Counted from the stretch's first letter, positions 1 to 64,000 are shown. The stretch: DNA of 64,000 bases from Verrucomicrobiaceae bacterium (GCA_015075365.1 JABTUN010000003.1:601060-665059), one strand, 5' to 3'. The notes: generated by a model from the letters alone, not told the origin. Made by a program: numbers and translations.

Positions 1-227
1 TGGAGTTTCTGAAAAGCCTCTTTTGCCTTCGCATACACGGCGGGGGAGTAGGGGTCGATCTCCGGATCAAGGTCGATCTCGGCGCGGTCCACATGCAGCA
101 GGCTGTGAGGCTTGCCCTTGGCCAGGGCGGCGGCTTCGTCGCGGTTCACGACGTCGTACGGCACGGCGGCCACCTCGGCGGCGTGTTTGGGGGCGGGGAC
201 AAGACCTTGGAATGTGCGGATGCGCAT
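1..227 (-). CDS. DUF1015-family protein, N-terminal part (runs off the window edge)
   Basis: Not in the ORF track. Manual translation from ATG at 227 gives MRIRTFQGLVPAPKHAAEVAAVPYDVVNRDEAAALAKGKPHSLLHVDRAEIDL..DPY..VYAKA, matching the DUF1015 N-terminal PYDV/DPY pattern. Confidence 0.8.
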   Translation of the reverse strand, partial: MRIRTFQGLVPAPKHAAEVAAVPYDVVNRDEAAALAKGKPHSLLHVDRAEIDLDPEIDPYSPAVYAKAKEAFQKL

Positions 228-283
228 TTTGGGCGATAGAAGCGCCGCGCGGGCTTGTCAAACCGCTCTTCGGCCCCGCGTTC

Positions 284-1288
284 TCAGCGCCCGGAGACGA
301 TCTGCGGCGCCTTCCGCCGCACACCGATGTACACCGGTGACTGCTGGGGCTCCAGCGCCTTGCGACTGAAGGGCAGGCGTGTGTTGAAGGCCTCAAAATG
401 CCACGGGCCGTCCGCCGTGCGGATCGAGTACTGCAGCGCGCGGCCTCCGTCCAGCAGCGTGGCGTGCTGCACGTCCAGCTTGCGCGCCAGCTCGCTCACC
501 TCCGCCACATTCATCACGCCGCCGTCGCCGGAGAGCACAAAGACAATCGTGCCGTCCCGTTTCATGCCGCCCAGCGCGCGATAGGTGATCTTTGACCCGT
601 CGAAGTGCTCGTTGGGCTTCAACTCGACATAAGGGAAGATGGTGTGGTTTTTCATGACCGCCGGATAGACCTGCGATCCCTCCTGAATCGGGCCGGGGAC
701 ATCCGTTTCGAGCGATTTCGGCCCGAAGTAGGGCTTCCCATCCTTCACAAAGAAGCAGCCGCTCCAGTCGCCAAATGGCGCGTTCTGACGGATGCCCTCG
801 TGATACACCCAGCCCATGGGCTTGCCGCCCGGGTAACGGAAATTCGCCGTGATGGCGAACCACAGGTTATCCGTGTCCATGCGCTCGCGCGCGGTGGTGA
901 CGGCGAATTTCGGCCGGAAGCTCGTCATGAAGTCAAAGCGCTCCGGAGAGATGAGCACCACATGCACCTGCGCGCCGAAAAAACGCTGCGCCAGGCCCGC
1001 GGCCACGCCCGCGTCCCGCGTCACATGCAGGGAGGTCCAGCGCAGGCCCGGCTCCGTATGGCGCTCGATCAGCGCCGCCGCCAGATCCGCCGGCGTGAGG
1101 TCCGTGGGCGCCTTCCAGGTACCGCGCTTGAGCCGCACCTTCAGCGGTGTCTTTTCCGCGTCCTTGACCGCCAGATACACGAGGTTGCTGTTCAGGTTGA
1201 AGAATATCTCGCCGGCCATGTACACAGCCAGCGCGCCGATCACGGCGGGCAGCAGGACGAACTTCAGCCATGGGCGCTTCCAAATCAT
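284..1288 (-). CDS. Membrane-anchored phosphodiester glycosidase (NAGPA-like) family protein
   Basis: N-terminal TM helix after MIWKRPWLK. C-terminal ATLLDGGRA resembles the A.NLDGGGS motif of this family. Start trimmed from 1327. Confidence 0.55.
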   Translation of the reverse strand: MIWKRPWLKFVLLPAVIGALAVYMAGEIFFNLNSNLVYLAVKDAEKTPLKVRLKRGTWKAPTDLTPADLAAALIERHTEPGLRWTSLHVTRDAGVAAGLAQRFFGAQVHVVLISPERFDFMTSFRPKFAVTTARERMDTDNLWFAITANFRYPGGKPMGWVYHEGIRQNAPFGDWSGCFFVKDGKPYFGPKSLETDVPGPIQEGSQVYPAVMKNHTIFPYVELKPNEHFDGSKITYRALGGMKRDGTIVFVLSGDGGVMNVAEVSELARKLDVQHATLLDGGRALQYSIRTADGPWHFEAFNTRLPFSRKALEPQQSPVYIGVRRKAPQIVSGR

Positions 1289-1364
1289 GGGGGACGGCGA
1301 AAGTGCCGCAGCACCGCGACCGGTCAAGAGTCCGGCGAATGCATGCGCGAGCGATGCAGCCGGA

Positions 1365-3326
1365 TCACAGCCTCCGCTCCTTCACCTCCGCGGTGATCTC
1401 GCTCACGAACTCCGCGAGCGATTTCACGCCGAGATCGCCGCGTTTGGCGTGGCGGACGGCCACGGACTGGGCGGCGGCTTCTTTTTCGCCGATGACGAGC
1501 ATGTAGGGGATCTTGTCGAGCTGGGCGTTGCGGATCTTCGCACCGATCTTCTCGGACGCGTCGTCGTAGGTGGCACGAAGACCGGCGGCTTTGAGCTGGT
1601 TGAGGGCCTCGGTGGCGAACTCGTCGCTCTTTTCGCTGATGGTGAGCACGCGGACCTGCTCGGGGGCGAGCCAGGCGGGGAAGTGACCGGCGAAGTGCTC
1701 GATGAGCACGCCGCAGAAGCGCTCCATGCTGCCAAACGGTGCCCGGTGGATCATGACGGGGCGGTGCGGCTTGTTGTCCGGGCCGATGTAGCTGAGGTCA
1801 AAGCGCACGGGCAGGACGTAATCGACCTGCACGGTGCCGAGCTGCCATTCGCGACCGATGACGTCCTTGATGACGAAGTCGATCTTCGGGCCGTAGAAGG
1901 CGGCTTCGCCGGGTTCCTCGGTGAAGGGCACGCCGAGCGTGGCGGCGGCTTTGCGGCAGGCATCTTCGGCCGCGTCCCACTTGGCGGGATCGCCGGTGAA
2001 CTTGCTGCTGTCGGGATCGCGCAGGCCGACACGGACGCGGTAGTCGTGCATGCCGAGGGTGTTGAGCACGATCTTCACGAGCGAGAGGCAGCCGAGCACT
2101 TCGGCGGCGACTTGCTCCTCGGTGCAGAAGAGATGCGCGTCATCCTGCGTGAAGCCGCGGACGCGGGTCATGCCATTCAATTCACCGCTTTGCTCCCAGC
2201 GATACACCGTGCCGAATTCGGCGAGGCGCACCGGCAGGTCGCGGTAGCTGCGCGGCTGGCTGTCGAAGATCTTGATGTGATGCGGGCAGTTCATCGGCTT
2301 CAGCAGGAAGCCATCGAGCAATTGGTCGTCCGGCAGCACGCGGTCCTCGGTCACGACTTCCGTGCCGGCACGCTCATTGAGCTGGTTGCGCAGCTTCGCG
2401 GACACCGCGCCGAGGCGCTCCATCATCTCGCAGCAGCCGCAGCCTTCCTTGATGATCTTGCTGAGGTCGTCGTTCTCGATGACGGGGCTGAACTGGCTGT
2501 CTTTGTAATAAGGGAAGTGGCCGCTGGTCTTGTAGAGCACCGTTTTGCCGATGTGCGGCGTGAAGACCTGCGAGTAGCCCTGCTTGCGCAGTTCCTCGCT
2601 GATGAAGTTCTGCAGCTCCTGGCGCAGCACGGCCCCGTTCGGCGTCCAGAGGATGAGGCCCTGGCCCACGTCCTCGTCGATGTGGAAGAGCTTCAATTCA
2701 CGGCCCAGCTTGCGGTGGTCGCGTTTTTTGGCCTCTTCGAGCTGCACGAGGTGCGCATCGAGTTCTTCCTTCGTCGGGAAGGCGGTGCCGTAGAGGCGCT
2801 GGAGCTGCGGCTTCGTCTCGTCGCCCATGTAGAAGGACGAGCTGACCGACATCAGTTTCACGTTCTTGCACTTTGAGGTGTAGCCCACGTGCGGCCCGGC
2901 GCAGAGGTCGATGAACTCGCCGTTAGTAAACGTGCTGATCTGCTCTCCCTCGGGAATCTTCTCCAGCAGGTCGAGTTTGAAGGTGCTCGGATTGCCGGGA
3001 CGCTCGCTCAGACCGCCGAGGCGGCCGGATTTCGCCAGCGCGATGGCTTCCTCGCGGGTGACGCCCTTCCACTCGAACTTCTGGTTCTCCTTGGCGATCT
3101 TTTTCATCTCCGCCTCGATCTTCTCAAAGTCATCCGGCGTGATGCGATGGTCCGGCAGGTCGAAGTCGTAGTAGAAGCCGTTTTCCACGGGCGGGCCGTA
3201 GGCGAACTGGGCGTTCGGCCACAGGCGCAGGATGGCGGTGGCCATCACGTGGGCACAGGAGTGCCGCAGACGGTCAATATCAGACATCTGGGCGCGTTCT
3301 TCGAGGGTCTTGCGTTCGGCGGACAT
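1365..3326 (-). CDS. thrS: Threonine--tRNA ligase
   Basis: RHSCAHVMA, DLCAGPH, LQRLYGTAF, KPMNCPHH, YRDLPVR, RVRGFTQDDAH, AFYGPKIDF, IHRAPFGSMERF and a C-terminal anticodon-binding domain. Confidence 0.98.
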   Translation of the reverse strand: MSAERKTLEERAQMSDIDRLRHSCAHVMATAILRLWPNAQFAYGPPVENGFYYDFDLPDHRITPDDFEKIEAEMKKIAKENQKFEWKGVTREEAIALAKSGRLGGLSERPGNPSTFKLDLLEKIPEGEQISTFTNGEFIDLCAGPHVGYTSKCKNVKLMSVSSSFYMGDETKPQLQRLYGTAFPTKEELDAHLVQLEEAKKRDHRKLGRELKLFHIDEDVGQGLILWTPNGAVLRQELQNFISEELRKQGYSQVFTPHIGKTVLYKTSGHFPYYKDSQFSPVIENDDLSKIIKEGCGCCEMMERLGAVSAKLRNQLNERAGTEVVTEDRVLPDDQLLDGFLLKPMNCPHHIKIFDSQPRSYRDLPVRLAEFGTVYRWEQSGELNGMTRVRGFTQDDAHLFCTEEQVAAEVLGCLSLVKIVLNTLGMHDYRVRVGLRDPDSSKFTGDPAKWDAAEDACRKAAATLGVPFTEEPGEAAFYGPKIDFVIKDVIGREWQLGTVQVDYVLPVRFDLSYIGPDNKPHRPVMIHRAPFGSMERFCGVLIEHFAGHFPAWLAPEQVRVLTISEKSDEFATEALNQLKAAGLRATYDDASEKIGAKIRNAQLDKIPYMLVIGEKEAAAQSVAVRHAKRGDLGVKSLAEFVSEITAEVKERRL

Positions 3327-3432
3327 GGGCCGCGCACTTGGCGCAAGGGCGGGCGGGTTTCAAGCGGGGAGACGTGGCGGACGCAGGCGCGAGTGCGCCG
3401 CCATCGGGCGCCCGAGCTGCTGCATGCGGCGA

Positions 3433-3864
3433 TCACGGTGCCTTTGGCGCGTAGGGGCGATAGAATTTGCGCGAACCAAACTCGACGTAGCTGTTTTCTC
3501 CGGCCTTGAGGTAAAACGGCGGCTGCGCGCCGGGCGCGGCGGTGGCGGGCTGGTACACCAAGTATCTGCCGGTGGCATCGCGGCCCAGCTTGAACATCAC
3601 GGCATCGTCCATTGTCTGCGGCGATTCCACCCGACGGAACCAGCCTTCCCCGCCGCCGAATTTCAGATTGGGGGTGTAGCGGTCGTCATCCGGGCCGATG
3701 TGCGAGTAGTAGGCCGTGTCACCCAGGGCGGTCGGATACTCCGTCCACTCGTAATCCGCCGGATGCAGATGGATGCGCCAGGCCAGGATGACCAGCGCCG
3801 GCAGCAGCAGCGTCCAGCCCAGCAGCAGCCGGCCCGGGGTGTCGCGGAGTTCATTCGTCGCCAT
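3433..3864 (-). CDS. Hypothetical protein with N-terminal membrane anchor
   Basis: 143-aa ORF with a hydrophobic LLLGWTLLLPALVILAW segment, co-oriented with its neighbours. Confidence 0.7.
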   Translation of the reverse strand: MATNELRDTPGRLLLGWTLLLPALVILAWRIHLHPADYEWTEYPTALGDTAYYSHIGPDDDRYTPNLKFGGGEGWFRRVESPQTMDDAVMFKLGRDATGRYLVYQPATAAPGAQPPFYLKAGENSYVEFGSRKFYRPYAPKAP

Positions 3865-3876
3865 GCGCGCAGGCGG

Positions 3877-5391
3877 CTAGGGGGCGGGGATTTCGTTCAG
3901 TGTGTAGTAGCCCACCGGATGCAGCAGGGGGAGCCCGCCCGCGCTGCGCACACCGTCCAGATGCAATTCGTGGATGTGACCGCGCGTCATCGGGGAGAGG
4001 ATGAGGCGCACGGACCTGCCATCGGCCGCCACGTTGGCGGCGCTGATGCGGGGCAGCACCTCGTCGATCTCATCGCCGCCGTATTGCTCCCGGTAGGCAT
4101 AGGTGAAGGCGCGCATCGAGTAGCTCTTCACGTTCCCCGCGGTGGCTGGATCCACCGGCTGGGTGAAGCTCAGCTCAAAGCCGTCCGCCCTGGCGCGCAT
4201 CTCGAGCACTTCAAAGGGGACTTTCCCGGTCCATTCCACCTTTTCAAAGCAGTATGGCCTGCCGCCGCGCGCGCCCCAGCCGCGGTCACTCCCTCCCACA
4301 TAGACGCGCCCCTCCTCGTCCATGCGTCCGCCGATGAGGCCGCTGGTGAAGCCGCCGCGGAAGGGGAACACGGCCCCCTGCTTGATGCCGTTGACGGTTT
4401 CGAGAAACACGCGGCTCAGATTGCTGTGCGACTGGTCCGCGATGAAGAGCTGGCGGCTGAACGGGCCGAACTTCCCGCCGCTGGTGTCGCAAATGATGGC
4501 CGTCGCGGAGTTTCCGATCTTCCCATGCACCAGATACACCGCCGGCGGCAGCAATTGCTTGATGCGCGCGCGCTCCTGCACCATCCGGCCTGGGTCGCCG
4601 CCCGGACGCGCCTCGTTGCGCTTGCGCTCGCCCTGAAAGGCCTCCGGCACGGGATCCACCGGGCGCGGTCCCATGTTCGGAGCCAGGTCATACCAAACAT
4701 TGCCCGCCGGATGCCCCTGGAAGGTGCCGGGGACGAGGTGCTGCAGCGTGCAGGAGCCATGCCACGGCCCCTGGTTGTCGCAGTAATAAACCTCCCCCTC
4801 CGCATCGAAGCCCACCCCGCCCGGACTGCGGATGCCGGAGCACATCGGCGTCATTTTTCCGTCCGGCGTGATGCGCAGCGCCCAGCCGCGAAAGGGCACC
4901 TGGCTGCTGAAGGAGCCTGTGAGGCAAAGCGTGACCCACAGACCGCCCTTGGGGTCGAACCGGCTGCCGATGGCGTACTCGTGGTAATCGCCCGACACGC
5001 CCCAACCGTCGTTCACATTGTCAAACACATCGGCGCGGCCGTCCCCGTCGAGATCCTTCAGCCGGGTGATCTCGTAGCGCGTCGTCGCATACAGGCACTG
5101 CTCCTGCGGATGGTGGGCGATCCCCAGCACCTCGTGCAAGCCGGAGGCAAAAAGCTGGTAGCGCAGCGCGGAGGCATCACCGCTCCCCGCGCCGCTGACG
5201 ATCCACACCTCCCCGCGCCGCGTGCCCAGCGCCAGCCGGCCGCCGGGCAGCAGCTCGATGGCCCCCACCTCCATCGCCGTCTCCTTCGGCGTCTCAAAGG
5301 TGGTGACCCGGTAGTAGTCCGCTTCGACCGGATCGGCGGCGAAAAGCAGCGGGGCACTGAGGATGGCGAGAGGCAGGAGCAGGCGGTTCAT
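3877..5391 (-). CDS. Secreted beta-propeller protein, glucose/sorbosone dehydrogenase-like (PVC large secreted protein family)
   Basis: Signal peptide MNRLLLPLAILSAPLLFA, DLDGDGRAD motif and SGIRSPGG/DNQGPW motifs. Start trimmed from 5463. Confidence 0.7.
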   Translation of the reverse strand: MNRLLLPLAILSAPLLFAADPVEADYYRVTTFETPKETAMEVGAIELLPGGRLALGTRRGEVWIVSGAGSGDASALRYQLFASGLHEVLGIAHHPQEQCLYATTRYEITRLKDLDGDGRADVFDNVNDGWGVSGDYHEYAIGSRFDPKGGLWVTLCLTGSFSSQVPFRGWALRITPDGKMTPMCSGIRSPGGVGFDAEGEVYYCDNQGPWHGSCTLQHLVPGTFQGHPAGNVWYDLAPNMGPRPVDPVPEAFQGERKRNEARPGGDPGRMVQERARIKQLLPPAVYLVHGKIGNSATAIICDTSGGKFGPFSRQLFIADQSHSNLSRVFLETVNGIKQGAVFPFRGGFTSGLIGGRMDEEGRVYVGGSDRGWGARGGRPYCFEKVEWTGKVPFEVLEMRARADGFELSFTQPVDPATAGNVKSYSMRAFTYAYREQYGGDEIDEVLPRISAANVAADGRSVRLILSPMTRGHIHELHLDGVRSAGGLPLLHPVGYYTLNEIPAP

Positions 5392-5642
5392 GTCGAAAAA
5401 CGGGGACAGAGAAAGGGGCGCGGAAACAAGTTCTATCGTGGCTCCCAACCGCGCGGGTGTCAAAGCCGCTGCCTGTGCCCCCTATCCCGACATGCATCGC
5501 CCGCGGCATGCGGATCATGACTCCGCGTCACAGCAAAGCCTTGTTCATGGTTGCGGTTGTGCCGCAGTGTCCTGTGCCTGGCATGGACTTGCCAGCCGTG
5601 GCGTCGCGAGTCGGAAGGCGCGTGCTACTTCAGGATCGCGGA

Positions 5643-6287
5643 TCAGCGGGACGTGCCGCCACGCCGACGCCGGAGCCCCAGTCCGCTCAAGCCCAAGGCC
5701 AGCATCGCCATCCGCGCCGGTTCAGGAGTCGCATCGCCATCCAGCACAGGCCACACGGCGTAGGACCCCAGATGCTTCCACGCCGCCGTCTGGTAACCTG
5801 CTGTGATCGTCGCACCGAACGAAAAGAAAAACGCCGTGCCGCTGTTCCACGACGCCGTGTGATCGGACCACACATCCGTTGGCAGGTTCAGGAAGGGGCC
5901 CGTCGTGCCCAAGCCGCCAGCGGCGGTGCCACCCAGTTCCATGTAATACAGATGGCTCATCTCATCGAGCACCGAGTTGTTGTTGTAGCCCGGGTTGTCG
6001 CTCGAATGGGGCAGCCGCCAGGTGTTGAAGCCCATGTAGTTCGCCGCGTTCATCGCGGCGATGTACTGGTTCGCCGTGTTCCAGTCCATGTAGCCGCTTC
6101 CTGAGATGCCCAGGACGCCAAACGTCTGTGTGGCCGCCAGATTGGAGTTTTGCAGGAAGGTGATGTTCCGGTCGGTGTCATAGACCAGTCCATTTACCAG
6201 AACCAGCGCCGCCTCGCTGGGTGTAGGGGCCGCCCATGCCAGCGCCATCGCGGCGCTGAGGCATTTCAAGGTCGTCATGGATTTCAT
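5643..6287 (-). CDS. PEP-CTERM sorting-domain surface protein with Lcl/DUF1566-like domain
   Basis: Signal peptide, LVYDTDRNITFLQ..WRLP motif, and C-terminal TPEPARMAMLALGLSGLGLRRRR (PEP, TM helix, basic cluster). Confidence 0.85.
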   Translation of the reverse strand: MKSMTTLKCLSAAMALAWAAPTPSEAALVLVNGLVYDTDRNITFLQNSNLAATQTFGVLGISGSGYMDWNTANQYIAAMNAANYMGFNTWRLPHSSDNPGYNNNSVLDEMSHLYYMELGGTAAGGLGTTGPFLNLPTDVWSDHTASWNSGTAFFFSFGATITAGYQTAAWKHLGSYAVWPVLDGDATPEPARMAMLALGLSGLGLRRRRGGTSR

Positions 6288-6471
6288 GGTTGAATCCTTT
6301 CGCTGAATTTCCTTCAAAATAAGAGAAAAACTCCTTCCAGGTCAATACCTAACACGGGACCGCCCCTTCAACCCTGGCGGGTCTGCTGGCCCGGCAGGGG
6401 GCTCCACAACGAGGGCCAAGTCAAATCCCGCTGCCTTCCGGTCCCCTCACACAAACTTTCTGACAGGCTCA

Positions 6472-6667
6472 TCCGCCGCGACGCCGGAACCATCCGCCGC
6501 GACGCCGGAACTGTCCGCCGCGACGCCGGAACCATCCGCCGCGACGCCGGAACTGTCCGGCGCGACACCGGAACCATCCGGCGCGACGCTGGAACTGTCC
6601 GCCGCGACGCCGGAACTGTCCGCCGCGACGCCGGAACTGTCCGCCGCGACGCTGGAACCGTCCGGCG
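6472..6667. repeat. 21-bp tandem array A, 9 full units plus a partial unit, consensus TCCGCCGCGACGCCGGAAC(CA/TG)
   Basis: Units read directly at 6472, 6493, 6514, 6535, 6556, 6577, 6598, 6619 and 6640. Confidence 0.95.
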
Positions 6668-6835
6668 TGAAAAAGGAAACGCCGTTTCCACCGCCGCACC
6701 GGGGCGCATCCAGCGCGTCGTCCGGCGGCGTGCCGCGGCATGGGCACAGGCGGGGCAGGGGCGGAGGAGGCTGGTGGGGGCCGCATTCCAGCGGGCGGAT
6801 GATCCCACCGCCTGCGCCGCCGTCATGGCCTCACG

Positions 6836-6880
6836 GGCTGCTGAAAGACACCGCAAGGCCTGCGGACCGGGTCAATGCCC
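6836..6880. repeat. Partial second copy of the MITE left end
   Basis: GGCTGCTGAAAGACACCGCAAGGCCTGCGGACCGGGTCA closely matches GCCTGCTGAAAAACACCGCAAGACCTGCGGACCGGGTCA at about 7069-7108. Confidence 0.8.
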
Positions 6881-6949
6881 GGATCTACAGGCCGGATCAG
6901 TGCCCCGGTCCATACCCGGCGTCGTCACCTTTGGTGAAAGGCGGTTTCA

Positions 6950-7033
6950 AAACCACGAAGGGTCACGAATGAGCACGAATCGTTTACCCAGAAGGAGAAT
7001 CCATGGGTGAAAATTCGTGACTCCTCGTGGTTT
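6950..7033. repeat. Inverted-repeat hairpin with 21-bp arms and 2 mismatches (REP-like)
   Basis: AAACCACGAAGGGTCACGAAT (6950-6970) pairs with ATTCGTGACTCCTCGTGGTTT (7013-7033). Confidence 0.8.
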
Positions 7034-7059
7034 AACCATCACAAGTCATGATGACGCGC

Positions 7060-7193
7060 GGCCTGGCAGCCTGCTGAAAAACACCGCAAGACCTGCGGAC
7101 CGGGTCACTGCTCCGATCGACAGCGCAGGTGCAAGCGTTGCTGTAGCACCGGCCAGTGGCCGGTGAGGGCGTTTTTCAGCAGCCTGCCAGGCC
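7060..7193. mobile_element. MITE-like non-autonomous element with IS-type terminal inverted repeats
   Basis: Left end GGCCTGGCAGCCTGCTGAAAAAC and right end GTTTTTCAGCAGCCTGCCAGGCC form about 23-bp TIRs with 1 mismatch. No internal ORF of note. Confidence 0.7.
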
Positions 7194-7385
7194 GTAATGA
7201 TGCAGTTGGAGTGAACGAAAGGCGCGGCAGCGTCGTGGAGCGCGCGTGGCAGGCGTCAGCGCGACACCGCCGTCGCCGGCCGGACAGCGCGCATGGGCCG
7301 GAGAATGTGGTTGCGGTGCCCAACAGCGGTGTCGCCGGGGCAAAAGACGTGAGTTTGTGCCGGTGAAACTCGTCGCCCCCCGATC

Positions 7386-7553
7386 CTGCGGGACCGCAAA
7401 CTCGATCTGCGGGACCGCAAACTCAATCTGCGGGACCGCAAACTCAATCTGCGGGACCGCAAACTCGATCTGCGGGACCGCAAACTCAATCTGCGGGACC
7501 GCAAACTCGATCTGCGGGACCACGAACTCGATCTGCGGGACCGCAGCCTCAAT
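7386..7553. repeat. 21-bp tandem array B, 8 units, consensus CTGCGGGACCGCAAACTC(G/A)AT
   Basis: Read directly. Translates as (VPQIEFA)n on the minus strand and (GTANSIC)n on the plus strand. Confidence 0.95.
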
Positions 7554-7816
7554 TTGGAGGACGGTCCATTCTGCCCGCGGCTCCCGGTTTGGGGCTGGCG
7601 GCTGCGCGGTTGCCGGGGAGGTGGCAGGAACCATCCGTCGTGAAAAAGCACCAGGAACGACATACCAGGAGCCTCACAACCCGTCCAGCGGGTTGCGCGT
7701 CCCGGTGCCGCCACCTGACCTTCATCGTCTGCGAGGACTTCTCCAACCATTGCTCAACGGCTCCTCCTGGCCCTGGCAAGTCTCCCTGAACGCTGCGCTC
7801 CGAGGACGACTCGGTC

Positions 7817-7919
7817 CCGCTCTCCGCTCTCCGCCCTTTGCCCTTTGCCCTTCGCCCTCCGCCCTCCGCCCTCCGCCCTCCGCCCTCCGCCCTCCGCCCT
7901 CCGCCCTCCGCCCTCCGCC
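7817..7919. repeat. Heptanucleotide array, 14 units, including 8 consecutive perfect CCGCCCT (7859-7914)
   Basis: Read directly. Confidence 0.95.
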
Positions 7920-8141
7920 GCAGCCCCAATAGCGCCCGTAACCCTCCATCGCCGACCTCAGCGCGGTTTCGGCTGGCAGGGTTTTGCAAAATTTCAAAAA
8001 ACGCGCCATCTCCACGACCCACCAGCCCAGCCGCCGCTCCCCGTCCGCGTTGGTGGGCATCAAAACGCCCGCTGCTTTGACGACCCGCCGCACCCAAGGC
8101 TTGACCTCGGGCGACTTTTTTGCTTCCATCGGCGCATTCAT
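7920..8141 (-). pseudogene. Truncated ORF in the integron-integrase position (probable intI 5-prime remnant)
   Basis: RBS GAAAGGA before ATG 8141, encoding MNAPMEAKKSPEVKPW..RRLGWWVVEMARFLKFCK..YGRY. It is divergent from the attI-like site and runs into the heptamer array. No tyrosine-recombinase catalytic motifs are visible, so the call is positional. Confidence 0.45.
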
Positions 8142-8203
8142 CAAAATCCTTTCTTTCTGTGAACGGCCCTTTTTACGGCACCTCAACCCTGTTAATCCAC
8201 AGA

Positions 8204-8236
8204 AAATTGTGGGCGAATCTGATTCGCCCACAATTT
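8204..8236. promoter_or_regulatory. Perfect palindrome, 16-bp arms with 1-bp spacer, adjacent to attI
   Basis: AAATTGTGGGCGAATC-T-GATTCGCCCACAATTT, read directly. Function unknown. Confidence 0.6.
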
Positions 8237-8239
8237 ATT

Positions 8240-8259
8240 GTGACTAAACAACGTTAGGC
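8240..8259 (+). other. attI: attI-like integron recombination site (core GTTAGGC at 8253-8259)
   Basis: ACTAAACAAC|GTTAGGC resembles the attI1 junction CTAAAACAAA|GTTAGGC. The core is the exact complement of GCCTAAC at the end of cassette 1. Confidence 0.75.
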
Positions 8260-8271
8260 CAAGGAAAAATT

Positions 8272-9147
8272 GTGACGCCAGATGCCATTCGTAGTCTCTG
8301 CAGAGACAGGATCGAGAGCCTTGAACATTGGTTGAGGCGATTGATCGACGATGCACTTTCGGAGACTTACGGCGATTACTTTTCTTACACCGATAGTTCC
8401 GGGAACCGACTACTGAAGAAGTCCCTCGTTGAGAGTGTTGCGTCTCGGAGGGCGACTGAGCCAGGTAGATACCCCCGTCCAGTCGACGCAGTTTTACTCG
8501 AAGACGCGATTTATATCGTGTGTCACCCGAGCCTCTATCACGCGCATTTTCGACTTCCCCTCCAGCTTGCGTTTCCCGACGGGGTCGAAGAAGCCAGAAC
8601 ATTCCTCGGCCGTCTTCTGGCATCACGCAATCACCTTGCCCATGCGAACCCGATCAGCGCCAGACAGGCCGAGCAGGTCTTGTGTTACACTGGTGATGTC
8701 ATAGACTCGCTGAAGGAATATTATACAACATTGGGAATGAACAGAGCATTCAACGTTCCAACAATTCTGAAGGTAACCGACTCGTTTGGGAACGAGTTTA
8801 CACGAAGTCAGATGTCACCAGTCCACGACGGTGGCATTTCGATGAACTTTTCTGATCGCCCAGATATGGCGCTGCGACCGGGAGACACCCTCGTGCTTGA
8901 GATTGACGTTGATCCGGCTTTCGACCCTGAGACTTACACTATCCGATGGGCATCCACTAAAGAATGGGACGGAGGGGATCGAGCATCGCCTGTGGTTACC
9001 ATCCCTGTCAGGAGCCGTCAGGTTGGCCAATTGTGGGATGTTCAGTGCCGAATCACCTCCAAGAAGGATTGGCACCGAATGCACATGGGATGTGACGATT
9101 TCCTGATGTTCCACTATGTCGTCTTACCACCAATCAACGCGGCCTAA
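8272..9147 (+). CDS. Integron cassette 1: Swt1-like HEPN-domain protein with C-terminal beta-rich domain
   Basis: IESLEHWLRRLI N-terminal helix and SRNHLAH (RxxxxH) motif. The TAA stop lies inside the attC R'' box (GCCTAAC). More AT-rich than the backbone. Confidence 0.75.
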   Translation: MTPDAIRSLCRDRIESLEHWLRRLIDDALSETYGDYFSYTDSSGNRLLKKSLVESVASRRATEPGRYPRPVDAVLLEDAIYIVCHPSLYHAHFRLPLQLAFPDGVEEARTFLGRLLASRNHLAHANPISARQAEQVLCYTGDVIDSLKEYYTTLGMNRAFNVPTILKVTDSFGNEFTRSQMSPVHDGGISMNFSDRPDMALRPGDTLVLEIDVDPAFDPETYTIRWASTKEWDGGDRASPVVTIPVRSRQVGQLWDVQCRITSKKDWHRMHMGCDDFLMFHYVVLPPINAA

Positions 9148-9234
9148 CAAAACGGATGCAGGCAACGGATCGAAGGCTATCTGTCGTGTCAGCAACGTCC
9201 TGCGCTCGCCGTCGCCTGATCCGAGTCGTTCGCC
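9142..9234 (+). other. attC: attC site 1 (93 bp)
   Basis: R'' GCCTAAC and R' GTTCGCC. L'' CGGATGCAGGCAACGG pairs with L' CCGTCGCCTGATCCG, leaving an extrahelical base. Confidence 0.9.
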
Positions 9235-9265
9235 CAAGAACACCGCCACCCTACCTGCTAAAAAT

Positions 9266-9544
9266 ATGAATCTCACTGATCCCAGATTGATGGAGCCGAC
9301 CACTATTGCAGACCTTGAGCGGAAGATTGCCGAGGAGGTGCGAGCTACAGGGGAAGATCCGGAGGTTATCGATGTGTTACTCGGTTACAGTGAAGATCCC
9401 GAGACCCTCGTTAAGTCATTCGTTAACGCAGTGGTTACTGTGAACGGCGTTGAACGGGTCGTTAGGGTCCTTCCGAAACCCTCACCAGACGACAAGTCGC
9501 TTCAGCTTAGCCGAAGCATCAGAAGGAATCAGTATAAGGCATGA
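9266..9544 (+). CDS. Integron cassette 2 ORF A, small acidic hypothetical protein
   Basis: 92 aa (MNLTDPRLMEPTTIADL...). Start trimmed from 9116 because the upstream part overlaps attC1. Confidence 0.55.
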   Translation: MNLTDPRLMEPTTIADLERKIAEEVRATGEDPEVIDVLLGYSEDPETLVKSFVNAVVTVNGVERVVRVLPKPSPDDKSLQLSRSIRRNQYKA

Positions 9545-9581
9545 GTTTTGGAATGGTTTCGACGCCAGTAACTTCGCAAAT

Positions 9582-9827
9582 ATGGCCACCACACAACGAT
9601 TCACAAAGTTCATCTACCTCAGGGATCACGGCTCAGTCCTTGCATCGACACGGCAACCAGTTGAGTATTGGATACACCCGGATGAGATCGCATCTTTTCA
9701 GATTGCCTGTCCTAGGACGCCAGTAGTTACAGTGCGGCTTCGCAGCCGTCCTGATGATAGAGGGATTGAGGTTCGGGGCACAGAAGCCACAACCCTTCTG
9801 AACGAGCTCCGCGGTCCGAAACGTTGA
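9582..9827 (+). CDS. Integron cassette 2 ORF B, small hypothetical protein
   Basis: 81 aa (MATTQRFTKFIYLRDHG...), lying between ORF A and attC2. Confidence 0.5.
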   Translation: MATTQRFTKFIYLRDHGSVLASTRQPVEYWIHPDEIASFQIACPRTPVVTVRLRSRPDDRGIEVRGTEATTLLNELRGPKR

Positions 9828-9859
9828 AAATGAATCGTTCATCCACATCACAAGCCAAG

Positions 9860-9952
9860 GGCGAACAAGACGGATGCAGGCAACGGCTCGAAGGCTATCT
9901 GTCGTGTCAGCAACGTCTTGCGCTCGCCGTCGCCTGATCCGAAGCGTTCGGC
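9860..9952 (+). other. attC: attC site 2 (93 bp)
   Basis: R'' GGCGAAC is the complement of GTTCGCC at 9228. R' is GTTCGGC. The interior is nearly identical to attC1. Confidence 0.9.
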
Positions 9953-9965
9953 CGCTCCACACGCC

Positions 9966-10205
9966 ATGCCGAAACGAAAGCTCAAAGTCGGAGACAAGAT
10001 TCGGGTCACGGGATACAGGCCCGGAAAGTATCCGCCCGGCATTGTAGATGACATGGGCACGGAGAAGTTGTTCAGGAGTTTGGTCGGACGCCGCTACACA
10101 GTCAGAGGCTTTGATGGTTGCGGACACATTGAGCTACAGCCGAAGCGACTTCACACGGTTTGGATTGAGTCAGACCTCGTGGAGTTGGCTGGGAGGTCAC
10201 GATGA
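9966..10205 (+). CDS. Integron cassette 3: small basic SH3/KOW-like hypothetical protein
   Basis: 79 aa (MPKRKLKVGDKIRVTGY...), starting 14 bp after the attC2 R' box. Confidence 0.6.
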   Translation: MPKRKLKVGDKIRVTGYRPGKYPPGIVDDMGTEKLFRSLVGRRYTVRGFDGCGHIELQPKRLHTVWIESDLVELAGRSR

Positions 10206-10371
10206 CGCGGCCTATGCGCTGCAGCTCTCCGGTCTGCCACTGCCACGATCCGCGAACGTGGACTTCCCTCCGCTGGATGATGGGGGCGCTGATGCGGTGG
10301 CTGGTTCATGCTCTTGAGGCACCACGGCGCTCCGTCTCACTTCTCACTTCTCACATCTTACGGATCACCCC

Positions 10372-10842
10372 TCAGCTTTGCAGCCCCTGGGTGTCGGCGA
10401 GCTTGGCACCGGTGAGGATGATGCCGGCCTGGGTGCTGCGTTTCAAGTTGGCGGCGATGAGGTCGGCGTCGGTGAAGTCGGTGTTGGTGAGGTTGCAGCC
10501 TTCGAGGTTGGCACCGGAGAGATCCGCGCCGCGGAGGCAGGCGTTGCTGAGGTTGGCGTTGCGCATGGAGACGCCGCCGAGATCGGCGCCGCTGAGGTTG
10601 GCGCCGTCGAGGTTGACGCTGTCGAGATTGGCGCCGCTGAAGTCAGCGCCGGACAGATTCGTGCCGGCGAGGTTGGCCTTGGTGAGGGTGGTGCCCACGA
10701 AGTGCGCCTTCGCCAGATTCAGGTCGTTGAGGATGGCCCCGGCGAGGTTCATGCCGGTTTCGTCGATCTTGCGGCCGCTTTTGCCGCCGCTGTCGAGCCA
10801 TTGGGTGTGCGCGAGGAGTTCTTCGTTCGTGATGCTTGCCAT
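10372..10842 (-). CDS. Pentapeptide repeat protein
   Basis: Runs of A(N/D)LxG/x pentapeptides (ANLAG TNLSG ADFSG ANLDS...). Start trimmed to MASITNEEL. Confidence 0.9.
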   Translation of the reverse strand: MASITNEELLAHTQWLDSGGKSGRKIDETGMNLAGAILNDLNLAKAHFVGTTLTKANLAGTNLSGADFSGANLDSVNLDGANLSGADLGGVSMRNANLSNACLRGADLSGANLEGCNLTNTDFTDADLIAANLKRSTQAGIILTGAKLADTQGLQS

Positions 10843-10893
10843 GCGCGCCCAAGGTGAACGGGTGGAAAGCGCGCGCAAATGCCAGTTTGGGTG

Positions 10894-11946
10894 TCATGCA
10901 CCCGGTTTCCACCGGGGGAAGCCGCAGATGTGGACATTGTCGCCAATGGGCAGCACGCGCGCGTGCTCCAGCTCCACGGAGGCGGGCAGGGGATCTCCGG
11001 CGAGGGAGGGACGCCCGCCGCCGCACAGGAGCGGCGCGATGTACCAGTGCGCCTCGTCCACGAGCTGCTCGCGAAAGGCCTGGCCGAGGATGATGCCGCC
11101 GCCTTCAATGAGGACGGTGACGACACCGCGCTCGCCGAGCTGTTTCAAGACATCGCGCAAATCCAGGCCCTGCATGAGCAGGGTGCGGTCCTTGTGCGTG
11201 TCCGTGAGCAGATGGCACTCCGGCGGAAGATTGCCGCTGCGTGTGAGCACGACACGCCAGGGCTGCTCTTTGCCGGTGGCGGCGCAGCCATCCCGCAGGG
11301 TGAGCTGCGGATTGTCCTTCCGCACGGTCTCCGCGCCGATAAGGATGGCGTCCGCCCGCATGCGCAGCCGGCGTCCATGCATGCGCGCGGCGTCGCTGGT
11401 GAGCCACTGTCCCTCCCCGGCGGGGCGGGTGATGCGGCCGTCGAGGCTCTGGCCCGCCTTCACGATCACATAGGGCAGGCCGGTGGTGACCCATTTGGCA
11501 AAGGGGCGGATGAGCCGCGTGCAATCCTCCAGCAGCACGCCGGAGGTGACCGCGATGCCCGCGCGGCCGAGGATCTCCCGCGCGCGCTGGTGGTGCTTGG
11601 GATTGGGGTCATCCGCACCGAAGACGACGCGCTTCAGGCCTGCGGCCTGGATGGCATCCGTGCAGGGCGGGGTGCGGCCATGTGTGCAGCACGGCTCCAA
11701 GGTGACGTAGATGGTGGCTCCGGGCAGCAGCTTGGGGAAGGCGGTCCTGGCATCCTGGATGGCCACAACTTCGGCATGGGGACCACCAGCCTTGGCATGG
11801 TAGCCCTGGCCGATCACGCGGTCCTGCGCCACGATGACCGCGCCCACCGGCGGATTGGGGCTGGTCAGGCCGATGCCGCGTTTCGCTTGATCGAGCGCCA
11901 GGTGCATCCAGCGGGCGTCGGAGTCGGTTTTGTCATGAATGGCCAT
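10894..11946 (-). CDS. ribD: Bifunctional riboflavin biosynthesis deaminase/reductase
   Basis: PNPPVGAVIV, HAEVVAI, TLEPCCTHGRTPPC, and a reductase part KAGQSLDGRI..IEGGG. Confidence 0.96.
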   Translation of the reverse strand: MAIHDKTDSDARWMHLALDQAKRGIGLTSPNPPVGAVIVAQDRVIGQGYHAKAGGPHAEVVAIQDARTAFPKLLPGATIYVTLEPCCTHGRTPPCTDAIQAAGLKRVVFGADDPNPKHHQRAREILGRAGIAVTSGVLLEDCTRLIRPFAKWVTTGLPYVIVKAGQSLDGRITRPAGEGQWLTSDAARMHGRRLRMRADAILIGAETVRKDNPQLTLRDGCAATGKEQPWRVVLTRSGNLPPECHLLTDTHKDRTLLMQGLDLRDVLKQLGERGVVTVLIEGGGIILGQAFREQLVDEAHWYIAPLLCGGGRPSLAGDPLPASVELEHARVLPIGDNVHICGFPRWKPGA

Positions 11947-12062
11947 CGAAAGGCCTGCTTTTTACTCATTTGGAAAGGGTTTCGCCAATGAGATGATTGT
12001 CTAATTGTCGTCAAAACTTGCCGGGGTGTCCGCCTGCGGCGAGAATTTCCCACCACCGGGCG

Positions 12063-13061
12063 ATGAATCTCTCCGCAAAAGCCTCCCTCTACCGCGAACT
12101 GGCGAAGCTGGTGGGCGCGGCCTTTCATCTGGACCGCGCGCTGGAGATCCTGCTGGGGCAGCAGCCATCCCACGCGCGGCGCGCCTGGCTGCTGGGGCTG
12201 AAACAGGGCCTTGGCGGCGGGCTGGGCGTGGCGGAGGCAGTGCAGTCGCACAACGCCGCCTTTTCCGGGCCGCTGGAGGTCACCCTGATCTCCGCTGGCG
12301 AGCGCAGCGGACGCCTGGCGGACGCGTTTAGTCATCTGGCACGCTATTTTGAGGTGTGGGAGCTGGGGCTGCGGCAGATGCGCGCCGCGCTCGTCTATCC
12401 GCTGGTGCTGGCGCACCTGGGCATCATCCTGCCGGAGATTCCCGCGCTCGTGACGGCGGAGATGAACGGCACGGAGGACAGCCCGGCGCGGCGCATCCTC
12501 ATCTATGTGCTCGTCTTCTGGCTGCTGCTGGTGCTGGTGGCGATGGCGTGGCGCTGGGTCTCACGCCGGGGGACGGAGTCGGCGGCGGTGGAGCGCTGGC
12601 TGTGGCGTCTGCCGCTCATCGGCGCGGTGCGCAGGCACTGGGCGCTGGCGCGCTTTGCCCAGGTGTTTCACGCCTGCCTGCTGGCCGGCATGCGCATGAC
12701 GGAGTGCATGCGCCTGTCCGGGGAGGCATCCCACTGTGGCGTGCTGCGCCAGGCGGCGGAGGACGCGGCCCGGAAAATCGCCACCGGGGAGATGATCGGC
12801 GGCGCGATGGCGGATGTGCACGGGTTTCCGCTCATCTTTGTCCACAGCGTGCAGACGGCGGAGGAGGCGGGCACGCTGGACCGGGAGATGAACAGTTGGG
12901 CCGCCTCGGAAATGATCGAGGCCCAGGACGCGCTGCAGCGTGCCACCGCGTGGATGCCGAAGGTCTTTTATCTCCTTGTCGTCGTGTATGTCGTCTATCG
13001 CATCTTCGCCCTGGTTTCCGGCTACTTTGGCGAGGTCAGCCGCCTCCAGGAGATGATTTGA
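12063..13061 (+). CDS. Type II secretion system F / PilC family inner-membrane protein
   Basis: AGERSGRLADAF, ALVYPLV and AEEAGTLD two-repeat architecture. Start trimmed to MNLSAK. Confidence 0.85.
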   Translation: MNLSAKASLYRELAKLVGAAFHLDRALEILLGQQPSHARRAWLLGLKQGLGGGLGVAEAVQSHNAAFSGPLEVTLISAGERSGRLADAFSHLARYFEVWELGLRQMRAALVYPLVLAHLGIILPEIPALVTAEMNGTEDSPARRILIYVLVFWLLLVLVAMAWRWVSRRGTESAAVERWLWRLPLIGAVRRHWALARFAQVFHACLLAGMRMTECMRLSGEASHCGVLRQAAEDAARKIATGEMIGGAMADVHGFPLIFVHSVQTAEEAGTLDREMNSWAASEMIEAQDALQRATAWMPKVFYLLVVVYVVYRIFALVSGYFGEVSRLQEMI

Positions 13062-13129
13062 GGCAGGACGGCAGCAGGAAGGCAACCCTGCGCTTGAAGG
13101 CAGGGGAAACCCAGGCCATTCCTCCGCAC

Positions 13130-13498
13130 ATGACCGCCCCGCCTGTCAGCTATAAAACCGGCAATGAAAAGCTCATCAAGGTGCTGCCCAATGCCTCGAA
13201 CCGCCTGCTCGGCCTGCTGAAGAAGCAGGGCCGCGCGGAGCACGGGGCGCTGCGCATCGCGGTGGTCGGCGGTGGCTGCTCCGGATTGCAATACAAGATG
13301 GACCTCGTCGATGGACCGGCGAACCGGGACATCATGGTCACCTCCGCGGAGGTTCGCGTCGTGATCGACCCCAAAAGCGCTCTTTTTGTCTCGGGTTCGG
13401 AACTGGACTACAGCGACGATCTGCAAAGCGGTGGCTTCAAAGTGAAGAACCCCAACGCCGTGGTCACCTGCTCGTGCGGGGAGAGTTTTTCGGCCTGA
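13130..13498 (+). CDS. HesB/IscA family Fe-S cluster assembly accessory protein
   Basis: LRIAVVGGGCSGLQY, NPNAVVTCSCGESFS. Confidence 0.93.
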   Translation: MTAPPVSYKTGNEKLIKVLPNASNRLLGLLKKQGRAEHGALRIAVVGGGCSGLQYKMDLVDGPANRDIMVTSAEVRVVIDPKSALFVSGSELDYSDDLQSGGFKVKNPNAVVTCSCGESFSA

Positions 13499-13510
13499 GG
13501 ACCGTGACAC

Positions 13511-14047
13511 ATGACGGACTTCTTCGCGCTTCTCGGCCTGCCGCGCTCCGCCGCGCTCGATGAGGCCGTTTTGCAGGCCGCGTGGCATGAAAAGAGCCGC
13601 GTGGCGCATCCGGACCAGCCGGGAGGGAGCGCGGCCCTGGCCGCGGAGGTCAACGCGGCTTATGAAACGCTCTCCGCGCCGGAAAAACGCCTCAAGCACC
13701 TGCTGGAACTCCACGCCGTGCCCTGGCGGGCGATTCCCATCCCGGAGGATTTGATGCGCTTGTTCAGCCGGATCGGACCGGTGCTCCAGCAGGCTGCCGC
13801 GCTGGTCAAAAAAAAGCAGCAGGCCGCCAGCGCCCTCGCCCGCGCGCTGCTGGCACCGCAGGAGATGCGGCTGCGGGAGGACTTGGAGGAACTGGGCACA
13901 TGCATCGAAGCCCGGCGCGGAGAAATCCTCGCATCGCTCCCGCCCACGGACGCGGGCCTGAAGCAACTCCAGGTGGACCAGGCCACCCTGGCCTACCTGG
14001 CGAAATGGCAGGGCCAGATCCGTGAGGCCCTGCTGGCGCTTATGTGA
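13511..14047 (+). CDS. hscB: HscB-like J-domain co-chaperone
   Basis: MTDFFALLGL..HPD..VNAAYETL..RLKHLL, immediately downstream of the IscA-family gene. Confidence 0.75.
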   Translation: MTDFFALLGLPRSAALDEAVLQAAWHEKSRVAHPDQPGGSAALAAEVNAAYETLSAPEKRLKHLLELHAVPWRAIPIPEDLMRLFSRIGPVLQQAAALVKKKQQAASALARALLAPQEMRLREDLEELGTCIEARRGEILASLPPTDAGLKQLQVDQATLAYLAKWQGQIREALLALM

Positions 14048-14160
14048 GGGCGGCATGTTTCTTCGGCAGGCCACCTGCGCTGATGGAGCTGAAGCGCAGA
14101 CCGGTCCAGGCTCCAAGAAATGATTGCCAGGAGAACAAGTGTCATGCTAAAACGCATGAC

Positions 14161-15582
14161 ATGAGGCTCGTTGCCATATTTGTGCTCCTCTGGGACGTCA
14201 TGGCGTTTTGTGCAGCGGCTGCAGCGCTGCAAACGGTGGCTTTTCCGGACGGGTTTCGAGTTGAGATTCTTCGTTCTGAACTTGCGTCGAAAATGATCCA
14301 TGCCAAGCCGCCGCTGGGGGAGGCGGAGAAGATCGCGCCACCTTCTTACAGTCATGGCCTGGACACGGTGTTTTACCGGGCATGGATTGAAAGGCAAGGG
14401 GCGGGCCAGGATGGGCACTTTCAGCGGGCGACTTGGAGTTTCAGCAGCGGCACTCCTGGACTCATGTTGCTCGTGAGGGCTGTAGAAGGCTCAGGCGCGG
14501 CCTACCCTGGCTCCGTGTGTTCCATGGACGGTGACTCCAAATATCATGAATGGAGCGAGCCAGTGCGCATAGGAAGTTGCATCAAAGAGCTCGATTCCAT
14601 GCCCGCAGGTTCAATCGAGGACCTGCCGCTCCATTTTCAAATCACTGATGGAGGAGACGGCTGGAGAGACATGGACGGCCCGGTTATTTTTGATTCCTCA
14701 GAGGGTGTTGGCATCTGCTCCGTGCATGTGTTTCCGAGGCGCATCCCGGAGTTGAAACTTCGCGTTATGCGAAAGGGGTGGCCCACGCAAATCCTCACGC
14801 TGAAGAATCCTGGGTATCAGCCCTCGGCTCCACCTTTTGTTGCCAATGCGAAAGCGCCCGCCGTCCGATTCAATGAATTGTTCGAGGTTACTTTGAGAAC
14901 CTTGGACATTCGTATGGATGGCAAGGGGAAAAGATTCCGGCCCATGCTTGGGCACAAGTCTTTCATCACTCCATCCGGATGGAGACGGAATAGCGTGCAA
15001 TCCCTCACCGCTGCTTACGACGCCACGGGGAACTATTATCCCGCAGGCCGTTTCATGGATCGCATCACGCCACTGCCTGGCGAGCACCTATTCCGTCTTA
15101 CCTACCGCCTGCAAAAATCTATGGAACTATACCCCTGGCGTGAGTCTGAAACGGAGATCATCGCCGAGGGAAAGGCAGACGCCGCAGGCGGCCTGCCGAC
15201 GGCAAGTCTGAACCACAGAGGACGCGAACTCGGTCTCAAGAGGATCGAGTTCCTGCCGCCGCAAAGGAAGGACAGGTCGCTTTACTTCAATTTGCCGTGG
15301 AACTTTAGATTCACGCTGCATGGCAAGGATGACGGTTCTCCTGAATTGGATGACATGCATGTCTGCATCCTCACCGAGACTGCAGGGGCTCAGAAGGAGA
15401 TCAACGGACCGAAGACAGGCAGTTCCGTGCTCAAAGTGTTGGGACTCTTTCAGGTCAGGAACTATGACCTGGATTATCATTGGCTTGGCACCTTGAAGCC
15501 TGGGGAGGCTTTCCGGGTGGGCCTGATCAAAAAGAAGTTCGAAGAGTTCGAGTTTCTCGTCGATCTCGATGCGGCAAAGTAG
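14161..15582 (+). CDS. Hypothetical secreted protein
   Basis: 473-aa ORF with signal-peptide-like MRLVAIFVLLW..AAAA. Composition differs from its flanks and no motif was recognised. Confidence 0.7.
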   Translation: MRLVAIFVLLWDVMAFCAAAAALQTVAFPDGFRVEILRSELASKMIHAKPPLGEAEKIAPPSYSHGLDTVFYRAWIERQGAGQDGHFQRATWSFSSGTPGLMLLVRAVEGSGAAYPGSVCSMDGDSKYHEWSEPVRIGSCIKELDSMPAGSIEDLPLHFQITDGGDGWRDMDGPVIFDSSEGVGICSVHVFPRRIPELKLRVMRKGWPTQILTLKNPGYQPSAPPFVANAKAPAVRFNELFEVTLRTLDIRMDGKGKRFRPMLGHKSFITPSGWRRNSVQSLTAAYDATGNYYPAGRFMDRITPLPGEHLFRLTYRLQKSMELYPWRESETEIIAEGKADAAGGLPTASLNHRGRELGLKRIEFLPPQRKDRSLYFNLPWNFRFTLHGKDDGSPELDDMHVCILTETAGAQKEINGPKTGSSVLKVLGLFQVRNYDLDYHWLGTLKPGEAFRVGLIKKKFEEFEFLVDLDAAK

Positions 15583-15631
15583 CCCCTGTTCCTGCGGAAC
15601 AGGGAATCTCTCTTGTTGTGAAACAACGAGG

Positions 15632-16807
15632 TTACTTGGGCCGCACCTCGTTCACAAACTCCTCCATCAAATCCATCGCCTTCGCGATGAGCTCGGGGGC
15701 GGTGGCGTAGCAGCAGCGGACAAAGCCTTCGCCGGCGCTGCTGAAGGCGCTGCCGGGGACGACGGCCACGCTCTTCTTTTGCAGGAGCTGGATGGCGAAT
15801 TCTTTGCTCGTGAGGCCGGTGCTGCGGATGTCCGGGAAGACGTAGAAGGCACCGCCGGGATTGAAGCAATGCAGGCCCATGCCGTTGAGTCGGCTGACGA
15901 TGAGATTGCGGCGCTGCTCGTAGCTTTGGCGCATGTCCTCATACGCGGACGCTCCCATCTTGAGCGCCTCGATGCCGGCCATCTGGCTCATGATCGGGGC
16001 GCAGAGCATGCAGTATTGATGGATCTTCATCATCGCCTCGCGCAGCGGCGCGGGGGCGCAGGCATAGCCGAGACGCCAGCCGGTCATCGCGAAGGCCTTG
16101 CTGAAGCCGTGCAGCAGCACGGTGCGCTCACGCATGCCGGGGAATTCGACGATGCTCTTGTGCTGGCGGCCGTCGTAAAGCAGCTCGCTGTAGATCTCAT
16201 CGGTGAAGACGAGCAGGTCGTGCTTCACGGCGAGCGCGGCGATCTTTTCCAGCTCCTCGTGCGGCATGATGCCGCCGGTGGGATTGGTCGGGAAATTCAT
16301 TGCGATGACCTTCGTCTTCGGCGTGATGGCCTTTTCGACATCGGCCGCCATGAGCGCGAATTCGTTCTCCTCACGCGTCTGAACGACCACGGGCACGCCG
16401 TAGGCCATTTTGATGCTGGGCGAGTAGCTGACGTAGCAGGGCTCGTGGTAGATGACTTCGTCGCCGGGGTTCAAAACGGCGCGGAAGGCCAGGTCGAGCG
16501 CCTCGGACACGCCGACGGTGACGAGGATCTCCGTCTTCGGATCGTAGGTGACGCGGAATTGCTTCGTGACGTAGTCGCTGATGGCGACGCGGAGCGATTC
16601 GAGGCCGAGATTCGAGGTGTAGCTCGTCTGGCCTTTCTCCAGCGAGCGGATGACCGCCTCGCGGATGGGCCAGGGGGTCGGTTTGTCCGGCTCGCCGACG
16701 CCGAGGGAGATGACATCGGTGCGGCCGATGACGAGTTCGAAGAAGTCGCGAATGCCGGAGCGCGGCAGATCGCGGATCTGCGTGCAGAGTTTGCTGTCGT
16801 AGTCCAT
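15632..16807 (-). CDS. PLP-dependent aminotransferase class I/II (AlaT/YugH-like)
   Basis: [40 protein letters not shown] (PLP lysine). Confidence 0.92.
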
Positions 16808-16832
16808 GGGATGGTTGGTCCTCGGCGAATGT

Positions 16833-17312
16833 TTATGGACTGACGGGCAGACGCTCTTCGTCATCGCCCGGATTCACGAGGAACCCACCCTCCTTGTAGG
16901 CCTTGAGCTGGAAACGCGTGGCCGTGCTGAGCACGCCGCCGAGCGTCGAGAGCTTTTCCGCGACAAAGTTGGCCACATCGAGCAGGTCCTTGCCCTCGAC
17001 GATCACCGCGAGGTCATAGCCGCCGCTCATGAGGAAGCACTCGCGCACCTGGTCAAATTTTGCGATGCGCTTCGCCAGCCGGTCAAAGCCACCATCGCGC
17101 TCAGGCGTGATGCGCACCTCGATGAGTGCCGTGACGCCGCGGTGGCCGGCCTTGAGGCGGTCCACGACCGCGGAGTAGCCCAAAATCGTCCCGTCCGCCT
17201 CGGCGGCGGCGATGCGGGCGGCGACTTCGGATTCCGTGATGCCGAGGAGACGAGCCAGCTCCGCAGGCGAGCGCCGGGAGTTGTTGTGGAGGAGTTCGAT
17301 GAGCGGGTCCAT
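16833..17312 (-). CDS. Lrp/AsnC family transcriptional regulator (AlaR/YugG-like)
   Basis: [27 protein letters not shown] and [10 protein letters not shown] AsnC domain, directly upstream of the aminotransferase. Confidence 0.9.
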
Positions 17313-17423
17313 AAGGATAGGGGCGCGGAGGATAGCAGGCGAAGGCGTTTTGAACAGGAGGAAGTGCGTGCCGCGCATCTTCCTCCTTGTCTCGCGGGCG
17401 GCTTGTTTGATGATCAGAGAACT

Positions 17424-19580
17424 GTGTCCGAAACTGCCGCCCATGAAACCCCGATCCATGACGCCCGCGAGGCTCTGCGCCGGTATTTCGGCTTTCGTGA
17501 GTTTCTCGACGGGCAGGAGGCGGTGATGGCGGCGGTGCTGTCCGGCCGGGACACGATGGTGATCATGCCCACGGGCGGCGGCAAGTCGCTGTGCTACCAA
17601 CTGCCCGCGATGGTGATGGACGGCGTCACCGTCGTCGTGAGCCCGCTGATCGCGCTGATGAAGGACCAGGTGGACGCGCTGGAGCGGCGCGGCATTCCCG
17701 CCACGCTCATCAACAGCAGCATCACGCTGGCGGAGCAGCAGCGGCGGCTGGAGGCGCTGCGCGGCGGGGAGGTGCGGCTTGTTTACGTGGCGCCGGAGCG
17801 CTTCCGCAGCCGCAGCTTCATCCACGCGCTGCGGCAGGTGCAGATCGCGCTGTTCGCGGTGGATGAGGCGCACTGCCTTTCGCAATGGGGGCATGATTTC
17901 CGCCCGGACTACATCCGCCTGGGCGAGGCGCTGGAGCAGCTTGAGCGGCCGCAGGTCATCGCGCTCACAGCCACGGCCACGCCGGAGGTGCGCGCGGACA
18001 TCCAGCAGGTGCTGGCATTGCGTGATCCGCATGTCGCCATCCGCGGCTTTGAACGGCCGAACCTGAGCCTGAACGTCGTGCATGCCAAGACCAGCGATGA
18101 GAAATACCAGCGGCTGCGGAAACTGATCGCCGCGCAGAAGACCGGCATCGTGTACTGCGCCACGCGTAAGCGGGTGGAGGAGGTGGGCGCGGAGCTGCGT
18201 GACATGCGCATCCCGTGCGTGGAATACCACGGCGGTCTCGATGACAAGGAACGGGAGAAGCGGCAGAACCTCTTCATCGCGCGCGACATCGACGTGGCCG
18301 TGGCCACGAACGCCTTCGGCATGGGCATCGACCGGCCGGATGTGCGCTTTGTGGCGCATTTTGACGTGCCGGGCAGCGTGGAGGCCTATTACCAGGAGGC
18401 GGGCCGCGCGGGACGCGATGGCGAGCCCGCCGTGTGCGAGTTGTACTTCAACTTTGCCGACACGCGCACGCAGGAGTTCTTCATCGAGGGCAGCAATCCG
18501 GGGGTGGACATCATCCGCGCCACCTACCAGGCGCTGCTGAGCCATGCCAACGCGCAATACGAGGTCACCGCGTCGATTGACGACATCACGGACTTCACCG
18601 GGGCGAAAAACAGCATGGCGGTGAGCTCCAGCCTCAGCCACCTCAGCCGCCTTGGTGTGATCGAGCGGTTCGACATCCCGGGCAAGCGCATCCGCGGCAC
18701 GCGTCTGCTCCAGCCGGAACTGCGCGCGCGAGACCTGCCGCTGGATGTCAAGGCGCTGCAGGAGAAGGAGCGGCGCGACCGGGCGAAGCTAAAGGCGATG
18801 GTGGACCTCTGCTACGATGACAAAGCCTGCCGCCAGGAGCAGATCCTGCGCTATTTTGGCGAGGCGGAGAGCACGCCGTGCGGCTCTTGTGATGTGTGCC
18901 GCGCGGAGGGCGTGCAGGCTCCGCGCGAGGGCACGCCGGAGGAGGTCACCCTGCTGCGCCAGGTGCTCAGCGGCATCGCGCGCATGTCCACGCGCCACCG
19001 TGACGGCACCTGGGAGGCACGTTTTGGCAAGGGACGCATCATCAACATGCTGGTGGGCAGCAAGTCGAAGGACATCGTCGATGCCGGGCTGGACCAGCTC
19101 TCCACTTATGGCCTGCTTAAACAGGCGGGCAGCAACGCGCTGCACCCGCTTTTCGCCGAGATCGAAAAGGCCGGTCTCATCACCACCACGACGGACGAGT
19201 TTCCCAAGGTGACTCTCACCAGCCGGGGCGCGGAGGTGATGAAGGGCGGTGGAAACATCCGCATCCGCTGGCCGGCGGACTCCCCGGCCTCCAGGCCGTC
19301 GAAAGCCTCCAAAACGGCGCGCAATGAGGAGCTGGCGGCGCGTGAGCTGGGCTTTGACGAGGCTTTGTTCGAGAAACTGAAGCGTCACCGTGCCGCGCTG
19401 GCCCAGGCGGAGGGCGTGCCCGCCTTCATGATCTTCAGCAACCAGACGTTGGAGTTCATGACGCGGCTGAAACCGCAAAACATCGCGCAGGGACGTGACA
19501 TTCGCGGCGTGGGCGACCGCAAGGCCCAGATGTACCTGCCGGAGTTCATCCAGATCATCAAGCGCCACGCCAAGGCGTGA
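17424..19580 (+). CDS. recQ: RecQ family ATP-dependent DNA helicase
   Basis: [50 protein letters not shown], Zn-binding [13 protein letters not shown] and HRDC domains. GTG start inferred. Confidence 0.93.
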
Positions 19581-19581
19581 T

Positions 19582-21501
19582 CTACGGCGCGGCGGGACGC
19601 AGCGTGGCTGCTTGCACGCGCACCGCCTCGTCCTGCTTCGTCAAGACCTCCTGCAACCGCGTCTCGTCGCCGCCAAACCGGGAGACGAGCCGCTGTGCGA
19701 TGGCGAACGCGGACTCGAACCGCCCGTCACCATCCGCGTCGAGCCAGATGGGATTGGTGGCACCGATGACGCGCGGTGTGAAGGTCTTGCTGGCCGGTTG
19801 ATACGGTCGCGGAATCTCCCAAAACGGCCCGGTGACACCGGGGCCGGTGGCGATGGCGACGAGATGCACGTCATGCGCGGGTTTGGGCAGCTTCCAGGTG
19901 ATGCGAGCCTTTTCACCGGCCTTGCCCGTGTCTTCGATCTTCTGCTCGCGAACGCGGATGCCGTTGGCGAGGAGTTCGACGTGATCCGCTTTCGTCCAAG
20001 CGGGTCCGCTCACGATGATTTCGACCTCCACCTCATCCGCGAGACCGGTGGCGGTGTCCCCGATGCCAAAACGGCCGTTGACCTTCATCGTCGTCATCAG
20101 GCCGAGGCTGACAAGCAGGCGGCCCTCGTGATAACAGCGCCAGATTTCATCGAGATCGAGCTTTGCGGGATTTTCATCCTTGGCGGCCACATAAGTACGC
20201 CCCTGGCCGAGGATGAAGCGGTTCACGTCATGGGTGTCGCTGGAGGCCACCGCGGCGATACGATGTCCGCGGTTGAGCAGCGCGAACCAGTCGCGGAAAA
20301 GCAGATGAATGTCCGATTGCATGGCCGCGGAGGTGACGACCTCCAGCGCGTCGATCTTGAGAGTGTCGGCTTGGCGGTGCTTGCCGGTTTTGGGATTGAA
20401 CTGCACGCCGCCGAGCGGGATGAAGCCGCTGTGCAGGTCACGCGGATGATTCAGAGTGATGACTTGCACGCCGGGCGTGGCGCGGATGGCGGGAAGGAGT
20501 TTTGACCAGTCCAGTTCGGTGTGATCGACGGGTTTCGTGCCGGGCAGGATGGGGAAGGCATTGAAGTGGCCCTGCTTGGTCGTCACCTCGTTGCCGATGA
20601 CCGGCGTGAAGTGCTCCGCCACGCCCATGCTGGCGGCGGACGGTGCGTAATCGGCATGATGATTGTGATCCGTGGCGATGGCGAGCTCGATGCCCTCACC
20701 CGCGATGGTGAGCATGCGCTCCTCGATCTTCGCGTCACCATGACCGCTGTGGGTGAGCGTGTGGATGTGGCTGTCAGCGGCGATCCAGCCGCGCGTGTCC
20801 ACCTCACGCTCGAGTTTCAAACGCAGCTCTCTGGCATCGCCGGGCTGCAACGAGATCTGTGCTGTGACCAGGCCCCACTCGAATCCGCGTCCCGCGTGCA
20901 GCAGATAGTCACCCGGAGGCACATGGAGCGTCGCGCGGCCCTGTCTTGTGTAAACCACGCCCGTGCGCACCGCGACCTCGCCGGCGGGTTCCGCGCGCAA
21001 GGGCTGCAAGGTGCCGTCTTTTCGCGTCAACGTGAGGCGGCAGGGCAGGGGGCCGGCGTTGACCTGGATCGTCGCGCCGCCGATCACCTCCTGCTGCGGA
21101 CGCGAATCGAGAATCACCGGCCCGACCTCGGTGTCATCCAGCGCGGAGGGCGCGTCGATCACCAGCAGGTTTTCACCATTGCGCAACGCGCCCGCGGGCA
21201 CGGTGAGCACGCATTCGAGCGGCGTTTCCGCGTTCGTAAGCGTGCCGATGCGGCGGCCGTTGAGCATGACGGGCCAGATCAACTTCACATCCCGCTGCCA
21301 GATGCGCAGCGTGTGCGCCGAAGTGTTGGTTTTTGCCTCAAAACGGCGTTCCAGCCGCTCCGCGTCCACCGGTATGTCTTTGAAGCTCTCCCACTCAAAC
21401 TGGCCGCTTTTGCCGAGATGCAGTTTATTGGCCTCCAGCACGATTTCCTGGCCCAAGGCGGTCCCTGCAGCCCACACAGCCAGAAGACGCGCCCAGTTCA
21501 T
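19582..21501 (-). CDS. CehA/McbA family (PHP-like) metallohydrolase, secreted
   Basis: [34 protein letters not shown] and SSDTH motifs. Confidence 0.85.
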
Positions 21502-22838
21502 GCGAGGAGGTCTTTCACGACCTTGCCGCCCTCGAGGCCGGTGAGGCGGATGCGGCGTCCGCCGCTGACAATGGCCAGATTCTCGTGATCGAGGCCGAGC
21601 AAATGCAGGATCGTGGCGTGCAGATCACGGAAATGCACCGCGCCCTCGACGACGCTGCTGCCGTTCTCGTTCGTGGCACCGTGCACGTGGCCGGCCTTCA
21701 CGCCGCCACCGGCCATCCAGAAGGTGAAGGCGCGGTGCTGGTGGCCGGTCTGGTCTTTGTCCTGGCCCGGCGTGAGGCCCGGACGGCCGAATTCACCACC
21801 CCAGACGACGAGCGTGTCCTCCATCAGGCCGCGCTCGTCGAGATCGTCGAGCAGCGCGGCGATGGGCGCGTCCGTGGTGGCGCAGTTTGCGGTGAGGTCA
21901 CGGCGGTGGTCGGTGTGCTGGTCCCAACTGCCGTGCGTGATCTCGATGAATCGCACGCCCGCCTCGCAGAAGCGCCGCGCCAGCAGGCACTGGCGTCCAA
22001 AGTCGCTGCCTTTGCAGGTGCCGACGCTGTAATTTTTCCCCACGGCATAGCGCTCCAGCGTGGCTTTCGACTCCTGGCCGAGGTCGAGCAAGTGCGGCGC
22101 CTGCGCCTGCATTCGGAAGCCGAGTTCCAGGGTCTGGATGACGCCTTCGAGCTGCGCGTCGTCGGCACGCAGACGCGCGTGATCGCGGTTCATCGTCTGG
22201 ATGAGGTCGAGCTGGCGGCGCTTCACGCTGAGAGGCAGGTGGTCGCTGAAAATGTCACCGATAGTGGCCCTGCTCATGTCCTCGCCATTCACACCGATGG
22301 GCGTGCCGCCAAAGACGGCGGGAAGCTGCGCGGCGGCGTACTGCGAGGGCTTGGAAGTGTTGAAGCTGATGAACCCAGGCAGGTTCATGTTGTCGGTGCC
22401 GAGGCCGTAGGCGACCCATGCGCCCATGCTGGGGCATGGGCGCAGGCGGTCGCCCGTGTGGAGCTGGAGGCTCGATTGCGCGTGGATGCTGGTATCCGCG
22501 GTCATCGAGTTGATGACACAGAGCTTGTCGGCATGACGCGCGATGTTTGGCAGCAGGTCACTGACCCACAGCCCGCTGCGGCCGCGTCGCTTGAAATCCG
22601 CGATGGAGCCCGCGTGCGGCTTTTTCCCGGCCTGCGGCTTGAAATCAAAGGTGTCCAACTGCGCCGGTCCGCCGGCCATGTGGAGGAAGATCACGCGTTG
22701 CGCCCGTGCACGCAGCCGTGGCGGGCGCGGCGTCAAATCCGCTGCCGACGCCCCCGCGAGGCCGGACATGGCGAGATAGCCGAAACCGCACGAGGCGGCG
22801 CGGAGCATCTGGCGGCGGGAGGAGGGCAGGGGAAGCAT
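21498..22838 (-). CDS. DUF1501 family protein (Tat-like signal)
   Basis: [57 protein letters not shown]. Confidence 0.88.
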
Positions 22839-22892
22839 CTCACCACCATACGGCGCGTGGGGAGGCATGCTTTCCCAGGAAGGCGGCGCGGC

Positions 22893-25800
22893 TCATGGAA
22901 TGAGCACGCGGTAGAAGCGCCGGGTTTTGTTGACCGCGTTGAGGTCCGTCCAGGTCGTGGTCGATCCGGTGGCGGTGATGATGAGCGGGGTCCATTCGAC
23001 CAGGTCGTCGCTGTATTCGATGCGGTAATCATTTCCGGCCACGCTCGGGAATTCAAGCGTGGTGGCGGCGGAGCGGGTGAGCACCGTTTGGGGCAGGCTG
23101 TTGCGGTCATTGTCGCTGGTGCCGAACCAGTTTTCGAGATCGGCATGGATTCCATCGCCGTCATTGTCGGAATGGATGGCGAATTGATCGACGAAGCCGG
23201 AGTCCAGCCCGCGCGCGGTGGCCGCGTCCTTGCTGTAGGCCCATTTGAGCGTGTGGACGCCGGCGGGAATGAGGAATCCCTTTCGCGTCCATCCCACCTC
23301 GCCGCTGATGGCCTCCTGCTCGACGTCATCCATGAAGAAGCGCAGGAAATCATAATCCTCCTCCGATGACACACCCCAGTAGAAGGTTACTTTGCACGGG
23401 CCGGTGACCTGCGTGGTCATCACGCTCTCCTGGTCATGGTCGATCGGGCCGCTGCGGGCCGCGTCCTCGCCATCGCGTGCGTACAGCCACTGCGGCACCC
23501 AGGCGAGGTCGCCGCCGGAGGTGATGGTCTGCGCTGGCGCCTCGATCACGGCGGCGAGACCCTGCTCCACCGTGCCGACCTGGAGCGTGATCGTTTTGGA
23601 GGTGGTGCCGAAAGTGTTCGTGGCATGAATGGTGACCGGGAAGCTGCCAATGGTGGCGGCGCTGCCGTAAACCAGGCCCGTCGAGGGATGAATCGCGACG
23701 CCTGCCGGCAAGCCGTCCGCAGCAAAGGCCGACGGCGCGTGCTCCGCCTCGATTTCCTCCCGGAAATACACGTTTTGATACACCTGCACGGTGGTCGTGG
23801 TGATGACCGGAGGCACGCTGGTGGGCGTGATGACGATTTGGTCGATCCAGCCCTTGTCCTGCCCCTTGGCGACAAATGCGTCTTTGAAGTAGTAGATGTC
23901 CACGTTGTGCTCGCCGGGGCCGATGTCGGTGGTCACCTGGGTCCAGTCCACCTCGCCGCTGATGTAGCCCTTCAGATAGCCGTCCACGGTGAGCACCATG
24001 TAGTCCCCGTTCTTCTCGGAAGAGACCTTCCACTGAAACTGGAGGCGCGCGGGGCCGTTCACGGTGAACTCGATGCCGGAATACTCCTCGTCATCGACGA
24101 TGGCGGTTTCGATGGCGTCGATGCCGTCGTGCGTGACGATGTTTTGTGAAAATGGATCGCCAAAGCCAAAGGGGACGATCTTTGTGGTGGAGGGCTGCTC
24201 CGTGGCGGTGGAGAGCAGCGGCTCCGCGCCGAGCATGAGAAAATAGGCGCTCTCATAGGCCCAGCCGGCGGCGTTTTGAGCGCCATGCACGGCGGCCCAG
24301 ACGCCTGTCTCCACCGGTGTGCCGGAGATGAGGCCGGTGGCGGCATTGAAGGACAGGCCGGCGGGCAGTCCGCCGAAAAACTCGAAACCCACATAGAAGC
24401 TCGTCGGTGAGTGCGCGGCCGTGAGCTGATGCTCCATCGAAAGGCCCTCGCGTCCCACAATGATCCACGGGGAGGTCATCACCGGCGTGGGGAGCGGTGC
24501 TGTCACCGGTGTGCCGCGGAAAGTGATGGAGACCTCGTCGAGCGTGCCGGTATGATCGACCATCGTGTCCCTGACGCGCAGCTTCCAGGTGCCCTCGGAG
24601 CGCTCCCCCCAGAAATGCGTGCTCATGAAGGTCCAGTTCACATTGGCGCTGCGGTCATTGAAGCGCGCGCGGGCCAGGCGGGAGGTCACGCCACTGGGGG
24701 AGACGAGTTCCCAGTCCAGATTTCCGGCATAGGGATGCGTGGCCTTCACCTGCACCAGCACCTGCTCCAGCCGGAGATTGTCGGCCGGCAGCACGGTGAA
24801 GCTGCGCGTGATGCCGTCCTCATCGAAGTCAGGAATGGGCTGGGCGAGCGCGGTCTGCGAGATCGTGCGGGTTTGGACAGGATCGAGGTTCACCCAGGAC
24901 GCCGCGAGGTCGGTGGCCGCCTTCGCATTCACGAGTCCCGCGCCGTAGCGGTGGTGAAAATGAAAGCCGCCGCCATTGGTCACCCAGCCGCCGGAGTATT
25001 CGTCGTTCTTCACGGCAGTATGCACGAGGATGTCCTGCACATCGCGGTAAGTGAGGTTGGGATTGGCCTCCAGCATGAGGGCTACCACGCCGGCCACGGC
25101 AGGTGTGGCGGACGAGGTGCCGTTGAAGGTGTTCGTGTAGTCCGTGTTCGTGAAATCCGGCCGCTCCACGAGCCCGCCGTCCTCATTGTAGCCGGATGCG
25201 CCGGTCCTGTCCGTGGTGGTGATGTCCTGCTTTCCGCCGCCGGATGGGGCGCACACGAGGATGTTTGCCCCCGGCTCGCTATAGAACGCGGGCTTGCCCT
25301 TGTCGTTGATGGCGGACACAGCGATGGAGAAGGGCGTGTTCGCCCAGCCGTCGTAGTTGGAGTCATCACCCGCGTAGTTGCCGTTTCCCGCCGCCCACAG
25401 GAAAATCGTGCCCTTGCCGCCGCGTCCGGTCAACGCGGCGTCCTCCAGCGCCGCGCGCGCCAGCGGACCGGGGCCCGAGGCACCGTAGGCGTCGTCGAAG
25501 GGCCCCCAACTGTTGCTGCGCACCTGGATGATGTCCTTTTTGAAGGCGAGCATGTCCGCGTCCTCAGCATCGGTGGTCGGCGCGGTGATGAATTTCAGCC
25601 CCACCAGCGTGGCCTGGGGCGCGGTGCCGCTGACACCGATGCCGTTGTTGCCGCGCGCGGCCGCCACACCGGCGCAGGCGGTGCCGTGGAAGTCCTCCGC
25701 TCCCGGCGAGGGGTCGGTGTCGCCGCCGTTGAAGTCATATCCGTTCAGCGTGTCGATATTCGCGGTGAGATCCGGGTGCGAGAGCTCAAGGCCGTCGTCC

Positions 25801-26351
25801 ACAATGCCGATCCGCACGCCAGTTCCCTTGTAGTTGTCCCAGGCGGTCACCACTTTGAGGTCCACGCCGGCAGTCGCGCCGTTTTGCCCCGTGTTTTGCA
25901 GGTGCCACTGGTAACCCGGGCTGGACGCGTTGTGCGCAAAGAGCGGATCGTTCGGCACGGCCATGGGGAACCAGCGGCGCGCCAGCATTGGCTCCGCGGA
26001 GAGCACCTGGGGCAGATTCTTGAGCCGTTCAGCACCGCGCAGCCCCGCGTCCTCCCTGCCGTCGAACTCCACCACGGCATAGCGCCCGCGCGCCTCCGCG
26101 CGCCGCACCCCGGGGATGCCCTCCAGGTCGCGTGCGCCTTTTCCCCGCTGTAGCTCGACCAGCACGCGCTTCGTCAGCCAGCGTCGCGTGCCTTCGTTGC
26201 GCGGCGCTCCCTCTTCATACACCACCCATTCCCCGCGCGGGCCGGCCTCCTCGATCGCACGGACAAACCGCCGGTTTCCGACCGCGATTTGCCCGCATGC
26301 CGTGGCAGCGAGGACAAGGAGGCTGAGAAAGGCGAGGAAACGCATCCGCAT
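22893..26351 (-). CDS. S8 kexin/proprotein-convertase-like serine peptidase with P domain and putative Ig repeats
   Basis: Catalytic IVDDG, HGTACAG and GTSSATP motifs, a P-domain (LVSPSG..WTFMST..GTWKL), GLPAGL Ig repeats and a C-terminal YRIEYSDDL..RFYRV motif. Confidence 0.9.
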   Translation of the reverse strand: MRMRFLAFLSLLVLAATACGQIAVGNRRFVRAIEEAGPRGEWVVYEEGAPRNEGTRRWLTKRVLVELQRGKGARDLEGIPGVRRAEARGRYAVVEFDGREDAGLRGAERLKNLPQVLSAEPMLARRWFPMAVPNDPLFAHNASSPGYQWHLQNTGQNGATAGVDLKVVTAWDNYKGTGVRIGIVDDGLELSHPDLTANIDTLNGYDFNGGDTDPSPGAEDFHGTACAGVAAARGNNGIGVSGTAPQATLVGLKFITAPTTDAEDADMLAFKKDIIQVRSNSWGPFDDAYGASGPGPLARAALEDAALTGRGGKGTIFLWAAGNGNYAGDDSNYDGWANTPFSIAVSAINDKGKPAFYSEPGANILVCAPSGGGKQDITTTDRTGASGYNEDGGLVERPDFTNTDYTNTFNGTSSATPAVAGVVALMLEANPNLTYRDVQDILVHTAVKNDEYSGGWVTNGGGFHFHHRYGAGLVNAKAATDLAASWVNLDPVQTRTISQTALAQPIPDFDEDGITRSFTVLPADNLRLEQVLVQVKATHPYAGNLDWELVSPSGVTSRLARARFNDRSANVNWTFMSTHFWGERSEGTWKLRVRDTMVDHTGTLDEVSITFRGTPVTAPLPTPVMTSPWIIVGREGLSMEHQLTAAHSPTSFYVGFEFFGGLPAGLSFNAATGLISGTPVETGVWAAVHGAQNAAGWAYESAYFLMLGAEPLLSTATEQPSTTKIVPFGFGDPFSQNIVTHDGIDAIETAIVDDEEYSGIEFTVNGPARLQFQWKVSSEKNGDYMVLTVDGYLKGYISGEVDWTQVTTDIGPGEHNVDIYYFKDAFVAKGQDKGWIDQIVITPTSVPPVITTTTVQVYQNVYFREEIEAEHAPSAFAADGLPAGVAIHPSTGLVYGSAATIGSFPVTIHATNTFGTTSKTITLQVGTVEQGLAAVIEAPAQTITSGGDLAWVPQWLYARDGEDAARSGPIDHDQESVMTTQVTGPCKVTFYWGVSSEEDYDFLRFFMDDVEQEAISGEVGWTRKGFLIPAGVHTLKWAYSKDAATARGLDSGFVDQFAIHSDNDGDGIHADLENWFGTSDNDRNSLPQTVLTRSAATTLEFPSVAGNDYRIEYSDDLVEWTPLIITATGSTTTWTDLNAVNKTRRFYRVLIP

Positions 26352-26481
26352 GAAGACAATCGGGCGGTGACGATGCTCACAAACTCCGCCGATGGCGAGC
26401 ACAATTCACGTCCACGCATGCCCAAGGCAGGCGGAGCAGCGAGCGGCAGAAGCGACGAAACTGAACATCCATAACCAACCT

Positions 26482-26901
26482 ATGAAACGCAACGACCCCA
26501 TCTCCCATCTGATGACCCGCCATGTGATCTCCGTCCACCACGGTGATCCGATCTCCAAAGTGCGCGCCCTTGTCCGCGAGCATGGCGTGCATCACATCCC
26601 GGTCGTTGATGGCGACCAACTGGTGGGCATCATCACTTGGAGCGATATCTTGCGAGTCAGCTTTGGCGACGCGTTCGGCACGGACGAGCGTGAGGTGGAT
26701 GCCACGCTGGATCACACACTCACGCTGGAGCAGGTGATGAAGAGGAATCCGGTGACCTTGCAAGAGACCTCCACCGTGAGGGAGGCGGCAGAGATTCTTG
26801 CCAGGAGTGATTTCCATTCGCTGCCCGTGGTGAATGGGAACAAGCTGGTGGGCATGGTCACCACCACGGACTTGATCCGCTATCTGCTGGAGCAGTTTTA
26901 A
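26482..26901 (+). CDS. CBS domain protein
   Basis: Two CBS repeats (HHIPVVDGDQLVGII; HSLPVVNGNKLVGMVT). Confidence 0.9.
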   Translation: MKRNDPISHLMTRHVISVHHGDPISKVRALVREHGVHHIPVVDGDQLVGIITWSDILRVSFGDAFGTDEREVDATLDHTLTLEQVMKRNPVTLQETSTVREAAEILARSDFHSLPVVNGNKLVGMVTTTDLIRYLLEQF

Positions 26902-28316
26902 AACGTCTTGCGGAGGTGGCTGGGCAGGATGCCCAGCGCCTCCCGGTATTTGGCGATCGTCCGGCGCGCGACCTTGATGCCCTGCTTGTCGAGCAGTTTG
27001 GCGAGCTTGTCATCGCTGAGAGGCTTGTTCTTGGCCTCCGCCTTCACCAGTTCCGAGATGGCGTTCTTGACGCTGGTGTTGCTCATGTCCTCACCGGAGT
27101 CGGTCTTCACCCCGTGGGTGAAGAAGTACTTCAGCTCGTACACCCCGTGCGGCGTGGCGATGTACTTGCCTGCGATGGCGCGGCTGACGGTGGTTTCATG
27201 CACCCCCACATCCGCCGCGACAGTGGCCATGTTGAGGGATTTCAGGTGGCCGAGGCCTTTTTCCAGGAAATCACGCTGATGGCGCAGAATCTCAGTTGCG
27301 ATCTTGTGGATCGTCTGCTGGCGCTGATGGATGCAGCGGATGAGGAATTTGCCGCCGCGGATTTTGTCACGCACATAGTCGCGCACCTCGCCATTGCTGC
27401 CGGGTTGCGCCAGCAGGTCCTTGTAGGTGTTGCTGATGCGGAGCTGCGGCAGGTCGTCGTTGGTCATCACCGCCACCCAGCTGCCGTTGTGGCGCTCCAC
27501 CACCACGTCCGGGGTGACGTAGTTGTTCGATGACACGGCAAAGCGCTGCGCGGGCCGTGGATCGAGCGTGCTGATGAAATCGGCCGCGCGTGCGATCTGT
27601 TCGAGCGGCACGCCCAGCTTGCGCGCGATCACCGGGAAGCGCTTGTTGGCCAGGTCGTCGAGATGCTGCTCCAGCACACGCCAGGGCAGGCTGCCTCTTT
27701 TGCCAAGACGCTCCAACTGCACCATCAGACACTCCCGCAGGTCCTCGGAGCCCACCCCCACCGGGTCAAAGCCTTGCAACAGACGCTTCGCAGCCCGCAA
27801 CTCGTCGATCGGAATGCCCTGCTGCAGGCTGATGTCGTCGATCTTCGCGTTCAGGAAGCCACGGTCGTCGAGGTTGCCGATCAGGTATTCCACATGCGCG
27901 GCGACACGCGGGTTCTTTACGTCGGCCGTGTGCAGTTGGGAAAGGAGATGCTCCTGCAGCGTCGTGGGCACCACGATGCTGTCCATGAGGAACTGCCAGC
28001 GCTCCTGGTCATCACTCCGGCGTGACATGGTCTGCTGGCGGCTCTGCTGCCAGTATTCCCGCCATTCCTCGTCCATCTGGGTGAGGTGGTCGAGATCATC
28101 GGCGTCCCCCGACCGGTCATCGGGATCGTCAGGCACCGCGTCCTCTAGCGAAGTCTCGGGAGCCTCCAGTTCCAGCACCGGGTTCACCTCGATCTCCTGC
28201 TGGATGATCTGGCGCAGTTCCAGGGTGGGCGCTTGCAGGATTTGCAGGCTCTGCTGCATTTGCGGCCCGATCGCGAGCTTTTGTGTCTGAAGTTGCTGGA
28301 GGCCTTGGCTTGCCAT
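26898..28316 (-). CDS. rpoN: RNA polymerase sigma-54 factor
   Basis: Gln-rich region I (QMQQSLQILQ), HETTVSRAI and the RpoN box ARRTIAKYRE. Confidence 0.97.
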   Translation of the reverse strand: MASQGLQQLQTQKLAIGPQMQQSLQILQAPTLELRQIIQQEIEVNPVLELEAPETSLEDAVPDDPDDRSGDADDLDHLTQMDEEWREYWQQSRQQTMSRRSDDQERWQFLMDSIVVPTTLQEHLLSQLHTADVKNPRVAAHVEYLIGNLDDRGFLNAKIDDISLQQGIPIDELRAAKRLLQGFDPVGVGSEDLRECLMVQLERLGKRGSLPWRVLEQHLDDLANKRFPVIARKLGVPLEQIARAADFISTLDPRPAQRFAVSSNNYVTPDVVVERHNGSWVAVMTNDDLPQLRISNTYKDLLAQPGSNGEVRDYVRDKIRGGKFLIRCIHQRQQTIHKIATEILRHQRDFLEKGLGHLKSLNMATVAADVGVHETTVSRAIAGKYIATPHGVYELKYFFTHGVKTDSGEDMSNTSVKNAISELVKAEAKNKPLSDDKLAKLLDKQGIKVARRTIAKYREALGILPSHLRKTF

Positions 28317-28503
28317 GATTGGTTGGTCGGGGTTGGCACCCAAACACCAACCTCACCCACCCTTCAAGCAATGACCGGGCCAAGCCTCAGTATTTCTCAT
28401 TCCTCAGAAAAAAAGACGGTTGTGGCACGCCAAAAAAAGAGCAGCCCGGAGGCTGTTTGCCTGCCGGGCTGCGCTGTGAAAAGAAAAAGAGCCGTGCCGG
28501 ACT

Positions 28504-29358
28504 TCAAGGCACCTCAAAAACCTTCTGCGTCGTCGGGTCCAGCGCCAGGGAGCCGCTGTCGAGCCCCGTGACATCGAGCTCCTTGTACGGCGGGTAGGGG
28601 CTGATCACACGGCCGGGCTTGCTCGTCTTTTTACCCTTCAAAAAGGAGCCGGAGTTGCTGGAGGCGGGGAATTCGGCTGGTGGATCATCCTTCGACTTCG
28701 TTTCGGTGCGGCGCGGGGCCACGGGTTCAGGCTCTTTTTCCTTCACGGGCGGCGGCGGAGCCGATTGCGTCTTGGGGGGGGATGTCTTTGGTGCTGGGGC
28801 GGGCTTCGATTTGCTGCTGGAGGTCTTCGGGGCTGGGGGCTCCACACGGGGAGGCGAGTATTTGCGTGGTGTGGACGTGGCCGGCTTGCCGGCCGTCGGC
28901 GGAGTCTTCGTCACCGGTGGCGGTGTGACTGGGGCGGGAGGATAGCTGTAGCGTGGAGAGGTCGCGGGCGGCGGCGTCTGGTACTGCGGTTGCGAGTAGC
29001 TGGAGGGTGGCGGCTGTGGATAGGCCGGCGCCTGATATTGGCGCGGCGTGCTTTCGAGACTGCGGCCCTGGCCATACGAAGGTGGTGGTCCGTAGGCGGA
29101 CGAGGGGTAACCGGGGGCCTCCTCCCCATAAAAGACACGGCGCACGGCCTGCCCCACCCTCTGGCCCAGGCGCGGGATGAAATCCAAGGGGCCGCCCTGG
29201 CTGGCAGGCTGCTGGTATTGGTAATAATTCGGCGGCGGCTGGCTGTAGCGCGGCGGCGGCTGGGAATACGGCTGCGCCCCTGCAACCACGGCGGTGGCAA
29301 ACGAGGCCGCGGCGACCATGAACACATGGTGGCGGGTGAAAGGGGTCGAGATGCTCAT
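28504..29358 (-). CDS. Proline-rich hypothetical secreted protein with conserved-looking C-terminal domain
   Basis: Signal peptide, P/Q/Y-rich low-complexity body, and C-terminal PGRVISPYPPYKELDVTGL.SGSLALDPTTQKVFEVP. Confidence 0.75.
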   Translation of the reverse strand: MSISTPFTRHHVFMVAAASFATAVVAGAQPYSQPPPRYSQPPPNYYQYQQPASQGGPLDFIPRLGQRVGQAVRRVFYGEEAPGYPSSAYGPPPSYGQGRSLESTPRQYQAPAYPQPPPSSYSQPQYQTPPPATSPRYSYPPAPVTPPPVTKTPPTAGKPATSTPRKYSPPRVEPPAPKTSSSKSKPAPAPKTSPPKTQSAPPPPVKEKEPEPVAPRRTETKSKDDPPAEFPASSNSGSFLKGKKTSKPGRVISPYPPYKELDVTGLDSGSLALDPTTQKVFEVP

Positions 29359-29694
29359 AATTGTTAGTATTTGTTAATTTTCAGGCTCTTCAAGCTGCAT
29401 TTTCCGCGCCCAGGAGCGATTCCCGGGGCGCGGGGCGCACGGGGACGATGGACGGAGTCGCGCAGCGATTGTTCATGAAGGTTTTAGGCCTTCCTCAATC
29501 AAAGAGAACACCCGGCAGGAATTCCGGGCACCCTCTTCTGCCCTCCTGTGATGCTCAGTGCAGCGCGCTTGGCAGGCTAGGAAACTGCGGACTAAGCACT
29601 GAGAACCGAGCACTTCACACCAGCGCGGATTTGAGAAACCCGGGTTAGGAGGCATACGGCCGGTGGGCGGCGCGCGGGCGGGTTCGAGTGCTCC

Positions 29695-30045
29695 ATTGCG
29701 GAGCCGTGAGGCGTGCTGGCCGATTGCGATGCCACGATTGCGGAGCCGTGAGGCGTGCTGGCGATTTCAAATGCCCGATTACGGAGCCATGCGGCGTGTT
29801 CGCGGGTTCCGATGCCATCATTACGGAGTCACGAGGCTTGCTCGTGATTTCAAAGGCTGGATGACGGAGTCACGCGGCGTGCTGGCGATTTCAAATGCCC
29901 GATTGCGGAGCCATGCGGCGTGTTCGCCGCCTCCGATGCCATCATTACGGAGTCACGGGGCTTGTTCGTGAATTCAAAGGCTGGATTGCGGAGCTGTGCG
30001 GCGTGTTCGGAGCCTCGATTGCCTGGATCGCGGAGTCTGCGTGCT
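29695..30045. repeat. Degenerate tandem array C, about 9 units of 41-42 bp headed by AT(T/G/C)(A/G)CGGAG, with a 124-bp higher-order repeat
   Basis: Unit heads at 29695, 29737, 29778, 29820, 29861, 29902, 29944, 29985 and 30027. Units 2-4 match units 5-7. Confidence 0.9.
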
Positions 30046-30078
30046 TGTCAGGAGACGGCGAATTTGGCAAAATGAAGC

Positions 30079-30429
30079 ATGAGCACGCCCGCCGCGCCTC
30101 CCACGATCCCCGCGCCGCCGCCGCAGGTCATTCCCGGCGGATACCGTCTATGCCGCGCTGGGCGATCCCACCCGCCATCGCCTTCTTCAGATCCTCGCCG
30201 ATGGCCAGGGGCGCACCGCGACGGTTCTGGCCGGAACGTCGGCAAGCGGCTCGACGCCACGCTGAAGCACCTCGTTGCCCTGCGCGGCGCGGGCCTCGTC
30301 GTCACCGCCGAGAACCCGCAGGACGGCCGCCGCCTCCTCTACCACCTCACCCCCGCCATCCCCGCGACGAAGACGGAACGCGGCTGGGAGATGGACTTCG
30401 GGTATTGTTTGGTGAGAATAGCCGCTTGA
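30079..30429 (+). CDS. ArsR/SmtB-like HTH protein with two compensating frameshifts
   Basis: The alternate frame at about 30135-30234 reads ADTVYAALGDPTRHRLLQILADGQGRTATVLA. The annotated frame resumes with NVGKRLDATLKHLVALRGAGLV. Confidence 0.75.
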   Translation: MSTPAAPPTIPAPPPQVIPGGYRLCRAGRSHPPSPSSDPRRWPGAHRDGSGRNVGKRLDATLKHLVALRGAGLVVTAENPQDGRRLLYHLTPAIPATKTERGWEMDFGYCLVRIAA

Positions 30430-30474
30430 TGGTGTGCTGGTGCCATCAGTCATGGTCGAGTATGTTTTTCGCCA

Positions 30475-30852
30475 ATGAGCATTGAGTTACAAGAAGGCTG
30501 GTTCGATGAGCTACAACTCGATTGTGGCGAAGGTGGTTTCGTGCCAACCGACATTAGCGCCGCCAACGCATCTCCTGAAATTCTCCAACAGAACGTTGAA
30601 AGTATCGTTGATCACTGGACGGACATTTGGCCGAATTTCCGCGAAGGCATCTCCACATTGATGGAAAGTTATCGCCAAAGCCCACCAGATTGGACTCAGA
30701 TTCGCATGCTTTATTTGGAGCTTCCTGACGCTTTAATCTCAGATGAGAGCGAATGGAGTGTTAGTGTGGAGTTTTCAGCCTCTGTGACCCTCTGGGTTCT
30801 TCCTTTTTGCGGTTGGTTGGACCTTCGAAATCAAGCCCATGCGATTTGGTGA
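30475..30852 (+). CDS. Acidic hypothetical protein
   Basis: 125-aa ORF, AT-richer than its flanks, no motif recognised. Confidence 0.6.
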   Translation: MSIELQEGWFDELQLDCGEGGFVPTDISAANASPEILQQNVESIVDHWTDIWPNFREGISTLMESYRQSPPDWTQIRMLYLELPDALISDESEWSVSVEFSASVTLWVLPFCGWLDLRNQAHAIW

Positions 30853-30923
30853 TTAACTCAAATCTACCAGTTCTTTTCCTCGATTGCGGAAACACTGACA
30901 GAAATCGACAGGCTTTATAACAG

Positions 30924-31170
30924 AGCGCCAACGGCGCGCCCCATCCCAGCCTGGGCCTACGGCCCAGGAACGCGTGGCCAACCACGACCACCCCAGTTGA
31001 GGGCTGAAAGCCCGAGCCATGCACGCCACATGTCTTTTCCCCACGCCGTGATCGCCAACCCGACGCGGTGCGTGCATGGGACGGGCTTTCAGCCCTTCCC
31101 CGAATCTCGTCGGCCTTCCGGGCTGCCTGGGCCGATGGCCCAGGCTGGTATCGTTCGCGCCTTTGGCGCT
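30924..31170. repeat. Nested inverted-repeat (REP-like) element
   Basis: Outer arms AGCGCCAACGGCGCG..CCAGCCTGGGCC..GGCCCAGG and CCTGGGCC..GGCCCAGGCTGG..CGCGCCTTTGGCGCT. Inner arms AGGGCTGAAAGCCCG (31000-31014) and CGGGCTTTCAGCCCT (31082-31096). Confidence 0.8.
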
Positions 31171-31448
31171 GAAAGGCGATTGGGAAAGCACCATGGCCGG
31201 ATGGAATTCCGCCTTGGGCGCTGAGGAGAGATGAGTCCAGAGCGTCAGAAGGCGATGGTGTCTCAGTGCCTGGATCGCGACAAGTGAGGCCAAGCAGGCC
31301 ATCGTGGAACGACTGGCCCCGTTTGGAGAATATCGCGGAACCGGGGAAAATATGAAGGCGGCGCAGGGGCAGGCGTCGGCCCCATGAGAGCTTCCTCACA
31401 CTTCCAGGCTTGCTTTTGAGGGGAAGCAAATCTTTGGATGGGCCGATC

Positions 31449-33452
31449 ATGCGTCTGCTCCTTGTCTTCCTTCTGTCCGTCACGGCACTGGTGGCCGCGC
31501 CGAAAAAGCGTCCCGTGTCCGCCGCCGGCAGGCCGAACGTCCTCTTCATCATCGCGGACGACCTGCGCGACTACACGGGCTGGCTCGGCGGGCATCCGCA
31601 GGCAAAGACACCGCACATGGACCGCCTCGCCCGCATGGGCATGCGCTTCACCAACGCGCACTGCAATTTCGCCCTTTGCAACCCCTCCCGTGCCAGTCTC
31701 ATGACCGGTCTGCTGCCCTCCTCCAGCGGCGTGTTTGGCAATGAGCAGGACTGGCGGCGCAGCGTGCAGATCGCGGGCAAACCCACGCTGCCGGAGCATT
31801 TCAAGGCGGCGGGCTACCTCACCGCGGCGGCGGGAAAAATCTTCCACGCCAACCACGGCGGGCCGGAGGGGCGCCTGGCGGGCTGGCACGGCGGCCGGCG
31901 TGGTTTTGAGCAGGACAGCGCCTGGGACCAGCGTTTCCCGCGCGCGGGCGTGCAAATCCCCGACCTGCCCGTGCATACCGGGCAGAACTTCAACGGCCTG
32001 GACATCTGGCACTGGGACTGGGGCCACGTCCCTGTGGAGGATTCACAGACGGACGACGGCCAGTGCGCGGCCTTTGCCGCCGACTTCCTGGGCAAGGCGC
32101 AACGGAAGCCGTTTTTCTTCGCGCTGGGTCTCTACCGCCCGCATTCCCCCTGGTATGTGCCGCAGAAATACTTCGACCTCTTTCCTCTGGAGGGCATCAC
32201 CCTGCCGCCAGTGAAGGAAAACGACCTTGATGACGTGCCGGAGGCCGCCAGGGGCCATCTCAAGGCCGGCAACCACCACGACGCCATCCTGAAGGCCGGG
32301 AAATGGAAGGAGGCCGTGCGTGCCTACCTCGCCAACGTGGCCTTTTGTGACGCCATGCTCGGCCAGGTGCTCGACGCGCTGGAAAAAGGACCGCACGCCG
32401 GCAACACCATAATCGTCTTCACCTCCGACCACGGCTGGTACCTCGGTGAAAAACAGATGTGGCACAAAGGCAGGCTATGGGAAGAGGCCACTCGCGTACC
32501 CCTCGCCATCGTGGCACCCAAGGTCACCCGGCCGGACAGCGTGACGGGCCAGCCCGCCGCCTTGATCGACCTCTATCCCACGCTCTGCGATCTCACCGGT
32601 GTGAAGCCACCGGAGCATCTGGACGGTGCCAGCCTCAGGCCCCTGCTGGCCGATCCGGCCGCCACGCGCGACCGCCCTGCCATCACCACCAGCGGCGGCG
32701 GGAAAAACGCCTCCTACGCCGCACGGGACGCGCGCTGGCGCTACATCCGCTACGCCGATGGCGGCGAGGAGCTCTACGACCACGACACCGATCCGCATGA
32801 GTGGACCAATCTCGCCGCCGCGCCGGAGCATGCGGCGGTGAAGACCCGCCTCGCCGCGCATTTCCCGCAGGAGTTCCGCAGCGCTTCCCGCCCCGTGGTG
32901 GAGCTTGTCGGCCCGCCCAGTCCCAGCGGCTCCGTGGACCTTGCCTTGCAGCCCGGTGATGAGATCCCCGCGGCCGACACGCCGCCCGTGCAGGGACGCG
33001 GCATCTACATCCACGCCGCCTTCGATTACAATCCGGAAGTCGATTCCGACAGCACTCTCCTCTCCCATGGTGATGAAAGGCTCGGCTATGTGCTGCACCT
33101 CGCCGCCAGCCGCCCCACGCTCACCATCCTGGTGGACGGAAAGGCCACCAGTATCAACACAGACACCCTGGAGGCCGGCCGCGCGCAGGTCCGAGCGCTC
33201 ATCAGCAACAGCGGCTTCATGTCCATCGCCGTGCCCGGTCATAGCGAGATGCTGGACCTCACACCCTTCCCCGGCGGCTTCCCGCAGGAGCCCGCCACCG
33301 GCATCGCCGCCGGGCAGAGCTTTGGCCCGCTGAAGGTCAAGGACCATCCCAACAGCACGCCCTTTGACGGCAAGTTCACCCGCCTGCAGGTCACCATCAT
33401 GCCGCCGCAGGAGGTCGTGGCGAAGCCCATCCTTCCTGCCGCCAAGCCTTGA
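31449..33452 (+). CDS. Sulfatase (choline/iduronate-2-sulfatase-like) with C-terminal LamG-like domain
   Basis: PNVLFIIADDL, CNPSRASLMTG (CxPxR), RPHSPW, TSDHGW..HKGRL. Confidence 0.9.
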   Translation: MRLLLVFLLSVTALVAAPKKRPVSAAGRPNVLFIIADDLRDYTGWLGGHPQAKTPHMDRLARMGMRFTNAHCNFALCNPSRASLMTGLLPSSSGVFGNEQDWRRSVQIAGKPTLPEHFKAAGYLTAAAGKIFHANHGGPEGRLAGWHGGRRGFEQDSAWDQRFPRAGVQIPDLPVHTGQNFNGLDIWHWDWGHVPVEDSQTDDGQCAAFAADFLGKAQRKPFFFALGLYRPHSPWYVPQKYFDLFPLEGITLPPVKENDLDDVPEAARGHLKAGNHHDAILKAGKWKEAVRAYLANVAFCDAMLGQVLDALEKGPHAGNTIIVFTSDHGWYLGEKQMWHKGRLWEEATRVPLAIVAPKVTRPDSVTGQPAALIDLYPTLCDLTGVKPPEHLDGASLRPLLADPAATRDRPAITTSGGGKNASYAARDARWRYIRYADGGEELYDHDTDPHEWTNLAAAPEHAAVKTRLAAHFPQEFRSASRPVVELVGPPSPSGSVDLALQPGDEIPAADTPPVQGRGIYIHAAFDYNPEVDSDSTLLSHGDERLGYVLHLAASRPTLTILVDGKATSINTDTLEAGRAQVRALISNSGFMSIAVPGHSEMLDLTPFPGGFPQEPATGIAAGQSFGPLKVKDHPNSTPFDGKFTRLQVTIMPPQEVVAKPILPAAKP

Positions 33453-33486
33453 CGCGCCACGCCTGCGCCCGTAACCAGCCGCAGTC

Positions 33487-34755
33487 ATGACCGACTCTGA
33501 AATCCAGTCCGCCATCCTCGACATGGGCCGCCGGGCCCGCGCGGCCTCATACGCCCTCGTCAATCTCTCCACCGACCAGAAAAACACCATCCTGCACGCC
33601 ATGGCAGACGAGCTCCTTGCCCGCCAGGATGCCATCCTCGCCGCCAACGCCCTCGATCTGGCTCGCGCGCAGGAAAACGGCCTGTCGAAGGCCATGATCG
33701 ACCGCCTCACCCTCGATCCGAAGCGCCTCCAGGCCATCGCCGCCGCGGTACGGGAGGTCGCCGCCCTGCCGGATCCCGTGGGCGAGTTGCTGGCCGAATG
33801 GACCCGCCCCAACGGCCTCCGCATCCGCAAGCTGCGTGTGCCCATCGGTGTCATCGGCATCATTTTTGAATCGCGGCCCAATGTGACGACCGACGCCGCC
33901 TCGCTGTGCTTCAAGACCGGCAACGCCACCATTCTGCGCGGCGGCAGCGAGGCCATCGACAGCAACCGCGCGCTGGCCGCGGCCCTGCAAGCGGGTGGTG
34001 AACGCGCCGGACTGCCGGCCGACAGCATCCAGCTCATCCCCTTCACTGACCGCGCCAGTGTCGAGCACATGGCACGCATGGATCAATACCTCGACCTCAT
34101 CATCCCCCGGGGTGGAAAGGGATTGATCGAAAAAGTCGTCGCCACCGCCCGCATGCCTGTCATCAAACACTACGACGGCGTCTGCCATGTCTATGTGCAT
34201 GCCGATGCGGACCTGGACATGGCGGTGGACATCATCGCCAACTCCAAGTGCCAGAAGCCCGGGGTGTGCAACGCGTTGGAGACCGTGCTCGTCCATCACG
34301 ACCTCGCTCCCGTCTTTTACCCGCTGCTCGGCGCGCGCCTTGCCGCCGCCGGCGTGGAACTGCGCGGCGATGACACCGCGCGCGCTCATCTCGGCGTGCC
34401 CGCCACCGCCGCCAGGGAGGAGGACTGGCGCACCGAGTACCTCGATCTCATCCTCTCCATCAAGACCGTTTCCGGGCTCGGCGAGGCCATCGCCCACATC
34501 AACGCGCACGGCTCCCATCACACCGACAGCATCGTCACGCGGGACCCCGCAGCCGCTGCGCGCTTCCAGCACGAGGTGGACAGCGCCGTCGTCCTGCACA
34601 ATGCCAGCACGCGCTTCAATGACGGCGGAGAGTTCGGTTTCGGCGCGGAGATCGGCATCTCGACCGACAAGCTCCACGCCCGCGGCCCCATGGGTCTCGC
34701 TGAGCTGTGCAGCTACAAATACCTCGTGGATGGCAGCGGCCAGCTCCGCGCCTGA
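33487..34755 (+). CDS. proA: Gamma-glutamyl phosphate reductase
   Basis: VPIGVIGIIFESRPNVT, ILRGGSEA, CNALET, HNASTRFNDG, GISTDKLHARGPMGL. Confidence 0.97.
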   Translation: MTDSEIQSAILDMGRRARAASYALVNLSTDQKNTILHAMADELLARQDAILAANALDLARAQENGLSKAMIDRLTLDPKRLQAIAAAVREVAALPDPVGELLAEWTRPNGLRIRKLRVPIGVIGIIFESRPNVTTDAASLCFKTGNATILRGGSEAIDSNRALAAALQAGGERAGLPADSIQLIPFTDRASVEHMARMDQYLDLIIPRGGKGLIEKVVATARMPVIKHYDGVCHVYVHADADLDMAVDIIANSKCQKPGVCNALETVLVHHDLAPVFYPLLGARLAAAGVELRGDDTARAHLGVPATAAREEDWRTEYLDLILSIKTVSGLGEAIAHINAHGSHHTDSIVTRDPAAAARFQHEVDSAVVLHNASTRFNDGGEFGFGAEIGISTDKLHARGPMGLAELCSYKYLVDGSGQLRA

Positions 34756-34794
34756 CTACCGTCCACATCGAGCACAAGAACGACGACGAGCCAG

Positions 34795-35544
34795 ATGCCG
34801 AGCACAAGCCCCGCGCACTTCTCACCTCTGACTCCCATCGTTTCTCCTCCATCCTTTTCGCTCCCCCGCACGGTCCGGCTCGTGCGTGATTTCGCCGAGC
34901 TGGCGGGCACCCCCTTTCGCGATGGGGTCAACGCCCTGTGCTGGCCGCGCGTGCTCGATGGCGACTTTGCCGCCGTGGCCGCAGGCCTGGAGGTGCCGCG
35001 CGGTCTCACGCACCTCGACGCGGACTTGCTGGGCGGCCTTTCCCTTGATCAGGACGGACGCCGCGCTGTCGCGCACATGCAGGCGGATCTGGAGCGCCTG
35101 CGCGGACTCGGTCTCGATCCCGTGCTGGAGTGTGTGAATGGTTATACGCACCCGCTGCTGCCCCCGCACCTGCGCACTGATGTGTGCTCCTTTCATGCGG
35201 ACAGTGCCACGGCGGAGGCGGACACCTGGCTGTGTACCTATCACGGGGCCTGCTCCGAAGGATTGCCGGACGACCACGCTCTGCGCCGGGCGGACCACCC
35301 GGCGTCCCGGCGCGCTCTGCTCGCGGCATTCGGGGGCGGGGAAGGCGCCGCCTTCGAAGCCTGGCTGGAGGAGCATTTTCACGACCTGCATTACCTGCCG
35401 CGGCCCGGCGCGGTGCCCTATGCCTTTGGTGTCTTCCACCTGTGGCGCATCGCCACGCGCCACCCCGGCTGCGCCGTGCCGCCCTGCATCCACCGTGCCC
35501 CGTACCCCGTGCCCGGGCAGCGGCGGCTGCTCCTCATTAGTTGA
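34795..35544 (+). CDS. DUF1826-like protein
   Basis: DV.SFHADSA..DTWLCTYHGACSEG and CIHRAP..RLLLIS motifs. Confidence 0.65.
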   Translation: MPSTSPAHFSPLTPIVSPPSFSLPRTVRLVRDFAELAGTPFRDGVNALCWPRVLDGDFAAVAAGLEVPRGLTHLDADLLGGLSLDQDGRRAVAHMQADLERLRGLGLDPVLECVNGYTHPLLPPHLRTDVCSFHADSATAEADTWLCTYHGACSEGLPDDHALRRADHPASRRALLAAFGGGEGAAFEAWLEEHFHDLHYLPRPGAVPYAFGVFHLWRIATRHPGCAVPPCIHRAPYPVPGQRRLLLIS

Positions 35545-35576
35545 CACCCGCGGAACCGCCGCCGGGCGTGGCCGGG

Positions 35577-35681
35577 GATGAGAAGAAGCAGATGGCGGAG
35601 AATGCAGCCCGCGACCGCCGCGACCCACGCTCCGGCTTCACGCCCGGAAATGCGGCGCATGCGTTTTTCAGCAGCCTGTAA
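35577..35681 (+). pseudogene. Possible C-terminal transposase remnant with IS right end
   Basis: Frame ends ..AAHAFFSSL*. GCGTTTTTCAGCAGCCTG (35661-35678) is identical to the MITE TIR at 7169-7186. Confidence 0.45.
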
Positions 35682-35766
35682 TGGAGGTCGTTTCTGATCT
35701 CGCATCGCCCGCCTCCCCAACTCGCAGCTTTAACCACCGCCGATGGGCTCGCGCGCGCATCCCTCT

Positions 35767-36108
35767 TCAAGAGCCGGCGTTGTCGTGGCCTTGGAAGGTC
35801 TTCGCGTCGCCCGTGAGATGCAGCGGATGTCGCGCGAGATACCAGTGGTCGTCTTTGATGTGCATCATGACGATGCGCGGGTCGTTCTTCGGCTCCTCCG
35901 GCATGAAGCCGCGCCCCTTCATGTTCGACTGCCCGCACAGCAGCCACAGATCCAGATGCGTCGCGCCCTCCGGCAGCTTCATGATGTCCACGCTGACCAG
36001 CGGCGGCTTCGTCGGCGGCGGTGTGCTGGCTTTCTTGGCCTTCGCCGCCTTTGGGGCAAAGAGCGGAGAGCTGAGGGCGAGGAGACAGAGAAGGAAAACG
36101 CGGCGCAT
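35767..36108 (-). pseudogene. Truncated sialate O-acetylesterase (SASA) family gene
   Basis: Signal peptide, LWLLCGQSNMKG motif and ARHPLH..DNAG, then a stop where the VGPG-type motif and the rest of the domain would follow. Confidence 0.75.
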
Positions 36109-36317
36109 GGTGCGTGAACGGGACGCTGCGGTGGCTATTGCCTGCGGCGATGTCGATTTCGTGACTGAAATTCTGCGCCGTTTTCGGGCACCAAATCAAC
36201 ATTTGGTCGATTTCGTGCCTGACTTAGTCAGACCAAACCGGAAGGCAGTAGAATGGTGGCAGCAGAATGGATTCATGATTCTACTGTCCTCAAATCCATC
36301 TGGGAAGCGGTCCAGTC

Positions 36318-37172
36318 TTACTTAAACAGTTCTAGCTGATCTGGGTGAGAAGTCGGTTTGGCCGGAGCCTTGGATGCAGGCTTCGCAGGCGCTTTGGCTG
36401 GCTTCTTGGTCTTGGGACGCTCTTTGCGTTTCTCGGCACGTTCCTGGGCTTTGATGGTGAACTTCCGCAGGTTGGCGAGCATGCGCATGATGTCCGACTT
36501 GTCGCCGTCCAGCATGTCGTTCAGGTCCCGCACGGCAGGCGAGTCAGGCTCCAGCTCCTCCAGCATGTCGCGATAGCCTTCGGCCACCTTGGGTTCACCG
36601 AGCAGGATCTTGGCACGAGCGCTGAGGTAGGCCCAATGACGAATTTCAGAGATGTGGAAGACTTTTCGGTCTGGATAAAGTGTGCTGATGGAATGTCCTG
36701 GCACGAACAGCAGAGCCGCAGCCTCATCCACCTTGGCACGGTCCAGCAACAAGTCCGCCAGCGTGGTGCGAGCAAAGAAATAGCCCGGCATGTCGCGGAA
36801 CATTTGCTCACACAGGCTCAAAGCCTCGTCCCGCTCTGCCTGCGAGCCATCGCGCAGGGCGTTGATGAGCCAGTTTCGGAAGCACGGCACCTCTGGATGA
36901 CGGGCGGACATCTCACGCAGCTCTGGCACGAGCTTTCTCGCATTTTTCTGCATGAGAGGGTAGACCTTCTCCATGCGGTCCCGCGTCGCCTTCGGCAAGG
37001 CGTCCACCGCCGGGTCAGGCATGAAATCCCAGGTGATCTCGAAGTTCATGAGGTGATAAACCTCCGGCGGCTGGTCCTTGCGAGCCTTGACGTTCAACGG
37101 GCGCTCAGCCAGGCGTTTGAGCAGGCCTTTGCCGTGGTCCGGGTTTCGATTGGGTTTGCGGCGTTTGGCCAT
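36318..37172 (-). CDS. Hypothetical helical (TPR-like) protein
   Basis: 284-aa ORF with helical-repeat-like segments (YFFARTTLADLLL) and a K/P-rich tail. Confidence 0.7.
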   Translation of the reverse strand: MAKRRKPNRNPDHGKGLLKRLAERPLNVKARKDQPPEVYHLMNFEITWDFMPDPAVDALPKATRDRMEKVYPLMQKNARKLVPELREMSARHPEVPCFRNWLINALRDGSQAERDEALSLCEQMFRDMPGYFFARTTLADLLLDRAKVDEAAALLFVPGHSISTLYPDRKVFHISEIRHWAYLSARAKILLGEPKVAEGYRDMLEELEPDSPAVRDLNDMLDGDKSDIMRMLANLRKFTIKAQERAEKRKERPKTKKPAKAPAKPASKAPAKPTSHPDQLELFK

Positions 37173-37251
37173 GCGTGTCGATAAAAGGATGCAGTCAGAA
37201 GGTCAAGCCACTCGTTGCAGGTGCCCAGGATGTATTTTGTGACAATCCAGG

Positions 37252-37437
37252 CTCCGCAAACGCATCACCGCCAGCATTGTCGATGAGGTGCGGGAGAAAG
37301 TGCGCCGCCTGAAGCTCCCGAAAGGCCAGTCCGTCCGCACCGGCCTCATCTACTGCGGCGAACTCGATCCCGAGATCGACGGCCGGGATGATTTTGATTT
37401 TCTGGTGCCTGCGGAGAAGCTGCTGACGAGGAAGTAA
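37252..37437 (+). pseudogene. Orphan C-terminal fragment of an ATPase / DUF234-type protein
   Basis: Start-less frame LRKRITASIVDEVREKVRRLKLPKGQSVRTGLIYCGELDPEIDGRDDFDFLVPAEKLL*, with an in-frame TGA just upstream (37240). Confidence 0.5.
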
Positions 37438-37460
37438 GAACTTCGTCGCTCACAAGATCA

Positions 37461-37979
37461 TCAATCAATGTCGTAAAAGCGAAACTCCTCGCCATCTAAG
37501 GCCAATTGAATGCGAACTGGAGCACCTTTCGGCCATTTGTTCTTTGGCTGGGCATCGATGCGGTCTGCGAATTGAATGATGATTGTTCCGGGAACCAATG
37601 GATCGGGCATGGTGCCGATCTGAAAGTCCTTATCGTTCACGCCTTTGGCTTGGTAGGCGGATAGCATGTCGTCAAAGAACGACTTCAACAGATCCGATAC
37701 ACCAGCGATCTGCTGTGAGAACCGATCTTGGGAGATGCGTTTCTTCAAAGTCGTGTGAGCACACGATTCATAAAACTTGGCGTGATCTTTCGTGGCGAGA
37801 ACGGTTCTGAATCGCTGAATGGCGAGCATGATCGGCTTCGCTTGCGCTTGCGTGATTGGATTCGGCTTTTGGTAGGCATCACGAGGCCGCGCAGCTGCCT
37901 GCTGCTGTGCTGAAAGCATGGAGGTCATCGCCAAGCCGAAACCAAGTGCCAGAAGGATGCTTTTCATTTTCGAATGCAA
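37461..37979 (-). CDS. Hypothetical secreted protein
   Basis: Signal peptide MKSILLALGFGLAMTSMLSA, 172-aa ORF. Confidence 0.75.
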   Translation of the reverse strand: MHSKMKSILLALGFGLAMTSMLSAQQQAAARPRDAYQKPNPITQAQAKPIMLAIQRFRTVLATKDHAKFYESCAHTTLKKRISQDRFSQQIAGVSDLLKSFFDDMLSAYQAKGVNDKDFQIGTMPDPLVPGTIIIQFADRIDAQPKNKWPKGAPVRIQLALDGEEFRFYDID

Positions 37980-37986
37980 ACTGAGT

Positions 37987-39912
37987 TCAATCGACTGTCA
38001 TCTTCACATTCACGATCTTCCCCTCAAACTTCCCCTTCGCGGTGTAAGTGGCCACGGGCACTTTGTTGTCGTGGCCGAGGCAGAAGTCTTCTTTGGGTTG
38101 GGTGCGGATGAGGCCGGGGCTGGGGGCGGTGACGGGGGCGTTTTGATCGAGCTGGAGGGTGAGCTGGCCTTTTTTGCCGAGGGTGGCGGTGATGTGGTGG
38201 GGTTGGTTGTCGGCGGGGTAGTCGGTCTGGGCGGTGGTGAGGGTTTTGCCGTGGCGGATGGCCCAGATGAGTTTGCCGCCGCTGAGATGGAGCGCGTAGC
38301 CGGTGCTGGCACCGCCGTGGGCGATGAGGATGGCATCGCGCTGCGCGGTGGTGAGCTCGCAGGTGAGCGTGAAGGGCGTGTTGGCGATGAGCGGGGCTTT
38401 GTCGGCGGCGAGGGTGTCGCCGGTTTGGAGCTTGGAGAGGTCGGCGGGCTTGGCGGAGGCTTTGGGGGCGTCTTTGGACCTCGGGGCGTCGCTGGTGGGA
38501 TACATCGTGACGGGGTTTTCGACTTCGCCGGGCGGGCGGCGGCTTTTGGGTTCGTTGCCGCCGATCTCGGCGGTCATCTTCTCGGCGAGTGCGGTGAGTT
38601 TCGCGACGATGTCGGGATGCTGCGCGGCGAGGTTGGTGCGTTCGTCGATTTCTTGATCGAGGTTGTAGAGGCGCGGGTTCGTCTTCGCGTCGTCCTCCGT
38701 CTGGCCTTTGGCGCGGGCGTTGCCTTGGGTCATGAGCGCGAGCTTCCACGGGCCTTGGCGCACGGCCTGGAGGTTGTAGCTGGAGAAGTAGTAGTGTGCT
38801 TCGCGTGGCGAGTCTTTGCTTTGGCCAAAGAGCAGCGGGGAGAGGTCGCGACCGTCGAGCACGGGCTGCGCGGGCAGCTCGGCTCCGGCGATTTTCAGGC
38901 AGGTGGGATGCACATCGATGGTGCCGGCGACGGCATCGCACACGCTGCCGGGCGCGATCTTGCCGGGCCACCACGCGAGCGTGGGGACGCGCACGCCGCC
39001 TTCCCAGGTGGTGCCTTTGCCGCCGCGCAAGGGACCGGCGCTGCCGCCATCGGGGCCTTTGATGAGCCAGGGGCCGTTGTCGCTGGTGAAAATGACGAGC
39101 GTGTTCGTGTCGAGCTGCAGCTCGCGCAGCGTGTCGAACACGCGACCGACGCTGGCATCGACTTCCTGCACCCAGTCGCCAAAGCGTCCATTTTGCGAGC
39201 TGCCCTGGAAGGCCTTGCCGGGGTGGATGGGCGTGTGCACGGCGGTGTGCGGGAAGTAGAGGAAGAAGGGCTGCGCCGTGTTCTTGGTGCCTGGTTCTTG
39301 GTTTTTCGTTGCCTGGGTGCTGCGGATGAACTTCACGGCTTCGTCGGTGTAGATTTCCTCGATGCGTTCCTGGTCCGCCTCGTCGAGCAGTCGCTCGACT
39401 TTGTCATCGCGCACGAGCGGCACGACGCGGCGGCCGTCCACGCTCGCGGTTTTGAGCATGTCATTGGAATAAGGGATGCCGAGGTAGTGATCAAAGCCCT
39501 GCTTCGTGGGCAAAAACGCCGGCTGGTCGCCGAGGTGCCACTTGCCGATGCACTGCGTGGCGTAGCCGAGCGGCTTCAAGCGGTCGGCGATGGTGTGCTC
39601 CTGCGGATGGAGGCCGTTCTTCGCCCCCGGCGGATACACGCCCGGCACGGAAACGCGTGCGCCATAGCACCCGGTCATCATCTGCGCTCGCGATACGCTG
39701 CACACCGGCGCGGCATAGAACGACGTGAGCTTCATCCCCTCCCGCGCCATGCGGTCGAGACGCGGCGTCTTCTGCTTCACCGCACCGAACGGCCCGATGT
39801 CGCCGTAGCCGAGGTCGTCGATGAAGTGGATGATGATGTTCGGCTGCGAAGCAGCCGAAGCGAATGACGAAACCAGAATGGCGAATGAGGAAAGGAGGGC
39901 GAGGAGGCGCAT
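37987..39912 (-). CDS. Arylsulfatase family sulfatase with C-terminal LamG-like domain
   Basis: QPNIIIHFIDDLGYGD, CSVSRAQMMTG, GKWHLG, FTSDNGPW, RGGKGTTWEGGVRVP. Start trimmed from 40098. Confidence 0.92.
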   Translation of the reverse strand: MRLLALLSSFAILVSSFASAASQPNIIIHFIDDLGYGDIGPFGAVKQKTPRLDRMAREGMKLTSFYAAPVCSVSRAQMMTGCYGARVSVPGVYPPGAKNGLHPQEHTIADRLKPLGYATQCIGKWHLGDQPAFLPTKQGFDHYLGIPYSNDMLKTASVDGRRVVPLVRDDKVERLLDEADQERIEEIYTDEAVKFIRSTQATKNQEPGTKNTAQPFFLYFPHTAVHTPIHPGKAFQGSSQNGRFGDWVQEVDASVGRVFDTLRELQLDTNTLVIFTSDNGPWLIKGPDGGSAGPLRGGKGTTWEGGVRVPTLAWWPGKIAPGSVCDAVAGTIDVHPTCLKIAGAELPAQPVLDGRDLSPLLFGQSKDSPREAHYYFSSYNLQAVRQGPWKLALMTQGNARAKGQTEDDAKTNPRLYNLDQEIDERTNLAAQHPDIVAKLTALAEKMTAEIGGNEPKSRRPPGEVENPVTMYPTSDAPRSKDAPKASAKPADLSKLQTGDTLAADKAPLIANTPFTLTCELTTAQRDAILIAHGGASTGYALHLSGGKLIWAIRHGKTLTTAQTDYPADNQPHHITATLGKKGQLTLQLDQNAPVTAPSPGLIRTQPKEDFCLGHDNKVPVATYTAKGKFEGKIVNVKMTVD

Positions 39913-39938
39913 GGCGTCGGTGAACGACGGGCGCGGTC

Positions 39939-40325
39939 TCAAACCTTCAAGCCGAGCGAAAGCCGGACTTCTTCGCGAATCGCCTTCGCATCGGTGAGGG
40001 CACGGCGGGCCTGGGCTTTGCTGGCGTCGTTGCCCGGATAGCGAATGAGCACACCGAAGGGCTTCAAGCGTCTCGCAGCCGGTAAGAGCGCCGACCACAG
40101 CGGCTCGACCGTCAAGGCGAGCGCGAGAATAGCCTCTAGGTCGTGCGTTTTCGGAAAGTGAATGCCAGCTTCCTCAAGACGGGCTTTCAGATACTTCTCG
40201 GCCGATTGCTGGCAGTGAAAACACACCATGTCATGCAGCGGCAGCTTTCGCCGCCGCGCGAGGTCCACCGCGGCGAGATGATCGGCCTCCGCCTTCTCGA
40301 TCCAGTCACGCGTGGCGGCTTTCAT
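39939..40325 (-). CDS. HEPN domain protein (MNT-HEPN toxin-antitoxin pair)
   Basis: CFHCQQSAEKYLKA..KTHDL..IRYPG. Overlaps the nucleotidyltransferase gene by 20 nt. Confidence 0.88.
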   Translation of the reverse strand: MKAATRDWIEKAEADHLAAVDLARRRKLPLHDMVCFHCQQSAEKYLKARLEEAGIHFPKTHDLEAILALALTVEPLWSALLPAARRLKPFGVLIRYPGNDASKAQARRALTDAKAIREEVRLSLGLKV

Positions 40326-40629
40326 ACATCACGCGGCCTTTGGTGGTGATCTCTTCGAGGAAGGTGTCGCCCTCATTCAGACGCTCACGGAGGAAATCTG
40401 GATCACGCACGATCACATCCACCGGAAAGCCCGCGGAGACCTTCTCATGAATCTTCTGCGTCGCATTCATCCAGAGCCGACGGGCCTTCTTCATCACCAC
40501 CAGCACATCCACATCCGAATCCGGCGTCGGCTTCCCGTAGGCGTAGGAGCCGAACAGCACGATCCGCTGCGGCTTGAAAGCCTCAGCGATCTTGTCGCAG
40601 TAGCGCTGGATGTCCGGCAGGGTCGGCAT
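40306..40629 (-). CDS. Minimal nucleotidyltransferase (MNT) antitoxin
   Basis: IVLFGSYAYGKPTPDSDVDVLV (GS-x10-DxD). Confidence 0.9.
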   Translation of the reverse strand: MPTLPDIQRYCDKIAEAFKPQRIVLFGSYAYGKPTPDSDVDVLVVMKKARRLWMNATQKIHEKVSAGFPVDVIVRDPDFLRERLNEGDTFLEEITTKGRVMYESRHA

Positions 40630-40742
40630 GACGGGAGTAAAACGGGGAGCGCCTCTTCCGCAAGGCTGCAATCACGTCATGAGGTCGAGGGGCGGTGCCT
40701 TCTGTTTTACCGCGCCGAAGGAGTCGATGTGCCGCAGTATGC

Positions 40743-41450
40743 TTATTGGCCGTATTGAGGCTCCACCGTTCGTTTGATGAGATGTCCGTCTTTCCAAATC
40801 TCAGTCACCGCAGCTACGATGAAGGAATCGTCTTTGAGTTCTTTGAACTCGGGAAGTGACGACTTCATTCGGATCGACTCCACACGGACCTTGTTGAAAC
40901 GCCCGTTTTTGACCTCGTAGTAGGTCGCGTGGTATTCGGGGCCTGAACGACCGGTGGCTGCTATTTCACCATCCGAGATGTGAGTGTTCAAACCCAGGTC
41001 CTCAGGCTCTTGCCAAGGCACAAACTTGTTTCCCTCGCATCGAAAGTAGGAATACCACGAGCCTCCTGTGCCCCAAGAGCAGATAACTCGAAAATCGAGA
41101 TCGCCGTCGCAATCGTAGTCCTCGATGTGGATGTGAGGCACACCATAGTCAGTGGGAGAAAACGCCAAATCACTGACGGTGCCGTCCGAGGCAGTCACTG
41201 TGACGCGATTAATCGGAGCGTAAGGTTCATCGTTGGCTATCTTCACTCCTGCCTCGCTGCTTGTGTGAAGTCTGACATCGACCTTATCGCCCTTCTTTTT
41301 GGGATTGAAGCTGAACTTATAGACCGAACCGGGCTTCAATACCGTGGGGTTTTCGACATCGAATACCAGCTCTTCCGCGTGGCTGAACGTTGCCGCGAAA
41401 ACAGCAAGCAGGCACCAACTACGTGAGGCGAAAAATAGGTTCATCTTCAT
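40743..41450 (-). CDS. Hypothetical secreted protein (XAC2610-like DYDCDG motif)
   Basis: Signal peptide and IEDYDCDGDLDF..SWGTGGSWY. AT-richer than its flanks. Confidence 0.6.
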   Translation of the reverse strand: MKMNLFFASRSWCLLAVFAATFSHAEELVFDVENPTVLKPGSVYKFSFNPKKKGDKVDVRLHTSSEAGVKIANDEPYAPINRVTVTASDGTVSDLAFSPTDYGVPHIHIEDYDCDGDLDFRVICSWGTGGSWYSYFRCEGNKFVPWQEPEDLGLNTHISDGEIAATGRSGPEYHATYYEVKNGRFNKVRVESIRMKSSLPEFKELKDDSFIVAAVTEIWKDGHLIKRTVEPQYGQ

Positions 41451-41501
41451 GAGATGCCTCCATTTTATCAGTCAGTGGTGACTAAAGCTCGATAAAGTTA
41501 A

Positions 41502-42290
41502 TCACTTCTTCACCGGCACCACCGGCCCCGTGCCCTGCGGCCGACTCGTGCGCGGTTTTTCGATCTTCGTCGCGGTGGCGGGCAGTTTGGCGGGCTCGAA
41601 GGGGACGAGCGGCACTTCGGGCAGGACTTTGAGGCGGAGGTCTTTGATCTCGACGCGGTTGGGGTTGCCTTTGTGAAGCTGGATGGCGAGCAGGCCCTCC
41701 AGCGTGCGTTTGTCCGCGTGGTGGTCGATGAGCTCGGAGGTGGGCTGGCCGTTGATGAAGTGCTGGAGGCGGTTCCCCTGCGCGAGGATGACATACTCGT
41801 TCCACTGGCTCACATCGACCTTCACCGGCGCGTGCTCGCCGACCTGCCACAGCGCGCCCTCGGGGTCGAGCATCACATCCTTGCCGTTCAGGCCGAAGAT
41901 GCCGCGTCCGCGCTCCTCATACGTCATGCCCGTGTGCTCGATGGCCGGATGGATGTCGCACTGGTAGCCGGTGATCACCCACGGCGCGACGTCCTTCAGC
42001 TCGCGGCTGCGATACTGGATGCCGCTGTTGTTGTCGCCGATGACGCGGATGGTGGCACGCAGTTCGAAGTTCTTCACCGTGCCGCCGCGCCAGATGAGGA
42101 AGCTGTTGTTCGCTATCGCCTCCGGCGACGCATTCGTGCCGATGACGATGCCGTTTTCGATCTTCCAGAGCTTCGGGTCGCCGTCCCAGCCGGTGAGATT
42201 GTGACCATTAAACAGCGATTGGAAGCCGTCTTGAGCCAATGACGAATGCAGAATGGCGAATGACGAAAGGAGGAGAAGGAGCGGGCGCAT
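41502..42290 (-). CDS. DUF1080 (3-keto-disaccharide hydrolase-like) protein
   Basis: SLFNGHNLTGWDG, NSGIQYRS, GYQCDI, WNEY, GLLAIQLH. Confidence 0.9.
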   Translation of the reverse strand: MRPLLLLLSSFAILHSSLAQDGFQSLFNGHNLTGWDGDPKLWKIENGIVIGTNASPEAIANNSFLIWRGGTVKNFELRATIRVIGDNNSGIQYRSRELKDVAPWVITGYQCDIHPAIEHTGMTYEERGRGIFGLNGKDVMLDPEGALWQVGEHAPVKVDVSQWNEYVILAQGNRLQHFINGQPTSELIDHHADKRTLEGLLAIQLHKGNPNRVEIKDLRLKVLPEVPLVPFEPAKLPATATKIEKPRTSRPQGTGPVVPVKK

Positions 42291-42390
42291 GGAGTGGTGG
42301 AGGAATGGAGTGATGCGTGATGAATGATGCTTGAGTCTGGAAACGGTGATCGTGGATGCTTCACGCATCACTCGTCACGCATCATCCTCT

Positions 42391-43290
42391 TCAAGGCGTC
42401 GGCACGAGCTTTTCGCCGCTTGCGGGCATCGTTTTGGTCGGTTCGCCGGTGAGGAAGCCGTGTTTCACGAGGAATTGGTCCGCGGCGATGAGCGTGACGG
42501 TTTGCCAGGGGCCGCTGTTGAAGAAACTGTGCGACTGGCCGGGCGCGATCTGGAGATCGATGGTTTTCGTGCCGAGGGACTTCCATTTCGCGTGGGCGGT
42601 GTCCCAGCCTTTCTTCCACGAATCCATGTCGCCGAAAAAGGCGATCGCGGGCGGCAGATCAGCCTTCAAATGCGTGAGGATGTCGATTTCGGGATCCTTG
42701 TGGTCATCGGTGGCGAAGGCGGGATTGAACCACACATAGGCGACGACGCGGGTGTCGATGTCTTTCGGGTCCGCGGGGTCGTTCAGGCCCGGATTCATCG
42801 TGGCGAGCGCGCTGATATGTCCGCCAGCCGATCCGCCACCGGTGATGATGCGTTGCGGATCAATGCCGAGCTCGCCCGCGTGCTGCTTGAACCAACGAAT
42901 AGCGCTTTTCGCGTCGGTCACGCACACGCGCTTCTTCGTTTCGCCTGCGGGCAGCTTCGCGGCATCAGCCTTGCTGAGCATCTGATACTCCGAGGTGGCG
43001 CAAACGAGCCCGCGACTTGCAAAGTAAGCGCAGGCGATGCGAAACTGGCCCAGCGAGCCACCGCCCCACCCACCGCCGTGAAAAAGGATCATGCCGGGCA
43101 CTTTGCTTTTGGCGGGATCGTGATTCGGCGGGAAGTAAATCTCCATCTGGCGCGGTTTTCCGGCGCTCTCCTTGTAGATGTAAATTTTGCCAGGTGGGGC
43201 ATCGGCACCGAGGCCGCCTTTCTTCTTCGCAGCGGTTTGGGCGAGCGCTGGAGCGGCTAGAAGCAGAAAGACAAGAAGGTGGCGGTTCAT
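42391..43290 (-). CDS. Alpha/beta hydrolase (esterase/lipase)
   Basis: FHGGGW and GGSAGGH nucleophile elbow, with C-terminal HSFF. Confidence 0.9.
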   Translation of the reverse strand: MNRHLLVFLLLAAPALAQTAAKKKGGLGADAPPGKIYIYKESAGKPRQMEIYFPPNHDPAKSKVPGMILFHGGGWGGGSLGQFRIACAYFASRGLVCATSEYQMLSKADAAKLPAGETKKRVCVTDAKSAIRWFKQHAGELGIDPQRIITGGGSAGGHISALATMNPGLNDPADPKDIDTRVVAYVWFNPAFATDDHKDPEIDILTHLKADLPPAIAFFGDMDSWKKGWDTAHAKWKSLGTKTIDLQIAPGQSHSFFNSGPWQTVTLIAADQFLVKHGFLTGEPTKTMPASGEKLVPTP

Positions 43291-43304
43291 AGGATGGATA
43301 TGGT

Positions 43305-44135
43305 TTACTTCAAAGCGGCCTCGATGGCCTTGGCGACGGTTTCACCGAGAAAGTCATAGCCTTGGGCGTTGAAGTGGACGTCGTCGGGATTCTGCATCGT
43401 GGCAAGGTGCGGCGTGATGGCGGTGAAAAGGTCGTTCATCGGGATGCTGTGCTTCTTCATCACTTCCGCAGCAGCGGTGTTGCGTTCCACGATGGGAGAG
43501 GACTTGTATTTGCCATCTCTCGTGTCCGGGCAGGGCGTGCTGCTAGCCCACACGAGCTTCGCGCCGGTCTGCTTCATCCGCTCAATGAGCTGCTCCAACC
43601 GCTGCTGATAGTCGGCGATGGGCGTATTGCGGTCGTGGATGCCAAAATTGAATTGGATGAGGTCCCATTTGCCGTCGCCGAGCCACACCTCGATGTTTTT
43701 GAGTCCGCTCGCCGTCGGACCGCAGTTGGCCGGAGCACGATGCACGTTCACCTTGCCCGCGAGCGCCTTGCGCACGGCCTGCGTGTAACCGCGTGAGACC
43801 GAATCGCCGATCAGCAGCACGCGTGGCAGCTTCGGATCATCCTGCACGAAATCCCACGCGCTGGAGCGTCCGGCGATCTTCTCGCGCTTGTGGATTGGCA
43901 GGTAAAATCCGCCGAGCTGGTCCTGCAGCACCCGTTCCCAAGCCTGCTGATCCGGGGGCAGTTTTGCGACGAGAGCTTGATAGCGCTCTTCGATCACGGC
44001 GTCGGCCTTGGCCTTCTGCGCAGCGGCCTCGGCGGCGTTGGTGGGCTCGCCTTTGGGCGGATTCGCCGATGTCTGGGCAAAAGAAAAAGAAGGGAGGACG
44101 GAGATCAAAATAACAGATCTGAAAAAACGGAACAT
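43305..44135 (-). CDS. SGNH/GDSL hydrolase
   Basis: LLIGDSVS, NFGIHD, DDVHF. Confidence 0.9.
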   Translation of the reverse strand: MFRFFRSVILISVLPSFSFAQTSANPPKGEPTNAAEAAAQKAKADAVIEERYQALVAKLPPDQQAWERVLQDQLGGFYLPIHKREKIAGRSSAWDFVQDDPKLPRVLLIGDSVSRGYTQAVRKALAGKVNVHRAPANCGPTASGLKNIEVWLGDGKWDLIQFNFGIHDRNTPIADYQQRLEQLIERMKQTGAKLVWASSTPCPDTRDGKYKSSPIVERNTAAAEVMKKHSIPMNDLFTAITPHLATMQNPDDVHFNAQGYDFLGETVAKAIEAALK

Positions 44136-44169
44136 GGGACGCTCTAAACGCCCGCCAACGCCCCCATCT

Positions 44170-45282
44170 TCACGCCACGGTCTCCGGCATCAGCGACTGC
44201 CATTCCTCCATATGCGCCTCCCAGGTAAGGAGCCGCGCTGTCTCGCAGGCCCGACGGCCCATTTCCACACGCGCCTGCCCGTCCATATCCATCGCCTCCT
44301 GGATGCGCGCCGCCAGTTCGTCCGGCTGCTGCGGATGAAAAAGCATGAGGCCGTTCTCGCCGTTCCTGATCAGGTCCACCGCGCCGTCCATCACGGAAAT
44401 GACGCCGGGAAGACCACAGGCCATGCTTTGCAGAACGGTGTTGGAAAACGCGTCGTATTGCGTGGGATGCACAAACCAGTCGGCCGCCTGATAAAGCTCC
44501 ACGAGCTGGTTGGTCACGGGAATGTTGCGAATTTTGGACCCGATTCCGAGGCGTGCGATCAGCCGGAGATGATCCGGGCCCAGCCCGCGACCCACCACCC
44601 ACAGCGTGGCGTCCAGGCCGCGCATGGCCTCCAGCAGCGGCTCCAGACCACGACGGCGATGGCTGGGCGACACAAACAGCAGCACCGGACGCGAGGTGTC
44701 GGTCTGGAGCTTGCGGCAGATCAGTTCCCGCACCGCCGCACGGTTCTCCGCCGGCTTGAACAAATGTGTCTCCACCGGCGGCGGCAGCATGCGAAAACGC
44801 TCCGGCGGCGTGTGATAGATGCCCTGAATCTGGGCGGCCACACGCGCGGAACTGGTGACGAACGCCCTCGTCTCCGCGCCGGTATAGAGGCGTTTTTCCA
44901 GGTGCAGTTCCAGCAAGTGTCGCACGCTGTAGCGCTGCCACAGAGGCAGCAGGCGTCCGTAGAGCCGGTGGCAGCCCGTGCCGTTGCGATGGATGTCCTG
45001 CACGGTGGTGCGGCCAAACCCAATGCTCCAATCCACCCCTGCCTCGCGCGCGGCGCGCGGGGCCAGCCGGTTGAAGTGCCACATGCGTGCCACGCCGCTG
45101 CCACGCACACGCGGGAGCAGCTCCCACCGGCCCGGCAGCGTGGCGCCTAGCTCCGGTGTGGTGAGCGTGGTGATGTAAACTGGCTCATGGCCCAGCGCTG
45201 CGAGTCGTTTGGCGAACTCGATCAAAAACGTCTCCACCCCTGTGCCGCGGATGATCTGGTGATGGATGAGGCCGATCTTCAT
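44170..45282 (-). CDS. Glycosyltransferase family 4 (WaaG/RfaG-like)
   Basis: GT-B features: RRRGLEPLL, PTQYDAFSNTVLQSMACGLP. Confidence 0.85.
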   Translation of the reverse strand: MKIGLIHHQIIRGTGVETFLIEFAKRLAALGHEPVYITTLTTPELGATLPGRWELLPRVRGSGVARMWHFNRLAPRAAREAGVDWSIGFGRTTVQDIHRNGTGCHRLYGRLLPLWQRYSVRHLLELHLEKRLYTGAETRAFVTSSARVAAQIQGIYHTPPERFRMLPPPVETHLFKPAENRAAVRELICRKLQTDTSRPVLLFVSPSHRRRGLEPLLEAMRGLDATLWVVGRGLGPDHLRLIARLGIGSKIRNIPVTNQLVELYQAADWFVHPTQYDAFSNTVLQSMACGLPGVISVMDGAVDLIRNGENGLMLFHPQQPDELAARIQEAMDMDGQARVEMGRRACETARLLTWEAHMEEWQSLMPETVA

Positions 45283-46073
45283 GCGGCCTTTCCTCGCGGC
45301 TCAGGGTCCAGTCCGGCCTCAAACACGCGCGCGTAGCGGTCAAAGGTAAAAAAGGCCGTCGCCACCGCGATCCACAGGCCGGGGAAACCATCCAGAAAAC
45401 CACGCCGGAGCACATAGGCACGGAAAAAACGCCACACCGGCCGGAACAGCGTGTGCAACAGCGAAAAGCGCGCCCCCCTGCCCTGCTGCGCCTGCAAAAA
45501 CACGCCGGAATATTCCACATGCTTCACGAGGTAGTGACGGATGCTCTGAAAAGAGTAATGCAGCAAATCGCCATCGAGCACGGCCACCGCGCCGTCCGCC
45601 ACGAGGCGCTCATGCACCTGCCCGCCGCCCTCCGCCTCCCAGCGGCCCTTGTCACGACGGACCAGGCGCGTTTTGCGATCCGGATACCAGTCTCCGTGGC
45701 GGATCCAGCGCCCGAGAAACCAGGTGCGCCGGGCCATCTGCGCCCCCGCGAAACGCTCCGCGTCCCCGGACTCGAAAAACTGCCGGATCGAAGCCGCCAG
45801 TTCCGTGGACACCACCTCGTCACAGTCCAGGTTCAGCACCCACGGTTGAGCGCAGAGGGACAGACAGTGGTTTTTCTGCGCCGTGAAGCCCGGCCAGTCG
45901 TGGTGGACAAACCGCGCGCCGAACTCCGCTGCGATCCTTCCCGTGCCGTCCGTAGAACCGGAGTCCACGATGACGATTTCCGCCGCCAGTTCTCCCACGG
46001 CAGCCAGGCAGCGGCGCAGATTCGCCTCCTCGTTAAAGGAAATGATGGAAATGGACAGCGGAAGCCTGGACAT
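45279..46073 (-). CDS. Glycosyltransferase family 2 (WaaE/KdtX-like)
   Basis: IISFNEEANLRRCL, VDSGSTDGT, LDCDE, WYPD, VHE, LLHYSF. Confidence 0.88.
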   Translation of the reverse strand: MSRLPLSISIISFNEEANLRRCLAAVGELAAEIVIVDSGSTDGTGRIAAEFGARFVHHDWPGFTAQKNHCLSLCAQPWVLNLDCDEVVSTELAASIRQFFESGDAERFAGAQMARRTWFLGRWIRHGDWYPDRKTRLVRRDKGRWEAEGGGQVHERLVADGAVAVLDGDLLHYSFQSIRHYLVKHVEYSGVFLQAQQGRGARFSLLHTLFRPVWRFFRAYVLRRGFLDGFPGLWIAVATAFFTFDRYARVFEAGLDPEPRGKAA

Positions 46074-46238
46074 GCGGGGCGAAATGCGAGCTGGGCGGGC
46101 AATGCCGGGCATTCTGCCGTTGTCGCGGCCCGTGCCAAGCCAGAATCCCGCCGCTAGACGCGAAACTTACGGTTTCACGAAAAATAAACAACGCACTGAT
46201 TGACACCCAAACGGCGGGAAGCCTATATTTCCAGTCTC

Positions 46239-46766
46239 ATGCTCAGGCAAATCATCGGACAATCAGAAGCGCAGAAGGACGACAGACGTGTCGAGGCTGC
46301 CCCCGCTCCGGCTCCCGCCGAACGCGCCCCCATCCTCTCCTCCGCCCCCTCTCCCGCTGCACAACCCCAACGCGCTCACTCCGCACCCATCATGTCATCC
46401 AGCAAAAATGTTCTCTCCAACGACGTCGAGATCAAAGGCTCGATCAAATTTTCCCACGACCTCATCATCGACGGCAAGATCGAGGGTGAAGTGATCTCCG
46501 ACGGCAGCCTCACCGTGGGTGAGAACGCGCTCATCAAGGGCGAGGTCAAAACGCGCAGCGTCATCATTTTCGGCAAAGTCGAGGGCAACATCACCGTGCA
46601 GGAGCGCTGCGAACTGAAGAGCAACGCCATCCTCGTCGGTGACATCGCCGCCGGCACGCTTGCCATCGAAGAAGGAGCCACCTTCATGGGCCAGTCCCAG
46701 GTCGGCAAAAAGCCCGACTCCAAACCCGCCGGTCTCGGCGGTCTTGGGCCCAAGCCTCAACCCTAA
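46239..46766 (+). CDS. Bactofilin (polymer-forming cytoskeletal protein)
   Basis: IKGSIKF..LIIDGKIEGEV..LTVGENALIKGEV..IAAGTLAIEEGATFMG beta-helix. The start could be 46391. Confidence 0.92.
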   Translation: MLRQIIGQSEAQKDDRRVEAAPAPAPAERAPILSSAPSPAAQPQRAHSAPIMSSSKNVLSNDVEIKGSIKFSHDLIIDGKIEGEVISDGSLTVGENALIKGEVKTRSVIIFGKVEGNITVQERCELKSNAILVGDIAAGTLAIEEGATFMGQSQVGKKPDSKPAGLGGLGPKPQP

Positions 46767-46781
46767 ACCTTTCCAATCCGG

Positions 46782-47945
46782 GTGTTCGGACGGCTCTTTG
46801 CCAAACAGTCCAGCATTCTTCCACCACCTCCGAAAAACCAAATCGAAGTGGTGTGTCCTTCTTGTGGCGCGGCTCAATACGAGCCGCGCCTCGTTGTTTC
46901 TACCTTTTGCAAGAAATGCGGCGTGCATCTGACAATTCAGAAACGTCGCGTCACAGCCTCCAGCGTCACCCGCTCCGGCGTCGGCGGGGAGGACTGGACC
47001 CAGGACAGCCAGCCAGCAGCCGCTGAACCTGCCAAGCCCGCTGCACCACCACCCGCACCCGAACCCAAGGAGGAGCCGGAGCAACTCTCCCTCCTGCCGG
47101 AGACCGTCAGCACCGAAGATCGTGAACCATCCCTGTCCGCGGCAGACGGTTTCGGGGCCTTTCTCCGCCAGCAGGCGGGCACTGCCACACCAGAGCCCGC
47201 TCAGAAGCCTGCCCCCAGGCAAACTCGGACAGCACTGCCTTCCCAACCTGCTGAAGCCGCGCCACCTCCTGAGGGTGAGACACCGGAGGAGTCCTCCACG
47301 GCCACCATGCGCCGGCCCATGTCGAATTCCCCGCCCCCGACACCCGCGCCCGCGCCCATGAATGCCAGCGCGATCCAGAAGATGCGCGACCAGGGCATGT
47401 ACCGGAACCAGTACTTCAAGGATGCCGAGTGCTTCGACTGCGGGCATAAGTTCAAGACCGGCCGCTCCGCCCGCTCCGCCAACTGCCCCTCCTGCGGAGC
47501 CTACATCTCGCTCGAAGACGTCGAGGTGAACATGAACTCCAACCAGGCGGTCAAGACGCGTGGTGATGTCATCATCCGCAAGCGCGGCCACCTCTCCACC
47601 TCCAGCGTCCAGTGCCGTGACCTGCGCTGCCAGGGCATCATCGAGGCCAATGTGCAATGCTCTGGTGATGCCATCTTCAAAGCCTCCGGCCTCATGATCG
47701 GGGAGATCCGCTGCCGGCGTTTTGTTGTCGAAAAAGGCTCCGACATCACACTCAAGAACCCCGTGCGCGCTGAGGAGGTGGAGATCCACGCACGTGTCAC
47801 GGGCACCATCTTCTGCACCGGTCCCGTGCTCATCGGCACCAACGGTTCCGTCAATGGCGACGTCACCGCCCGCTCTGTCTCCATCGAACCAGGTGGTGAG
47901 CTCAACGGCGCGATGAACATCGTGCGCAGCAGGCCCGCGACCTAG
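46782..47945 (+). CDS. Bactofilin-domain protein with two Zn-ribbons and a proline-rich linker
   Basis: CPSC..CKKC and CFDC..CPSC pairs. C-terminal beta-helix VNGDVTARSVSIEPGGELNG. Confidence 0.85.
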   Translation: MFGRLFAKQSSILPPPPKNQIEVVCPSCGAAQYEPRLVVSTFCKKCGVHLTIQKRRVTASSVTRSGVGGEDWTQDSQPAAAEPAKPAAPPPAPEPKEEPEQLSLLPETVSTEDREPSLSAADGFGAFLRQQAGTATPEPAQKPAPRQTRTALPSQPAEAAPPPEGETPEESSTATMRRPMSNSPPPTPAPAPMNASAIQKMRDQGMYRNQYFKDAECFDCGHKFKTGRSARSANCPSCGAYISLEDVEVNMNSNQAVKTRGDVIIRKRGHLSTSSVQCRDLRCQGIIEANVQCSGDAIFKASGLMIGEIRCRRFVVEKGSDITLKNPVRAEEVEIHARVTGTIFCTGPVLIGTNGSVNGDVTARSVSIEPGGELNGAMNIVRSRPAT

Positions 47946-47965
47946 CGCTGTTTCTGTCCTGAATC

Positions 47966-48820
47966 ATGAGTCAGGATTCAAAAATCAGCAGTCCCACCAT
48001 GCGGCGGCTTGTCGTCATCCTCGCGCTCGGCTCCGCGCTCATCGGCGCGGCACGGCTGGATGCCCTCCACCCGCTTCATGTCTATCTCGCCTGTGTCATG
48101 CAACGACTGACCACCCTGCCTTACTCCCTGCCCTACCCCGCGCCGCCGCCGCATGACCAGTGGCGCTCCATGCCGGCCTCGGAGCGTCTTGCGGACACGC
48201 GCCGCCGCCTGCTGCCGAAATTGCACGAGGAACTCGCTCAAAAACAGCTCCGGCTCGGCCAGCCTGCCTTCATCCGCATCTTCAAGCAGTCCCGCGAGCT
48301 TGAACTATGGCTGCGTGATGCCTCCAGCGTGTGGAAACGCTTCCGTACCTACCCCATCGCCACCTTTTCCGGCTTCCTCGGCCCCAAGCAACGTGAAGGA
48401 GACATGCAGGCACCCGAGGGCTTCTACGCGGTCACGCGCCAGTTGCTCAATCCCGCCAGCAGCTACCATCTCGCCTTCAACATCGGCTACCCCAACGCCT
48501 ACGACCGCCATCATCAGCGCACCGGCAGCCTCATCATGGTGCATGGGAACGAGGTCAGCGTCGGCTGCTTTGCCATGACCGATCCGCTGATCGAGGAGAT
48601 CTACCTCGTCATCGCCTCCGCCCTCGAAAACGGCCAGCCGCAGGTGCCCGTGCACAGTTTTCCCTTTCGCATGACCGGTGAGCGCATGGATCAGGCGCGC
48701 GCTGAAAACAGCGCGTGGCTGCCCTTTTGGGAAAATCTGCGCCAAGGCCATGATCTCTTCGAAAAGCGCCGCCAACCGCCCCAAACAAGCGTCATCGACG
48801 GCCGCTACCATTTTGACTGA
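47966..48820 (+). CDS. L,D-transpeptidase-fold protein (YafK/DpaA-like)
   Basis: FIRIFKQSRELELW, GPKQREGDMQAPEGFY, GYPNAYD, IMVHGNEVSVGCFAM (His/Cys catalytic). Confidence 0.88.
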   Translation: MSQDSKISSPTMRRLVVILALGSALIGAARLDALHPLHVYLACVMQRLTTLPYSLPYPAPPPHDQWRSMPASERLADTRRRLLPKLHEELAQKQLRLGQPAFIRIFKQSRELELWLRDASSVWKRFRTYPIATFSGFLGPKQREGDMQAPEGFYAVTRQLLNPASSYHLAFNIGYPNAYDRHHQRTGSLIMVHGNEVSVGCFAMTDPLIEEIYLVIASALENGQPQVPVHSFPFRMTGERMDQARAENSAWLPFWENLRQGHDLFEKRRQPPQTSVIDGRYHFD

Positions 48821-48875
48821 TCCGTCCGCGACCGCCGTTTTTTGCATTCCCACGCTCTCTGCGCTAAAAACCTTC

Positions 48876-50021
48876 ATGCCCGACCTCTCCGCCGACGAAC
48901 TGCGCCGCTACGCGCGACACCTCGCCATTCCCGAATTCGGGATCGCAGGCCAGCGCCGGTTGAAAGCCGCGCGCGTGCTTTGCATCGGCGCGGGCGGCCT
49001 CGGCTCTCCCATCGCCATGTATCTGGCCGCCGCCGGGGTCGGCTGTCTCGGGCTCGTCGATCCTGATGTCGTCGAGATCACCAATCTCCAGCGCCAGATC
49101 CTCTTCGGGGAGAAAGACCTCGGCAAAAAGAAGCTCGATGCCGCGCGGGATCGCCTGCTGGACATCAATCCACACCTCAACGTGCAGGTTTATGCGGAAC
49201 GCTTCAGCGCGCACAACGCCATGCGCATCGCCGCGGACTACGATGTCATCATCGACGGCACGGACAACTTCCCCACCCGCTACCTCAGCAATGACGTGGC
49301 CGTGTGGCTGAAAAAGCCCAACGTCTATGGCAGCATCCTGCGCTTTGACGGCCAGGTGGGCGTCTTCGCGCCTCATCTCGGCGCGCCTTGCTACCGCTGC
49401 ATGTGCCCGCAGCCTCCACCGCCCGGCTTGGTGCCCTCCTGCGCCGAAGGAGGCGTGCTTGGCGTGTTGCCCGGCCTCATCGGCACCATGCAGGCGCTGG
49501 AGGCCATCAAGCTCATCACCGGCATCGGCCAGCCCTTGCTCGGCAGACTGCTTCACCTCGACACCCTCAGCATGCGCTTCCGCACGCTCAATCTGCGCCG
49601 CGATCCGGACTGCCCCGTCTGCGGCGATTCTCCCACCATCACCCAACCCATCGACTATGAGGGCTTCTGCGGCATTTCCCACACGCCTGCGGCGGCACCC
49701 GATGTTCCAGCCATGACCGTTCACGAACTCAAACAACTCCGCGATGCCGGAGACGACCATTTCCTCCTCGACGTGCGCGAACCGCACGAGCAGGCCATCT
49801 GCCGCATCGCCGGAGCCACCCTCATTCCCCTCGGCGATCTCGAAAACCGCGTCGCCGAGCTGCCCAAGGGCAAACGCATCCTCGTACACTGCAAAAGCGG
49901 CGGACGCAGCGCCCGCGCTGTCACCAAGCTGCGCGAACTCGGCTTCAACGACGCCTGGAACATCTCCGGCGGCATTATCGCCTGGGCCCGCGAGATCGAT
50001 CCAACCATGGCCGAATACTGA
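48876..50021 (+). CDS. moeB: MoeB/MoeZ adenylyltransferase with C-terminal rhodanese domain
   Basis: RYARHL, IGAGGLGSP, NLQRQI, DGTDNFPTRY, CYRC..CPVC, rhodanese HCKSGGRS. Confidence 0.92.
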   Translation: MPDLSADELRRYARHLAIPEFGIAGQRRLKAARVLCIGAGGLGSPIAMYLAAAGVGCLGLVDPDVVEITNLQRQILFGEKDLGKKKLDAARDRLLDINPHLNVQVYAERFSAHNAMRIAADYDVIIDGTDNFPTRYLSNDVAVWLKKPNVYGSILRFDGQVGVFAPHLGAPCYRCMCPQPPPPGLVPSCAEGGVLGVLPGLIGTMQALEAIKLITGIGQPLLGRLLHLDTLSMRFRTLNLRRDPDCPVCGDSPTITQPIDYEGFCGISHTPAAAPDVPAMTVHELKQLRDAGDDHFLLDVREPHEQAICRIAGATLIPLGDLENRVAELPKGKRILVHCKSGGRSARAVTKLRELGFNDAWNISGGIIAWAREIDPTMAEY

Positions 50022-50215
50022 TGCGTGACGACTCCTGGCTCGAAGACTTCCTTCCCCTGATGCGCTGCCCGGACACGCATCAGCCGCTGCGCCGTGCCAC
50101 AGCGGAGGAATGTGCCAGACATGACGTCTCCTCTGCGCTGGCAACCCAGGACGGCTCCCGCGTCTTTGTCATCGACAACGGCATTCCGATCCTGCTCCCA
50201 GCTTCAACGAAGTAG
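50021..50215 (+). CDS. Trm112-like small protein
   Basis: LMRCPDTHQPL..FVIDNGIPILL, 64 aa, coupled to the moeB stop codon. Confidence 0.75.
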   Translation: MRDDSWLEDFLPLMRCPDTHQPLRRATAEECARHDVSSALATQDGSRVFVIDNGIPILLPASTK

Positions 50216-50590
50216 CATCTCCACCACCGGCACATCCGCCGGCGCGAGTTCAAAGCCGCCCAAATCGACCGGCGAGACCCACGCAAGTTCCGAATGCTCA
50301 TGCGGATGCGGTTCCACGCCTCCGTCCACGAGTTCGCACACAAACGGGATCAATCGAATCACGCCCCAGTCATACGCATGCTCGCAGGGATCGAGTTTTT
50401 CGATGACGCGCACCTCGCAGCCCAGTTCCTCTTTCAACTCGCGATGCAGCGCCGCCTCCGGAGCCTCACCAGGCTCCACCTTGCCGCCCGGAAACTCCCA
50501 CAGCCCTCCCAGGCGCTTCCCCTCCGGCCGTTTGGCGATCATGACCGTCCCGCCGCGCTTCAAAATGGCACATACAACATCCACACACAT
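50204..50590 (-). CDS. NUDIX hydrolase (MutT/NudG-like)
   Basis: WEFPGGKVEPGEAPEAALHRELKEELG Nudix box. Confidence 0.92.
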   Translation of the reverse strand: MCVDVVCAILKRGGTVMIAKRPEGKRLGGLWEFPGGKVEPGEAPEAALHRELKEELGCEVRVIEKLDPCEHAYDWGVIRLIPFVCELVDGGVEPHPHEHSELAWVSPVDLGGFELAPADVPVVEMLLR

Positions 50591-50806
50591 GCGCCGACTC
50601 TGCCAGCGCCACGCCTGAACGCAAGAGGGCCGGGCGGCTCCCGATTCCGCCCGGCCCCGTCGTTGCTTTTGGGCATCAACCCTCAACAGGTTAACAACCA
50701 ATCACTCTCAAGACCCAGCAACCGCGGACTTGCGCCCGCAATCACTGTTGAGGCATTAGATTCGGCTCCCAAAAGGCCGTTCAAATCCGCTGAATTTTTT
50801 TTCGCG

Positions 50807-51553
50807 TCACCAAAACCCCCACAGGCCGGTCTTCATCACATAAACACCCAGCAGCAGGTTTCCGACCGCGTGCATCACCACGCAGGCCCCCAGACTCCTC
50901 GTCCGCACGGCCAGATAATACATCAGCGCCCCCCAGACGAAGGCTCCCGGCCAGTCCGCCGTGTTGTGGATCGTTATCACCGCCAGTGTCACAATCCAGA
51001 ACACATGCCGGCGGTGCGTGCCGAAGGGGATGCTCTGAAACGGCCGGTCCTGATCCACCAGGAAGCGCATCAAAAAGCCGCGCCAGAACAGCTCCTCCGC
51101 AAATGGCACGATGACGACCATGCGCGCGAAACGCATCGCCACCGTGGCTTCGAAACCCCAGGGCGTTTCCTTGCCCGCCGTCGGATCAAAGCCCTTCACG
51201 CGCTCCGCCAGACCCAGCCAGTCCCACCAGCCTTGGGGTTCAAATCCCCGCTCGATCAGCACGCCTCGCAGCATCGCCGGCAGCACCCAGAAACCGATCC
51301 CAACCACCGCAAAGACCACCGCCATGCCAAGTCCGCGCCACGGAGCCAGCGTGTAGTGTTTGCGGAAAAACAGCAGCAACCACGCGCACAGCAGCATCTG
51401 CGCCGGATACACCCACAGTTCCGGCATCCGCACATGCCAGGGCAGCTCCGGGTTCTCAATCTTGAACCATCCCGGCACCGACAGCATCGCCGTGAAGACA
51501 GCCAGCGGCATGATGTGCGCGGCGACAGGCGATTCGCGGAGGTTTTTGAGCAT
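50807..51553 (-). CDS. CAAX prenyl protease-related (CPBP/Abi) membrane protein
   Basis: VPFAEELFWRGFL, HN..DWP, VVMHAVGNLLL motifs and multiple TM helices. Confidence 0.88.
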   Translation of the reverse strand: MLKNLRESPVAAHIMPLAVFTAMLSVPGWFKIENPELPWHVRMPELWVYPAQMLLCAWLLLFFRKHYTLAPWRGLGMAVVFAVVGIGFWVLPAMLRGVLIERGFEPQGWWDWLGLAERVKGFDPTAGKETPWGFEATVAMRFARMVVIVPFAEELFWRGFLMRFLVDQDRPFQSIPFGTHRRHVFWIVTLAVITIHNTADWPGAFVWGALMYYLAVRTRSLGACVVMHAVGNLLLGVYVMKTGLWGFW

Positions 51554-52905
51554 CAGTAGCGGCGGAGTTTGCCGCTGGCGGTCAGCGGCAGTTCGGAGAC
51601 AAACGAAAACGTGAGAGGCACCTTGTAGGCCGAGAGACGCTGCTGGCAACGTTTCTTCAAATCACCTGCCAGTGACGATTCCGCCCCTTTTTCCGCGATC
51701 ACCTCCGCCACCGGCACCCAGCCCAGCGCCGGATGCGCGCGCCCGCTCACCCGCGCGGCCTTCACCGCCGGGTGTGACTTTAAAACTGCCTCCACCTCCT
51801 CCGGGAAGCACTTCATGCCGCCCACATTGATCACGCTGCGCACGCGGCCCTTCAAAAACAGGCAGCCCTCCGCGTCCACTTCCGCGATGTCGCCCGTCGG
51901 CAGCCATCCATCGCGCAAAACGGCCTCGCGCGGCTGCCAGGGGCTCAAATACGCGTCGAACAGGCCCGGCCCGCGGATCATGAGTTCGCCATCATCGAGC
52001 TTCACTTCAAAACTCGGCAGCGGTTTGCCAATCGACGCCGGCTTCTCCGCCGCGTGCTCCAGATTCAAGATCGGGAGCCCCGCCTCGATGATGCCCATGC
52101 CCTGCGTCAGATGCAGGCCTGTCTTCAGACGAAACAACTCGGCCACCTCCGTGCTGAGGGCGAAGGCCGTGCTCACCGCCAGCCGCAGCGATCCGAGCGC
52201 ATCCGCGTCCGGTTGACCGGCCAGCATCGCGTAGTGATACGGCGAGCCATACATCACCGTCGCGGCGTGCTCACGCGCCAGCCGCAACATCACCGCCGGA
52301 TCGCTCGCTGGCGCCAGGATCGTCGTCGCACCGTGATACAGGTACAAAATGATCGAGACCGCAAAGTGATGCGCCATCGGCAGCACCCACAGCACGCGGT
52401 CTTCTTTGCCGATGCGCAGCCCCTCATTCGCCGCCGTGATCCGCGCCAGCAGTGTCTCATGCGTGATCAAGACGCCCTTTGACCGCGCTGTCGTTCCCGA
52501 ACTGAAGCGGATGAAGGCCGCGTTCAGCCCCCATGGCATCTCAGGCGGCGATTGCGCCTCAAGAATCCATTCCTCCGCGTTCTTGACGGTCAGCACCGCA
52601 TGCAGGGCCGTGCGACCGATCAGTTCGCTCTGCTCAGACTCGGTCAGTTCCTGTGGGATCGGCACAAAACAGGCCCCGGCCTTCAGAATCGCCAGCGCCA
52701 GCACGATGTAGTCCGCGCCGCTTGGCGCGCGGAGACCGATGCGCGGCCTCTCGACGCCTCGCGGCCAGCTCGCATCGCAGCGGAAAGCATACTCGCACTC
52801 CAGCATCCGCGCGTGCAACCCCGCATAGCTCAATCCGCCATCAGGGCTCACAATCGCCATCTCCGGGCCGTGGTTCCGCTCGAAAATCAAATCCACGATG
52901 TTCAT
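51553..52905 (-). CDS. AMP-forming acyl-CoA ligase family enzyme
   Basis: FSSGTTARSKGV, WLPTGDI, GRVRSVINVGGMKCFPEEVE, TASGKL. Confidence 0.9.
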   Translation of the reverse strand: MNIVDLIFERNHGPEMAIVSPDGGLSYAGLHARMLECEYAFRCDASWPRGVERPRIGLRAPSGADYIVLALAILKAGACFVPIPQELTESEQSELIGRTALHAVLTVKNAEEWILEAQSPPEMPWGLNAAFIRFSSGTTARSKGVLITHETLLARITAANEGLRIGKEDRVLWVLPMAHHFAVSIILYLYHGATTILAPASDPAVMLRLAREHAATVMYGSPYHYAMLAGQPDADALGSLRLAVSTAFALSTEVAELFRLKTGLHLTQGMGIIEAGLPILNLEHAAEKPASIGKPLPSFEVKLDDGELMIRGPGLFDAYLSPWQPREAVLRDGWLPTGDIAEVDAEGCLFLKGRVRSVINVGGMKCFPEEVEAVLKSHPAVKAARVSGRAHPALGWVPVAEVIAEKGAESSLAGDLKKRCQQRLSAYKVPLTFSFVSELPLTASGKLRRY

Positions 52906-54149
52906 GCCAGTCGCGCCCGCACCTCCCGCGCCAGTTCGCTCGTGTCAGCCATGCCCAGTGCCGCCGCGATGCCCGCCGCCTGTCCCGTGGCCAGTGCCAT
53001 GCCCATCACCCGCGTGCTCGCCTGCGCACGATGCGTCGTCGAAATGCACCGCCCCGCCGTGAACACGTTCCGCAGATTCTTCGCACGCAAAACACCCAGC
53101 GGAATCCCGCAGGGCCGCGAATCACGCGGATAAATCAGCTTCGGCCCGCGCGCCGTTTCGCGCAGTTCCATCGGCCACGTTGCCCTCGCCACATCGAGAT
53201 CGCTTTCTCGGCTCGCCAGCAAGTCATCTTCAGCCAAAAGGGCCTCGCCAAGCCAGCGCCGGCTCTCACGAATGCCCGCGCGAGCCGGAAGCGACACGAC
53301 CTCCGCATTCGCAAACGCGGCATGACGACCGCGCAGCGCCTTCACGACCGCAAACGCCGTCTCGCGGCCCAAAATCTCGATCCGCGTCAAATCCGCCGCC
53401 TGCGTGCTGTCACAGTCGTCCGGCAGATCAATTGTCATGAACACACTTCCGTCCACCGAGGCTCGCAAATGCGTTCCAAGCGCCGCATTCGTCAATTCAC
53501 CTGCCTTCACCGCCTGCGCGATGCATCCGGCGATTTGCAGCGGCGCATCCCCCTCCAGCGAACCCACGCCCCCCAATGCCACGACATACGCCGTGCGCTG
53601 CATTTCCGTCGTGGCGGCAGCCCCAAAGGTCTGCGCGGTCAATGCCGCCAGCACCGCATCGCCGCTGGCATCCACCACCGCACGTGGATGCACGTTTTGC
53701 GTCGAACCACGGCAAAACAGGCTCAATTCCGTCACGCGATCCCCTTCCACACGCGCCGCCATCACCTGCGTGTGCAGGAGCACCGTCAGATTCGGCTCCG
53801 CCGCGCACCATCGGTCATAAAACGCCGCCAGCCGCGCGGGCGAGTGCATCAGCACATCCACACGTCCCATGCGACGACGCTCGCCGATGCCTTCCACGCG
53901 CAGTTTCTGCTCCAACTCCGCCGGCAGGCCTGCGTTCGCGATTTTCGGCTCGCCATCCGCCAGTTCATACAGTCCGCAAAACGAATGCACGAGCGATGCC
54001 GTGCCCGCGCCGCCGAGAAAGCCAAAATGCTCCACCAGCAGCGTCTTCGCGCCCTGCCGCGCCGCCGCGACCGCCGCCGCCACGCCTGCGCTGCCACCAC
54101 CGATGATCACGACATCGGGTTGGTTGGGAAATGCGGCTGGCTTTGGCAT
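52902..54149 (-). CDS. FAD-dependent oxidoreductase
   Basis: DVVIIGGGSAGVAAA, LGGAGT, VDASGDA, GIRESRR, AGRCIS, GQAAGIAAAL. Confidence 0.88.
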   Translation of the reverse strand: MPKPAAFPNQPDVVIIGGGSAGVAAAVAAARQGAKTLLVEHFGFLGGAGTASLVHSFCGLYELADGEPKIANAGLPAELEQKLRVEGIGERRRMGRVDVLMHSPARLAAFYDRWCAAEPNLTVLLHTQVMAARVEGDRVTELSLFCRGSTQNVHPRAVVDASGDAVLAALTAQTFGAAATTEMQRTAYVVALGGVGSLEGDAPLQIAGCIAQAVKAGELTNAALGTHLRASVDGSVFMTIDLPDDCDSTQAADLTRIEILGRETAFAVVKALRGRHAAFANAEVVSLPARAGIRESRRWLGEALLAEDDLLASRESDLDVARATWPMELRETARGPKLIYPRDSRPCGIPLGVLRAKNLRNVFTAGRCISTTHRAQASTRVMGMALATGQAAGIAAALGMADTSELAREVRARLA

Positions 54150-54171
54150 GCATCCCACGCATTGGCGAAAG

Positions 54172-54825
54172 TCACGCCCCGCGCAAGTCAGGCGATTCAA
54201 CCGTGATCCTGCCCGTCACCATCCGCAGTCTCACGGAGGCCAGTTCCTGCGCCTCCGCCGTGGAATGCGTCACATGCAGCACCGTGAGCGCATGCTGCTG
54301 TTGCAGGCGCTTCAGCATCGCGCTCGCCTCGCCGCGCATGGCCTCGTCAAGCGCGGAGAGCGGCTCGTCGAGCAGTAACAGCCGGGGTTCTGCCGCCAGC
54401 GCGCGCGCCAGGGCCACGCGCTGCTTTTCACCGCCGGACAATCCATCAGGCAGCCGGTCCAGCAGCGCGGCGATGTTCAATTCCTCCGCCAGTTCCTTCA
54501 CGCGTGCCCCAGCAGGCTTTCCACGCAGCTTGAGGGCGAAACCGATCTGCTCCCGCACTCGCAGCCCTGGAAACAGTGCCAGATCCTGCGGCACATAGCC
54601 GATGCCGCGCTCGCGTGGCTCCAGATCGGTCACGTCCACCTCGTCCAGCCACACACGGCCGCGCGTCGGCCGGCGCAGCCCGCACAGGATCTCCAGCAGC
54701 GTCGTCTTGCCGCAGCCTGTCGATCCCATCAGCACCGCGTAGCTGCCGCTGGCGATCTCGAGCGTCACGTCATCAAGAATGATGCGTTCTCCGCTGCTCC
54801 AGGAGATGTTTTCGAGGCGGATCAT
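54172..54825 (-). CDS. ABC transporter ATP-binding protein (ModC/CysA-like)
   Basis: GSTGCGKTT, LSGGEKQR, LLLDEP. Confidence 0.92.
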   Translation of the reverse strand: MIRLENISWSSGERIILDDVTLEIASGSYAVLMGSTGCGKTTLLEILCGLRRPTRGRVWLDEVDVTDLEPRERGIGYVPQDLALFPGLRVREQIGFALKLRGKPAGARVKELAEELNIAALLDRLPDGLSGGEKQRVALARALAAEPRLLLLDEPLSALDEAMRGEASAMLKRLQQQHALTVLHVTHSTAEAQELASVRLRMVTGRITVESPDLRGA

Positions 54826-55616
54826 AGTTTTTCCCCTGTGGAGCGCACAACGACGAGCACGAGGACCGCCATCGCCACCATCAACAAGCTCACCGCCACG
54901 GCGGCTTCGAGGTTACCCACGCTCAATTCCAGCCACACCGTCGTCGGCAGCACCTCCGTCTTCATCCGCGTGGCCCCGGCGAAGACAAGGATCGGCCCAA
55001 ACTCGCCCAAGCTCCGTGCCCAGGCGATGCAAAACGCCGCCACCATGCCGCGCCGTGCCGCAGGCAGCGCCACATGCCACAGCGCCTGGAAGCGCGTGCA
55101 TCCCAGCGTCAGCGCCACCTCCTCCGGCCGTGGTGAGAGATGATCAAACGTCCCGCGCATCGTGCGGATCGCAAACGACGCCGCCACCACGAACTGCGCC
55201 AGCACCACGCCGCTGACCGTGTAGGTGAAGGCCCACACGCTTTCGATCTGCTTGCCCATCCATGTCTGAAAAAAGATCAGCAGACACAGCCCCACCACTA
55301 ATGGCGGCAGGATGATCGGAATGTCCAGCGCCGCGTCCAGCCAGGACTTTCCACGAAACGTACGTCGCGACATCAAATACCCCACCGGCACCGCCAGCAA
55401 CACCGCGAACCCGGCCGCCGCCGTGCAGGAGAGGAGGCTCAGCCACGTCGCTTGCCGGATCTCCGGCGACTTCAACACCCGCAGCCACGAGTCAGGGGTC
55501 GAATACGTCGCTGTCGCCCCCAGCAGCAGCAGCCAGAACACCACATATCCCGCGGTGATGATCGCGAGGGCCAGCCAGCAGGCATTGGAGCGGTTGAGGC
55601 GCATGAAGTGGCGCAT
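54822..55616 (-). CDS. ABC transporter permease (ModB/WtpB-like)
   Basis: DIPIILPPLVVG, EEVALTLG (EAA-like loop), WARSLGEFG. Start is 55616 or 55604. Confidence 0.88.
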   Translation of the reverse strand: MRHFMRLNRSNACWLALAIITAGYVVFWLLLLGATATYSTPDSWLRVLKSPEIRQATWLSLLSCTAAAGFAVLLAVPVGYLMSRRTFRGKSWLDAALDIPIILPPLVVGLCLLIFFQTWMGKQIESVWAFTYTVSGVVLAQFVVAASFAIRTMRGTFDHLSPRPEEVALTLGCTRFQALWHVALPAARRGMVAAFCIAWARSLGEFGPILVFAGATRMKTEVLPTTVWLELSVGNLEAAVAVSLLMVAMAVLVLVVVRSTGEKL

Positions 55617-55697
55617 AGAGGAGCGGAAACACGATCGCGCAATCATCCATGCATGCCTCGCACGATTCCCCACCGCAACTCCGTACCGCACCACTGC

Positions 55698-57038
55698 ATG
55701 AAACACCTCCTTGTCTGCTCCTGGGTCATATTCACCTCATCAGGCTTCGCCTGGCAGGCTGGCGCGGCGAAGGCGGACATCACGCCGACGGAATCGGTGC
55801 CGCTGGCCGGTTACGGCGGCAAAACGCGCATGTCACAGCGGGTGGAGCATCCGATCTGGCTGAAGGCGCTGGCGCTCAAAGATGATGCGGGTGCGACTTC
55901 GGTGCTGGTGACGGCGGATTTGGTGGGTTTGAGCGACAAGATGATCGCGGTGATCGCCAAGAATGCGCTGGAGAAGCATGGCGTGATTCGGGAGCGGCTG
56001 ATCTTGAACACCTCGCACAATCACTCGTGCCCCGTGACGGAGGATGTGTTGTGGTTGTATTATGAATTCACGCCGGAGGAGGCTGCAGCAAAGGATCGCT
56101 ACACGGCCATGGTCTATGCGAAATATGATGAGGTGATCGGCGAGGCGATCGCGAATGTCGCGCCCGCCGAACTCGCGTTTGAGCAAGGATTGGCCGGTGT
56201 GGCAGTGAATCGTCGTCGTTCGCGTGGTCCGGAGAGCCGCAAGCTGGGCAACCAGGTCGATCAGGATGTGCCGGTGATCACGGTGAAGAGCGGAAATGAG
56301 CTCAAGGCCGTCGTTTTCGGTTATTCGTGCCACACCACGGCGCTGGGCGGTTTGAGCATCAATGGCGACTACGCGGGGTTCGCGCAGTTGGAGCTGGAGA
56401 AGTCGTTTCCGGGCTCCGTGGCCATGTTTGTGCAGAATTGCGGCGGCGATGCGAATCCACTGCCGCGCATTCGCGGGAAGGATGTCGAGGCGACCGAACT
56501 GGCGGCGATGTACGGCAGGATTTTGGCCGAAGCGGTGCGCCAGGTCATTGCAGGCACGATGAAACCGCTCGGCGGGCCGATTCGCGCGGCGATGGGCGAG
56601 ACGGAGCTGGAATTGCAGCCAGGCATTCCGCTCGAAGAATTGAAACAGCGCCTTCCGAACCTCAGCGGCATGCCGAAACGCGAGTTCGAGCATTTCATCC
56701 GCCAATACGAGACGCTCGGCTCGCCGCCGGATCGTGTGAAGTATCCCGTGCAGGTGTGGCAGTTCGGCCCGGACCTCACGTTCATCGCGCTGACGGGTGA
56801 AACCGTGGTGGATTACTCGCTGAAGTTCAAAGGAGCCTACGGCTGGAACAACACTTGGATCTGCGGTTACAACAACGATTTGCTCAGCTATGTGCCGAGC
56901 CTGCGTGTGCTCAAGGAAGGCGGCTACGAAGGCGTGACGGGCATGTTTGAATACGGTCACCGCGCTCCTTACACGGATACGGTGGAGGAACGGATCACAA
57001 CGAAAGTGGAAGAATTGGTGAAGGCGACAGCAAAGTAG
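55698..57038 (+). CDS. Neutral/alkaline ceramidase-like secreted protein
   Basis: GAAKADITP..LAGYG, SHNHSCP, YSCHTT, GGDANP, GYNND..YVPS..EGGYEG. Confidence 0.8.
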   Translation: MKHLLVCSWVIFTSSGFAWQAGAAKADITPTESVPLAGYGGKTRMSQRVEHPIWLKALALKDDAGATSVLVTADLVGLSDKMIAVIAKNALEKHGVIRERLILNTSHNHSCPVTEDVLWLYYEFTPEEAAAKDRYTAMVYAKYDEVIGEAIANVAPAELAFEQGLAGVAVNRRRSRGPESRKLGNQVDQDVPVITVKSGNELKAVVFGYSCHTTALGGLSINGDYAGFAQLELEKSFPGSVAMFVQNCGGDANPLPRIRGKDVEATELAAMYGRILAEAVRQVIAGTMKPLGGPIRAAMGETELELQPGIPLEELKQRLPNLSGMPKREFEHFIRQYETLGSPPDRVKYPVQVWQFGPDLTFIALTGETVVDYSLKFKGAYGWNNTWICGYNNDLLSYVPSLRVLKEGGYEGVTGMFEYGHRAPYTDTVEERITTKVEELVKATAK

Positions 57039-57102
57039 CTTTGTTGCGCCGCAACAAAGGGCCGGACCCAGTTGCGGCGCAACTGGGCAACTCAACGGCT
57101 AC
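57035..57102. repeat. Pair of short palindromes between convergent genes (GTAG REP-like / bidirectional terminator)
   Basis: GTAG-CTTTGTTGC-GCC-GCAACAAAG (57035-57059) and CCCAGTTGC-GGC-GCAACTGGG (57067-57087). Confidence 0.65.
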
Positions 57103-57803
57103 TTCACCACCGGAGCCGTCTGCTCCGGTGTGGCGCGGCCGCCGGGCAGCTCCATGATCTTGATGTTGCGGAAGTGGATCTCAGAGCCTTCGGATTCGAG
57201 GCAGAGGTAACCTTTGCGCACGGTGGACTGGCTGATGCCGTTGACGAACTTGCCGTTGATCGAGAGCTTCACGGTGCCATCGACACACACGACGTCGTAG
57301 GTGTTCCATTCGCCTTTGCCTTTGCAGCGCATCTCCCACGACATGCTGCGGCGGCCGCGTGGATTGTCGGGAACGCCTTCGAGGCCGTTCGCGCCGAAAA
57401 GCTCGCCGGAGACGTAGCCGGGATGATTCGGCTGGCCGTCCTTGGTGGGATGCAGTTTGGGCCATTCGAGTTCGAGCATCTGCACCTCCATGCCCTTCGG
57501 CAGCGGACGGTCGGGCGGCGTGCCGCCCTCGCTCCAGACAAAGACACCGCTGTTGCCACCGGCCTGCATGTGCCGCCACTCGATGTGCAGGATGAAGTTC
57601 TCATACTGCTTCTCGCTGCGCATCACGCCGATGGGCAGGCCTTTGCACACGAGCAGGCCGTCTTTGACGGTCCACGTCTCTTTGCTGGTGTTCACATCCA
57701 CCCAGCCGGTCAAGTCCTTGCCGTTGAAGAGATCGCGCCACTGCGGCACGTCATCGGCGAAGGCGGTGGTGGCGAGGAGGATGGAAATGAGGAGCGGCTT
57801 CAT
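57099..57803 (-). CDS. DUF1080 protein
   Basis: [43 protein letters not shown]. Confidence 0.9.
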
Positions 57804-59239
57804 GGTGTGACTCTCACAGCGCGGCCCGGAAGGGCATCTTTCACGAGTTTGCCATCCCGCACGACGAAAGTGCCACCCACGATGACGTGTGAAATGCCCG
57901 CCGAGGGCGTGGTGGGTGCCTCAAAGGTGGCGCGGTCGATGATGGTGGCGGCGTCAAAGACCGTGATGTCCGCGTCGGCTCCAATGGCGATGCGGCCTTT
58001 GTGTTTCATCATCGGGAGGTGGGCTTCGAGGCGCTTCGCGGGCAGGATGGTCATCTTCGCGAGTGCATCCATGAGCGGCAGCAGTTTCTTGTCGCGGGAG
58101 TAGTGGCCGAGCACTCGGGCAAAGGTGCCCGCGCCGCGAGGATGTCCTTTGCCATCCACAAACGGCACGCCGTCGCTCGCGATCATGACGCCGGGATGCG
58201 CGATGGCCTTCTCCACATTCGCGTCCTTCATCATGTACATGATCACCCAGCCGCCTTGCTTGCGGTAGCGTTCAAAACTCTCCTGCGTGAGCCGTTCGCC
58301 CGTCGCAGTCCACACGATGTCCCCGTAGCTGATGCGCAGATTTTCCTGCCAGCCGGGGTTGAACATCGCGGACTCCAGCATCGTGGACGCGGCGGTGTAG
58401 GGATAGACCTCCGTGGTCAGATCCATGCCTGCGGCGCGGCTTTCGTCGATCAATTGGAGCACCTGCGGCACATCGGAGATGCCGCTGCTTCCGATATGGA
58501 CGATGTGCAGCGCCGCGCCGGTCTTTTTTGCCGTGTCGATGGCCTCGCGGATCGGCGCGATGCCAAAGGCGCGCGTGTGAACGAACGCAGGCACCTTGCG
58601 CTCCGCGGCGATGCGAAACAGCGCCTCGATCTCCTCCGGCGTGGCCGCAGGCGTGTAATTGATGCCGAAGCCGATACCCAGCGCGCCTTCGTCGAGTCCT
58701 TCGCGGATCGCCGTGCTCATGCGCTGCATTTCTTCCGGCCCCGCCACCTTGTTTGCCCCGGCGGGATTCGGCCCCAGCAGCGCCAGCCTACTCCTGCCGC
58801 CGCCCCATTGGCCCACGCGCATCTCCGGGTGAAATGCCGCAAAGCGCGCGGAGATGTGTCCCACCGTCGCGCCATAATGAATCGGCGCCTTGCCCTTTCT
58901 CGACGCATACCACGCCGCCACGGGATACACGCCGCCCTCCATCTCCAGCGCCGTCGTCACGCCGTCCTGCGCCTTGATCTGCAAATCCTCCGTCGTCTGC
59001 CCATGCGCGTGCAGGTCGATGAATCCCGGCGAAACGGCGAGTCCGGCTGCATTGACCACTTTGTCACCCGTGAGCGGCGTTTCGGAGATCGCGCTGATTT
59101 TTCCACCCGTGACAGCGATGTGCCGCACCGCGTCGAGATTCGTCGCCGGGTCCATGACGCGGCCATTGGCGATGACGAGATCGTGGGCGGAAAGAGGCAG
59201 CGAGGCGGCAAGGAGCGCAAAGATGAATCGGGCTTTCAT
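57800..59239 (-). CDS. Amidohydrolase (N-acyl-D-amino-acid deacylase-like)
   Basis: [39 protein letters not shown]. Confidence 0.88.
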
Positions 59240-59270
59240 GAGAGGCTGGAAAATGGCCCGCACACCGAGT

Positions 59271-60641
59271 TCAGCCAACCAATTCACTGATCACCTGCCC
59301 GCCTTCGACCACGATGGGACGCGGGCGGCCCTGGGGATCGATCCAGTGAGTGTTTTGCTCGATGCCGAGATGATGAAACACCGTCGCGGCGAGATCACCG
59401 GGCGCGACGCGACGGCTGTCGATGTCGCCGCCCTGCTTGTCGGTGCTGCCGATGACCTGGCCGTGCCTCATGCCGCCACCAGCGACGACCATGGACATCA
59501 CACGCGGCCAGTGATCGCGTCCGGCGTTCTTGTTGATGGTCGGGCTGCGGCCAAACTCGCCGAGCATGAGAATGAGCGTGCTGTCGAGCAGGCCGCGGTC
59601 TTCGAGATCGGTGACGATGGCGTGCAGCGTGCGGTCCACACTGGGCAGCAACGGCGTGAGGCCCTTTTTGATGCCGCCCCACTTCACCTCATCGCCATGA
59701 TGATCGAAGTAACCCCACGCGCCGCTCACGGTGACAAAAGTGGAACCGGCTTCGACCAGACGACGCGCCAGCAGCGCTTTTTCGCCGAGACTGTCGCGAC
59801 CGTAGCGGTCGCGCATCGCGGGTGTCTCGGCATCGAGATTGAAGGCGCGTTGCGCTGCGCCGGTCATGAGAACCTCGTAGGCCTGCTGCGTGTAGCGATC
59901 CGCGGCGGCGATCTGCGCATTGCCATCCACGCTACGCTTCCAGTCGTCCATCTGCGCGAGCAAATCACGACGGTTGCCGAGTCGCTCGATGGTCAGGCCC
60001 TCGGAGAGCTTGAGGCGGCCGGACAAATCCTTGCCGCTGACCGGTTCAAAGTCGCCACCCATGTGCCCCGCGCCCCAGATGTCGGCAGGCAGCGAATCAG
60101 CGAGCGCCACGTAGCCAGGAATGCCCGGTGCATTCGCGCCACGAAATTTCGCCGCGATCGAGCCCATCGACGGCCAGCCACCGCCATCGCGACCATCATT
60201 CGTGCGTTTGGCGAGCGGATTGCAGGCCTGCATCGTGATCGGCGTGTGATTGCTGGCGCTGCAATCGACGGAGCGGATCAGCGTGAGCCTGTCCATGATC
60301 TTCGCGGTGAGCGGCAAGTGCTCGCACACATGAATGCCGGGCACTTTCGTCGCGATGTGACCAAAGGGTCCGCGAATCTCGCTCGGCGCGTCCGGTTTCG
60401 GGTCCCACATGTCGATGTGGCTCGGTCCGCCGGAGAGCCAGAACAGGATCACGTTCGTCTTGCTCTTCGCCTGTCCGCTTGCGACCGCCAGCGCCTGCGT
60501 TTGGAGCAGCGAAGGCATCGAAACGCCCGCCAGACCCGCGAGACCGGTCTGAAGAAACCCGCGCCGCGTGGAGCCGACGCGCAGCAAATCTCCGCGAGCG
60601 GGACTGAAGGCCTGGGTGATGGATGCAGTCGTGGGATTCAT
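59271..60641 (-). CDS. DUF1501 family protein
   Basis: TRRGFLQ, WLSGGPSHIDMWDPKP, LARRLVEAG, GEFGRSP, GRDHWP. Confidence 0.9.
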   Translation of the reverse strand: MNPTTASITQAFSPARGDLLRVGSTRRGFLQTGLAGLAGVSMPSLLQTQALAVASGQAKSKTNVILFWLSGGPSHIDMWDPKPDAPSEIRGPFGHIATKVPGIHVCEHLPLTAKIMDRLTLIRSVDCSASNHTPITMQACNPLAKRTNDGRDGGGWPSMGSIAAKFRGANAPGIPGYVALADSLPADIWGAGHMGGDFEPVSGKDLSGRLKLSEGLTIERLGNRRDLLAQMDDWKRSVDGNAQIAAADRYTQQAYEVLMTGAAQRAFNLDAETPAMRDRYGRDSLGEKALLARRLVEAGSTFVTVSGAWGYFDHHGDEVKWGGIKKGLTPLLPSVDRTLHAIVTDLEDRGLLDSTLILMLGEFGRSPTINKNAGRDHWPRVMSMVVAGGGMRHGQVIGSTDKQGGDIDSRRVAPGDLAATVFHHLGIEQNTHWIDPQGRPRPIVVEGGQVISELVG

Positions 60642-60703
60642 GCGCGTGGCGTGGAGTTGCTCCCAAACCTACGCCGCCACATTGCCTGACTTGCCGGACA
60701 GCC

Positions 60704-62101
60704 TCAAATCAGCTCTGCGATCGGCTGGCCGAGATCGACGAGATACTGCGGTCTGCCGGTGGTGTCGGTCAGCGTTGTGCCGCGGGCGTCGATGCCAAGA
60801 TGCTGATACAGCGTGGCGATGACGTCTTGATAATGCACGGGCCGCTCGGTGGCTTCGGCAGCATGTTTGTCGGTGGCACCTATGACCTGGCCGGTTTTGA
60901 GATGACCTCCGGCCATGATGCCCATGGCTACCTTCGGCCAGTGATCGCGCCCTGCCTTGTCATTGATCTTCGGTGTGCGGCCAAACTCACCCCAGACGAT
61001 GATCATCACGTCCTGCAACATGCCGCGTTCGTCGAGATCGGTTACGAGCGTGTGCAGCGCGTGGTCGATCAGCGGGCCGAGGTAGCGCATGGCGGAGAAA
61101 TTGCGCATGTGCGTGTCGAAATCACTGATGGAGATGCTCACGCAGCGCACACCGGCCTCGATCAAGCGCCGTGCGAGCAGGAACTTCTGCGCGCACTTCG
61201 GGCTCTCCATGGAGCCATAGGCATCGGCTGGTCGAATAATGCGCGGTGTGTAGCGTTCGAGCATCTTGGGGTCCTCTTTGCTCAGATCCATCGCGTCGGC
61301 TAACCGGCCTGAAGTGAGAATTCCGAGCGAGAGTTGATTGAACTCGTCCAGCGCGTGCATGGAGCCGCTGGTGTCGATGTCGCGGCGGATCGTGTCGAGA
61401 TCGCGCAACAGCGAGACCCGATCTTCGAGCCGCCCGACGGTCAGGCCTTTCGTCAGCGCGAGACTTTGATTGTGGCCCGAGCCGCGACGCGCCAGTTCCG
61501 CCTTCATGCCTTCCTCCAACTGGCGCTCGAACAAGTGCGAGATGTCCGGGCGAAACGCGGAAGATGCGGTGCCGAGGAAGCCGGGACGCGCGCTGTTGCG
61601 CACGAGCGGGCGGCCCTGCATGAGATCGACAAAGGCGGGCGCGGAGTCCTTTGAGGTGCTCAGCAGCTTGCTCACCACACAGCCCATCGCAGGCCGGCCG
61701 CCTATGAAGGCGAGATCCTTTTCCTCAAAGCCCGACTGGCACTGAAACGCATTGTGCGCGCCCGCCGCGCCGACCAAAGAGCGCAGGAAGACATACTTGT
61801 CCGCGTTCGCTGCGATCCGAGGCAGCAGTTCCGTCAGATGCAGCCCCGGAATCTTCGTCGGCAGCGATTTGAACTCACCGCGAATCTCGCTCGGCGCATT
61901 TGGCTTCGGGTCGATGAGGTCCATCTGCGGCGGACCGCCGTCGAGATGGATATTGATCACCGCCTTGGTCGAAGAACGAATACCCGCCGCCGACTCGGCA
62001 CGCAGCAGATTCGCCAGACCGAGCGAGCCAATGCCCATCGCGCCTGCTTTCAGGAAGCTGCGGCGGTGGTGGCCTGTGTTGCTGCTCGGGAAGGTGAACA
62101 T
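60704..62101 (-). CDS. DUF1501 family protein
   Basis: RRSFLK, HLDGGPPQMDLIDPKP, LARRLIEAG, GEFGRTP, GRDHWP. Confidence 0.9.
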   Translation of the reverse strand: MFTFPSSNTGHHRRSFLKAGAMGIGSLGLANLLRAESAAGIRSSTKAVINIHLDGGPPQMDLIDPKPNAPSEIRGEFKSLPTKIPGLHLTELLPRIAANADKYVFLRSLVGAAGAHNAFQCQSGFEEKDLAFIGGRPAMGCVVSKLLSTSKDSAPAFVDLMQGRPLVRNSARPGFLGTASSAFRPDISHLFERQLEEGMKAELARRGSGHNQSLALTKGLTVGRLEDRVSLLRDLDTIRRDIDTSGSMHALDEFNQLSLGILTSGRLADAMDLSKEDPKMLERYTPRIIRPADAYGSMESPKCAQKFLLARRLIEAGVRCVSISISDFDTHMRNFSAMRYLGPLIDHALHTLVTDLDERGMLQDVMIIVWGEFGRTPKINDKAGRDHWPKVAMGIMAGGHLKTGQVIGATDKHAAEATERPVHYQDVIATLYQHLGIDARGTTLTDTTGRPQYLVDLGQPIAELI

Positions 62102-62203
62102 GCGTCCCGGAACTACGGTGGTGTTCGCTGGCAGCTTTCCTTTCTTCACGACAACACGGCGCAGGGGCAAGTCCGCCCACCCGCGGCGCGTAGTGAAGCG
62201 CTC

Positions 62204-63547
62204 ATGAAATTCATCCTGCTGTCACTGTTCCTCTCACCGCTTGCCCTTCTCGCAGCGGACACTCAAAGACAAGTCGGGGCCGCGTCGGTGGACATCACAC
62301 CGGATTATCCGGTGCGGCTCAGCGGCTACGGCGGGCGGCGTTTGCCGAACACGGGCGTCTCACAACACATCTTTGCCAAGGCGCTGGCGATTGGCAGTGA
62401 TGCGGAAGGCCCGGCGGTGATCGTGACGGTGGACAATTGCGGCGTGCCCGCCGCGATGCGTGACGAGGTGCTGAAACGCCTCATGACGAAAACGAAAGTC
62501 AGGAACGAACGCTTTGCCATCTGCTCCAGCCACACGCATTGCGCGCCGATGCTCATCGGCGTCCTGCCGAACCTTTTCAGCATGGACATTCCGCTGGAGC
62601 ATCTGCCGGCCATCGAGCGCTACACGCGCGAATTGACGGACCATATCGAAAAAGTCGCGCTCGCAGCCCTGGCGGACCGCAAACCGGCCACGCTGGCCTG
62701 GAGCGTCGGAAAAGTCGGTTTCGCGGCGAACCGGCGGAATTTTCCGACCAAGCCGGTGGATCACGACCTGCCCGTTTTGCGCGCCACGGGCGAGGATGGC
62801 AAGGTGCGGGCCATTTTGACCAGCTACGCCTGCCACTGCACGACCATCGGCATTGATGAAATCCACGGCGACTGGGCTGGATGCGCTCAGGAGGCGCTAC
62901 AACGCGAGTTTCCCGGCGCCATCGCCCTCACGGCGATCGGCTGCGGCGCGGATCAGAATCCAAACCCGCGCCGCACGATGGAACTCGTCAAAAAATACGG
63001 CGAGGACCTTGGCGCGGAGGCAAAACGACTCGTGCAGGCGGAGATGAAGCCCGTGAACGGGCCGGTGACATGCAACGCCAAACAGATCGAGCTGGCCTTC
63101 GACAAACTGCCCACGCGCGAGGAATGGCAGGCGCTGGCGGAGTCGAAAACACCTGCCATCGCCTACCACGCGAAGAAAAATCTGGCCCGCATGAATCGCG
63201 GTGAAAAGCTGCCGACACACCTGCCTTATCTCGTGCAGACATGGAGCTTCGGTGGCGATCTGGCGATGGTCTTCCTGCCCGGCGAGATCACGGTCGATTA
63301 CTCCCTGCGCATCAAGCGCGAGTTTGACCACGCCCGCATGTGGGTGAACGGCTACTCCAACGACGTGCCCTGCTATGTGCCCTCACGGCGTGTGCTCGAC
63401 GAGGGCGGCTACGAAGGCGCGGGAGCGATGGTCTATTACGACCGCCCGACGAAATTCGCACCCGATGTGGAGGAGCGCATCATGAAGGCGGTGCATGAGG
63501 TCACGCCGAAGGATTTTCTCCCACCCGCCACCAGCCCCAAGCCATGA
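62204..63547 (+). CDS. Neutral/alkaline ceramidase-like secreted protein (paralog of 55698-57038)
   Basis: GAASVDITP..LSGYG, SHTHCAP, YACHCT, GADQNP, GYSND..YVPS..EGGYEG. Confidence 0.8.
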   Translation: MKFILLSLFLSPLALLAADTQRQVGAASVDITPDYPVRLSGYGGRRLPNTGVSQHIFAKALAIGSDAEGPAVIVTVDNCGVPAAMRDEVLKRLMTKTKVRNERFAICSSHTHCAPMLIGVLPNLFSMDIPLEHLPAIERYTRELTDHIEKVALAALADRKPATLAWSVGKVGFAANRRNFPTKPVDHDLPVLRATGEDGKVRAILTSYACHCTTIGIDEIHGDWAGCAQEALQREFPGAIALTAIGCGADQNPNPRRTMELVKKYGEDLGAEAKRLVQAEMKPVNGPVTCNAKQIELAFDKLPTREEWQALAESKTPAIAYHAKKNLARMNRGEKLPTHLPYLVQTWSFGGDLAMVFLPGEITVDYSLRIKREFDHARMWVNGYSNDVPCYVPSRRVLDEGGYEGAGAMVYYDRPTKFAPDVEERIMKAVHEVTPKDFLPPATSPKP

Positions 63548-64000
63548 ACCCGCCCAAACCTGCCGCCATTCTCAAAGACAAGATGATGAAGGGGCACGCC
63601 GTCTTTGGCATGCTCGTGCAGCACGCCGTGGTGCCCGCGATTGTCGATTTCATCCCGGACGGCAGCCTGGATTTTGTCATCGTCACCGCCGAGCACAACG
63701 CGCTCGACATCGCCGACTTCATGCCGCTGCGCCACGCGCTGGCTGCCAAGGGCATCGCCACGCTGGCCCGCACGCACAGCCGTGATGCCGATGACGTGGC
63801 CAAGGTGTGCGATTCGTTTGATGGCGTCGTCATTCCCTACGCGGAGGACGTGGAGCAGCTCAAACGCCTGGCCGCCGCTGCGATCTACCGCCCGCTCAAG
63901 GGCGAGGCGCTGGAACGCGTGATCAAGGAAGGCAAGTGGCCCAGCGAGAAGACGCGTGAGTATGTCGCTCAAAAGTGCGCCGACACGCTCTTCGTGCCGA
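63544..64000 (+). CDS. HpcH/HpaI aldolase family protein, N-terminal part (runs off the window edge)
   Basis: Manual translation MNPPKPAAILKDKMMKGHAVFGM..DFVIVTAEHN..DGVVIPY. The ATG overlaps the previous stop codon (ATGA). Confidence 0.65.
   Translation, partial: MNPPKPAAILKDKMMKGHAVFGMLVQHAVVPAIVDFIPDGSLDFVIVTAEHNALDIADFMPLRHALAAKGIATLARTHSRDADDVAKVCDSFDGVVIPYAEDVEQLKRLAAAAIYRPLKGEALERVIKEGKWPSEKTREYVAQKCADTLFVP

Follow-up and report, generated by a model that had tools for sequence, protein, structure and literature searches.

Very probable remains of a chromosomal integron with a palindromic attI in a Verrucomicrobiaceae genome

Overview of the locus

Positions 7674 to ~10247 of the window (the whole 64,000-nucleotide stretch of Verrucomicrobiaceae DNA that we analysed) are very probably a decayed chromosomal integron. 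The locus is a relic of a known kind, since decayed integrons are a documented fate, and it belongs to an integron lineage that is little studied. Its anatomy, its homology to intact elements, the position of its crossover and the loss of its integrase can all be read in the DNA.

The intact form is found in a genome of the same genus, G044, which has a complete, divergently oriented integron integrase of 457 aa alongside this attI and members of this attC family. The window locus would have had the same layout, with a divergent integrase gene, a palindromic attI and promoterless cassettes, each closing with a 93-nt attC. Cassettes would have entered when the integrase joined the folded bottom strand of attC to attI at G|TT, and such insertion would make the bases past each GTT complementary to the R'' box at the same cassette's far end. 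A deletion flanked by microhomology then took out ~288 intI codons, which amount to the entire SAM-like and catalytic part, and a heptamer repeat stands in for residues ~72-141. Two complete cassettes and one terminal segment lacking an attC would be the fossils left behind attI. Because the catalytic part of its integrase is gone, this platform should be unable to move its own cassettes.

A complete integron as defined by Cury et al. (2016) has an intI with the integron-specific domain within ~4 kb of attC sites; the window has only intI remnants, while the orthologous element of G044 is complete in this sense. The window locus is a CALIN by the definition given in the same paper (PMC4889954), which also defines intI pseudogenes near CALINs: its two attC sites are 626 nt apart and the nearest intact intI is ~380 kb away. 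G+C is 52-58% in the cassettes and 64-67% in the flanks, in agreement with the claim of an earlier sequence-only reading that the cassette DNA is AT-richer than the backbone. That reading also counted three cassettes, of which two are complete and the third is a terminal ORF-bearing segment without an attC. Its guess of Verrucomicrobiota was correct.

The attI site and its crossover point

The attI of this 'type B' integron (8181-8255, plus strand) is a 75-bp imperfect palindrome that closes with CTAAACAAC-GTT and contains a perfect 16-1-16 core of 33 bp (8204-8236); its fold has z values of -7.5 and -8.4. The element is present in 62 of the 145 family genomes (the reversed control gave 0), and in G044, G018 and G094 it is found upstream of a divergent integron integrase that is intact, at a distance of 66 bp. 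Its conservation stops exactly at G|TT (8253|8254), with variable cassettes beyond, and we place the crossover between G8253 and T8254. At 12 of 14 loci the four bases past GTT perfectly complement the R'' of the first attC; permuted pairings gave a mean of 3.4 and a maximum of 10 of 14, and none of 10,000 reached 12. An attI adjoins intI, diverges from it, and is conserved as far as the G of GTT and variable thereafter, and the element at 8181-8255 appears to have all of these properties. What had earlier been called an attI-like site is thus a real attI, given its occurrence in 62/145 genomes, its boundary at G|TT and its position beside intact intI in relatives. To our knowledge, the attI has been identified in only a minority of chromosomal integrons; in this uncharacterised Verrucomicrobial lineage both attI and the crossover point can be fixed to the base.

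Between the intI start and attI lies a leader (8142-8180, no strand assigned), delimited by aligning the left flanks of 36 attI copies by eye. It is conserved among relatives as CAT-AAAA-CCTTT...GTGAAC and presumably carries the ribosome site and promoter of intI. A sigma-70 promoter scan gave no consensus match near attI, and neither a cassette promoter nor a Pc was found.

Type-B attI copies without intI occur at three other loci of the same genome, and the palindrome is found with neither intI nor the intI leader at C1:1068283 of this genome and in G041, where copies recur inside arrays. We considered the palindrome as a second type of attC and rejected this as the main reading; most copies lead to the intI leader and start codon, and the AAC of the left arm is not conserved. 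The attC-like symmetry of the palindrome and its repeated copies in G041 are left without explanation by the attI reading.

It is also possible, if rather doubtful, that the perfect palindrome at 8204-8236 is primarily an operator through which some regulator controls the intI promoter, or a binding site for the extra N-terminal domain of the integrase, and that the recombination core is only ...CTAAACAAC|GTT. LexA boxes in other integrons are an analogue of such an operator. The perfect dyad symmetry, the high conservation and the location 63 bp from the divergent start codon would suit this proposal, as would the additional conserved domain of the long-form integrase. However, one and the same stretch of 17-21 bp, then the G|TT crossover, comes after every copy of the palindrome, which thus moves together with the recombination site, and its copies without intI (C1:1068283 and G041) leave an operator nothing to regulate. 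In addition, more distant long-form integrases (48-50% identity) have no comparable upstream palindrome, and when we probed the idea that the N-terminal domain binds the palindrome by scanning the upstream regions of 80 intI genes, of both long and short form, no pattern was consistent past the close relatives.

Cassettes and a second integrase

Cassette 1 (8254-9228, plus strand) starts with TTAGGCC, which complements its own R'' GGCCTAA, and carries a 291-aa ORF (8272-9147) whose stop codon lies inside R''. The protein has 321 homologs of 50-67% identity in several phyla, all of them unnamed, and no PADLOC match. Its structural model (pLDDT 91.8) has a predicted alpha-helical domain and a predicted Ig-like beta sandwich, and in a fold search with the model all matches were Ig-like and fell on the C-terminal domain. 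The protein carries the motif R119-N-H-L-A-H124, in which R119, N120 and H124 are invariant in 38 homologs. The criterion for HEPN proteins is Rx4-6H in a four-helix fold, and the comparison with HEPN_Swt1 gave E 0.12, below the cut-off. An unnamed but widespread 290-aa family with a HEPN-like motif thereby joins the integron-borne genes of unknown function.

Cassette 2 (9229-9946, plus strand) starts with TTCGCC, the complement of its own R'' GGCGAA, and has two small ORFs (9266-9544, 92 aa, and 9582-9827, 81 aa), with no match in Pfam, NCBIfam or PADLOC and no paralog in the genome. The terminal segment, the 'cassette 3' of the earlier count (9947-10247, plus strand), has a 79-aa ORF (9966-10205) that is absent from the 144 other family genomes. 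Neither similarity nor a structural scan finds an attC in it, and the expected R'' GCCGAAC is absent; because the attC is missing, its nature as a cassette can be argued only from its place after the R' of attC 2. Backbone-type sequence begins at ~10248, and 10248-10323 matches, at 91% identity, an intergenic part of the same genome that belongs to no integron (C3:1019667-1019589).

An integron gene cassette is expected to start with TT followed by the complement of its own R''. Both complete window cassettes match this rule at 4/4 bases and cassette 1 at 8/8, the terminal segment, lacking an attC, does not, 12/14 first cassettes in relatives match, and the complementarity of cassette ends also holds in two other arrays of the same genome. 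The sequence-only reading had seen the same pairing, GTTAGGC (8253-8259) with GCCTAAC (9142-9148) and GTTCGCC (9228-9234) with GGCGAAC (9860-9866), and we find it as described. Each cassette gene is either peculiar to the strain or found in several phyla.

The earlier claim that no intact integrase remains is right as far as the cognate enzyme goes, for no intact type-B intI was found anywhere in the genome. It does not extend to a second kind: an intact 'type A' integron integrase of 337 aa, 43% identical, is encoded at C3:992989-993969, ~380 kb from the window locus, and has a different attI. Searched by BLASTP and tblastn against 7000-8400, the type-A integrase gave no match, because it is of the other type and lacks the N-terminal extension.

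The presence of this gene raises the question of whether the array is truly frozen. The type-A integrase might excise or reshuffle the cassettes in trans via folded attC sites, with only insertion at attI lost, a sub-variant of the decayed-integron explanation that does not contradict it. The enzyme scores 360.6 bits on TIGR02249, with its R-K-HxxR-H-Y residues and W.WFW patch readable in the sequence, and the 93-nt attC family of the window also occurs in two head-less arrays of this genome (C4:337-338.6 kb and C1:1803-1804 kb). We nevertheless think such action rather unlikely, since the attC sites in the array beside a broken copy of the type-A gene belong to another family, of 129 nt, the window cassettes have no duplicate elsewhere in the genome, and no cassettes can be recognised next to the intact type-A gene; a strict RYYYAAC...GTTRRRY scan there found no array.

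The integrase pseudogene

On the minus strand at 7674-8141 lies a pseudogene of a long-form, type-B Verrucomicrobial integron integrase, located by tblastn of the G044 IntI against window positions 7300-8300, with its junctions read against G044 and G046. What survives corresponds to residues 1-71, 142-155 and 444-457. The N-terminal piece (7929-8141, minus strand, with start codon ATG at 8141-8139) is identical to the G044 integrase at 65 of its 71 residues (92%, E 7e-45) and is the first part of a conserved ~120-aa N-terminal extension domain. The divergent ORF from 8141 had been proposed to be the 5' stump of intI, and this match bears the proposal out; the G044 protein scores 399 bits on TIGR02249 (cut-off 265).

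In place of residues ~72-141 a repeat search found a tandem heptamer, (CCCTCCG)n (7817-7921, no strand assigned), which has no similarity to that part of IntI and holds open a spurious 139-aa frame. Repeats of this kind are dispersed across the genome. Residues 142-155 (EQWLEKSSQTMKVR) follow at 7714-7755 on the minus strand, in another frame than the N-terminal piece, and the last 14 codons (SGGGTGTRNPLDGL) with the stop TGA (7676-7674) at 7674-7718, also on the minus strand; each fragment is identical to the G044 IntI at 12 of 14 positions. The C-terminal codons abut the 142-155 fragment, and therefore residues ~156-443 (~864 bp, ~288 codons) have been deleted; read against the intact G044 DNA, the deletion sits at a short AGG(T/C)G..GGCG similarity. 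The canonical SAM-like and catalytic part is wholly absent, and no catalytic residue is left in the remnant. Judged from these junctions, the gene is not simply truncated: the loss is internal and both gene ends are partly kept.

Pfam gave no integrase-family match in the stump or the window remnants, and Pfam, NCBIfam and PADLOC gave nothing significant for the stump and the cassette ORFs. The stump has no Pfam match because no Pfam family covers the N-terminal extension, and we dropped the missing domain matches as an argument against an intI stump, which is the N-terminal extension matching the G044 integrase.

The dN/dS of the stump against relatives is 0.08-0.18, which would also fit recent inactivation or a fragment still under selection. 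That the ORF at 7722-8141 is no dead stump and encodes a small functional protein consisting of the N-terminal domain by itself seems to us very improbable, even though its dN/dS is 0.08 against another stump, that of G074, and 5' stumps are frequent in the family (~37 among 145 genomes, 27-106 residues long, vs 12-14 intact genes). The ORF keeps no more than 71 of the domain's ~120 residues, and these run on into a tail encoded by the repeat; three window-specific replacements (E22K, F27L and G42V, the last in the GWWG motif) fall at otherwise conserved positions; and the range of stump lengths is at odds with a conserved product. The breakpoints also vary: the stump of G074 breaks at residue ~78, the deletion in G046 joins 161|439, and the window has 71/72 and 155|444. 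Because they differ, cassette turnover cannot be dated by a shared inactivation event.

The type-B lineage

The G044 integrase is a canonical IntI (PF13495 and PF00589 at residues 144-442) behind the conserved extra N-terminal domain of ~120 aa and a variable linker. The predicted structure of the extension has helices at 15-97 and a beta hairpin (pLDDT 83-95), and at least 69 clusters of proteins of 440-480 aa share this type-B N-terminus, many of them named integron integrase. The extension is possibly a second SAM-like domain; a profile comparison with the SAM-like domain gave a probability of 18%. Besides the stumps, there are further attI copies without any intI sequence, some of them repeated inside arrays.

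Very tentatively, and with the odds against it, we suggest that Verrucomicrobiaceae, and probably Verrucomicrobiota at large, have a distinct integron lineage, marked by an extra DNA-binding-like N-terminal domain and a hairpin-capable, attC-like attI, whose heads (attI with a short 5' piece of intI) persist and multiply after the integrase is lost. Heads may persist because they carry the cassette promoter, because their palindromic attI has attC-like behaviour and is mobile, or because they are serviced in trans. The peculiarities that make the lineage worth attention are the extra integrase domain, the perfect 33-bp palindrome of attI and the many orphan attI heads.

The attC sites

Two 95-nt direct repeats, 92% identical, close the two complete cassettes and contain the 93-nt attC sites. 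attC 1 (9141-9235, plus strand) has R'' GCCTAAC at 9142-9148, an extrahelical G at 9158 and R' GTTCGCC at 9228-9234; its recombining (bottom) strand would be the minus strand. attC 2 (9859-9953, plus strand) has R'' GGCGAAC at 9860-9866, an extrahelical G at 9876 and R' GTTCGGC at 9946-9952. The AAC (9146-9148 and 9864-9866) and GTT (9228-9230 and 9946-9948) columns are invariant or nearly so across 21 attC copies, and outside AAC/GTT the R boxes GGCGAAC/GTTCGCC deviate from RYYYAAC/GTTRRRY, with outer bases GCCT/GGCG.

Both repeats fold like an attC, with an AAC/GTT R box, an unpaired spacer of 3-4 nt and a 15-bp L stem that is broken by the unpaired G on the R''-L'' arm and, 6 nt on, by an A.C mismatch. 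Extrahelical bases number two or three in studied attC sites. The window sites have just one clean extrahelical base each, the second position being the A.C mismatch or an unpaired A; the hairpins with an extrahelical base that were first noticed here are thus present. In studied sites such bases lie on the R''-L'' arm, a conserved G with a second base 6-8 nt on (PMC2727003).

Single-sequence folding is only weakly better than that of shuffles (z -1.6 to -1.9). In the alignment of the 21 copies, which come from 9 genomes, pairing covers 94.9% of cells, 7 pairs have double compensatory changes, and the covariation score is 0.096 vs 0.023 for shuffles, with 0/500 shuffles reaching the observed value; slid controls gave 19-45% paired and scores of 0.008-0.030. 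In the L stem 97.4% of cells are paired, and the unpaired G is at alignment column 18. Inverse R''/R' core sites, spacer, L stem, extrahelical base and compensatory changes together identify the repeats as attC sites. An Rfam scan of 6500-12000 gave just chance miRNA and sRNA matches; Rfam 15 has no attC family. A genome-wide structural scan for attC that we devised gave ~1,650 matches, mostly false in this G+C-rich DNA, and is useful only locally and in combination with the junction rule.

The same attC family trails the attI of the complete G044 integron at 82-97% identity, and it follows the same attI in G008, G009, G018, G050 and G074. A genome search for further attC copies, as the sequence-only reading had proposed, led to the C4 and C1 arrays mentioned above. 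It is scarcely credible that the repeats are ordinary intergenic ones (REP- or MITE-like elements or terminators) that resemble an integron by coincidence, for although dispersed and tandem repeats abound in the genome and the single-sequence fold is marginal, the 95-nt copies are found only in co-oriented arrays after short ORFs, follow the cassette-end rule, carry compensatory changes and, in G044, come straight after attI beside a bona fide integron integrase.

Comparison with known systems

Like classical attC sites (PMC2727003), those of the window have R'' and R' boxes, an unpaired spacer, an extrahelical G and a second unpaired position 6 nt on, and like the VCR sites of the sedentary chromosomal integron of Vibrio cholerae they are homogeneous within their lineage. 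The divergent arrangement of intI and attI and the crossover at G|TT are as in the class 1 intI1/attI1/Pc platform and the Vibrio cholerae superintegron. By analogy, recombination in the type-B platform probably works as in the studied integrons; we know of no experimental work on it. Unlike classical platforms, it has a cognate integrase with an extra ~120-aa N-terminal domain and a linker, the window R boxes are GGCGAAC/GTTCGCC, and no Pc is identified; and whereas a classical attI is a simple site with direct repeats, the type-B attI is palindromic over 75 bp, could form a hairpin and has a perfect core of 33 bp.

The type-B attI copies resemble delta-attI-type cassettes (PMC12901181) in that attI-type sites are found away from intI and inside arrays; in mobile integrons such attI-derived sites can still be recombined (PMC12901181). 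The delta-attI cassettes are truncated attI1 or attI2 of clinical class 1 and 2 integrons with assayed activity, unlike the type-B copies, which are full-length palindromes of environmental chromosomes known from sequence alone.

The closest systems are CALINs and integrons with an inactivated intI (PMC4889954), and the chromosomal integrons of Xanthomonas (bioRxiv 10.1101/2025.06.18.660453) belong to the same group. The window locus shares with this group at least two attC sites, promoterless co-oriented cassettes, no functional integrase nearby, an intI pseudogene beside the array and several such arrays per genome. Unlike the CALINs of Cury et al. (PMC4889954), it has an identifiable and intact attI, and unlike their intI pseudogenes, the one in the window keeps neither IntI_Cterm nor PF00589; because those regions are gone, their screen would call the locus a plain CALIN. 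Standard pseudogene screens would overlook such a link, and yet a CALIN can, by way of intact relatives, be linked to a dead integrase of which no integrase domain survives.

The attC sites and cassettes

Re-reading of the sequence from 7400 to 10800 bore out all the coordinates of the sequence-only reading, which had placed a decayed integron at 7920-10320 with cassette ends that pair. GTTAGGC (8253-8259) is exactly complementary to GCCTAAC (9142-9148), as is GTTCGCC (9228-9234) to GGCGAAC (9860-9866), and a third R' box, GTTCGGC, lies at 9946-9952. A repeat search finds 9141-9235 and 9859-9953 to be direct repeats with 92% identity, and by single-stranded DNA folding and alignment both are attC-like, with an AAC/GTT R box, an unpaired spacer of 3-4 nt, a 15-bp L stem and, beyond it, a variable terminal structure of ~38 nt. 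The extrahelical base claimed for each hairpin is present in folds and alignment as an unpaired G on the R''-L'' arm (9158, 9876) that breaks the L stem; an A.C mismatch interrupts it again six bases further on. Bouvier et al. (PMC2727003) define extrahelical bases by their position on that arm and describe a G conserved in L'', followed 6-8 nt further downstream by a second base, a layout that the window's sites share.

Taken singly, the window repeats fold with a z of about -1.6 to -1.9, only a slight advantage over shuffled sequence, and comparison across copies was therefore used. The rest of the genome holds the same repeat in two further arrays (contigs C4:337-338.6 kb and C1:1803-1804 kb), and eight other genomes of the family carry it. 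Over 21 copies, 94.9% of cells are paired and both partners have changed in 7 pairs; no shuffle out of 500 attains the observed value for any of five measures, and slid registers are 19-45% paired. The cassette-end rule holds wherever it is readable (e.g., GTTCGGG/CCCGAAC in the C1 array).

Cassette DNA is AT-richer than the backbone, as had been noticed (52-58% vs 64-67% G+C in the flanks). Its four ORFs are all short and in the same orientation, with sites after them. The cassette 1 ORF (8272-9147, 291 aa), whose stop codon lies inside R'', encodes a protein with 321 homologs (50-67% identity), all unnamed and none with a Pfam match, from Pseudomonas, Azospirillum, Stenotrophomonas, Marinobacter, Moraxellaceae, Bacteroidia and others; proteins of this widespread, unnamed family are about 290 aa long. 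The predicted model (pLDDT 91.8) has an alpha-helical domain, in which R119, N120 and H124 are invariant and make up an Rx4H motif, and a C-terminal Ig-like beta sandwich. A profile search gave a HEPN match at E 0.12 and PADLOC gave no match; HEPN is at most a candidate assignment. The two small ORFs of cassette 2 and the 79-aa ORF of segment 3, after R' of attC 2, have no family matches in NCBIfam or PADLOC and no paralogs in the genome, and none of the 144 other genomes of the family has the segment 3 ORF.

Three cassettes had been counted, and two of them are complete; the third has no attC of its own and is a truncated terminal segment, since no third attC was found after attC 2 and the sequence from about 10248 on has its match in intergenic, non-integron DNA at another place of the same contig. 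The 76 nt at 10248-10323, which mark the array's right end, are 91% identical to C3:1019667-1019589, an unrelated intergenic region, and overlap a small minus-strand ORF (MNQPPHQRPHH...).

The attI site

The palindrome at 8185-8255 is strong (fold z -7.5 and -8.4). Three more copies in the genome each end in ...AAACAAC, followed by GTT and differing sequence, and the core TGTGGRCGAATC-N-GATTCGCCCAC is found in 62 of the 145 family genomes (7 of 15 genera), which hold 1-12 copies apiece; a control search with the pattern reversed gave 0 matches in the 145 genomes. In 36 distinct copies the conserved stretch runs through ...GTGGCTAAACAAC and halts exactly at the G of GTT, with variable sequence 3' of it (GTTCGCC, GTTAGGC, GTTCGGC, GTTAAGC, GTTATCT and others). 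A first attC of the window's family follows attI at 14 loci, and at 12 of these the tetranucleotide 3' of GTT is perfectly complementary to the one 5' of AAC in that attC; with partners permuted among loci the mean is 3.4 and the maximum 10, and 0 of 10,000 permutations reach 12. Complementarity of this kind is what attI x attC recombination at G|TT leaves behind. The sharp conservation edge, the junction rule and the intact integrase adjoining in relatives identify the attI-like site as an attI.

In the rest of the genome, three attI copies of this type (type B), at C1:1715613-1714460 (-), C1:1068283-1068860 (+) and C2:1156871 (-), have no intI remnant, and cassette-like DNA follows each; the two cassettes of the array at C1:1715 kb differ in attC type, and after them comes a GNAT-like acetyltransferase ORF. 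A genome of the same genus, G041, has ~12 palindrome copies at its C7:348-369 kb and C1:178-180 kb (L062-L064), several of them 1-2 kb apart in arrays and two with a common left flank of ~70 nt that is not intI; no integron integrase was found there at E <= 1e-30. From these copies, the attI-like site therefore also acts as a repeated array element.

The integrase remnant

The divergent ORF at 8141 had been taken for the 5' stump of intI, correctly, because three pieces of the integrase of G044, a genome of the same genus, are present in the window (tblastn): residues 1-71 at 8141-7929 (65/71 identical, E 7e-45), residues 142-155 in another frame at 7755-7714 (12/14), and residues 444-457 plus the stop at 7718-7674 (12/14). 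The stump's identity stands, but it is N-terminal extension, outside the recognisable integrase fold; Pfam has no match in the ORF, and the genome's other integron integrase (type A) has no similarity to 7000-8400. The second and third pieces abut: a deletion between two short AGG(T/C)G..GGCG similarities has taken out ~288 codons, which comprised all of the SAM-like and catalytic region. Different sequence stands in place of residues ~72-141, part of it a heptamer repeat, (CCCTCCG)n (7817-7921). Without a functional integrase of its own, the platform is unable to move its cassettes by itself. In genome G046 a separate intI deletion has its junction at residues 161|439, near that of the window (155|444); that the two arose independently is a possible lead, not a conclusion.

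Window 7096-7632, which includes a 21-bp tandem repeat, CTGCGGGACCGCAAACTCRAT (7365-7553), is 94-96% identical to sequence immediately 3' of the two type-A intI genes on the same contig (C3:1039125-1039976 and C3:992624-992791). This similarity stops 42 bp from the type-B stop codon, and the type-A and type-B integrases themselves are only 43% identical; the pattern suggests that integron flanks have recombined ectopically or that they have a module in common. A MITE- or REP-like element of ~125 bp at 7061-7195, with 27-nt terminal inverted repeats (7059-7085/7168-7194), has >30 copies of 85-94% identity on all large contigs. Heptamer tandem repeats (CCCTCCG and TCACTTC/GTGAGAA types) lie at 7817-7921 and 10333-10362; heptamer, 21-bp and 42-bp tandem repeats are common in the genome's intergenic DNA, flank the intact intI on both sides and occur upstream of the orphan attI at C1:1715613.

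Complete relatives

G044 (JAEUHK01), G018 and G094 each have a divergent ORF of 457-480 aa with the palindrome 66 bp upstream. In the G044 integrase, residues 145-457 match TIGR02249 with 399 bits and PF13495 and PF00589 are present, after 144 residues without a Pfam match. The G044 array behind attI has attC sites that share 82-97% identity with those of the window and belong to their 93-nt family, which also follows attI copies of G008, G009, G018, G050 and G074. Because intI, attI and attC family occur together elsewhere, the window locus is, by sequence comparison, the decayed counterpart of a complete type of integron. If it worked as studied integrons do, its cassettes would have entered when their folded bottom-strand attC recombined with attI, and a promoter near attI or intI would drive their expression.

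The N-terminal domain (~120 aa) of the long-form integrase is modelled at pLDDT 83-95 as helices (15-97) and a beta hairpin, and a profile comparison hints at a relation to the SAM-like domain. Long-form integrases make up at least 69 protein clusters across Verrucomicrobiota, and among the papers searched none describes such an extension on an integron integrase. The domain was found 53 times in the 145 genomes, ~12-14 times in open frames of at least 430 aa and ~37 times as 5' stumps of 27-106 residues, with no frame ending between ~130 and ~400 residues; decayed heads thus outnumber intact platforms (~3:1, up to five stumps per genome). The stump lengths are unlike random truncation, which we offer as a lead rather than a conclusion, and likewise that the lineage, with its long-form integrase and surplus of decayed heads, is less ordinary than the locus.

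The type-A integrase

The genome has no other type-B intI sequence (tblastn with the G044 protein), so that the search for an intact intI yields none of type B and one of type A, at C3:992989-993969 (337 aa, 360.6 bits on TIGR02249). The type-A attI (...TTCAATG|TTA), defined by comparison of the intact gene with a broken copy (C3:1040170-1041175), differs from that of type B, and cassettes with a different, 129-nt attC follow the broken copy. In that region (L029, C3:1040170-1042600) the second intI is frameshifted, its attI is the same as the intact copy's, two cassettes obey the end rule (GTTAGCGC...GCGCTAAC and GTTAGGCGG...CCGCCTAAC), and the array is apparently cut by a transposase-like gene. 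No attC is recognisable within 4 kb of the intact gene (C3:992989-995600; L028 6987-9700), an In0-like state; on either side lie 132-nt direct repeats (L028 6839-6970/9491-9622, 90% identical) and blocks of 42-bp tandem repeats. According to PMC2095811, attC is recombined by several integrases and attI requires its own; on that basis, excision of the window's cassettes in trans by the type-A integrase is conceivable, and insertion at the window's attI unlikely.

Comparison with known integrons

The reading as a decayed chromosomal integron is supported as a whole, corrected as to stump and third cassette, and the locus is a CALIN with an intI remnant, a class already known. Integrons are known in Verrucomicrobia. 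The value of the locus lies in the base-exact definition of an uncharacterised attI and in a peculiar long-form integrase lineage. CALINs are common, and 15 of 279 have a recognisable intI pseudogene within 10 kb (PMC4889954). Unlike those pseudogenes, the window's remnant lacks both PF00589 and the IntI-specific region, and because both are missing the screen behind those counts would not tie this locus to an integrase.

Follow-up and report, generated by a model that had tools for sequence, protein, structure and literature searches.

A predicted HEPN-Ig-like protein carried by an integrase-less attC cluster of a Verrucomicrobiaceae bacterium is a plausible single-gene anti-phage candidate

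HEPN effectors that carry an extra domain, such as AbiJ, AbiU2, ApeA and BxaP/DUF4145, give abortive-infection phenotypes and have no antitoxin. Within the HEPN superfamily, AbiD, AbiD1 and AbiF are included in the Abi2/Swt1 clade, the bacterial members of that clade are considered active and are linked to defence or restriction-modification, and fusion to an AAA+ ATPase has been described for the Swt1-like group (Anantharaman et al., 2013, PMC3710099). The same paper defined an 'integron cassette HEPN' family (PDB 3jrt). Two HEPN-bearing cassettes of Vibrio superintegrons, Esos and Taranis, protect V. cholerae from phages (bioRxiv 10.1101/2024.07.02.601686). Moreover, the bacterial Schlafen tRNase pSlfn5 (RorSlfn5) has a C-terminal Ig-like phage sensor, and binding of a phage tail assembly chaperone by this domain turns on cleavage of the tRNA anticodon arm (Nat Microbiol 2026, PMC13056530). 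HEPN single-gene defence, integron-borne defence cassettes and RNases with an Ig-like sensor are all known kinds of system. The family and architecture reported here, a predicted HEPN domain followed by an Ig-like domain (HEPN-Ig), are undescribed in the Pfam, NCBIfam, PADLOC 2.0 and PHROGs libraries and in the literature searched.

The gene was found in a window of 64,000 nt from a Verrucomicrobiaceae genome, the window being the whole stretch of DNA that was analysed. Its reading frame was confirmed.

8272..9147, + strand: HEPN-Ig ORF, 291 aa (321 homologues at E<=1e-3 when sequences are clustered at 90% identity; exhaustive HMMER scan, at least 375 clusters at 50%)

An in-frame TAA (8245-8247) closes the frame upstream, and therefore GTG at 8272 is the first usable start codon; AAGGA at 8261-8265 is the likely ribosome-binding site, and the ORF ends with its own TAA (9145-9147). 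A scan upstream of the ORF detected no sigma-70-like promoter. Rfam gave no match across the whole window, so no AbiF-type associated ncRNA is present. The GC content of the window is 62-67% and falls to about 53% between 8 and 10 kb, where the ORF sits. The full-length AlphaFold2 model, computed from a 30-sequence alignment, has a mean pLDDT of 91.9 and predicts helices at residues 3-157 and eight strands at residues 165-284 (pLDDT about 90-96); the interdomain geometry is uncertain, because the pTM of the full model is 0.64. This organisation agrees with a preliminary description of the locus, which had reported an intact SRNHLAH (RxxxxH) motif, located at residues 118-124 (R119 at nt 8626-8628, H124 at nt 8641-8643), in a helical N-terminal half followed by a beta-rich C-terminal half of about 130 aa. 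The segments quoted there as beta-rich (LVLEIDVD, YTIRWAS, VVTIPV and WDVQCRIT) coincide with predicted beta-strands.

The two features of the N-terminal half are as follows.

8272..8742, + strand: predicted all-alpha Swt1-like HEPN domain, residues 1-157 (AlphaFold2 domain model pLDDT 95.2, pTM 0.89; matches to PF18731)
8626..8643, + strand: catalytic-type HEPN motif R119-N-H-L-A-H124 (Rx4H), invariant across 112 family members apart from the few exceptions counted below

By itself, the Rx4H motif is near-chance and carries little meaning: R-x4-H appears in 59% of 20,000 shuffles of the protein, and RNxxxH in 2.4%. It becomes meaningful because of its family-wide invariance and of the profile matches of the family to HEPN families. 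Among 112 diverse members, R119 is conserved in 111, N120 in 108 and H124 in 110, and E18 is present in every one. In the model, helix 105-123 ends in the motif, which runs on into the loop before helix 130-157. This is consistent with the motif position given for HEPN domains, at a helix end or loop start before the last helix (PMC3710099).

With regard to the profile matches, the protein of the window aligns with PF18731 (HEPN_Swt1) over residues 107-138 only, at 13.1 bits and E 0.12, and falls below the gathering cut-off of 27.5 bits; ten distant members scanned singly gave 16.7-21.7 bits or no match. When the 112 diverse members were scanned individually, 91 matched PF18731 (best E 2.6e-7), and one member aligned to positions 1-110 of the 115 in the profile. 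The other families matched by several members were mostly HEPN families, namely STY4199, RiboL-PSP, Apea, MAE_28990, DUF3644, DUF4145 and Abi_2, with the Abi_2 matches being weak and found in only two of the 112 members. In addition, a 104-sequence family profile was compared by hhalign with eight genuine PF18731 domains drawn from same-phylum genomes. Over 101 columns the probability was 92.7% (E 4.3e-7), with helix 1 placed opposite helix 1 and RNxLAH opposite RNxWAH; a shallower 15-sequence profile gave just 28.8% (P 6e-4). Foldseek, which the preliminary description proposed as a check of this half, retrieved no significant HEPN structure from the PDB or BFVD for the N-terminal model (best E 0.38; Csm6' was among the matches at E about 3), and profile searches against PDB sequences, run separately for the two halves, returned noise only. 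The PDB may lack fold relatives of this HEPN subfamily. The profile comparisons support the assignment of the N-terminal half as a HEPN domain, as first proposed, and point to the Swt1-like type within the Swt1/Abi2 clade.

The likeness to the Swt1-like HEPN domain (PF18731) consists of an all-alpha domain with an R-N-x3-H motif, and AbiD/F, in the same HEPN clade, are single-gene abortive-infection proteins. On the other hand, the typical bacterial PF18731 proteins that we found are about 1,000-1,200 aa long, compared with 290 aa for HEPN-Ig. Taranis is AbiJ-like (Abi_C), and Esos is described as having 'only a HEPN-like domain' (bioRxiv 10.1101/2024.07.02.601686). The 3jrt structure was not retrieved by the PDB sequence profile search (E<=10), nor was it among the 50 Foldseek matches listed, and the HEPN-Ig family is distinct from the 3jrt 'integron cassette HEPN'. 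What HEPN-Ig shares with the 3jrt family, Esos and Taranis is the carriage of HEPN domains as single-gene integron cassettes.

The C-terminal half contains the following features.

8749..9135, + strand: predicted Ig-like beta-sandwich, residues 160-288 (Foldseek against the PDB; eight strands)
9070..9099, + strand: motif W267-H268-R269 ... D275-D276, between the last two Ig-like strands (near-invariant in 112 members)

Foldseek against the PDB aligned this half with nectin-like, titin I21, Rib, siglec and nanobody domains, at probabilities up to 1.00 though with weak E values (1e-3 to 2e-2) and target-normalised TM scores up to 0.5. These structural matches of the model support an Ig-like beta-sandwich, as had been suggested for this half. 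Conservation within the domain is uneven. Hypervariability and indels are concentrated in two segments (residues 181-200 and 231-240, approximately), whose column entropies are 3.6-3.7 bits against 1.8-2.0 bits in the framework, and mean identity to the query is 33% in the Ig-like domain versus 43% in the HEPN domain (112 members). Nevertheless, D170, G173, D214, Y222, W226, W267, H268 and D275 are near-exceptionless; in the motif between the last two strands, W267 is found in 111, H268 in 110, R or K at position 269 in 108, and D275 in all of the 112 diverse members.

Judging from its architecture, pSlfn5 would be the best mechanistic analogue of the HEPN-Ig protein. Both are encoded by a single gene, both combine an N-terminal RNase or predicted RNase with a C-terminal Ig-like domain, and in each the nuclease has diverged more slowly than the Ig-like domain. 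However, the nuclease of pSlfn5 is of the Schlafen/AlbA_2 type and not HEPN, and the likeness drawn here is one of architecture. The invariant WH(R/K)..D motif is the HEPN-Ig family's own and sets its Ig-like domain apart from that of pSlfn5.

We infer RNase activity, an anti-phage function and a sensor role of the Ig-like domain for this protein, which is most likely a cytoplasmic, stand-alone, two-module conflict protein. By analogy with the systems described above, we consider it fairly probable that it is a one-gene anti-phage system, namely a stand-alone abortive-infection HEPN RNase gated by the Ig-like domain. The HEPN module (residues 1-157) would act as a metal-independent endoribonuclease, as characterised HEPN proteins do, and would probably dimerise to form a composite active site. 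In the uninfected cell, the RNase would be kept inactive. During infection, the Ig-like domain would bind a phage-made molecule, and this binding would free or assemble the HEPN site. The activated HEPN domain would then cut host and/or phage RNA (tRNA, rRNA or mRNA), and the infection would be aborted. A further extension of this model, possible but rather doubtful in our opinion, is a new, minimal receptor-effector class, in which a cytoplasmic Ig-like domain recognises phage proteins by two hypervariable loops set on its conserved framework, and the WH(R/K)..D patch signals to the HEPN RNase. HEPN-Ig could represent a compact, swappable 'antibody-like' sensor module traded by integrons and phages across at least eight phyla.

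A model of an Ig-gated RNase leaves one main feature unpredicted, the WH(R/K)..D patch. Such an invariant patch is unexpected in a domain that does no more than sense fast-evolving phage proteins; the patch may serve in substrate or RNA binding, or as an interdomain contact that couples both domains. Since it may couple the domains or bind RNA, the patch keeps alive an alternative in which the RNase is the same, and the Ig-like domain is a substrate-recognition or oligomerisation module and not a phage sensor. For example, the domain may hold a specific tRNA, rRNA or ribosome surface, or build the HEPN dimer, and the trigger may be something such as the expression level, the loss of a labile host factor or the shutdown of host transcription. 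We regard this alternative as unlikely. W267, H268, R/K269, D275, D214 and D170 are as invariant as the catalytic residues among the 112 members, and such invariance is easier to reconcile with a constant ligand, for instance RNA or the HEPN domain of the same protein, than with a phage protein that evolves fast; moreover, HEPN RNases in general need dimerisation (PMC3710099). The two hypervariable, indel-rich segments and an overall divergence greater than that of the nuclease argue against it, and in this pattern the domain resembles the Ig-like sensor proven for pSlfn5 (PMC13056530). In addition, it would be difficult for a cell to keep an RNase that is unregulated and lacks an antitoxin.

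The gated RNase that we favour is encoded in a mobile context, which is described by the following features.

8176..8262, + strand: attC-like imperfect palindrome preceding the cassette (hairpin fold; inverted repeat I1 with 35-nt arms)
8254..9228, + strand: single-ORF HEPN-Ig gene cassette, from the crossover after G8253 to the crossover after G9228 (GC about 53%)
9141..9235, + strand: attC of the HEPN-Ig cassette, 95 nt (R'' GCCTAAC 9142-9148; R' GTTCGCC 9228-9234)
9859..9953, + strand: attC of the second cassette (R'' GGCGAAC 9860-9866; R' GTTCGGC 9946-9952)

The HEPN-Ig unit has the organisation of an integron gene cassette, a lone ORF followed by an attC whose R'' is complementary to the 5' boundary. 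The boundary GTTAGGCC (8253-8260) is the reverse complement of GGCCTAAC (9141-9148), as expected for the ends of an excised circular cassette. The attC at 9141-9235 is 92% identical to the next attC, and its bottom strand folds as an R/L-box hairpin. The R'' of the second-cassette attC is complementary to the R' of the attC before it; this second site opens with GGGCGAAC, which is complementary to the GTTCGCCC ahead of it, closes with GTTCGGCC, and also folds as a hairpin. Gene cassettes bounded by attC sites are recognised by such complementarity from head to tail, combined with hairpins of the bottom strand. The cassette begins 18 nt ahead of the start codon, contains this ORF only, and has the stop codon within the R'' box of its attC; the GC content of its flanks is 62-67%, as against about 53% inside. 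This confirms the earlier remark that the cassette has no antitoxin: there is no second ORF in it for a toxin-antitoxin pair, whether HEPN-MNT (HepT/MntA) or other. The neighbouring cassette ORFs in the window had no family match.

In the upstream site at 8176-8262, an R''-like CCTCAAC (8181-8187) and an R' GTTAGGC (8253-8259) enclose a 33-bp perfect palindrome (8204-8236), and the crossover lies between G8253 and T8254. The bottom strand of these 87 nt forms a single long bulged hairpin of -24 kcal/mol with z = -7.1 against 200 shuffles. Because this folding resembles that of attC, the upstream site looks like another attC-like site and not attI. The regex-plus-MFE attC detector was too strict and overlooked even the window's own attC.

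No integrase was found in the window, nor upstream of the array, by tblastn with the genome's own IntI. The only intact intI (C3:992989-993969) is about 383 kb from the HEPN-Ig gene (C3:609331-610203), and, for both reasons, we read the array as an integrase-less attC cluster. A degraded intI directly upstream of the array was considered as a candidate and ruled out by the same search. The attC type of the HEPN-Ig cassette has six genomic copies, which form three two-site clusters without an integrase, and it was not found beside the intact intI or an intI pseudogene. Thus, the HEPN-Ig copy sits in a small three-attC cluster that lacks an integrase, and no complete integron (intI, attI and Pc) is present at the array. 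The gene had been called the first cassette and, on that account, presumed best expressed. It is indeed the first ORF-bearing unit of a small array; however, there is no integrase or demonstrable attI in front of it, the front site is attC-like, and the argument from expression has no basis, because neither intI nor Pc is nearby.

Similar arrangements were found around several relatives. In Acinetobacter tjernbergiae (L009) and a Moraxellaceae MAG (L034), the HEPN-Ig gene has the same GTTAGGCC...GGCCTAAC boundaries with the stop codon within R'', and in a Spartobacteria MAG (L013) GTTAGGCC lies upstream of the gene. The copy of Pseudoalteromonas holothuriae (L017) occupies the first position next to an intI split over two frames. 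The attC candidates of A. tjernbergiae and P. holothuriae had weak MFE-folding z scores (-1.9 and -1.5), so these two attC calls are based on box organisation only.

The relatives are widely and unevenly spread. The best of the 321 relatives are 50-67% identical to the query over the full length, and all 321 are annotated as hypothetical, none with a Pfam domain. The full-length matches are nearly all 280-300 aa long and aligned end to end, and therefore the HEPN-Ig architecture is fixed. Members of the family were found in Proteobacteria, Verrucomicrobiota, Firmicutes, Bacteroidota, Cyanobacteria, Chloroflexota, Fibrobacterota and Cryosericota. The gene is missing from all 60 related genomes that were searched, including 36 of the same genus, and its GC content is atypical of the surrounding locus in every case examined, namely the host genome and 10 other loci. 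Two copies of the family (L025 and L026) are split by frameshifts. The family shows a patchy, mobile and strictly accessory distribution, and the gene studied here was acquired horizontally as an integron-type gene cassette. The family gave no tblastn match in 50,697 GenBank phage records or 72,556 PLSDB plasmids.

With regard to known defence systems, the PADLOC comparison that had been suggested returned 0 families at E<=1 (PADLOC-DB 2.0), and no model of NCBIfam or PHROGs corresponds to the family. AbiJ, AbiU2, ApeA and BxaP/DUF4145 differ from HEPN-Ig in having other HEPN subfamilies and other accessory domains, and none of their PADLOC models matches the HEPN-Ig protein. In the literature, we found no paper on a defence protein combining HEPN and Ig-like domains, nor on PF18731 in defence.

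The genomic neighbourhoods of 30 loci were compared to get insights into partners and context. No neighbour gene is conserved across them except for genes common to related prophages, in line with the earlier proposal of a single-gene effector: an antitoxin or partner is absent here and none is conserved in the 30 loci. HNH genes upstream in L050 and L051 were considered as a conserved partner and rejected, as they are not homologous to each other at E<=1e-4. In five Pseudomonas-type (pro)phages (L029, L030, L032, L036 and L037), two of them IMG/VR viral contigs, the HEPN-Ig gene and the antiterminator Q gene lie on opposite strands and converge. In four of these loci the Q proteins were compared and are 65-91% identical, and the fifth has a Q homologue at the same position.

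Defence genes are found near several of the relatives, and this association is descriptive, being listed without a matched control set. In a Bacillus MAG (L020), Gabija is 0.9 kb from the HEPN-Ig gene; in Cryosericum (L026), RT_UG29 (DRT) and an MzaA-like protein are nearby; and in Psychrobacillus (L018), PDC-S60 adjoins the gene. Among the (pro)phages, L030 also has Mrr_cat-nSTAND3. A reverse transcriptase is found in L033, ABC-3C CTD1 with an SMC-like ATPase in L040, and HNH, methyltransferase, Trypsin_2 and SLFN_AlbA_2 genes in L051. L031, L034, L039 and L049 have no recognisable defence genes. The expectation that homologues would be found in defence islands is borne out as descriptive context, and they also occupy cassettes and the accessory (moron-type) slots of prophages.

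These neighbourhoods bear on another alternative, in which the protein is a stress-response toxin that brings about dormancy under stress, or a selfish stabilisation toxin that penalises loss of the array or prophage. Cassette arrays carry stabilising toxin systems, and toxin-antitoxin genes neighbour the HEPN-Ig gene in L049. Dormancy under stress was, in fact, proposed for integron-borne HEPN domains by Anantharaman et al. (PMC3710099). However, this explanation is less likely because no antitoxin or partner gene accompanies the family: with none conserved in 30 loci, it is not evident how post-segregational killing would work. Defence is also favoured by the constant slot in five (pro)phages and by the nearness of Gabija, DRT, PDC-S60 and ABC-3C, and we consider a toxin of this kind quite improbable. 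Finally, a catalytically silent or non-defence RNA-binding or processing protein hitch-hiking on mobile DNA, in line with the eukaryotic Swt1 HEPN domains thought to be inactive binders (PMC3710099) and with the loci without any defence neighbours, is highly improbable, because the near-absolute conservation of R119, N120 and H124 points to catalysis, and a housekeeping role would be ill-suited to the accessory, patchy and horizontally transferred distribution.

The HEPN-Ig gene, read as a single-gene defence RNase, is a plausible anti-phage candidate that is good for experiment and not surprising. If active, it would be a very small (290-aa) and partner-free addition to the catalogue of defence genes, in a family that ranges from Pseudomonas prophages to cassette clusters of Verrucomicrobial and Acinetobacter genomes. 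It would also be the second coupling of an Ig-like domain with an RNase in bacteria after pSlfn5, and would suggest that such pairing of sensor and effector is a general design. Being compact and modular, with two variable loops on a conserved framework, the protein should be tractable for studies of how a HEPN domain is silenced without an antitoxin and how specificity is encoded. Moreover, the locus is a further indication that defence genes are stored outside Vibrio, too, in integron cassettes and in attC clusters that lack an integrase.

The attC cluster that carries the HEPN-Ig gene, for a predicted Swt1-like HEPN and Ig-like protein, and its surroundings in the window are as follows.

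6480-6660, 7385-7560 and 7830-7920: three tandem arrays just upstream of the cassette cluster
9229-9953: second cassette, with ORFs 9266-9544 and 9450-9827
9947-10205: third unit, attC-less, with an ORF at about 9966-10205 (79 aa)
10372-10878, reverse strand: pentapeptide-repeat protein gene, directly adjoining the cluster's end
10894-11946, reverse strand: ribD-like gene, next after the pentapeptide-repeat gene

Searches of Pfam, NCBIfam, PADLOC and PHROGs returned nothing significant for the ORFs of the second cassette and of the third unit, and no attC-like fold was found 3' of the third ORF (10195-10300, z = +0.8). The core-genome GC content resumes at the pentapeptide-repeat and ribD-like genes. 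On the upstream side, two of the tandem arrays have 21-nt units and one has the heptamer CCGCCCT; long spurious repeat-peptide ORFs arise from these arrays on both strands.

The source genome holds two other clusters of the same attC type as the site at 9141-9235.

C4:338014-338658: two-site attC cluster
C1:1803354-1804164: two-site attC cluster

Their attCs are 79-97% identical to that site. Since these clusters exist besides that of the window, the genome has at least three small attC clusters that lack an integrase, plus one intact intI. The stretch 6719-7631 is dense in 21-nt tandem repeats. It shows 89-96% identity to DNA adjoining both the intact intI (C3, about 993 kb) and an intI pseudogene with four to five in-frame TGA stops (C3, about 1040 kb), and thus a repeat element accompanies integron-related sites in this genome. 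Such an element could have mediated the separation of the window's attC cluster from an integrase.

With regard to the relatives of the HEPN-Ig gene, a family member in Pseudoalteromonas holothuriae (locus L017, 6738-7986) is the first cassette and immediately adjoins an integron integrase, which may be a frameshifted intI because its match is divided between two frames (residues 4-93 and 98-337). Frameshifts are the probable reason why the copies in an alphaproteobacterial MAG (L025, 1175-2051) and Candidatus Cryosericum hinesii (L026, 5028-5888) each consist of two overlapping ORFs; these genes may be in decay, or the assemblies may be in error. Five related Pseudomonas-type (pro)phage loci (L029, L030, L032, L036 and L037) all carry the gene at a single fixed site that lies between the regulatory and the late regions, on the opposite strand to the antiterminator Q gene and convergent with it. 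Such a position is typical of accessory (moron) genes, and the Q-adjacent slot in these (pro)phages may be a hotspot and a possible source of other cargo.
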